From an uncultured bacterium (GTDB lineage Bacteria; Abyssobacteria; SURF-5), in the NCBI GenBank assembly GCA_965602895.1, contig CBFDAY010000001.1:1-31450 (forward strand): a stretch of 31,450 nucleotides of DNA, given 5' to 3'. Below the pieces are notes generated by a model that worked only from the letters and a program-made list of their open reading frames with translations, made no database searches and was not told the DNA's origin. Position numbers and translations under genes: made by a program. This document shows positions 1-31,450 of this stretch, one piece after another. The number at the start of each line of letters is the position of its first letter. Position 1 is the first letter of the stretch.

Positions 1-2
1 GC

Positions 3-320
3 GACTATGCCCACGTGAAGCTGCCGTCCGGCGAGGTCAGGCTCATCGGTGTCAGATGCCGGGCCACGATCGGGCAGATCGGCAACATAGATCACGAAAA
101 CATCAAGCTCGGCAAGGCGGGTCGCAAAAGATGGCTCGGCAGGAGGCCGCACACACGCGGCGTGGCCATGAACCCCGTCGATCATCCCCTCGGAGGCGGT
201 GAAGGCAAGTCCTCCGGCGGACGCCATCCATGCTCCCCCTGGGGCATGCCGACAAAGGGGTTCAAAACGAGGAAGAAATCGAAGCCGTCGAGCAAGTACA
301 TTGTGAAGAAAAGGAAATGA
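3..320 (+). CDS. rplB: 50S ribosomal protein L2, C-terminal part (5' end outside window)
   Basis: Motifs [18 protein letters not shown] and [12 protein letters not shown]; the frame is open from position 3 ([11 protein letters not shown]). Confidence 0.98.
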
Positions 321-342
321 CAAAAGGTTCGGAGGCCAATAA

Positions 343-633
343 GTGGCACGCTCGGTAAAAAAAGGCCCGTTCGTGGACGAGCATCTGATCAAAAAGGTGC
401 TTCGCGCCCACGAGACCGGCGACAAGAAGGTCATACGCACATGGTCGCGCCGATCCACGGTCGTTCCCGAAATGGTCGGCCTGACGATTTCGGTGCACAA
501 CGGCAAGAAGTTTTTGCCCATATACATGACCGAAAACATGGTGGGCCACAAACTCGGCGAGTTCGCTCCGACGCGCGTCTTCCGCTCTCACGGCGGCAGG
601 GAAAAGCGCAGCCCCATTCGCAAGAAAGGCTGA
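343..633 (+). CDS. rpsS: 30S ribosomal protein S19
   Basis: [12 protein letters not shown]...TWSRRS...[10 protein letters not shown]; GTG start, SD GGAGG at 331-335. Confidence 0.98.
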
Positions 634-665
634 ATGGGTACGCGGCTTTTAATGGAGCAATTATC

Positions 666-1004
666 ATGATAGCAATAGCCAAAGGCCGATTCTTGAAAGT
701 CACGCCGCGAAAGGCGAGACTCCTCGTCGACCTGATAAGAGGCAAATACACCGAAGAAGCGCTCAGCACGCTTCAGTTCACTCCCAAAAGGGCGGCGAAA
801 ACAGTCGAAGGGGTGCTCAAGTCCGCGATTGCAAACGCCGAGCAGAGAGCCGACGTCAATGTGGACAACCTCTACGTGAGCAAGGCGACTGTCGACGGAG
901 GACCGACGCTGAAACGGTTCCGCCCCGCGCCCATGGGACGAGCGGTGAGGGTGCTCAAGCGCACATCTCATATCACCATAGAGCTCGACGAAAAGGAGCG
1001 ATAG
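666..1004 (+). CDS. rplV: 50S ribosomal protein L22
   Basis: TPRKARLLVDLIRG...GPTLKRFRPAPMGRA...RTSHITI; ATG 666 chosen rather than the ORF-track start 441, which overlaps rpsS. Confidence 0.97.
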   Translation: MIAIAKGRFLKVTPRKARLLVDLIRGKYTEEALSTLQFTPKRAAKTVEGVLKSAIANAEQRADVNVDNLYVSKATVDGGPTLKRFRPAPMGRAVRVLKRTSHITIELDEKER

Positions 1005-1007
1005 CCG

Positions 1008-1661
1008 ATGGGACAAAAGGTTCACCCGGTCGGGTTCAGGCTGGGTACCACCAAGACGTGGAATTCCCGCTGGTTCGCCGGCAGGGATTACGCCAAACTC
1101 CTGCATGAAGACCTCGAGATTTGCAAGCTCGTCAAAGAAAGACTTGCACATGCGGGCATATCAAAAGTCGAGGTGGAGCGGATGGGCCAAAAGGCCCGCG
1201 TCACCGTTCATACGGCGCGTCCGGGTATCGTCATAGGAAGGCGCGGCGCCGAAGTTGACCAGCTTCGCGGCGAACTCGAAAAGCTCTCCGATAAGGAAGT
1301 CTACATCGTAGTCCAGGAAATCAAAAAGCCCGAACTCAACGCGCAGCTTGTCGCCGAGAACATCGCGCAGCAGCTCCAAAGGCAGGTCTCATTTCGGCGA
1401 GTCATGAAAAAGACCGTCATCACCGCCATGCGCCTCGGCGCCAAGGGAATCAAAATCCGCTGCGCCGGCAGGCTGGGGGGCGCGGAGATAGCTCGCTCGG
1501 AATGGTACCGCGAGGGCCGAGTGCCGCTGCACACACTCAAGGCCGACATAGACTACGGATTCGCCGAGTGCCAGGCCACGTACGGAAAAATAGGGATCAA
1601 AGTCTGGGTTCTGCGCGACGAGAGCCACGAGCAGGGCGGCGGGAGACGCGAGAGGATCTAG
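1008..1661 (+). CDS. rpsC: 30S ribosomal protein S3
   Basis: [38 protein letters not shown]. Confidence 0.98.
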
Positions 1662-1675
1662 GGGGTAATTAGAAA

Positions 1676-2104
1676 GTGTTAATGCCCAAAAGAGTAAAGC
1701 ACCGCAAAGAGCAGCGTGGCCGCATGAGAGGAAAGGCGTTGCGGGGCAGCACCGTCCACTTCGGCGAATACGGGCTCCAGGCGCTTGAGCCCGTGTGGCT
1801 TACCGCGCGGCAGATCGAGGCCGCACGCATCGCCCTCACACGGAAGATAAAGCGCGGTGGCAAGGTCTGGCTGAACGTATTCCCGGCCAAGCCCGTCTCC
1901 CAAAAGCCCCTGGAAACACGCATGGGCAAGGGCAAGGGTGATCCCGAAAAATGGGTCGCCGTCGTAAAGTCCGGCAGGATCTTGTTCGAGCTCGAAGGGG
2001 TGTCCGAAGAACTCGCCAGGGACGCCTTCCGGCTCGCCTCGCACAAGCTGCCCATCCGCACGCGTTTCGTCAAGCGGATGCGCGCGATCGGAGGCCGTCG
2101 CTGA
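1676..2104 (+). CDS. rplP: 50S ribosomal protein L16
   Basis: [20 protein letters not shown]; GTG start. Confidence 0.98.
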
Positions 2105-2313
2105 TGCAGGCGAGAGAACTCAGAGAACTAACGACCGAGGAACTCGAGCACGAAGCCCGGGAGGCCACGCAGGCCCTTTTCAACCTGCGCGTGCAGGCCA
2201 CCGGCGGGCAGCAGGTCGATAACGTTAAACGATTCAGGGAACTTCGCCGCGACGTCGCGCGGATCGAGACCGTGCTCAACGAAAAGAGGCGGCAACAGGA
2301 TCAAGGGCGATAG
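2104..2313 (+). CDS. rpmC: 50S ribosomal protein L29
   Basis: [14 protein letters not shown]...LFNLRVQ...[13 protein letters not shown]; TGATG overlap with rplP. Confidence 0.96.
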
Positions 2314-2317
2314 CCAC

Positions 2318-2578
2318 ATGGCAGAGAAAAAGGAACACAAGCAGGAAAAAACCGGAGTGGTTTCCAGCGCCAAGATGAACAAGACCGTCGTGGTCAGCGT
2401 GCAGAACACGTTCCTTCATCCGACCTACAAACGGGTCGTGAGGAAAACACGGAAGTTCAACGCCCACGACGAAAAGGGCGAATGCGCCGTCGGCGATGTC
2501 GTCCGCATCGTGGAATGCAGGCCCCTCAGCAAGACCAAAAGATGGCGGCTTTCGGAAATCATCGAGCGGGCCAAGTAA
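2318..2578 (+). CDS. rpsQ: 30S ribosomal protein S17
   Basis: [14 protein letters not shown]...AHDE...[11 protein letters not shown]. Confidence 0.98.
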
Positions 2579-2626
2579 AGGTCCGGGCGGCTCGGCTCAG
2601 GGGCTCACTTATTATTTGGAGCAGTC

Positions 2627-2995
2627 ATGATTCAGTTAAGAAGCATGCTCGAGGTCGCTGACAACTCGGGCGCCAAAAAATTGCAATGCATACAGGTCCT
2701 CGGCGGCACCCGAAGACGCTACGCGCGCGTCGGCGACATCGTCGTGTGCAGCGTCAAGGCGGCCATGCCGCAGGCCGACATCAAGAAGGGCGACGTCGTC
2801 AAGGCGGTCGTCGTCAGGACCAGGCAGGATACGCAGCGGCCCGACGGTTCCGTCGTCAGGTTCGGAGACAACGCCGCCGTCGTAATCAACGAACAGAAGA
2901 TCCCTCGCGGGACCCGGATTTTCGGGCCCGTGCCCCGCGAGCTCAGGAATAAGGATTTCATGAGAATAATCTCGCTTGCGCCCGAAGTGGTGTGA
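2627..2995 (+). CDS. rplN: 50S ribosomal protein L14
   Basis: [17 protein letters not shown]...[12 protein letters not shown]...SLAPEV. Confidence 0.98.
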
Positions 2996-3016
2996 CGCGG
3001 GCTCGGGAGCCACGCA

Positions 3017-3349
3017 ATGAGCAGACCGAAAATGCACATAAAAAAAGGCGATACGATCACGGTTATCTCAGGCAAGGAGAAGGGGAAAAAGGGCAAGGTG
3101 CTCTACGTTTCTCCCAGGAGCAACCGCGCGATCGTGGAAGCGCTCAACATGATAACGCGCCATGAGCGCCCGTCGCAGAGGAGCCCGCAGGGAGGCATGA
3201 TCCAGAAGGAAGCCCCCATTAACGCGTCGAACCTCATGCTCATCTGCAACAAGTGCAACAAGCCGACGCGAACCGGCAAAAGGATCCTCGAGGACGGCTC
3301 CAAAGTGCGCGTCTGCAAGAAGTGCTCTGAAATTATCGACGTCGGCTAG
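3017..3349 (+). CDS. rplX: 50S ribosomal protein L24 (with two CxxC motifs)
   Basis: HIKKGDTITVISGKEKGKKG (KOW motif), KEAPINASN; CNKC and CKKC near the C-terminus. Confidence 0.98.
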   Translation: MSRPKMHIKKGDTITVISGKEKGKKGKVLYVSPRSNRAIVEALNMITRHERPSQRSPQGGMIQKEAPINASNLMLICNKCNKPTRTGKRILEDGSKVRVCKKCSEIIDVG

Positions 3350-3367
3350 AAAAGAGGACGGCCACAA

Positions 3368-3913
3368 GTGGCAAGGCTTAAGGAAAGATACAAAAAAGAA
3401 ATCGCCCCGGCGCTCAAAGAGAGGCTGGGAGTCGGAAATATCATGGAAGTCCCGCGTCTGAGCAAAATAGTAGTGAACATGGGACTCGGCGACGCTCCTA
3501 CTGACGGAAAGGTCATGGAAAGCGCCATAAAGGAACTCGCCATAATAACCGGCCAAAGGCCGGCCATAACGCGCGCGAAGAAGTCCATCGCCGCATTCAA
3601 GCTCCGCGCAGGCCAGGCCATCGGCTGCATGGTGACCCTTCGGGGCGATCGGATGTACGAGTTTTTCGACAGGCTCACGAACATCGCGATCCCGAGAATC
3701 CGCGACTTCCGTGGCGCCTCCCTGAAGGCCTTCGACTCGTTCGGCAACTATACGATGGGAATCAGGGAGCAGATCGTTTTCCCCGAGATCGACTACGACG
3801 ACGTTTACAAGATACGGGGAATGAACATAGTGTTCGTTATCAAGAATTCAAGCGGGCGCGAGGCCAGCACTGAACTCCTGCGGGAGCTCGGCATGCCCTT
3901 CGCCCGAAGCTAA
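3368..3913 (+). CDS. rplE: 50S ribosomal protein L5
   Basis: [42 protein letters not shown]; GTG start. Confidence 0.98.
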
Positions 3914-3947
3914 AGCGCATCGGGGCGCGCCCCGATGGAGGGAATCT

Positions 3948-4133
3948 GTGGCAAAAAAATCCTTGATAGCTAAAGCCAAGCGGGAACCCAAGTTCCGCGT
4001 GCGCAAGTACAACAGATGCAGGATATGCGGAAGGCCCAGGGGTTATCTTCGCAAGTTCGAGATATGCCGGATTTGCTTCAGGAACCTGGCCCTCGAGGGA
4101 AGACTGCCCGGCGTCGTCAAGGCCAGCTGGTAA
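3948..4133 (+). CDS. rpsZ: 30S ribosomal protein S14, type Z (Zn-binding, 61 aa)
   Basis: [10 protein letters not shown]...ICRICFR...GVVKASW; two CxxC motifs. Confidence 0.97.
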
Positions 4134-4184
4134 GTCCCCGCACGGGACGCCCGCAAGCTTACAAGCGAAGGAGAATGAAAGCCG

Positions 4185-4583
4185 ATGTCGCTATCGGATC
4201 CCATTGCCGACATGCTGACCCGCATTCGCAACGCCAATACGGCGATGAAAGAAAAGGCGGATATACCGGCATCTAAAATGAGTGAGGATATAGCCAAGAT
4301 CCTCAAAGGAGAAGGCTATATCGTCGATTACAAGTTGATCGACAACAACAAGCAGGGAATTCTCAGGGTATTCCTGAAATACGGACCCGACCGCGAGAGA
4401 ACGATAATCGGTCTGCGGCGCAGGAGCAAGCCCGGCAGGCGTGTCTATCGCGGGGCCAAGGACCTGCCGCGCGTGGTCGGCGGACTGGGTGTCGCCATCA
4501 TCTCAACACCCAAGGGCATGCTCACCGACAAACAGGCCCGCGAGGCCAATGTCGGTGGAGAGGTAGTCTGCGAAATCTGGTAG
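4185..4583 (+). CDS. rpsH: 30S ribosomal protein S8
   Basis: [30 protein letters not shown]. Confidence 0.98.
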
Positions 4584-4611
4584 GTTTCAAACGAAAGGGC
4601 TTCACACAAGA

Positions 4612-5145
4612 ATGTCTCGCGTAGGGAAAAAACCGATTCCGATTCCCGACAAAGTAAAGGTCTCCATCAAGGACCGGCACGTGGCGGTCGAGGGATCGAA
4701 GGGAAAGCTCGAACTCGACGTCGCCCCCCCCATCACCGTAAAAAAAGAGGACAACGATATAATCGTCACTCGGCCCAACGACGCCCGCAGGAACCGCGCG
4801 TTCCACGGGCTCACGCGCGCCCTGATCGCCAACATGGTGAGGGGAGTGAGCGAAGGATTCGAGAAAAAGCTCGAAATACAGGGCGTCGGCTATCGCGCCG
4901 TCGCGCAGGGCAAGGCGCTGAATTTCCAGCTTGGCTATAGCCATCCGATCCTGTTCGAACCGCCGGAAGGGGTCGACCTCTCGGTCGACCGCAGCATAGT
5001 GACCGTCAGCGGCATAGACAAGCAGGCCGTCGGGCAGGTGGCGGCCCAGATAAGGGGTCTCCGAAAGCCCGAGCCGTACAAAGGCAAAGGAATCCGCTAC
5101 GTCGGCGAACACGTGCGCCGCAAGGCGGGCAAGATCGGAATATAA
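4612..5145 (+). CDS. rplF: 50S ribosomal protein L6
   Basis: MSRVGKKPI, GVGYRA, LGYSHP, PEPYKGKGIRY. Confidence 0.98.
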   Translation: MSRVGKKPIPIPDKVKVSIKDRHVAVEGSKGKLELDVAPPITVKKEDNDIIVTRPNDARRNRAFHGLTRALIANMVRGVSEGFEKKLEIQGVGYRAVAQGKALNFQLGYSHPILFEPPEGVDLSVDRSIVTVSGIDKQAVGQVAAQIRGLRKPEPYKGKGIRYVGEHVRRKAGKIGI

Positions 5146-5174
5146 CCGAAAAAGTATAGTCCGAGGTTCACACG

Positions 5175-5546
5175 ATGGCAAAACTCAAACTCACAAAGGC
5201 TGACGCCAGACGCAGGCGGCGTCTCAGCATAAGAAAAAAGATCTCCGGAACCCCCGAGAGGCCGCGCCTGTGCGCTCACCGCAGCATCAAGCATATATAC
5301 GCCCAGATAATTGACGACACGACCGGGCGCGCTTTGGCCTCGATCTCCTCGCTTTCGCCCGAGGCCAAAAAGAGCGGCGCCTCGGGAAACAACGTGGCGT
5401 CGGCCCGAATAGTGGGCGAAGTGCTGGCCGAGAAAGCGTCCGGGCTTGGAATAGAAAGCGTCGTATTCGACCGGAGCGGCTTCCTCTTTCACGGCCGGAT
5501 CAAAGCGCTCGCCGATGGGGCCCGCGCCAAGGGACTCAAATTCTAG
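5175..5546 (+). CDS. rplR: 50S ribosomal protein L18
   Basis: [38 protein letters not shown]. Confidence 0.98.
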
Positions 5547-5554
5547 GAGGCGTC

Positions 5555-6055
5555 TTGAATAAGTTTCAGCCTGAAGAACGAGAGCTAATCGAGAAGATAG
5601 TCAGGATCAACCGCGTAGCCAAGGTTGTCAAGGGCGGCCGGCGCTTCGGGTTCAGCGCGCTCGTGGTCGTCGGCGACGGTCGTGGATGCGTGGGCGCCGC
5701 GCTGGGCAAGGCCAACCAGGTTCCCGATGCCATTCGCAAGGGGATCGAAAAGGCGAAAAAGGCGATGATCAACGTTCCGATAGTCAACGGCACGATACCG
5801 CACGAGATAATCGGCCGCGTGGGCGCCGGCAAAGTCATCCTCAAACCGGCCTCACCCGGCACGGGTGTGATCGCCGGCGGCGGAGTCAGGGCCGTCATGG
5901 AGGCCGTGGGCGTTTCCAACATCCTCAGCAAATCGCTCGGCTCCAGCAACGCCATCAACGTCGTCAGGGCCACGATAGAGGGCCTGGAAAATCTCCACAC
6001 GGCCGAAGAAATAGCGGCCAAACGCGGCAAGAAAGTATCCGAGATCATCGCGTAA
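5555..6055 (+). CDS. rpsE: 30S ribosomal protein S5
   Basis: [37 protein letters not shown]; TTG start with SD AGGAGG. Confidence 0.98.
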
Positions 6056-6069
6056 GGAATGACGAACAT

Positions 6070-6510
6070 ATGGAACTGAACACTATCAAACCGCCGAAAG
6101 GTTCCCGGAAAAGTGTCAAGCGGCTGGGCCGGGGTCGCGGCTCCGGCCACGGCAAGACTGCGTGCAGGGGCACGAAGGGACAAAGGTCCCGCTCCGGCTC
6201 CAAATCCGCGCGCGGATACGAAGGCGGCCAGATGCCGCTTCAGAGGCGCGTGCCCAAGCGCGGCTTCAGCAACATCTTTCGGAAAGAATATGAAGTCGTC
6301 AATATCGAAAAGCTCAACTCTTTCGAGGCCGGCTCCGAGGTCACACCCGAACTCCTCAGCGAAAAGGGAATCGTCCGGCTGAACCTCGACGGTGTGAAAA
6401 TACTGGGCGACGGCGAGCTCAAAGTCTCGCTGACCGTGCGCGCGAACCGGTTCAGCAAGACAGCCAGGGAAAAGATTGAGGCCGCGGGCGGCAAGGTCGA
6501 GGTGATCTGA
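6070..6510 (+). CDS. rplO: 50S ribosomal protein L15
   Basis: [43 protein letters not shown]; ATG 6070 (the ORF-track extension to 5686 overlaps rpsE). Confidence 0.98.
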
Positions 6511-7833
6511 TTGCTCAGCGCGTTTCAGAATGCGTTCAAGATACCCGAGCTCAAGAATCGCATCCTGTTCACGCTGGCGCTGCTGGTCATTTACAGGCTC
6601 GGCGGACACATTCCGACACCGGGAATCGACGGCAGGCTGATGGCCGAGTTCGTGGCCGAACAGCAGAACACGCTGCTCGGATTCGCCGACCTGTTCGCGG
6701 GCGGCTCGTTCAGTCGCATGACCATCTTCGCGCTCGGCATAATGCCGTACATCAGCGCCTCGATCATATTGCAGCTGCTCGTCGCCGTGATACCTTATTT
6801 CGAAAAGCTGTCGAAAGAGGGCGAAGAGGGGCGGCGCAAGCTGACGCAGTACACGCGTTACGGCACCATCGCTCTGACGGCGGTCCAGTCGATGGGTATC
6901 AGCCTGTGGCTTTCGAACCCGAGCAACTTCGGCGGCATGGAGATCGTCCCGCATCCGGGCATCGGCTTCATCCTGCTTACGATGATTACGTTTACTACCG
7001 GTACGGCGTTCATAATGTGGCTCGGCGAGCAGATAACCGAGCGGGGTGTCGGCAATGGGATATCGCTCATAATATTCGCCGGAATCGTAGCCGGCATGCC
7101 CACCGCTCTGGCCATGCTTGTCAATAACATCCAGATAGGCGAGATGAGCATATTCAAGATGGTCGTGCTCACGATTATGCTCATCGGCGTTACGGCCGGC
7201 GTGATCGTTCTGACGCAGGGCCAGAGAAAGATACCCGTGCAGTACGCAAAGCAGATAAAAGGGCGCAAGGTCTACGGCGGGCAGAGCACGTTCCTGCCCC
7301 TGAGGGTGAACCAGGCGGGCGTGATCCCGATCATCTTCGCCTCGTCGCTTCTGCTCTTCCCGGCCACGATAGCCCAGTTCTTCCACACCGGAGGGCTGCA
7401 GGCGCTGAGCGACCTGCTCGCGCCCGGGAGAGCGCTTTACAATATTATTTACGTAGCCCTTATCGTATTCTTTTCGTATTTCTACACGGCGATCACGTTC
7501 AACCCGGTCGACGTCGCGGACAACCTGAAGAAATACGGGGGGTTCGTGCCGGGGATCAGGCCGGGCAGGCAGACGGCCGAGTACCTGGACAGGGTGATGA
7601 CTCGAATCACGCTGCCCGGATCGATAGCGCTCGCGTTCGTGGCCGTGATGCCGACAATGATCGGCGCCAGCATGCGCGTGCCCTATCTTGTCGCCAGTTT
7701 CTTCGGCGGAACGAGCCTCCTGATCGTTGTGGGCGTGGCGCTCGATACCGTGCAACAGATTGAGTCGCACCTGCTCGTCAGGCATTACGACGGCTTTATG
7801 AAAAAGGGACGCATCAGGGCCAGAAGGTTCTGA
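6511..7833 (+). CDS. secY: Preprotein translocase subunit SecY
   Basis: IFALGIMPYISASII, WLGEQITERGVGNGISLII, FGGTSLLIVVGVALD; TTG start abutting the rplO stop, SD GAGGTG. Confidence 0.98.
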   Translation: MLSAFQNAFKIPELKNRILFTLALLVIYRLGGHIPTPGIDGRLMAEFVAEQQNTLLGFADLFAGGSFSRMTIFALGIMPYISASIILQLLVAVIPYFEKLSKEGEEGRRKLTQYTRYGTIALTAVQSMGISLWLSNPSNFGGMEIVPHPGIGFILLTMITFTTGTAFIMWLGEQITERGVGNGISLIIFAGIVAGMPTALAMLVNNIQIGEMSIFKMVVLTIMLIGVTAGVIVLTQGQRKIPVQYAKQIKGRKVYGGQSTFLPLRVNQAGVIPIIFASSLLLFPATIAQFFHTGGLQALSDLLAPGRALYNIIYVALIVFFSYFYTAITFNPVDVADNLKKYGGFVPGIRPGRQTAEYLDRVMTRITLPGSIALAFVAVMPTMIGASMRVPYLVASFFGGTSLLIVVGVALDTVQQIESHLLVRHYDGFMKKGRIRARRF

Positions 7834-7860
7834 TCTTATCTCCCAGCGGAGGATCATAGA

Positions 7861-8523
7861 ATGGCGGACTCAGCAAAGAAAAGACTGATGGTGATGCTTG
7901 GGCCTCCCGGCGCCGGCAAAGGCACCCAGGCGGTAAGGGTGGCCGGGCGATACGCGATCCCGCACATCTCGACGGGCGACATCTTCAGGGCGGCCATCAA
8001 AGAGGGCACCGAAGTCGGTCTCAAGGCGAAGAAATATCTCGACGCCGGAGAACTCGTCCCCGACTCCGTCGTCACGGAGATAGTCGCCGAGAGGATCAAA
8101 AAGGACGACTGTTCCGATGGGTTTCTGCTCGACGGCTTCCCGCGCACACTGCCGCAGGCCGAGGCGCTCGACGAGGTATTGAGCGACGGCGGATGCCCGC
8201 TCACCGCCGTGATCGATCTCGCCGTGGACAGGGAAGCGCTGGTTAAAAGGCTTACCGCGCGGCGGACCTGTTCGGAATGCGGCGAAAATTATAACCTGAT
8301 TTCCAAACCGACCGAAAAAGAGGGCGTCTGCGACAAGTGCGGCGGCAAGCTGTATCAGCGCGACGACGACAAGCGCGAAACCATAGAGAACAGGCTCGCG
8401 GTTTACGATAAGCAGACGGCGCCGCTCATTCAGCACTACGAGGGCGGCGGGCGCCTCGTCAGCGTTTCGGGCACGGGGTCGATGGACGAAGTCTTCGGGC
8501 GCATCTGCAAAGCGCTCGACTGA
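7861..8523 (+). CDS. adk: Adenylate kinase with Zn-type (four-Cys) LID
   Basis: P-loop GPPGAGKGTQA, HISTGDIFR, LDGFPRT, LID CSEC...CDKC, QRDDD. Confidence 0.98.
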   Translation: MADSAKKRLMVMLGPPGAGKGTQAVRVAGRYAIPHISTGDIFRAAIKEGTEVGLKAKKYLDAGELVPDSVVTEIVAERIKKDDCSDGFLLDGFPRTLPQAEALDEVLSDGGCPLTAVIDLAVDREALVKRLTARRTCSECGENYNLISKPTEKEGVCDKCGGKLYQRDDDKRETIENRLAVYDKQTAPLIQHYEGGGRLVSVSGTGSMDEVFGRICKALD

Positions 8524-8549
8524 GCACGGTCCGCGGAGGAGCGGTCGCG

Positions 8550-9332
8550 GTGATAGTCATACGGTCTCCGGAGGAGATTTCGGTGCTTCGCGAGGCCAAC
8601 CGAATAGTGGCCCGTATTCTTAACGAGCTGGCCGGCGACGTCAGGGCGGGTGTATCCACCGAAACGCTTGACGCGAAGGCCGAAAGGCTGATAGTAAAGG
8701 CCGGCGGAAAGCCGGCATTCAAGGGCTATAGGGGGTATCCCAAGAGCATCTGCGCCTCTATCAACGATCAGGTGGTGCACGGGATACCGTCGTCCGATGT
8801 TGTCCTTGAGAATGGTGATATAATCAGCATAGACATCGGTATCGTCTATAGGGGATACGTCGGCGATACGGCGGCCACCTTTGCGGTGGGCGAAATCTGT
8901 GAGGAAAATGAACGGTTGATCCGCGTTACGCGCGAATCGCTCTACGCGGGAATCAGACAGGCGCGCGCAGGCAAGCGGCTTTCCGATATCTCGCATGCCG
9001 TGCAGACGCATGTCGAAAGCGGCGGTTTCTCCGTGGTTCGCGATTTCGTCGGCCACGGCATCGGGCAAAAGATGCACGAAGAGCCGCAGATACCGAATTT
9101 CGGGCGGCCGCACATGGGCCCGCGACTCGAGCCCGGCATGGTGCTCGCCATCGAGCCGATGGTAAACGCGGGCACCTATGAAGTTCGCGTACTCGGTGAC
9201 CGCTGGACTGCCGTTACCAAGGACGGGCGGCCTTCCGCGCATTTTGAACATTCGGTGGCGGTCACCGACGGAGAGGCGGAGATACTCTCCTTGCTTCCTG
9301 TTGGAGAGCGCGAGAGCACAGGATCAGGATAG
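8550..9332 (+). CDS. map: Methionine aminopeptidase type I
   Basis: SINDQVVHGIP, IDIG...GDTA, GHGIG..HEEP, AIEPMVN, SAHFEH; GTG start. Confidence 0.97.
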   Translation: MIVIRSPEEISVLREANRIVARILNELAGDVRAGVSTETLDAKAERLIVKAGGKPAFKGYRGYPKSICASINDQVVHGIPSSDVVLENGDIISIDIGIVYRGYVGDTAATFAVGEICEENERLIRVTRESLYAGIRQARAGKRLSDISHAVQTHVESGGFSVVRDFVGHGIGQKMHEEPQIPNFGRPHMGPRLEPGMVLAIEPMVNAGTYEVRVLGDRWTAVTKDGRPSAHFEHSVAVTDGEAEILSLLPVGERESTGSG

Positions 9333-9374
9333 CGTCCGTCGGTGGGGAGCGGCCGCTGAAAGAGTGGGGCATTC

Positions 9375-9593
9375 ATGCCGAAAGAAGAAGCGATAGAGGT
9401 TGAGGGAACAGTTGTCGAACCGTTGCCCAACGCCATGTTTCGGGTCGAGCTCAAGAACGGTCATCGGGTGCTTGCGCACATATCGGGCAAGATGCGCATG
9501 CATTTTATCCGCATCCTGCCGGGTGACACGGTCAAGATCGAACTTTCGCCCTATGATCTGACGCGCGGGCGGATAGTGTATCGGTATAAATGA
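9375..9593 (+). CDS. infA: Translation initiation factor IF-1
   Basis: [19 protein letters not shown]...[15 protein letters not shown]. Confidence 0.98.
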
Positions 9594-9618
9594 GCAGCCC
9601 ATCGAGCGAGCAAGGACT

Positions 9619-9732
9619 ATGAAAGTACGAACATCGGTAAAAAGAATCTGTGAAAAGTGCAAAATAGTCAAACGCAAGGGTGTCGTAAGGGTGATCTGCT
9701 CGAACCCCAAGCACAAACAACGCCAGGGCTAG
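9619..9732 (+). CDS. rpmJ: 50S ribosomal protein L36 (37 aa; missing from the ORF track)
   Basis: Manual translation: [37 protein letters not shown]. Confidence 0.97.
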
Positions 9733-9782
9733 CCTTTTGAGCGGCGGTGGCCCGGGCTGCCCCGGGGAGGTGTAGAAAGAAA

Positions 9783-10151
9783 TTGGCAAGGATATTGGGC
9801 GTTGACCTGCCCAGGGAAAAAAGGGTCGAGATAGGCTTAACATATATTTACGGCGTAGGTCGCACGTTCTCGAAAAAAATTCTCGATGCTTCGGGCATCG
9901 ACCCGAATACGAGGGTGAAAGACCTGAGCGACGACGATGTGCGCAAGATCACCGCCACGATAACCAGCGATTATCAGATCGAGGGTGACCTGCGGCGCGA
10001 GATCGCGACGAACATAAAGCGCCTAATCGACACCGGCACTTACAGGGGGCTCAGACATCGCAAGGGAATGCCGGCGCGGGGGCAGAGAACGCACACTAAC
10101 GCGCGGACGCGCAAGGGGCCCCGCAAACAGCGTCCGGGCAAGAAAAAATAG
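9783..10151 (+). CDS. rpsM: 30S ribosomal protein S13
   Basis: (M)[43 protein letters not shown]; TTG 9783 preferred because of SD GGAGG at 9766-9770. Confidence 0.97.
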
Positions 10152-10176
10152 CGGAATCATTCGGAGGAACTAAGAC

Positions 10177-10584
10177 GTGGCCAAGGCAAAGAAGGGCTCA
10201 AAGGCGAAGAAGCCGAAGAAAAAGAGAGTCAATCTCGGCATAACCAGCGGCGTCGCGCATATCCAGGCGACGTTCAACAACACCATCGTTACGATCACCG
10301 ACCCCAAGGGCAACGTCATATCATGGGCCAGTGCCGGGATGGTGGGCTTCAAGGGATCACGCAAGAGCACTCCGTTCGCCGCCCAGCTCACGGCAAGGTC
10401 GGCCGCCGAAAAGGCCGCCGCCGCCGGGCTCAAGGACGTAAAGGTCTACGTCAAGGGGCCGGGCGCAGGACGCGAATCGGCCATCCGGTCGCTCCAGGCG
10501 GCAGGTCTGCAAGTAAACATGATAAAGGACGTCACCCCCATTCCGCACAACGGATGCCGCCCTCCCAAGCGGCGTCGCGTGTGA
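10177..10584 (+). CDS. rpsK: 30S ribosomal protein S11
   Basis: [48 protein letters not shown]; GTG start. Confidence 0.98.
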
Positions 10585-10605
10585 CGGGGGCGTGAGGAGA
10601 AATAT

Positions 10606-11232
10606 ATGGCTCGTTATACCGGCTCTGTTTGCAAGCTGTGCAGACGCGAGGGTGTCGAACTTTTCCTGAAGGGCGAAAGGTGCCTTACGTCGAAATGCGG
10701 CGTGAAAAAGAGAAACTATGCCCCGGGAGTGCACGGCAGGCGGAGAGTGAAACATTCCGACTACGGCGACCAGCTTCGGGAAAAGCAGAAGATGAAACGC
10801 ATGTACGGGCTGATGGAGCGTCAGTTCAGGAACTATTTCGTGATCGCCGCAAGAAGCCCGATGGTTACCGGAGAAAAACTCATTCAACTGCTGGAAGGGC
10901 GACTCGACAACATCGTTTATCGTATGGGGTTTACCGGCTCGCGTGCCCAGGCCAGGCAGCTCGTCTCGCACGCGCATGCGAGAGTGAACGGCAAAAAGGT
11001 CAACCTGCCCTCCTACCAGGTCAAGCCGGGAGACGAAATTTCCATCAGGGAAAAGAGCCGGAAAATGCACTTGCTACTCGTGAATCTCGACGCCCAGATG
11101 CAGCGAGGCCTGCCGCAGTGGGTCGAGGTGGACCAGGAGAAAATGGTCGGCAAGCTGCTTCGGCTGCCCACCGGTGAAGAGGCGGCCCTGCCGGTTCAGG
11201 AAAAGCTTGTTATTGAGCTCTATTCCCGTTAA
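10606..11232 (+). CDS. rpsD: 30S ribosomal protein S4 (Cys-containing N-terminus)
   Basis: MARYTGSVCKLCRREG...C...C, QLREKQK, LEGRLDNIVYR, VIELYSR. Confidence 0.98.
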   Translation: MARYTGSVCKLCRREGVELFLKGERCLTSKCGVKKRNYAPGVHGRRRVKHSDYGDQLREKQKMKRMYGLMERQFRNYFVIAARSPMVTGEKLIQLLEGRLDNIVYRMGFTGSRAQARQLVSHAHARVNGKKVNLPSYQVKPGDEISIREKSRKMHLLLVNLDAQMQRGLPQWVEVDQEKMVGKLLRLPTGEEAALPVQEKLVIELYSR

Positions 11233-11268
11233 GGCTGAAACTTTTACTTCTTGGGGGCTCAGACGCGT

Positions 11269-12255
11269 ATGAACAGAATTCTCGAAATGCCCAAATGGGA
11301 AAAAGACGAAGATGTTTCGACTGAAGTCTACGGCAGGTTCGTGATCGAACCGCTCGAACGGGGTTTCGGCGCGACCGTCGGCAACTCCTTGAGGCGGGTG
11401 CTGCTTTCCTCCCTCGAAGGAGACGCCATCACTTCGGTGCGCATCGAGGGCGTTCAGCACGAGTTCGGGGCCATCCCCGGCGTCGTCGAAGACGTCGCGG
11501 AGGTTGTGCTTAACCTGAAGTCGATCAGGCTCAGGCTGCACGGCACAAAAGAAACAAAGACCGTCCAGATCACGGCCTCCGGAAAGAAAACCATCGCCGC
11601 CGGTGCGCTCGCCACCGACGAGGAGATCGAGGTCCTCAATCCGGAGCAGCATCTGCTCACGCTGAACCAGGGCGCCAAACTCTCGATGGAAATCGAAATC
11701 GGGCGCGGCAGGGGTTATGTGTCCGCCGAGCAAAACAAGCGCGACGACCAGCCTATCGGCACTGTTTGCCTCGACGCGGTTTTCTCGCCCGTCGAAAAAG
11801 TGAACTTCATCGTGGAGAACGCGCGCGTCGGACAGACGACCGATTACAACCGCCTGAAACTCGAAATCTGGACCAACGGGGGAATACTCCCCGAGGACGC
11901 CCTCGCGTCCGCCGCGAAGATCCTGATCAGACACTTCAACATTTTTGTCAAGGCCGAGGCCGACGAAGAATACGCCAGGGCCGCTCGCAGCGAGGAGACG
12001 GAGGAGGTTCGCAAGTATCTCGATAAGACCGTCAACGAACTCGAGCTATCGGTCAGGGCCGCCAATTGCCTCAGGGCGGCCGACATCGTAAATATCTGCG
12101 ACCTCGTGCAGAAAACCGAGGCCGAGATGCTCAAATATCGCAACTTCGGCAAGAAATCGCTCGAAGAGATCAAGAACGTGCTCAAGAACATGGGCCTCGA
12201 TTTCGGCATGGATCTAAGCGGATACCAAATCGGTGCGGACAAAGAAGGGCATTAG
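11269..12255 (+). CDS. rpoA: DNA-directed RNA polymerase subunit alpha
   Basis: EPLERGFGATVGNSLRRVLLSS, VENARVGQTTDY, LELSVRAANCL, NFGKKSLEEI; start could be 11251 (TTG) or 11269 (ATG). Confidence 0.98.
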   Translation: MNRILEMPKWEKDEDVSTEVYGRFVIEPLERGFGATVGNSLRRVLLSSLEGDAITSVRIEGVQHEFGAIPGVVEDVAEVVLNLKSIRLRLHGTKETKTVQITASGKKTIAAGALATDEEIEVLNPEQHLLTLNQGAKLSMEIEIGRGRGYVSAEQNKRDDQPIGTVCLDAVFSPVEKVNFIVENARVGQTTDYNRLKLEIWTNGGILPEDALASAAKILIRHFNIFVKAEADEEYARAARSEETEEVRKYLDKTVNELELSVRAANCLRAADIVNICDLVQKTEAEMLKYRNFGKKSLEEIKNVLKNMGLDFGMDLSGYQIGADKEGH

Positions 12256-12335
12256 AAAGTCGCCCGGCGGCGCGGCGTCTGCCGGCCGAATCCGGACTCC
12301 GGACCGCCGCGCATGTGCAGGAAGGCTAGGAACGC

Positions 12336-12689
12336 ATGAGACACAGGAAGAAAAAAGGAAAGCTCGGCCGCACCAGCTCTCACAGGGAGGCGCTGCTTGC
12401 CAACCTGGCCGTGGCATTCATAACTCATGGCCGCATCAAGACCACCCTTGCAAAGACAAAGGTCCTGAGGCCGGTCGTGGAAAAGCTCATCACCCTCGGT
12501 AAGAGGCAGGATATAAGCGCGCGCCGCCAGGCGGCGGCGATCCTCAAAGACAAAGACGCCGTCAAAAAGCTCTTCTCAGAGGTCGGCCCGAAGTTCGACG
12601 AGCGCAACGGCGGATACACCCGCATAATACGCCTCGGCCCGCGCGCCGGCGACGGAGCGCCGATGGCTATTATCGAGATGGTCTCCTGA
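12336..12689 (+). CDS. rplQ: 50S ribosomal protein L17
   Basis: [48 protein letters not shown]. Confidence 0.98.
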
Positions 12690-12719
12690 GCCCGGTATAA
12701 CAATTCAATGTAAGCCCGT

Positions 12720-12746
12720 GCCCCGCATTCGCGGGGCCTTTTCTTT
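12720..12746 (+). terminator. Rho-independent terminator closing the ribosomal superoperon
   Basis: Stem GCCCCGC-attc-GCGGGGC followed by CTTTTCTTT, 30 nt after the rplQ stop. Confidence 0.85.
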
Positions 12747-12897
12747 GTCTTAGGGCGCGCAGCCAAAAATCGGCCACATTCCCCGATGGGCGGATCTTTC
12801 GCGCCGATCGCGCCCAAAGACGCGGCAAAGCCGCCCGCGGAGCCGCTCATCTCGCGCAGACCCGCGCAAAATCCCCTAAAAAGTCTTTCATGACCTG

Positions 12898-12926
12898 TTG
12901 AATCGGGAATCGACTTATGTTACAAT
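12898..12926 (+). promoter_or_regulatory. Sigma70-type promoter for the Nudix gene
   Basis: TTGAAT (12898-12903), 17-nt spacer, then TACAAT (12921-12926) preceded by TGn (extended -10). Confidence 0.7.
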
Positions 12927-12936
12927 CTGCGCAACG

Positions 12937-13491
12937 ATGTATGTCAGCGAAAAGACGATAAAGCAGTTGGAGGGCGAATACGGCGAGCCCGAGGTCATGC
13001 ATCTGCGCCAGGAGATGATATGGCCGGAGTTCGAGCTGCTCGTCAACAGCATGAAGCACGACCGCGCTCACGATGTCACGATGTTCATATTCAACGGCTC
13101 CTCCATCGTCGCGATACGCAAGCATATGCATCCCGAAGGCGTCTACAGGGCGCCGAGCGGCGGCTTGAGGCCGGGCGAGGACTTCGTGGAAGGCGCTCTG
13201 CGCGAGGCGCATGAAGAAACCGGAGCGGTCGTAGAACTACAGAGATACATTCTGCGTGTCCACGTTGTCTTCACATACGAGGGCCGCGAAATTCCGTGGA
13301 CCTCCCATGTTTTCACCGCAAAATACGTCTCCGGCAGGCTCAGACCCATCGACACGAAGGAAATCGCCGAGGTAAAACAGGTCTCCCTCGAAGAGTTGCA
13401 GGGCAAGATAAGAGACAATTTGCTTGCGACCGGCTCCGGAGGCCTCGCGTACAGGGTCGCGCTGACCGACAAGGTAGTCGAGCTGCTCTGA
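12937..13491 (+). CDS. Nudix hydrolase, substrate unknown
   Basis: Nudix box GGLRPGEDFVEGALREAHEETG (GX5EX7REXXEEXG); ATG 12937 preferred because the track's TTG 12898 is the -35 box. Confidence 0.9.
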   Translation: MYVSEKTIKQLEGEYGEPEVMHLRQEMIWPEFELLVNSMKHDRAHDVTMFIFNGSSIVAIRKHMHPEGVYRAPSGGLRPGEDFVEGALREAHEETGAVVELQRYILRVHVVFTYEGREIPWTSHVFTAKYVSGRLRPIDTKEIAEVKQVSLEELQGKIRDNLLATGSGGLAYRVALTDKVVELL

Positions 13492-13517
13492 TTCCCGCGC
13501 GTCGCCGGACGCGGCGC

Positions 13518-13543
13518 CCCGCATGCTTCCCCCGCATGCTTCC
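13518..13543. repeat. 13-bp direct tandem repeat (2 copies)
   Basis: CCCGCATGCTTCC at 13518-13530 and 13531-13543. Confidence 0.85.
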
Positions 13544-13702
13544 ATTGACCGAAAAAGCCGGAGAACCTCGAAGTCGACCGATCGCCCGGGTGTCCGGGCA
13601 AACTAGCGGGATCGGGCGGGGTACGGCATAATAAAGATTGATTCTCCCTGTCCGAAAGTACTGCCCAATGCAAAAGCCCGACTACTTGATCGGGACCCGA
13701 AT

Positions 13703-14176
13703 ATGGATCTGAGCGAAAAAATCTCCAAGCAGGTTCTCACCACGAAGATCGAAGATCTCGTCAGATGGTCGCGCAAGCACTCGCTCTGGCCGATGCCGTT
13801 CGGCACCGCCTGCTGCGCGATCGAAATGATGGCCGTTCTCGCGTCCAGATACGATCTCGCCCGCTTCGGCGCCGAGGCGATCCGTTTTTCCCCCAGACAA
13901 TCCGACCTCATGATAGTCGGCGGAAGGGTCTGCATAAAGATGATGCCGGTCCTCCAAAGGATCTATCTGCAGATGCCCGAGCCCAAGTGGGTGATCGCGA
14001 TGGGCGCGTGCGCGAGCAGCGGAGGCGTGTTCGACACCTACAGCGTGATCCAGGGCGTCGACAATTTCATGCCGGTCGACGTCTACATTCCCGGTTGTCC
14101 GCCGCGCCCCGAGGCCGTCATCGAGGCGGTCATGCTGATCCAGGAACGGATATCGAAAGAGCGACAGGAAATATAA
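13703..14176 (+). CDS. nuoB: NADH-quinone oxidoreductase subunit B
   Basis: [37 protein letters not shown] (cluster N2 ligands). Confidence 0.97.
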
Positions 14177-14192
14177 GCGGAAAGAAAAGATA

Positions 14193-14777
14193 TTGGAAAT
14201 CTATCTCACGGCGAAGTCAGACAAAGAGATCGGCGAGCATCAGTCGCAAACCGCGGGCCGGCTTCGCGCCCGCTTCCCCGACGCCGTTTTGGACCATTCG
14301 GAGTTTCGCGGCGAGATGACAGTCGTGGTCAAGAGCGAGTCCATATTTGAGATTACAGGGTTTCTCCGCGACACGCCCGAGCTGCTCTACAGGCACCTCG
14401 CCGACATCACATGCGTCGACTGCCTGCATCTCGGGACAGAGCGCGGGCGGTTCGCCGTCGTGTACCACTTCTATTCGTTCAAGCATGGAGGCCGAGTCCG
14501 CCTCAAATGTTTTCTGCCCGAAGATGGGCCGCAGATAGACTCGCTCGTGCCGCTGTGGCAAGCCGCCAATTGGCTCGAGCGCGAAGTGTTCGACATGTTC
14601 GGAGTGGTATTCCGCAATCATCCCGACCTCCGAAGAATACTCATGCCCGAGGACTCCCGGCACTTCCCGCTTCGCAAGGACTATCCGCTCACGGGCAGGG
14701 GCGAAAGGGAATCATTTCCCTACGTCACGCGGGACGGCCGGATCATCGAGAAATCTCGTTCGAAAAGGGCAAGGTGA
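14193..14777 (+). CDS. nuoC: NADH-quinone oxidoreductase subunit C
   Basis: ANWLEREVFDMFGVVFRNHPDLRRILMP...PLRKDYPL; TTG start. Confidence 0.96.
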   Translation: MEIYLTAKSDKEIGEHQSQTAGRLRARFPDAVLDHSEFRGEMTVVVKSESIFEITGFLRDTPELLYRHLADITCVDCLHLGTERGRFAVVYHFYSFKHGGRVRLKCFLPEDGPQIDSLVPLWQAANWLEREVFDMFGVVFRNHPDLRRILMPEDSRHFPLRKDYPLTGRGERESFPYVTRDGRIIEKSRSKRAR

Positions 14778-14782
14778 GGCAC

Positions 14783-15997
14783 ATGGCCGGAGCCCGCACG
14801 ATAGACCTGCCCGTGAGCGCATTCAGGGGCATGACTCTCAACTTCGGCCCTCAGCACCCGGCCACCCACGGCACGCTGCGGATCAAAATGGAGCTTGACG
14901 GCGAAATCGTCGCCAAGGCCACTCCTTACATCGGCTTTCTTCACAGCGGTTTCGAAAAGCTCGGGGAGCGCCTCGACTTCAACCAGTACGTAACCGTGGC
15001 CGACCGAATGAACTACATGTCGGCGCTCTGCAACGACATTGCCTGGCATCTGGCGGTGGAGAAACTCTTCGGCGTCGAGGCGCCCAGGCGCTGTCAGTAT
15101 ATCCGTGTCGCGCTCGCCGAGTTGAGCCGGATTTCGGACCACCTGGTTTTTCTCGGCACCCACGCGCTCGACCTCGGTGCGTTCACGGCGTTCCTGTGGT
15201 GCTTCCGCGAGCGCGAGAAGCTGTATGACATCATCGAGATGACGACGGGCGGCCGCATGACCACGAGTTACACTCGCGCCGGCGGGCTGTGGGCGGACAT
15301 ACCGAAGGGGTTCGAAGAAAGAGCGATGGCGTTCTGCAAGCAGTTCCCCGACCGATTGCGCGAGGTCGAGGACCTGCTCACGCGCAACCGCATCTGGATC
15401 GACAGGACGAAAGGTGTCGGCGTCATATCGGGCGAAGACGCCGTGAGTTACGGGCTTACGGGCCCTTGCCTCCGCGCGTCGGGTGTCGTCTGGGACATCC
15501 GCAAGGCCGAGCCGTACAGCTCCTACGAGGACTTCGAGTTCGAGATTCCATACGGCGAGAACGGCGACGTCTATGACCGCTACCTCATGCGGCTCGAGGA
15601 GATGAAGCAGAGCGTGCGAATCACCGAACAGGCCATCAATAAAATGCCGTCGGGCCCGGTCAATGTGGATCAGTCGGCAAAGATATGCTTGCCCCCCAAG
15701 GAAAAGGTCCACACCGAGATGGAATCGCTCATCCACCATTTCGAATTCATCATGCCCGATACGGGGCCCAGATTGCCCGCCGGGGAAGTCTACGTGCCCA
15801 CCGAGTCGCCCAACGGCGAACTCGGCTACTATATAGTCGGCGACGGCAAGAGCAAAAACGCGTATCGCGCCCGCACGCGGCCGCCGTCTTTCGTCAATTT
15901 CCAGGCGTTCTCAAAAATGGTCGAGGGCAGCCTCGTGGCTGACGCCGTGGCGGTTCTGGGCAGCCTCAATATCATCGCCGCCGAACTCGACAGGTGA
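14783..15997 (+). CDS. nuoD: NADH-quinone oxidoreductase subunit D
   Basis: NFGPQHPATHGTLR, DRMNY, ESPNGELG, RPPSF, ELDR C-terminus; no NiFe-binding CxxC; ATG 14783. Confidence 0.97.
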   Translation: MAGARTIDLPVSAFRGMTLNFGPQHPATHGTLRIKMELDGEIVAKATPYIGFLHSGFEKLGERLDFNQYVTVADRMNYMSALCNDIAWHLAVEKLFGVEAPRRCQYIRVALAELSRISDHLVFLGTHALDLGAFTAFLWCFREREKLYDIIEMTTGGRMTTSYTRAGGLWADIPKGFEERAMAFCKQFPDRLREVEDLLTRNRIWIDRTKGVGVISGEDAVSYGLTGPCLRASGVVWDIRKAEPYSSYEDFEFEIPYGENGDVYDRYLMRLEEMKQSVRITEQAINKMPSGPVNVDQSAKICLPPKEKVHTEMESLIHHFEFIMPDTGPRLPAGEVYVPTESPNGELGYYIVGDGKSKNAYRARTRPPSFVNFQAFSKMVEGSLVADAVAVLGSLNIIAAELDR

Positions 15998-16019
15998 GAT
16001 CGAGAGAAGGAACGAGAAT

Positions 16020-16529
16020 ATGGCGTGGCCGTCAAAGGAAACCGACACAAAGCCCAGGCCCCAAGAGCTGCCGGAGGATTTGCTGGTCGAGATCGAAGAT
16101 CTCGTGAGGCGCTATCCCAACAGGCGCGCGGCCCTTATTCCGGCGCTGCGCGCGTGTCAGGACCGTTTCGGCTTTGTCTCCGCCGGCACGATGCTCGCGC
16201 TCGCCGACCATCTCGGGCTTTCGCCGAGCCTCGTGGCCGATACTCTGTCGTTTTACTCGATGCTTCGAACCGAACCCGTCGGGAAATACCACGTTGAGAT
16301 ATGCCAGACACTTTCCTGCGCGCTCTTGGGAGCCGATCTGCTGGCTGATTATCTAACCGAGAAGTTGGGCATAGCCTTCGGGGAGGTTGCTCCCGACGGC
16401 AGATTTTCTCTCGGTAAGGTCGAGTGCATCGGCGCATGCGAGCAGGCGCCGGCGATGCTGGTAAACAACGAGCTTTACGGAAACCTGGACAAGAACCGAA
16501 TAGACGCTATTCTCGACGGGCTGCGGTGA
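16020..16529 (+). CDS. nuoE: NADH-quinone oxidoreductase subunit E
   Basis: [2Fe-2S] N1a ligands CQTLSC...CIGAC; SFYSML. Confidence 0.95.
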   Translation: MAWPSKETDTKPRPQELPEDLLVEIEDLVRRYPNRRAALIPALRACQDRFGFVSAGTMLALADHLGLSPSLVADTLSFYSMLRTEPVGKYHVEICQTLSCALLGADLLADYLTEKLGIAFGEVAPDGRFSLGKVECIGACEQAPAMLVNNELYGNLDKNRIDAILDGLR

Positions 16530-16596
16530 GGGTGGGCCCTGTGGGTTTTCTTAGGCCGACGCCGTAGCGGAAGCTCACACAAGGAATTCTGTCGCC

Positions 16597-16962
16597 ATGC
16601 TGAGAGATTATATCCCGGTGCTCATGCTGTTTGTTATAGTGTTCGGCTTCGCCGCGTCCAGCCTCATCGTTACACATATTTTCGGACGGCGGAGGCGCGG
16701 TCACGTCAAGCTCGAGCCCTACGAGTCGGGCATGCCGCCCATCGGCGAGACGCTCGGGCGCGTCCCCGTCAAATACTACCTGTTCGCGATGTTCTTCATC
16801 ATATTCGACGTCGAAGTCGTCTTCTTGTATCCATGGGCGGTCATCTTCAAAGACTCCATCGAAGAGCATCCCTTCGTGCTCATCGAGATGTTTATATTCC
16901 TTATCGTGCTCATCGTAGGCCTGGCCTATATCTGGCTCAAGGGCGGTCTTGAATGGGAGTGA
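16597..16962 (+). CDS. nuoA: NADH-quinone oxidoreductase subunit A (relocated)
   Basis: KLEPYESGMPP, YYLFAMFFIIFDVEVVFLYPWA, KGGLEW. Confidence 0.97.
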   Translation: MLRDYIPVLMLFVIVFGFAASSLIVTHIFGRRRRGHVKLEPYESGMPPIGETLGRVPVKYYLFAMFFIIFDVEVVFLYPWAVIFKDSIEEHPFVLIEMFIFLIVLIVGLAYIWLKGGLEWE

Positions 16963-18266
16963 ACCCGGTGGAACCGGTACTGCTCAGAAATTGCGGCGTC
17001 GAGAACTCGACCGACATCGATGTATACATGGGGAAGGGCGGCTACGGGGCCGCGAAGAAAGCGCTGAACGACATGGCGCCCGAAGAGATCCAAGCAGAAG
17101 TCACGGCCGCCGTGCTGCGCGGCCGGGGCGGCGCCGGATTCCCCGCGGGCCTGAAATGGAAGTTCCTCGACCGGGATCCCGAGAGAACGCGCTACCTTTG
17201 CTGCAACGCCGACGAGAGCGAACCGGGCACTTTCAAGGACCGCGTGCTTATCGAGACCGATCCCCACCAGCTTATCGAGGGAATGATTATTTCGTGCTAC
17301 GCCCTCGACGCGCACACCGCATACATATACCTTCGCGGCGAATACGCAAACAGCCGCCGCACACTCGAAAAGGCCCTCGCCATGGCGCGAGAGCGCGGAT
17401 TCCTCGGCGAAAACATACTGGGGTCAGGCTTCGACGTCGAGATACATCTCCACACGGGCGCCGGCGCCTACATTTGCGGAGAAGAGTCGGCGATGCTCGA
17501 GTCGCTTGGCGGCGTCCGCGGCTGGCCGAGGCTGAAGCCGCCCTACCCGGCGACGCGCGGCGCGTTCTATGAGCCGACCGTCATCAACAACGTCGAGACC
17601 CTCTCGTGCATTCCTCACATCGTGTCTCGCGGGGCGGAGTGGTTCAAGAGCATGGGAAGCCAGAACAACTACGGGCCGAAGCTTTACTGCCTCAGCGGAC
17701 ATATCGAGAGGCCCGGCGTGTATGAATATCCCATGGGAGTGACGCTGAGAGAACTGATCTTCGAGGCCGGCGGAGGAATTCCTAACGGACGAAAGCTCAA
17801 GGCGATCCTGCCCGGCGGGGCTTCTTCCGCCGTGCTGACGCCGGAGGACCTCGACGTGCCGATGGATTTCGATTCGGTCTCCAAGGCGGGCAGCATGCTC
17901 GGCTCGGCGGGCATCATCGTCATGAACGACTCGACCTGCATGGTGAACGCCTGCTGGAACGCGGCCCGATTCTACGCGCACGAATCGTGCGGACAATGCA
18001 CGCCGTGCCGCGAGGGGACAAACTGGGCGGCGCGCATCCTTGGGCGCATCGAGCGAGGCGAGGGCAAACCTGACGACATCGACATGATATTGAAAATTTG
18101 CGACAACATGCTCGGTCGGACAATCTGCGCGCTCGCCGACGGCGCGGTCTTTCCGATACGCAGCATCCTGCTCAAGTTCCGCGACGAGTTCGAGCGACAC
18201 ATCAAGAGCGGCGCCTGCCCGTTCGGGACCGACAAGAAAATGCGGTTGCTGACCGCGAAGATATGA
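16953..18266 (+). CDS. nuoF: NADH-quinone oxidoreductase subunit F
   Basis: GRGGAGFPAGLKW, NADESEPGTFKDR, GAGAYICGEE, N3 ligands CGQCTPCREG...C; start may be 16953, 16959 or 16968. Confidence 0.97.
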   Translation: MGVNPVEPVLLRNCGVENSTDIDVYMGKGGYGAAKKALNDMAPEEIQAEVTAAVLRGRGGAGFPAGLKWKFLDRDPERTRYLCCNADESEPGTFKDRVLIETDPHQLIEGMIISCYALDAHTAYIYLRGEYANSRRTLEKALAMARERGFLGENILGSGFDVEIHLHTGAGAYICGEESAMLESLGGVRGWPRLKPPYPATRGAFYEPTVINNVETLSCIPHIVSRGAEWFKSMGSQNNYGPKLYCLSGHIERPGVYEYPMGVTLRELIFEAGGGIPNGRKLKAILPGGASSAVLTPEDLDVPMDFDSVSKAGSMLGSAGIIVMNDSTCMVNACWNAARFYAHESCGQCTPCREGTNWAARILGRIERGEGKPDDIDMILKICDNMLGRTICALADGAVFPIRSILLKFRDEFERHIKSGACPFGTDKKMRLLTAKI

Positions 18267-18276
18267 GGGAGCCGGA

Positions 18277-19890
18277 ATGCCGCTCATTCGAATAGACAGA
18301 CGCGAAATCGAGGTCGACGAAGGTACGACAATCATGCAGGCGGCCGACAAGCTCGGCATCTTCATACCTCGCTATTGCTACCATCCGGGCCTCAGCATCG
18401 CCGGCTGCTGCCGCATATGCATAGTCGAGGTGGAGGAATCGCCCAAGCTCCTGACCGCCTGCTCGACACCCGTGCAGGAGGGGATGGTCGTCCGCACCGA
18501 CACCGAGCGCGTAAAAACGGCGCAGCGCACGGTCATGGAGTTTCTCCTGTTGAACCACCCGCTCGACTGCCCCGTCTGCGACCAGGCCGGCGAGTGCGAG
18601 CTGCAGGACTACAGCTACATCTACGGTTTTGCTGAAAGCCGGTTCCGCGAGCGCAAGATAAAGCAACGGAAAAAGGACGTCGGCCGGGATCTGCTTCTCT
18701 ACGCCGACCGCTGCATCATGTGCACGCGCTGCGTGCGGTTCGCGAGCGAGGTCTCGGGATACGGCCAGGTAGGCGTATTCAATCGCGGCGCGCACACGGA
18801 GATCGACGTGTTTCCGGGATTCCGCATCGACGACCTGCTGGCCGGCAACATCGCCGACATCTGCCCCGTCGGCGCGTTCTTGAGCAGGGACTTCCTGTTC
18901 AAGCGGCGCGTGTGGGAGCTGGCGAGCACACCAGGCATATGTCCCGCGTGCTCGGTCGGATGCAACGTGCTGCTCGACCACGCCGACGGCGAAATCATGA
19001 GGCTGCGGCCCCGATATAATCCCCGCGTCAACGGCCATTGGATGTGCGACGTCGGGCGCATGGACTACAGGCTGGTGAGCGGCCCCGACCGCTTAAAGAG
19101 TCCGTTGTTGCGGGAAGGCGTATCACTCGAGTAAATCCCCTGGCGCGAAGCGCTCGCCGGGGCTTCGGCGCGCCTGAAAGAGATCGTCAAAGGGGGCGGC
19201 GCCGACTCGGTCGGTTTCGCTGTGTCTTCCGATGCGACAAACGAAGAGGCGTTTGCGCTTGCAAGGCTTGCGGCCGGGATGGATTCGGCCCATAATCTCC
19301 GGCTGCTTCCCGGCGCCAGGGCAGAGCGCGAGGAATTTGCGGGAGGATTCGTCATCGAGAGCGACCGTTCTCCCAACGAGCGGGGAGTGCTCGACGCGCT
19401 CAGGCACTTCGCGCCTTCCGGCTCGGAGCAGACCCCGACCGATCTTGAGGCCCTCGCCGGCAAGAAGGCGCTGTATGTCCTCTGCGGGCCGCACTCGGAT
19501 TCCGCTTCCATCGATATTCTCGCAAGGGCCGTCGCCGAGGCGGAGTTCTCGATCGTCCAGGCCACACTGCCGTCAGCGCTGACCGAGGGCGCCGACGCGG
19601 TTTTCCCCGGCGCGGCATATGCGGAAAAGGACGGCTCATATACGAATTCGCTCGGGATCGTTCAGCGCATCCGCCCCGCGTTCGACCCGCCGGGCGAGGC
19701 GGAGCGGGATATCAACATCCTGGTGGATTTTGCGGACGCGATGGGAGTCGCACTCGGATTTGAGACTGTGGCCGAGGCGTCATCCGCGATCGGGCGCGAA
19801 ATCGAAGGTTACGTGGAGCTTGAGCAGATCGGCGAGACCGGCCGGCCGTTGTCTTCCTCCCGGGCCGGCTCTTTCATGAAAGGTCAATAA
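18277..19890 (+). CDS. nuoG: NADH-quinone oxidoreductase subunit G, short form (537 codons), interrupted by an in-frame TAA at 19132-19134 (pseudogene or sequencing error)
   Basis: ORFs 18277-19134 and 19222-19890 share a frame; the 29 codons between them (IPWREALAGASARLKEIVKGGGADSVGFA) are stop-free and NuoG-like; N1b, N5 (HPLDCPVCDQAGEC), N4 (CIMCTRC...C) and N7 (CPACSVGC...C) motifs present. Confidence 0.9.
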
Positions 19891-19892
19891 TC

Positions 19893-20936
19893 TTGGGGGA
19901 GCATTTCGTCATAGCCGCCATCGCGCTCGTTAAGGCGCTCATTGTCTTCGTCGCTATCCAGGTGACCATCATGTTTCTGACGTTGGCCGAAAGGCGCGTG
20001 AGCGCGTTCATACAGGACAGGCTCGGTCCGAACCGGGTCGGCTGGCAGGGCCTGCTCCAGCCGGTGGCCGACGGGCTGAAGTTCCTGTTCAAGGAAGACA
20101 TTATTCCCGCGCGGGCCGACGTTGTGATCTATCTCATTGCGCCCGCCATGATCGTGATCCCCGCCTTCATGACTTTCGCGGTCATCCCGTTCGGGGATTC
20201 CATTACGCTGGCGGGCAGGCAGATTCGGTTTCAGATCGCCGACATCAACATAGGTTTTCTTTATATCATCGCGATGGCTTCCATCAGCCTCTACGGCATC
20301 ATTTTCGGGTCGTGGGCGTCGTCGAACAAGTATTCGATGATGGGCGGCCTGCGGGCTTGCGCGCAGATGATAAGCTACGAGATACCGCTGGGGCTGTCGA
20401 TCATAGGTGTGCTGATGATGACGGGTACGCTCCGGCTCGACAGGATCGTCGAAATGCAAACCGCGTACATCTGGGGCGTGATACCTCGCTGGAATATCCT
20501 GTTCCAGCCGCTCGCGTTCCTGCTTTTCCTGGTTTCGGCCGTGGCCGAGAACAACCGCCTTCCTTTCGATTTCCCCGAGGCCGAGCAGGAGCTTGTGGGC
20601 GGTTACCACACCGAATACAGCAGCATCAAGTTTGCCATGTTTTTCATGGCCGAATACGCCGCCATGATAACGAGTTCGGCGCTCGTGGTGATCCTGTTCT
20701 TCGGAGGCTGGCATGTGCCCGGCATAGGCGCGCTGGGGCTCCCGCCGCTCCTCCGGGAATTGATACAGGTGGGCGCGTTCGCGGTGAAGGTGGCGGTATT
20801 TTTGTTTGTTTACCTGTGGGTCCGCTGGACGTTTCCGCGGTTTCGCTACGACCAGCTCATGCGGCTCTGCTGGAAGACCCTCCTGCCGCTCGCGCTGGCA
20901 AATATCTTCCTGACGGGCATTGTGATGGCGATATAG
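19893..20936 (+). CDS. nuoH: NADH-quinone oxidoreductase subunit H
   Basis: AERRVSAFIQDRLGPNRVG, QPVADGLK, NRLPFDFPEAEQELVGGYHTEYS, FPRFRYDQLM; TTG start. Confidence 0.97.
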   Translation: MGEHFVIAAIALVKALIVFVAIQVTIMFLTLAERRVSAFIQDRLGPNRVGWQGLLQPVADGLKFLFKEDIIPARADVVIYLIAPAMIVIPAFMTFAVIPFGDSITLAGRQIRFQIADINIGFLYIIAMASISLYGIIFGSWASSNKYSMMGGLRACAQMISYEIPLGLSIIGVLMMTGTLRLDRIVEMQTAYIWGVIPRWNILFQPLAFLLFLVSAVAENNRLPFDFPEAEQELVGGYHTEYSSIKFAMFFMAEYAAMITSSALVVILFFGGWHVPGIGALGLPPLLRELIQVGAFAVKVAVFLFVYLWVRWTFPRFRYDQLMRLCWKTLLPLALANIFLTGIVMAI

Positions 20937-20953
20937 GACATGGAGCTTTGACG

Positions 20954-21481
20954 ATGAGTGGAAAAGACGGGCCACCGGATAGGGCCGGGGCGTACAAGAG
21001 AGAAGAATACGAGATGACCCCGGCCGACCGGATGTATCTGCCCGCTTTGCTCAAGGGATTGACCGGAACCCTGAGGCATCTGTTTGAAAAGAAGTTCACG
21101 GTCCAGTATCCGGAAGAACGGGCGCGGGTGTCTCCGCGTTTTCGCGGCTTGCACCGGCTCAACAAGGACGAGCTCGGGCGGGTGAAATGCGTCGCGTGTT
21201 TCATGTGTTCCACGGCCTGTCCTGCGCGCTGCATCTATATCGTCGGCGCCGAAGCGCCCTGGCCCGACCGCGAGAAGTATCCGGTTCGCTTCGATATCGA
21301 CGAGCTTCGCTGCATATACTGCGGCATGTGCGAGGAGGCCTGCCCCGAGGAAGCCATCGAGCTGACCCAGATTTATGACTATGTAGGAAGCACTCGAAGG
21401 GGACTCATTTACACAAAGGAGATGCTCTTGGAGGTTTACGACAAGACGAAAGATCAAGGCGGCATGAAGAAATGGGACTAG
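20954..21481 (+). CDS. nuoI: NADH-quinone oxidoreductase subunit I
   Basis: TVQYPEE, RFRGLH, CVACFMCSTACP and CIYCGMCEEACP; ATG 20954 with SD GGAG. Confidence 0.96.
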   Translation: MSGKDGPPDRAGAYKREEYEMTPADRMYLPALLKGLTGTLRHLFEKKFTVQYPEERARVSPRFRGLHRLNKDELGRVKCVACFMCSTACPARCIYIVGAEAPWPDREKYPVRFDIDELRCIYCGMCEEACPEEAIELTQIYDYVGSTRRGLIYTKEMLLEVYDKTKDQGGMKKWD

Positions 21482-22128
21482 TCGCTTATCTTATGTTCGG
21501 AGCATTGGCGGGACTGACGGCGATCAGGGCCGCAAGGTCGCGCGGCCGGGGCGAGCTTGCGGTGTGGGCGGCGGCCGTATGCGGGTTTGCGCTGGTCGCG
21601 GCGGTTGCGGCGTTTCGCGGCGTAAACGAGTTCTCCGACTTCATCTTTTACTTCGTGGCGCTTGTGTCGGTCGTCTCCGCGCTCAGGGTTGTGACCCAGA
21701 CCAATCCCGTGCACAGCGCGGTCTGGCTCATCACGGTCTTTTTGTGCATGGCGGTGCTGTTCGTGCTCCGGAGCGCCGAGTTTCTGGCCGCGGTGCAGGT
21801 AATCATATATGCCGGCGCCATCATGGTGCTCTACGTGTTCATCATCATGTTTGTCGAAGTCGACACTCAGGACGAGGAGCCGGCGCCGTGGTGGATGGTC
21901 GCCGGCATGCTCGCGATAGTGACCGTCCTCTTGCTGGTGGTTGCGCCGATCGCCGCAGGGCTGCGCCCCGAGGCGCCGGTTCGGGCGTCCGCGTCCGGCT
22001 ACGGCGCCGTCGAGAGAATGGGCGCGGCAATCTATTTCAACGCAACGCTGCCCTTTGAGGTGGTGTCGCTCATATTGCTCGTGGCGCTGGTGGGCGCCGT
22101 ATTGATAGGGAAGGCCGAGAGGGAATAG
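21472..22128 (+). CDS. nuoJ: NADH-quinone oxidoreductase subunit J with an ~50-aa N-terminal extension
   Basis: TNPVHSAVWL, AEFLAAVQVIIYAGAIMVLYVF, LPFEVVSLILLVALVGAV. Confidence 0.94.
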   Translation: MGLVAYLMFGALAGLTAIRAARSRGRGELAVWAAAVCGFALVAAVAAFRGVNEFSDFIFYFVALVSVVSALRVVTQTNPVHSAVWLITVFLCMAVLFVLRSAEFLAAVQVIIYAGAIMVLYVFIIMFVEVDTQDEEPAPWWMVAGMLAIVTVLLLVVAPIAAGLRPEAPVRASASGYGAVERMGAAIYFNATLPFEVVSLILLVALVGAVLIGKAERE

Positions 22129-22130
22129 AT

Positions 22131-22433
22131 TTGGTCACGGCATCGGAATACATGATACTAAGCGCGGCGCTGTTTGCGATCGGGGCCATGGGCTTCATGC
22201 TTCGGCGCAATATCATAGTAATGTTCATGTCGGCCGAGCTGATGCTGAACGCGGTCAACCTCAACTTCATCGCGTTTTCGGCCGAGTGGGCGAACTCCGC
22301 CGGCGAGACCTTCGCCGTGTTTGTGATAGCCGTTGCCGCCGCGGAGGCCGCCATAGGGCTGGCGATCCTGATGCTTCTTTTCAGGGCGCGCGCCACGGTG
22401 AGTTCCGACGACTGGAGGGGGCTGAAGGGTTGA
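22131..22433 (+). CDS. nuoK: NADH-quinone oxidoreductase subunit K
   Basis: RRNIIVMFMSAELMLNAVNL, VAAAEAAIGLAI (both conserved Glu); TTG start. Confidence 0.96.
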   Translation: MVTASEYMILSAALFAIGAMGFMLRRNIIVMFMSAELMLNAVNLNFIAFSAEWANSAGETFAVFVIAVAAAEAAIGLAILMLLFRARATVSSDDWRGLKG

Positions 22434-22478
22434 GCGTGCAATGTGCGATGAAAGCGATCCGGGCCGCGTGGAGGTGAC

Positions 22479-23966
22479 ATGAATTTAGAGGGTGGCTTAA
22501 AGCTGGTGGCTCCCGAGGCGTTTCTTTCCGTCGCGGCGATGGCGATCTTGCTGCTGGGCGCGATCCTTGGCGATCGCGCAAGGGCCCGGCTTGGGCATGC
22601 GACGCTTGGCGCGCTCATAGTCGCGGGGCTTCTCGTGTCGAGGGTCGACCTCGACGAAGCCTGCTTCGGCTTTTCAGGAATGTTCGCGCAGGACGGATTC
22701 GCCGTGGCTTTCAAGATGATATTCCTGCTTGTCGGGATATTGACCGTGCTTGTCTCGTTCGACTTCCTCCGTGCGCGCAGCATTCCCAGCGGCGAGTTTT
22801 GCGCGCTGCTGCTGTTTTCAATAGTCGGGATGATGCTGCTCGCCTCGGCCCATGACTTCATGTTGTTGTTTGTGGGGCTGGAGCTTACGTCGCTGTCGAC
22901 CTATATCCTCGTCGGCCTGATGAAGAAGGACTTGTGGTCGAATGAGGCGGCGATAAAGTATTTCCTGCTCAGTATATTCGCCTCGGCGGTCTTGCTGTTT
23001 GGAATATCCGTCCTGTACGCGGCCGTGGGGACAACTAATTTCGCGCAGATCCAAAAGCAGATGGGCGAGGTCGTCGCCCGGTCGCATGGCGCGGCGATCT
23101 TGGCCGCGGTGTTTATTCTGGCCGGATTCGGATTCAAGATCACGGCCGTGCCGTTTCATATGTACGCGCCGGACGTGTATCAGGGCGCGCCGACGCCGGT
23201 GACGATTTTCCTTTCGGTCGGCCCGAAGGCCGCCGCTTTTGCGGGCCTGGTGCGGGTGCTTGCGGCAGGCGGGCCCGCGATGGCCGCCGACTGGCTGCCG
23301 TTGGTGAGCGCCCTGGCCGTGCTGACAATGACCGTGGGCAACTTGGCCGCGGTCGTCCAGAGCAACGTCACGCGATTGCGGGCCTACGCGAGCGGCGCGC
23401 ACTCGGGATACGTGCTCATGGGAGTCGCCGCCATAGTCGGCGACAGCGGCTCTACTGCCGGCGCGCCGGGAATTGCGGCCAGTGTGGTTTTCTACCTGTT
23501 CGCATATACGATCATGAACGTCGGCGCCTTCAGCCTCTTGATGTGCATGAGGCGCGGCGACGGGTTTGGAGAGGAGCTTTCCGATTTCTCCGGCCTGGGC
23601 AGGCGCAGACCGGCGGTCGCGGCCGCCATGGTGCTGTTCCTGCTGTCGCTGGCGGGGATTCCGCCCACGATAGGCTTTCTCGGCAAGCTCTATATTTTTA
23701 CGGCGGCGATGCGCGCCGGACTGTATTGGCTTGCCGTGGCGGGTGTTGTGAACGTTGTGATTTCGCTTTTCTACTACGCCCGGATTGTCGTATACATGTT
23801 CATGCGGGAGCAGGAAGTCGAAGTGAGCGACGTGAGGTCGCTCCCGCTGGGGCTGGCGATGGGAATTACGGCGGCTGCGACCGTTGTTCTGGGCGTGTTT
23901 CCCCAGGCCGTTCTGTCCGCAATCGAGCGGTCGGCAGCCATATTTGCAGGAGGGATCTTTTCATGA
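22479..23966 (+). CDS. nuoN: NADH-quinone oxidoreductase subunit N
   Basis: PE in TM1, GLELTSL, EAAIKYF, GFKITAVPFHMYAPDVYQGAPTP, SLAGIPPTIGFLGK, ISLFYY. Confidence 0.95.
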   Translation: MNLEGGLKLVAPEAFLSVAAMAILLLGAILGDRARARLGHATLGALIVAGLLVSRVDLDEACFGFSGMFAQDGFAVAFKMIFLLVGILTVLVSFDFLRARSIPSGEFCALLLFSIVGMMLLASAHDFMLLFVGLELTSLSTYILVGLMKKDLWSNEAAIKYFLLSIFASAVLLFGISVLYAAVGTTNFAQIQKQMGEVVARSHGAAILAAVFILAGFGFKITAVPFHMYAPDVYQGAPTPVTIFLSVGPKAAAFAGLVRVLAAGGPAMAADWLPLVSALAVLTMTVGNLAAVVQSNVTRLRAYASGAHSGYVLMGVAAIVGDSGSTAGAPGIAASVVFYLFAYTIMNVGAFSLLMCMRRGDGFGEELSDFSGLGRRRPAVAAAMVLFLLSLAGIPPTIGFLGKLYIFTAAMRAGLYWLAVAGVVNVVISLFYYARIVVYMFMREQEVEVSDVRSLPLGLAMGITAAATVVLGVFPQAVLSAIERSAAIFAGGIFS

Positions 23967-24700
23967 AATGCCCTGAGTGCGGAACGGAAAACACTGGAGA
24001 CCATAAGTTCTGCGGCAATTGCGGCGGAGCCCTCGGCGAGGCGAGCGTCGGCGACCTGTTCGAGAGAGCGTTCAAGAGCGAGGCCAGGGGCGACCTCGAA
24101 GCCGCGCTCGAAATATATGGCCGACTGAGCGACAAGAAGCCCGAAAGCCAGGAAATCCTTTTCAAGGTGGGCATGGTCTGCTATGAGCTTGGCCGCGTGG
24201 ACGAGGCCATAGAGAAGTTCCAGAAGATCATCGAGGAAAACCCGCGATTTATCTACGCGCATTTTCGGCTGGGTTTGTGCCGTTATCAGAAGTGCATGAT
24301 CGAGGAGGCCATAGGCTCCTATTCCGCCGCGCTTGCGACCACGCCCGACTTTGTTCCGGCCTTGCTGCAGCTTGGGCTCGCGCAGTTTCACATAGGTCGC
24401 CTGGAGAAGGCCGCCGAAGCTTTTCAAAAAGTCGTTGAGTGCGGGCGTTCCCATACCATCGCCCATTACTATCTCGGCCTTGTCTATGAGCGCATGAGGC
24501 GTTCGGACGAAGCAATCGAGCAGTTCAATATTGTCGTGAAAGAGAATCCGGACGACCCCTCCACGCATTATCACCTGGGAATCCTTTACAAGCGTAAGTT
24601 CATGCGCGACGCGGCCATCGGCGAGCTTATGAGGGCGCATCAGCTCGATCCCGACGACAATTCGACGCTTGAGGAGCTGAGTTCCCTGCAGCAGAAGTAG
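23963..24700 (+). CDS. Zn-ribbon plus TPR-repeat protein (245 aa)
   Basis: MKCPECG...KFCGNCGG followed by about 6 TPR-like 34-aa repeats (e.g. AHYYLGLVYERMRRSDEAIEQFNIVVKENPDD); ATGA overlap with the nuoN stop. Confidence 0.88.
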   Translation: MKCPECGTENTGDHKFCGNCGGALGEASVGDLFERAFKSEARGDLEAALEIYGRLSDKKPESQEILFKVGMVCYELGRVDEAIEKFQKIIEENPRFIYAHFRLGLCRYQKCMIEEAIGSYSAALATTPDFVPALLQLGLAQFHIGRLEKAAEAFQKVVECGRSHTIAHYYLGLVYERMRRSDEAIEQFNIVVKENPDDPSTHYHLGILYKRKFMRDAAIGELMRAHQLDPDDNSTLEELSSLQQK

Positions 24701-24818
24701 GCATCAACACAGAGGCCGGCTTTGCGCGCATTCGTCGCCACGCGGTCATTCCTCACGAATTCTCTCTGCTTGTCGGATACAAGAAGCAGGCGTGAACGCT
24801 CGGCGGCGGGGCGCGGGA

Positions 24819-25520
24819 TCAGGAGTTTTTTGCGGGGCCTCGGCGCGACTTCTCGATTGCCTGTGATTCGCGGATGTAGATAGGCTCCAGCGTTTCGATG
24901 TCGGCGAAGTCCTGCCGCTTGAGCTTTTCGACCGCCAGAAATCCGACGATCGACGCGCGCGCGCCGGCGATGCCGTGCAAAGCGAAATGGGCGCGGTCAC
25001 CCATGATCGCGCTGATTTCGGTCCGGTATTTCTCGGCTCCCGACCCGAAGAAGAGCGCCTTTTGTTTTGCATCTTTCAGGAGATCGGCGACGGGGAGCAC
25101 AAGGTCCTCGGAGCGTCGAGCCATCTTGCCCTCTCCCGTTTCGAACCATGCCGCGTATACCTCCTTCATCTTCGCATCGATCATGGGGCAGAGCAGATGC
25201 GGGCAGTATGGAAAACTCCAGGCCATGGCCTTGAGCGTTGGTATTCCCACGAGCGGCTTGGAAGCCGCCACGGCGAGCCCCTTTATCGTCGCCATGCCGA
25301 TGCGCAACCCCGTGAAGGAGCCGGGCCCGAGTGTCACGGCGAATCCGTCGAGCCCGTCCGGCGCGCAGCCCGCCGCATTCAGGACGTAGTCGATGGCGGG
25401 CATCAGTTGAGACGAGTGTGTCTCCTGCACGTGGAGCGTGAGTTCGCAGAGCAGCCGATCGTCATCGACGACCGCTACGCTGCCCATCAGGGTTGATGTT
25501 TCAACAGCCAACACTTTCAT
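24819..25520 (-). CDS. tsaB: tRNA threonylcarbamoyladenosine biosynthesis protein TsaB
   Basis: MKVLAVETST, HSSQLMPAID, GPGSFTGLRIG, MIDAKMKEVY, LEPIYIR. Confidence 0.95.
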   Translation of the reverse strand: MKVLAVETSTLMGSVAVVDDDRLLCELTLHVQETHSSQLMPAIDYVLNAAGCAPDGLDGFAVTLGPGSFTGLRIGMATIKGLAVAASKPLVGIPTLKAMAWSFPYCPHLLCPMIDAKMKEVYAAWFETGEGKMARRSEDLVLPVADLLKDAKQKALFFGSGAEKYRTEISAIMGDRAHFALHGIAGARASIVGFLAVEKLKRQDFADIETLEPIYIRESQAIEKSRRGPAKNS

Positions 25521-25581
25521 AGGATTGTCCGCATTATTTCATACCGTCCTCTTTGGTTGGAGGCGCATTGCTCGCACGTTG

Positions 25582-25611
25582 ATATTAAATCGTACGGGAG
25601 CGTGTTGTCAA
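25582..25611 (-). promoter_or_regulatory. Putative sigma70 promoter for tsaB
   Basis: Minus strand: TTGACA (25611-25606), 18-nt spacer, TAATAT (25587-25582). Confidence 0.5.
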
Positions 25612-25643
25612 CAGGTCTGCCTAAAATAGAAGGGATTCGCAGC

Positions 25644-25673
25644 TTGACCGTCAATCGATTGGAATGTTATCAT
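25644..25673 (+). promoter_or_regulatory. Putative sigma70 promoter for the activase
   Basis: TTGACC (25644-25649), 18-nt spacer, TG-n-TATCAT (25665-25673). Confidence 0.55.
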
Positions 25674-25701
25674 GAATATATGCGACTTGGGAGAAACCGT
25701 T

Positions 25702-26610
25702 TTGGAAAACCATGAGGCGACAGTCTTTGACATTCAGCGATACTCCGTCCACGATGGGCCCGGCATCCGCACGCTGGTGTTTTTTAAGGGGTGCCCACTC
25801 AAGTGCCGGTGGTGCCAGAACCCCGAATCCATGGACAGGCGGCAGGAGATTGCTTTTTTCGCCAATAAATGCATCGGATGCGGTGAGTGCGCAAACGTCT
25901 GTCCGCAAGGCGCCATCGTTTTTGAGGATGGCAGACGCATAAACCGGGAGCTTTGCGACCGCTGCGGCGAGTGCGCCAAGGTGTGCTACGCCGAAGCGCT
26001 GACGACCATAGGGAAGCAATACGATGTCCGCTCGCTGCTCGATATCGTCGAGCGTGACCGCCCGTTCTACGAACAGTCCGGCGGGGGGGTGACGGTGTCG
26101 GGAGGTGAACCGACGGTGCAGTATGAGTTTTTGCTCGAATTTCTCCGCGCCGCAAAGGAGGCCGGCCTCAACACCGTGATCGAGACTTGCGGCGCTTTTG
26201 CCTGGGACAAGTTCGAAAAGCTGCTGCCGTATCTTGATATAGTTTATTTTGACCTCAAGGTAGCCGATGAGGAGGAACACAGGCGCTTGACCGGCGTCGG
26301 CAACGAGCGGATACTCGCCAATGCGCGGAAACTCGCGCGCTCCGGCAAGGAAGTTGTGTTTAGAATTCCGCTCGTGCCCATGATGACGACCACGGAGCGG
26401 AATATGTCCGATCTTATCGAGCTGCTGCATGAACTGGAGCAGGAAGAGGTTCATCTGCTCCCTTATCACAAGATGGGCGAATCGAAGCTCGGGCGGATAG
26501 ATTCTCCGCTGGATGTTCTCGGCCTGGAACCGCTTTCGGACGAAGAGGTCGAAGAGATAAGGGGGCGGTTCGAGGCGGCCGGGCTGAAAATTTCAATCGG
26601 CGGAGGCTGA
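25702..26610 (+). CDS. Glycyl-radical enzyme activating enzyme (radical SAM with ferredoxin-like insertion)
   Basis: FDIQRYSVHDGPGIRTLVFFKGCPLKCRWCQNPES, CIGCGECANVCP, CDRCGECAKVC, GGVTVSGGEP, HLLPYH; TTG 25702 (SD GGGAGA) preferred to ATG 25672, which lies within the -10 box. Confidence 0.93.
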   Translation: MENHEATVFDIQRYSVHDGPGIRTLVFFKGCPLKCRWCQNPESMDRRQEIAFFANKCIGCGECANVCPQGAIVFEDGRRINRELCDRCGECAKVCYAEALTTIGKQYDVRSLLDIVERDRPFYEQSGGGVTVSGGEPTVQYEFLLEFLRAAKEAGLNTVIETCGAFAWDKFEKLLPYLDIVYFDLKVADEEEHRRLTGVGNERILANARKLARSGKEVVFRIPLVPMMTTTERNMSDLIELLHELEQEEVHLLPYHKMGESKLGRIDSPLDVLGLEPLSDEEVEEIRGRFEAAGLKISIGGG

Positions 26611-26802
26611 AGCGACGCCGTCTGCCTGGATGCGTTTGCCGGGATATTGCCGTTTTTTGATGGCGCCTTTTCTTTCAACTGTCCTGCGGAATGTTCGCCG
26701 CAGACGCGTCGGCTGCGACGGCGTATTTCGTCTGCTGCGGGCTCTTTAGGGACTTTTTCTTTTTGGCGGTTCGCTTCCTTTTTGCCGAGGAGTCAGCCAC
26801 TT

Positions 26803-29124
26803 TTGAAGGATTCTCTCTCGAGACAAGATCTATATTCCATTCTCGCCGTCGCCCTGATGTCGGTTCTGTTTTTTCACCGACTCCTGCTTGTCACACCCGA
26901 CCGAATTCTGGCGGCGTTCGACATGGGACATATGCAATACTTTTGGGCCTATTTCAAGAAAGAGTGCTTCTTGGATGGGATATTGCCCCTTTGGTCCCCG
27001 TACATATTTGGAGGGCATCCTCATGCCGCATTGCCCGACGCGGCGGTGTTTTATCCTCCCGACGTTCTGTATCTGGCCCTGCCGTTGGGTCCGGCGATGA
27101 ACGTGAGCTTAGTGATGCACCAGCTTGCGGCCGGGATCTTTACATATCTTTATTGTCGCGAGATAAAGCTGCAATCGACCGCATCGCTCCTTGGCGCGAT
27201 TGTTTTTATGCTTCATGGTTTCTTTGCGAACCAGCTCATGTTGGGCCACATCGATATCGTTCGCACAGCCTGCTATCTTCCCGCCGTCCTGTTTTTTGTC
27301 GAAAGGGGATTGGCCCGAAAGAGCCTGAGGAGCTATCTCTGCGGCAGTGTTGCGCTCGCCCTCCAGATATTATGTGGGCACCCCCAGATGTATTTCTACA
27401 CGGTCTTGTTCATAGGCCTGTATGTCGGCCTTCGAATGATGTTGTTCGGGGATCTCAAGGATGAGGGCTGGAGATTTTTCTCCCCGCTCCTTGTGGTCCT
27501 GTCCGTTGTCGTTCTCGCCGTTTGTCTGTCGATATTTCAACTCCTCCTCACCTTCGAGTTTTCACAGCTCAGCGACCGGGCGTCGCGCTCGACGGATTTT
27601 GCGTTCCTTGGCTCCGCCCACCCGGTATTCTTTCCGCAACTGTTCTTTCCCAACCTCACAATCGATCATAATCCGCCGAAGTATGAAAGCGGCGGTTACG
27701 CGGGAATTCTTCCGCTGGCGGCCGCGGTTTTCGCGCTGATAGGGTGTCGAAGAAAAAACAGGCATGTTGTATTGATGGGCATCGCGGCTCTGCTGAGCCT
27801 GCTGCTGATGTTTGGAGGTCGGGCTCCGCTGCTGCATTTCATATATTATCTTGTGCCGGGAATGAACTTCTTTCGCATTCACATGCGAATCGTATTGGTG
27901 TTCGGCTTCTGCGTGTCGGTCCTATCCGCCATCGGGATACAAGAGTTGTTTTCGGGCGCGTCCCGGCGGGAAAGTCCCAAGGCGTATTGGGCTGCGCTGG
28001 GAATTGTCGTCGGAGCGATTATCGTTTTAATCTCGATGTCGGCCTTCTGGCGCGATCACCTGAGTAGATCCGATTTCATGGGCTGGAACACGCTGCAAGC
28101 CGTCGAGGAGGCCGTTCGATGGAGCGACACACCTGTCCTGCTGCCGCTCCTTATGCTCGCAGTCGCCGGGACGGGGCTATATTTCATGGGGCGCGTCAGG
28201 ATGTCCGGGAAAATGCAGATCATTATCGTTGGCGTGGTCTGGCTGGACCTCTTTACCGCTTCAAGCGGCAAGATCGATACCATACCCGTGGAGAGGTTGA
28301 CCCCTCAAAGGGAGTTTTTGCAGGAAGTCGGCGCCGCGGAGGCTCCTTTCAGGGTTTGGTTTCCCACGGAGCCCTACCCGTCGAACCGGGCAATCGCGGA
28401 TCATATTGAAAACATGAACGGCTACGCGCCCTTGATGCTTGCCCGCTATATGAATTTCCTTGCGGCCGCGACCGATATAAGCCCGGCATGGGAAATCAAG
28501 GCCATGAACCATCTCAGGCTTGAAATGTTCGATACCCTGCCTGTGGCTGTGGCCCGCGTATTTAATGTGCGGTTCAGGCTTGTGCCGGACATGGCGGCGC
28601 AAAGGTACAGGGCGCTGGAGAACAAACAGTGGACACCGCGAGCGTATCTTGTCTCGAATTATCAACTTGCCGAAAGCGAAGCCGATAGCCTGGAAATAGT
28701 GTCCCGGGAGGACTTTGACCCTCTCGAAAGCGTGATTCTTGAAGAGGCGCCGGCTTTTGCCTCCGTCGCGTCGGAGCAAAGCCCACTGGTCCCGCGCGTT
28801 TGGACATCAATAAACGAGGTGAAGGTTGTCTACAATGCAGAAAGTCCGGCCATGCTGGTGTTGAGCGAGCAATACTATCCGGGCTGGAAAGCGACTGTGG
28901 ACGATAAACCGGCAAAGATATACAGGGCGAATTATCTGTTGCGAGCGGTAGAGGCGCCGGCCGGAACGCATACCGTCCGCTTCGTTTACCGGCCCGCGGC
29001 CCTGACGTTCGGGCTGCCGGTTTCGGCGCTCGCCCTGTTGGGAGTGCTGATTGCCATGATCCGGCCCGGACGTCGAAGGAATGCGGCCGCCAGAGCGGGC
29101 AGCGCGGCTCTTCCGGTCGAGTGA
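26803..29124 (+). CDS. YfhO-family polytopic membrane protein (probable GT-C glycosyltransferase)
   Basis: PLWSPYIFGGHP...AVFYP, multiple TM helices, LQILCGHPQ, C-terminal LVLSEQYYPGWKATVD...RANYLLRAV..PAGTHTVRFVYRP; TTG 26803 with SD GAGGAG (track start 26647). Confidence 0.8.
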   Translation: MKDSLSRQDLYSILAVALMSVLFFHRLLLVTPDRILAAFDMGHMQYFWAYFKKECFLDGILPLWSPYIFGGHPHAALPDAAVFYPPDVLYLALPLGPAMNVSLVMHQLAAGIFTYLYCREIKLQSTASLLGAIVFMLHGFFANQLMLGHIDIVRTACYLPAVLFFVERGLARKSLRSYLCGSVALALQILCGHPQMYFYTVLFIGLYVGLRMMLFGDLKDEGWRFFSPLLVVLSVVVLAVCLSIFQLLLTFEFSQLSDRASRSTDFAFLGSAHPVFFPQLFFPNLTIDHNPPKYESGGYAGILPLAAAVFALIGCRRKNRHVVLMGIAALLSLLLMFGGRAPLLHFIYYLVPGMNFFRIHMRIVLVFGFCVSVLSAIGIQELFSGASRRESPKAYWAALGIVVGAIIVLISMSAFWRDHLSRSDFMGWNTLQAVEEAVRWSDTPVLLPLLMLAVAGTGLYFMGRVRMSGKMQIIIVGVVWLDLFTASSGKIDTIPVERLTPQREFLQEVGAAEAPFRVWFPTEPYPSNRAIADHIENMNGYAPLMLARYMNFLAAATDISPAWEIKAMNHLRLEMFDTLPVAVARVFNVRFRLVPDMAAQRYRALENKQWTPRAYLVSNYQLAESEADSLEIVSREDFDPLESVILEEAPAFASVASEQSPLVPRVWTSINEVKVVYNAESPAMLVLSEQYYPGWKATVDDKPAKIYRANYLLRAVEAPAGTHTVRFVYRPAALTFGLPVSALALLGVLIAMIRPGRRRNAAARAGSAALPVE

Positions 29125-29258
29125 TGCCCTGCAAGGGGCGAGGGGACCAAAGGCGAGCGGGTCGTCCTCGTTCTTTCAAAGCTATCATTTGTTGCGAGCC
29201 AATGCGGATTACTGCGCTTTTATCCTGAAACAGGGTCGCCTTTTCAATCTGAAAGACA

Positions 29259-31442
29259 TTGACCGAAGACCTCTCGACAAACAAAAGGCCCGGAAAGATA
29301 TCGGGCTTGGTAAAATACGGGCGATTGGCCGCCTTGCTTGCGCTCGTGCTTCTGGGGCTATCCCTGTTTGCCCACACTATAATCGACACCGACATATGGT
29401 GGCACCTGCGAACGGGGCAGTATATCCTCGATACGGGCTCCATCCCCGGCTATGACATGTACTCGTACACCGCCGGGGGGAACAGATGGATCGACACGCA
29501 CTGGTTGTTTCAGGTCATTCTTTTTGGAACATACAGCGCGCTTGGAGCATACGGGCTTTCGCTTCTGTTCATTCTGGTTTTTTGCTCCGTCTTTGCGATA
29601 CTCTGGATCGCCTGCGGAAAGGAGAAGAACCGTTTCGCCGCCCTCCTCCTTTTCTGGCTCGGGCTCATGGCGGGCAGCTCGCGCTTTCTCGCGCGTCCGG
29701 AGGCGTTCACGTATCTGATGCTCTCTGTCTACACGCTTGTGCTTTTCGGCTTCGAGCGCGGTCGGTTCGGCCGAGGGGCGGTCTTCGCGCTGATTCCCCT
29801 GCAGGCGCTGTGGGTCAACCTGCAGGGGCTGTTCATACTCGGCCCGTTCCTGATTGGGGCTTATGCGGCCCAGCCCGTCACGACCGCGATGAGCCGGCGC
29901 GTTTTCAAGCGCGAGTCCAGTCCGAATGAGCTTCGCAAAGCCATCACGCTGGTGGTCTTGCTTGCAGGCTCCGTGGGCGCCTGTCTGCTTAATCCATATG
30001 GCCTGGAGGGACTGCTGTTCCCGTTCACGCTGTTCACGAGGGTGGGCGGAATGGAAAACATTTTTGCGAGTTCGATTGCCGAATTCCAGGCGCCGTTTTC
30101 CGGCTATAATCTTACACTTCCGCTCAAGTATTTCGCCGTTTTCTTTGCCCTTTGCGCCGGCGTGCTCGCGCTCGACTTCAGGAACCTGAAGCTGAGCCAC
30201 GTGCTTGTCTTTGCGGGTACCGGATATCTTGCGCTCAATGCCAGGCGAAACGTGGCCATCTTTGTGCTGGCCATGCTGCCGATCGCGGTAGAGCATGCGG
30301 GCGGTCTGATAGCTCGGTTGCGCGAGGCGCGCGGAGGAAAATATGCCGTCGCTCTGGACCGGGCGGGCATCGCTTGCGGCGCCGTCATAGTCGCGGTGGT
30401 GGTTTTGCAGATTTTCAGCATTGTGGGAGGCCGCCACTACATCGCCGACAAGCGGGCCGAAAGATTCGGATTCGGGTTCAAGGAGCAAACCTTCCCACAC
30501 GGCGCATTTGTTTTCATCAAGGAAAATGGCATTAGCGGGCCGTTTTTCAACAACATGGATATCGGCGGCATGTTCTTGTGGGAGATGTATCCGGAGGAGA
30601 AAGTGTTCATAGACGCCAGGCTCGAGGTGAACTCGGCCGAGATCTTCTCCGAATACCGCCGAGCGATGTCCGACGCCGGCGCGTTTATCCGACTATCGGA
30701 CAAGTATGAGTTCAACGCCGCCGTCGTCTCTCACACCTCACAGGACGGGCTTTACCTGATGCCGGTTCTGAGCCTGCTGCCCGAATGGACGCTCGTGTAC
30801 TTCGACCCGATTGCGGCGGTCTTCGTTAGAGACGTGGGGGCGAATGCGGCGCTGGTCGGCAGACACGGCATCGACATTGCCCGCGATCCCATCGAGCCCC
30901 TTGCGCCGCACGATACATTGAACCGCGGCGGTCCGCCGCCGCTGGGAAGGATGCTCGAAAAGGTGTCGGCCGCGAGCGATGCGGAGGCCCAGAATCGTTT
31001 CAACCTGGGCCTTGCTCTCTTCGTCATGGGCCGCCCCGATCGCGCCATCGAGCAGCTTGAGGCGGGGCTTGACCTCATGCCGTCCTCACCACAGGGACAC
31101 TACAATCTCGGGCTTGCGCATGAGCGAATGGGACGAATGGGAAATGCCGCCGCGCACTACGAGAGCGCCATCAGGCTGGATCCTCGATATGCGGGGGCGC
31201 ACACCAACCTCGGAAGAATCTACGATGCGCAGGGGCTGAAGGAAAAGGCCGAGGCGGAATACAAAAGGGCGATCAGGTGGGGAGGGAACGATCCCGTTCC
31301 GCTCTACAATCTTGGGGCTCTTTATTACGAGCGCGGCGATCGCGAGGCGGCACGGAAACACTGGCTCCGGGCGCTCAAGGCCAATCCCTCATTTGCTCCG
31401 GCGAAAGATGCGCTGAGAAGCCTGGATCGACCGGCGCCTTGA
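29259..31442 (+). CDS. Polytopic membrane protein, probable GT-C fold, with about 4 C-terminal TPRs
   Basis: DTDIWWHLRTG..I...GSIP..D.YS, ARPEAF, LWVNLQG, soluble domain PFFNNMDIGG...VFIDAR; TPRs such as GHYNLGLAHERMGRMGNAAAHYESAIRLDP; start codon uncertain. Confidence 0.72.
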   Translation: MTEDLSTNKRPGKISGLVKYGRLAALLALVLLGLSLFAHTIIDTDIWWHLRTGQYILDTGSIPGYDMYSYTAGGNRWIDTHWLFQVILFGTYSALGAYGLSLLFILVFCSVFAILWIACGKEKNRFAALLLFWLGLMAGSSRFLARPEAFTYLMLSVYTLVLFGFERGRFGRGAVFALIPLQALWVNLQGLFILGPFLIGAYAAQPVTTAMSRRVFKRESSPNELRKAITLVVLLAGSVGACLLNPYGLEGLLFPFTLFTRVGGMENIFASSIAEFQAPFSGYNLTLPLKYFAVFFALCAGVLALDFRNLKLSHVLVFAGTGYLALNARRNVAIFVLAMLPIAVEHAGGLIARLREARGGKYAVALDRAGIACGAVIVAVVVLQIFSIVGGRHYIADKRAERFGFGFKEQTFPHGAFVFIKENGISGPFFNNMDIGGMFLWEMYPEEKVFIDARLEVNSAEIFSEYRRAMSDAGAFIRLSDKYEFNAAVVSHTSQDGLYLMPVLSLLPEWTLVYFDPIAAVFVRDVGANAALVGRHGIDIARDPIEPLAPHDTLNRGGPPPLGRMLEKVSAASDAEAQNRFNLGLALFVMGRPDRAIEQLEAGLDLMPSSPQGHYNLGLAHERMGRMGNAAAHYESAIRLDPRYAGAHTNLGRIYDAQGLKEKAEAEYKRAIRWGGNDPVPLYNLGALYYERGDREAARKHWLRALKANPSFAPAKDALRSLDRPAP

Positions 31443-31450
31443 GAATCGGC

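Follow-up and report, generated by a model that had tools for sequence, protein, structure and literature searches.

The window analysed here is a stretch of 31,450 nucleotides (contig CBFDAY010000001.1, positions 1 to 31,450) from an uncultured bacterium of the GTDB lineage Abyssobacteria; SURF-5. Pfam and NCBIfam scans identified twelve complex I genes lying consecutively on the + strand at 13703-23966, in the order nuoB, C, D, E, A, F, G, H, I, J, K and N, with a gene for a Zn-ribbon/TPR protein behind them. The scans bore out the initial annotation, which had described 12 nuo genes, a distance of 45 nt between nuoK and nuoN, and no NuoL- or NuoM-like gene in the window. The features are as follows.

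13703-14176, + strand: nuoB, 157 aa; PF01058, 100 bits; N2 cluster ligands including the tandem CC
14193-14777, + strand: nuoC, 194 aa; PF00329, 152 bits
14783-15997, + strand: nuoD, about 404 aa; PF00346, 380 bits; HPATHG and RMNY quinone-site motifs
16020-16529, + strand: nuoE, 169 aa; PF01257, 157 bits
16597-16962, + strand: nuoA, 121 aa; PF00507, 117 bits; between nuoE and nuoF; FDVE carboxylates retained
16953-18266, + strand: nuoF, 437 aa; PF01512 and PF10589
18277-19890, + strand: nuoG, short form, 537 codons; in-frame TAA at 19132-19134
19893-20936, + strand: nuoH, 347 aa; PF00146, 407 bits
20954-21481, + strand: nuoI, 175 aa from ATG 20954, as in orthologues (also 175 aa); Fer4 families
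21472-22128, + strand: nuoJ, 218 aa; PF00499 at residues 69-212
22131-22433, + strand: nuoK, 100 aa; PF00420, 94.5 bits; both membrane Glu retained
22434-22478, + strand: nuoK-nuoN spacer, 45 nt, with a Shine-Dalgarno sequence; place of the ancestral nuoL-nuoM deletion discussed below
22479-23966, + strand: nuoN, 495 aa; sole antiporter-like subunit of the operon; start behind a GGAGGTG Shine-Dalgarno sequence
23963-24700, + strand: Zn-ribbon/TPR protein gene (Pfam), 245 aa; start overlaps the nuoN stop

The nuoD start was placed at ATG 14783, directly past the nuoC stop, and an orthologue is 404 aa long. The nuoF gene encodes the sole NuoF of the genome (tblastn of the genome), and the short nuoG product carries PF13510, PF10588 and PF22117 and scores 393 bits against TIGR01973 over its first 285 aa. 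NuoJ has an N-terminal extension of about 55 aa with two hydrophobic segments, and the Zn-ribbon/TPR gene, translationally coupled to nuoN, is conserved as the final gene in this nuo lineage. Scans for promoters and terminators gave matches near chance level. When the whole assembly was searched with PF00361, one match fell in this contig, 22479-23966 being the only antiporter-like gene in the window. Complex I with extra pumps (the 2M and Mrp-cassette types, with more than three antiporter-like genes) was set aside on this count of one PF00361 gene.

The remaining antiporter-like subunit is a NuoN, scoring 413 bits with the TIGR01770 NuoN model (cut-off 332.6) versus 137 bits with the NuoM model (cut-off 263.8). 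It can be aligned over its full length with Paracoccus Nqo14, and E135, K220, K250 and K403 match the TM5, TM7, TM8 and TM12 residues of that protein; in the alignment these four are invariant in 7 orthologues and in the NuoN of a second nuo set of the same genome (hereafter type 2, the operon described here and its orthologues being type 1). The E-channel carboxylates, assessed against the residues named in PMC8357420, are present in NuoK (two Glu), NuoJ (AEF) and NuoA (FDVE), with NuoH identified by Pfam. The Q module NuoB/C/D/I is complete, including the CC of NuoB among the N2 ligands and the quinone-site His and Tyr of the NuoD motifs, as is the NADH-input module NuoE, NuoF and NuoG with its FMN and Fe-S domains (Pfam). 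The charged NuoN residues, NuoK glutamates, NuoD and NuoB motifs and E/F/G module listed initially were thus all found again. The Ni-Fe Cys pairs, looked for near both the N and C termini of NuoD, were absent. Group 4 hydrogenases (Ech, FHL/Hyc, Mbh) resemble the locus in having one or few antiporter-like subunits beside a NuoH homologue, but their large subunit is of the Ni-Fe kind and they lack NuoE/F/G, whereas here NuoD has quinone-site motifs and the NADH module is full; a group 4 [NiFe] hydrogenase was rejected on these grounds. The genome also contains an MqnA/D-family gene, and a search of it for MenB and UbiG gave none over the cut-off, which is compatible with menaquinone as the electron acceptor and with a small redox span.

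Compared with the canonical 14-subunit complex I (NuoA-N; Paracoccus 8QBY, E. coli 3RKO/7NYH, T. thermophilus 4HEA), the operon has the subunits of the N, Q and proximal P modules together with their cofactor and proton-path residues. It differs in the missing nuoL and nuoM, two of the three genes for large proton-pumping subunits, the position of nuoA between nuoE and nuoF, the short NuoG (537 aa), the two extra N-terminal helices of NuoJ and the TPR gene coupled to nuoN.

The nuoK-nuoN junction as annotated stood up to comparison with other assemblies. The same adjacency, ranging from an overlap to a distance of about 130 nt, recurs in the genomes of six further species and in four contigs from metagenomes, and NuoN identity among the 7 species genomes and 4 contigs is 63-97%. 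The type 1 operon is kept across genera, nuoA lies between nuoE and nuoF in the relatives as well, their NuoJ likewise has the N-terminal extension, and TPR orthologues (75-77% identity) follow nuoN. In addition, the spacer is bridged by Logan contigs from independent metagenomes (X2 covering 22130-22513, X4 covering 22304-22537 and X1 from 22432). The MAG is fragmented (567 contigs), so that a mis-join or binning error might have dropped nuoL and nuoM, but with identical architecture in 10 other independent assemblies and a junction spanned by contigs of other metagenomes, we reject such an artefact as having a negligible probability.

The operon might instead be a relic, decaying toward a pseudogene or encoding a non-pumping NADH:quinone oxidoreductase only. 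The in-frame TAA of nuoG would fit this, as would the slightly lower conservation of type 1 membrane subunits relative to their type 2 counterparts (for NuoN, a mean column conservation of 0.79 versus 0.85 in matched genomes) and the outcome of a search of family genomes, three of which yielded no type 1 operon. However, the TAA occurs in this assembly only; two related strains have GAA at the site, and nuoG of the relatives is a single uninterrupted ORF of 514-537 aa. In those relatives that were examined, none of the 13 genes is disrupted; across orthologues down to 63% identity, every cofactor ligand, every E-channel carboxylate and the Lys and Glu residues of NuoN are invariant. We regard a relic as improbable. 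As judged from these comparisons, the operon lacking nuoL and nuoM is real and has been conserved by purifying selection within a small phylum of uncultured bacteria, and it looks biochemically intact.

The closest operon retaining both genes was found in a MAG labelled Planctomycetota (CAYPFP01; G041) and in a metagenome contig (L137), with the order K-L-M-N-TPR. Identity to type 1 is 59-75% for its NuoB, D, H and F, and it shares the NuoJ extension, the short NuoG and a TPR homologue (46-47% identity) after nuoN; it differs in keeping nuoL and nuoM between nuoK and nuoN and in its usual A-B-C-D-E-F order. When the TPR protein was used as a marker, 2 matches were obtained over 301 genomes of the phylum of this MAG, each genome being represented by no more than 9 scored candidates. 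Type 1 NuoN and the NuoN of this sister operon formed one clan with 100/100 support. Phylogeny and synteny together show that the type 1 arrangement is derived, nuoL and nuoM having been cleanly deleted from an ancestral ...K-L-M-N-TPR operon. Since the NuoN proteins form one clan and a TPR homologue follows nuoN in both, the loss took exactly the distal (PD) module, with its edge at a known modular boundary. The initial annotation had read the NuoJ extension, the nuoA relocation and the TPR gene as signs of a remodelled membrane arm. NuoJ extension, short NuoG and TPR gene are all present in the sister bearing nuoL and nuoM and so are traits of the lineage, not adaptations to the loss; among the oddities of the locus, only the nuoA relocation co-occurs with it.

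One nuoL and one nuoM exist elsewhere in the genome, both on contig C4, within a second self-contained nuo set consisting of A-B-C-D-H-I plus NuoF'/GltD-fusion-G-J-K-L-M-N (cluster 2). The initial annotation had named a cognate nuoL-nuoM pair elsewhere in the genome as counting against its own reading; this objection is half borne out, the pair lying inside another J-K-L-M-N set. Cluster 2 occurs in 11/11 genomes of the phylum, the 7 that carry the type 1 operon among them, and encodes another complex I, full-length and with a different electron-input module. The source genome (G000) holds just four PF00361 genes and no Mrp in the search of the whole assembly, and an Mrp or other antiporter as stand-in partner was rejected for want of any further PF00361 gene. 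In another genome (G006), the operon shares its contig with an Mrp cluster at a distance of about 22 kb, an association that is not conserved. In the NuoM tree, cluster 2 NuoM was the sister (99/94) of the NuoM accompanying the type 1 sister lineage. The idea that cluster 2 acquired its nuoL and nuoM by transplantation out of the type 1 operon was set aside despite this grouping: the NuoL tree did not resolve, the clade of cluster 2 NuoM extends to G010 and family genomes without detected type 1, and a NuoN clan of type 1, sister and type 2 was not rejected (p-AU 0.11), so that two related nuo lineages are the simpler explanation.

The NuoL and NuoM of cluster 2 could nevertheless dock in trans on both NuoNs, the redundant copies having been lost, and the type 1 operon would then contribute to a complex I of canonical length pumping about 4 H+/2e-. 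That the genome has exactly one nuoL and one nuoM, that cluster 2 accompanies the type 1 operon in 7/7 genomes and that its NuoM is sister to that of the type 1 sister lineage all agree with such sharing. The PD module of mitochondria is a separately assembled unit, and in cyanobacterial NDH-1 pairs of NdhD and NdhF are exchanged on a common core. The latter case resembles sharing in that distal NuoM and NuoL homologues have their genes apart from those of the core and join it in a modular way; there, however, several D/F pairs serve one core, whereas here one pair would serve two. To our knowledge, there is no precedent for a single NuoL/NuoM pair serving two different complex I cores. In cluster 2, moreover, both genes lie in mid-operon (J-K-L-M-N) beside their own nuoN and would be made 1:1 with the partners in that cluster, the two NuoN types share only 44% identity, and the two extra helices of NuoJ type 1 are missing from NuoJ type 2. 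Sharing also leaves unexplained why A, H, J, K and N are retained as a dedicated second copy for the type 1 complex and L and M are not. We consider docking in trans a serious contender, though a less probable one than the enzyme without NuoL and NuoM considered below.

The conservation profile of NuoN bears on the same choice. Only five changes are fixed in type 1 and absent from the sister (Y174F, G181A, A222T, A243I and A482I), and type 1 has relaxed very few of the sites that are canonically conserved, without a clear clade-specific signature. In a profile of matched genomes, the relaxation of type 1 was concentrated at residues 3-88 (0.50-0.73 versus 0.70-0.89 in type 2), which we take to correspond approximately to the N-terminal helices missing from metazoan ND2. 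Residues ~343-439, including the TM12 Lys, showed no relaxation relative to type 2 and hence no sign of a freed surface; this unrelieved constraint on the distal half agrees with docking in trans.

We favour a shortened-arm, low-stoichiometry enzyme as the single most likely reading. We give a probability of roughly 0.5 to a self-sufficient short-arm NADH:menaquinone oxidoreductase as the product of the operon, with an inferred composition and an inferred stoichiometry of about 2 H+/2e-. That it represents a naturally evolved and selected, "PP-only" complex I with NuoN but without NuoL and NuoM, at about 2 H+/2e-, seems to us just short of an even chance. Such an enzyme would comprise the NADH-oxidising NuoE/F/G, the quinone-reducing NuoB/C/D/I and only the proximal pump (NuoH/A/J/K/N), along with the lineage-specific soluble TPR protein as an extra partner. 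NADH would reduce menaquinone, and coupling through the E-channel and the single NuoN would yield about 2 H+/2e- instead of 4, a value measured for the Yarrowia subcomplex without ND4 and ND5 and suggested for plant CI*. It may thus act as a low-gear NADH dehydrogenase, whose turnover could continue at high proton-motive force or with a small NADH-to-menaquinone redox span. The intact catalytic motifs, the conserved and bridged nuoK-nuoN adjacency, the exact loss of the PD module, the dedicated second copies of A, H, J, K and N, the four PF00361 genes without Mrp, the fit to menaquinone and the experimental precedents below argue for this enzyme. Against it stand the presence of an L/M cluster in every type 1 genome, independence from NuoL and NuoM never being observed, the plausible cross-docking suggested by the NuoM relationship, the type 2-like constraint on the second half of NuoN and the TAA in nuoG of this particular assembly. 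The shortened arm and lower H+/2e- ratio proposed initially hold as the most likely reading, but NuoL and NuoM exist on C4 and could be supplied in trans. The accompanying suggestion of an enzyme suited to reverse electron flow is thermodynamically backwards, since fewer H+/2e- provide less driving force for uphill transfer from quinol to NAD+.

Comparable subcomplexes are known. The Yarrowia nb8mΔ subcomplex, without ND4 and ND5, retains catalytic activity and pumps at half the stoichiometry (PMC3160329), and plant CI* lacking the PD module is stable and oxidises NADH with DQ, a physiological low-gear role having been proposed (PMC7447434). Both have the N, Q and PP modules with ND2/NuoN and lack ND4/ND5 (NuoM/NuoL), a subunit composition that the gene content of the operon fits. 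However, the former is a mutant product and the latter an assembly intermediate, and their genomes encode dedicated ND4 and ND5, whereas here the loss is fixed in a conserved operon. E. coli ΔnuoL and NuoL truncations likewise remove the distal pump, but NuoM is still there, and results conflict: one study found no active enzyme assembled without NuoL (PMC3274701), versus 2 H+/2e- in Steimle 2011 as cited in PMC7447434. Some authors hold that loss of NuoL and NuoM necessarily inactivates complex I (PMC8357420). Our literature search for a natural nuo operon lacking both genes found none, returning just extra-pump variants and deletion mutants.

Whether every antiporter-like subunit pumps its own proton or all protons exit via the terminal ND5/NuoL is disputed (bioRxiv 10.64898/2026.10.02.756245; PMC8357420). 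Experiments on this question have so far relied only on an assembly mutant of yeast, an assembly intermediate of plants and the conflicting E. coli deletions; an operon trimmed to NuoN alone, yet kept whole across genera, would offer a clean test case from nature. Should NuoL and NuoM be shared instead, this would be the first case of one distal pump module for two complex I cores, which is less striking but still new. If the short-arm reading is true, NuoN alone can release protons outside and NuoL is not the sole proton exit; "ND5-only exit" models would fail if the isolated enzyme without NuoL and NuoM still pumps. The operon would then mirror the 2M and five-pump variants, meaning that complex I gearing is tuned downwards too in nature, and these bacteria would run a down-geared enzyme beside their other complex I, which is full-length and has a different electron-input module.

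The source MAG consists of 567 contigs and is 95.7% complete, with the window corresponding to one whole contig (C1). Pfam and NCBIfam scans identified 13 co-directional genes at positions 13703-24700, namely nuoB, C, D, E, A, F, G, H, I, J, K and N followed by a gene encoding a 245-aa Zn-ribbon/TPR protein (hereafter the type 1 operon). A PF00361 search of the whole assembly revealed no antiporter-like gene on this contig besides nuoN.

Features of the type 1 operon in the window
21472-21630, + strand: N-terminal extension of NuoJ, two hydrophobic segments around an Arg/Gly-rich loop
22434-22478, + strand: nuoK-nuoN spacer, 45 nt; nuoK ends at 22433 and a GGAGGTG ribosome-binding site precedes nuoN
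22479-23966, + strand: nuoN, the sole antiporter-like gene; TIGR01770, 413 bits (cut-off 332.6); NuoM model, 137 bits
23963-24700, + strand: Zn-ribbon/TPR gene, 245 aa; its ATG overlaps the nuoN stop; homologues at L136 4070-4834 and L137 2116-2859 (fetched loci)

Reading of the sequences showed the tandem Cys in NuoB, as well as HPATHG and RMNY in NuoD, which lacks the Ni-Fe cysteines. Both Glu of NuoK, the AEF Glu of NuoJ and the FDVE carboxylates of NuoA were retained, and E135, K220, K250 and K403 of NuoN aligned with the TM5, TM7, TM8 and TM12 residues of Paracoccus Nqo14. Judging from these motifs, the catalytic inventory looks intact. The scans, the PF00361 search and the catalytic motifs confirm the initial annotation of a nuo operon with NuoN alone and nuoK joined to nuoN.

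That annotation had proposed examining the K-N adjacency in relatives and the reads across the spacer. Six further species-level genomes in the family encode orthologues of the type 1 NuoN (63-78% identity), all six with the order B-C-D-E-A-F-G-H-I-J-K-N. The distance between nuoK and nuoN in these relatives ranged from an overlap to approximately 130 nt, which is too short to hold a gene. A search of 5.8 billion proteins with the type 1 NuoN returned 21 clusters with at least 64% identity, followed by a gap down to 50%. Four metagenome contigs of this clade had an identical gene order, with the same NUDIX gene before and the same 245-aa gene after, while 22434-22478 was bridged by contigs of independent sediment metagenomes. 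Runs X1-X4 place these organisms in sediments of both marine and freshwater origin. Approximately 130 further NuoN loci, sampled from many phyla, all lacked the adjacency. As the junction is conserved in relatives and bridged in independent metagenomes, an assembly artefact was excluded as the source of the absence of nuoL and nuoM. A decaying relic is also unlikely, since the genes are intact and the catalytic residues invariant across genera. Of note, two of the related genomes (G002 and G006) have approximately 1.9 kb inserted between nuoE and nuoA (L042 5117-7008; L044 10830-12669).

In the window's assembly, codon 286 of nuoG (19132-19134) is an in-frame TAA. Relatives have Glu at this site and a single nuoG ORF of 514-537 aa, and GAA is read at 19132 in two contigs from other metagenomes whose local identity to the window is approximately 95% and 98%. 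As 19132 was not covered by any read set identical to the window, the TAA stems from either an error in the assembly or a nonsense mutation private to this genome; neither would affect the L/M-less architecture, which is shared across the lineage. NuoG is approximately 780-900 aa long in model bacteria. It is short (approximately 507-537 aa) in type 1 operons (window 18277-19890) and in a sister lineage that bears L and M (L144 7363-8883), with the Fe-S domains retained and the molybdopterin-like domain reduced to a fragment in both.

The closest NuoN proteins outside the type 1 clade were P0023-P0025 (48-50% identity), which formed a joint clan with it in a mixture-model tree (100/100 support). 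Two of the three could be read in context, with nuoM (and nuoL) before nuoN and a TPR homologue (46-47% identity) after. One such L/M-bearing locus lies in a MAG labelled Planctomycetota, which also carries A-B-C-D-E-F-G-H, with B, D, H and F 59-75% identical to those of the window and a similarly short NuoG. Its contig C76 encodes NuoJ-NuoK-NuoL, and the NuoJ there likewise carries the two-helix extension at its N-terminus (L169 1413-2033, minus strand). Because the sister operon retains NuoL, the extension is not a stand-in for the NuoL anchor helix. Taken together, the clan, the TPR synteny and the shared NuoJ and NuoG features show that the ancestor had the form ...J(extended)-K-L-M-N-TPR and that precisely nuoL and nuoM were lost by deletion in the type 1 lineage. 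The TPR gene, the extended NuoJ and the short NuoG are all older than this deletion. The Zn-ribbon/TPR gene is the conserved, translationally coupled final gene in both lineages, with or without L and M; its product is a candidate for an assembly factor or peripheral subunit particular to this nuo lineage. The initial annotation had taken several oddities of the locus as consistent with a remodelled membrane arm. Of these, the relocation of nuoA alone is specific to L/M-less operons; the NuoJ extension and the TPR gene are both found in the L/M-bearing sister.

The source MAG contains exactly four PF00361 genes, the window's nuoN and three adjacent genes on contig C4.

Antiporter-like proteins encoded on contig C4
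NuoL: 705 aa; NF005141, 729 bits
NuoM: 601 aa; L006 6602-8407
NuoN (type 2): 503 aa; 44% identical to the window's NuoN

At its C-terminus, this NuoM continues for approximately 90 residues past the TIGR01972 model. The second nuo set is split between two contigs: C215 carries A-B-C-D-H-I, and C4 (L006 2-9915) carries a GltD-like gene, the gene for a full-length NuoG (856 aa, versus the short type 1 form) and J-K-L-M-N. In the better-assembled relative G002 (contig C64, L130 1958-13074), the first gene of the J-K-L-M-N operon encodes a 699-aa fusion of the C-terminal 4Fe-4S region of NuoF, a Fer4_20 domain and a GltD-type NAD(P)H flavoprotein, and sits behind divergently transcribed genes. Neither a second NuoE nor a standard second NuoF was found in the source genome. 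The electron-input module of the second set is thus unusual, and the set may represent a complex I that is NADPH-linked or reversible. All 11 species genomes of the phylum carry the second set, each with one canonical L/M pair inside it. Two genomes of the family add a third, ordinary F-G-H-I-J-K-L-M-N cluster (L131, contig C68 of G002; contig C7 of G005), which does not track with the type 1 operon. Hence, a nuoL-nuoM pair, which the initial annotation had proposed to look for elsewhere in the genome, does exist, but by synteny it belongs to a different, complete J-K-L-M-N arm.

Could this pair also dock onto the type 1 NuoN, so that the distal module is borrowed in trans? The NuoM of the second set is the sister of the NuoM accompanying the type 1 sister lineage (99/94); the NuoL tree did not resolve this relationship, and a joint clan of the three NuoN groups (type 1, sister, type 2) was not rejected (p-AU 0.11). 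It is therefore likely that the two nuo lineages are fairly closely related, making cross-docking conceivable and, on the NuoM phylogeny, plausible. Moreover, the type 1 operon always co-occurs with the second set, the PD module is a modular unit, cyanobacterial NDH-1 provides a precedent, and the distal half of NuoN is as conserved in type 1 as in type 2 of the same genomes. However, L and M are transcribed together with their own partners in a 1:1 ratio, the NuoN types share just 44% identity, and type 1 keeps dedicated copies of all other membrane subunits. We regard borrowing as the main rival reading, at somewhat less than even odds. Across the same seven genomes, residues 3-88 of the type 1 NuoN (window 22485-22742) were markedly less conserved than those of type 2 (0.50-0.73 versus 0.70-0.89), with equal conservation outside this region.

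Our main reading, to which we assign a probability of roughly 0.5, is that the type 1 operon encodes a short-arm enzyme without L and M. The L/M deletion took out precisely the distal pump module, and its edge coincides with a boundary between the separate modules from which mitochondrial complex I is put together. A Yarrowia subcomplex without ND4/ND5 is active and pumps with half the stoichiometry (PMC3160329). Plant CI*, also without this module, forms a stable particle that oxidises NADH and for which its authors proposed a 2 H+/2e- 'low gear' still working at small driving force (PMC7447434). An MqnA/D-family gene was present in the source genome and neither MenB nor UbiG was detected above cut-off, making menaquinone the likely acceptor. 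The standard potentials of NADH (approximately -320 mV) and menaquinone (approximately -75 mV) give a span of about 0.49 eV per 2e-, which is marginal for 4 H+ at 150-200 mV and comfortable for 2. The initial suggestion that the enzyme suits reverse electron flow does not follow, as uphill transfer needs more H+ per electron pair; fewer H+ per 2e- hinder it and help forward turnover at high proton-motive force. This is illustrated by the 2M complexes, to which a role in reverse flow is ascribed (PMC12342949). Variants of complex I in pump number are already known, but full-text literature searches returned only extra-pump variants and laboratory deletions, and a nuo operon naturally reduced to NuoN is apparently undescribed.
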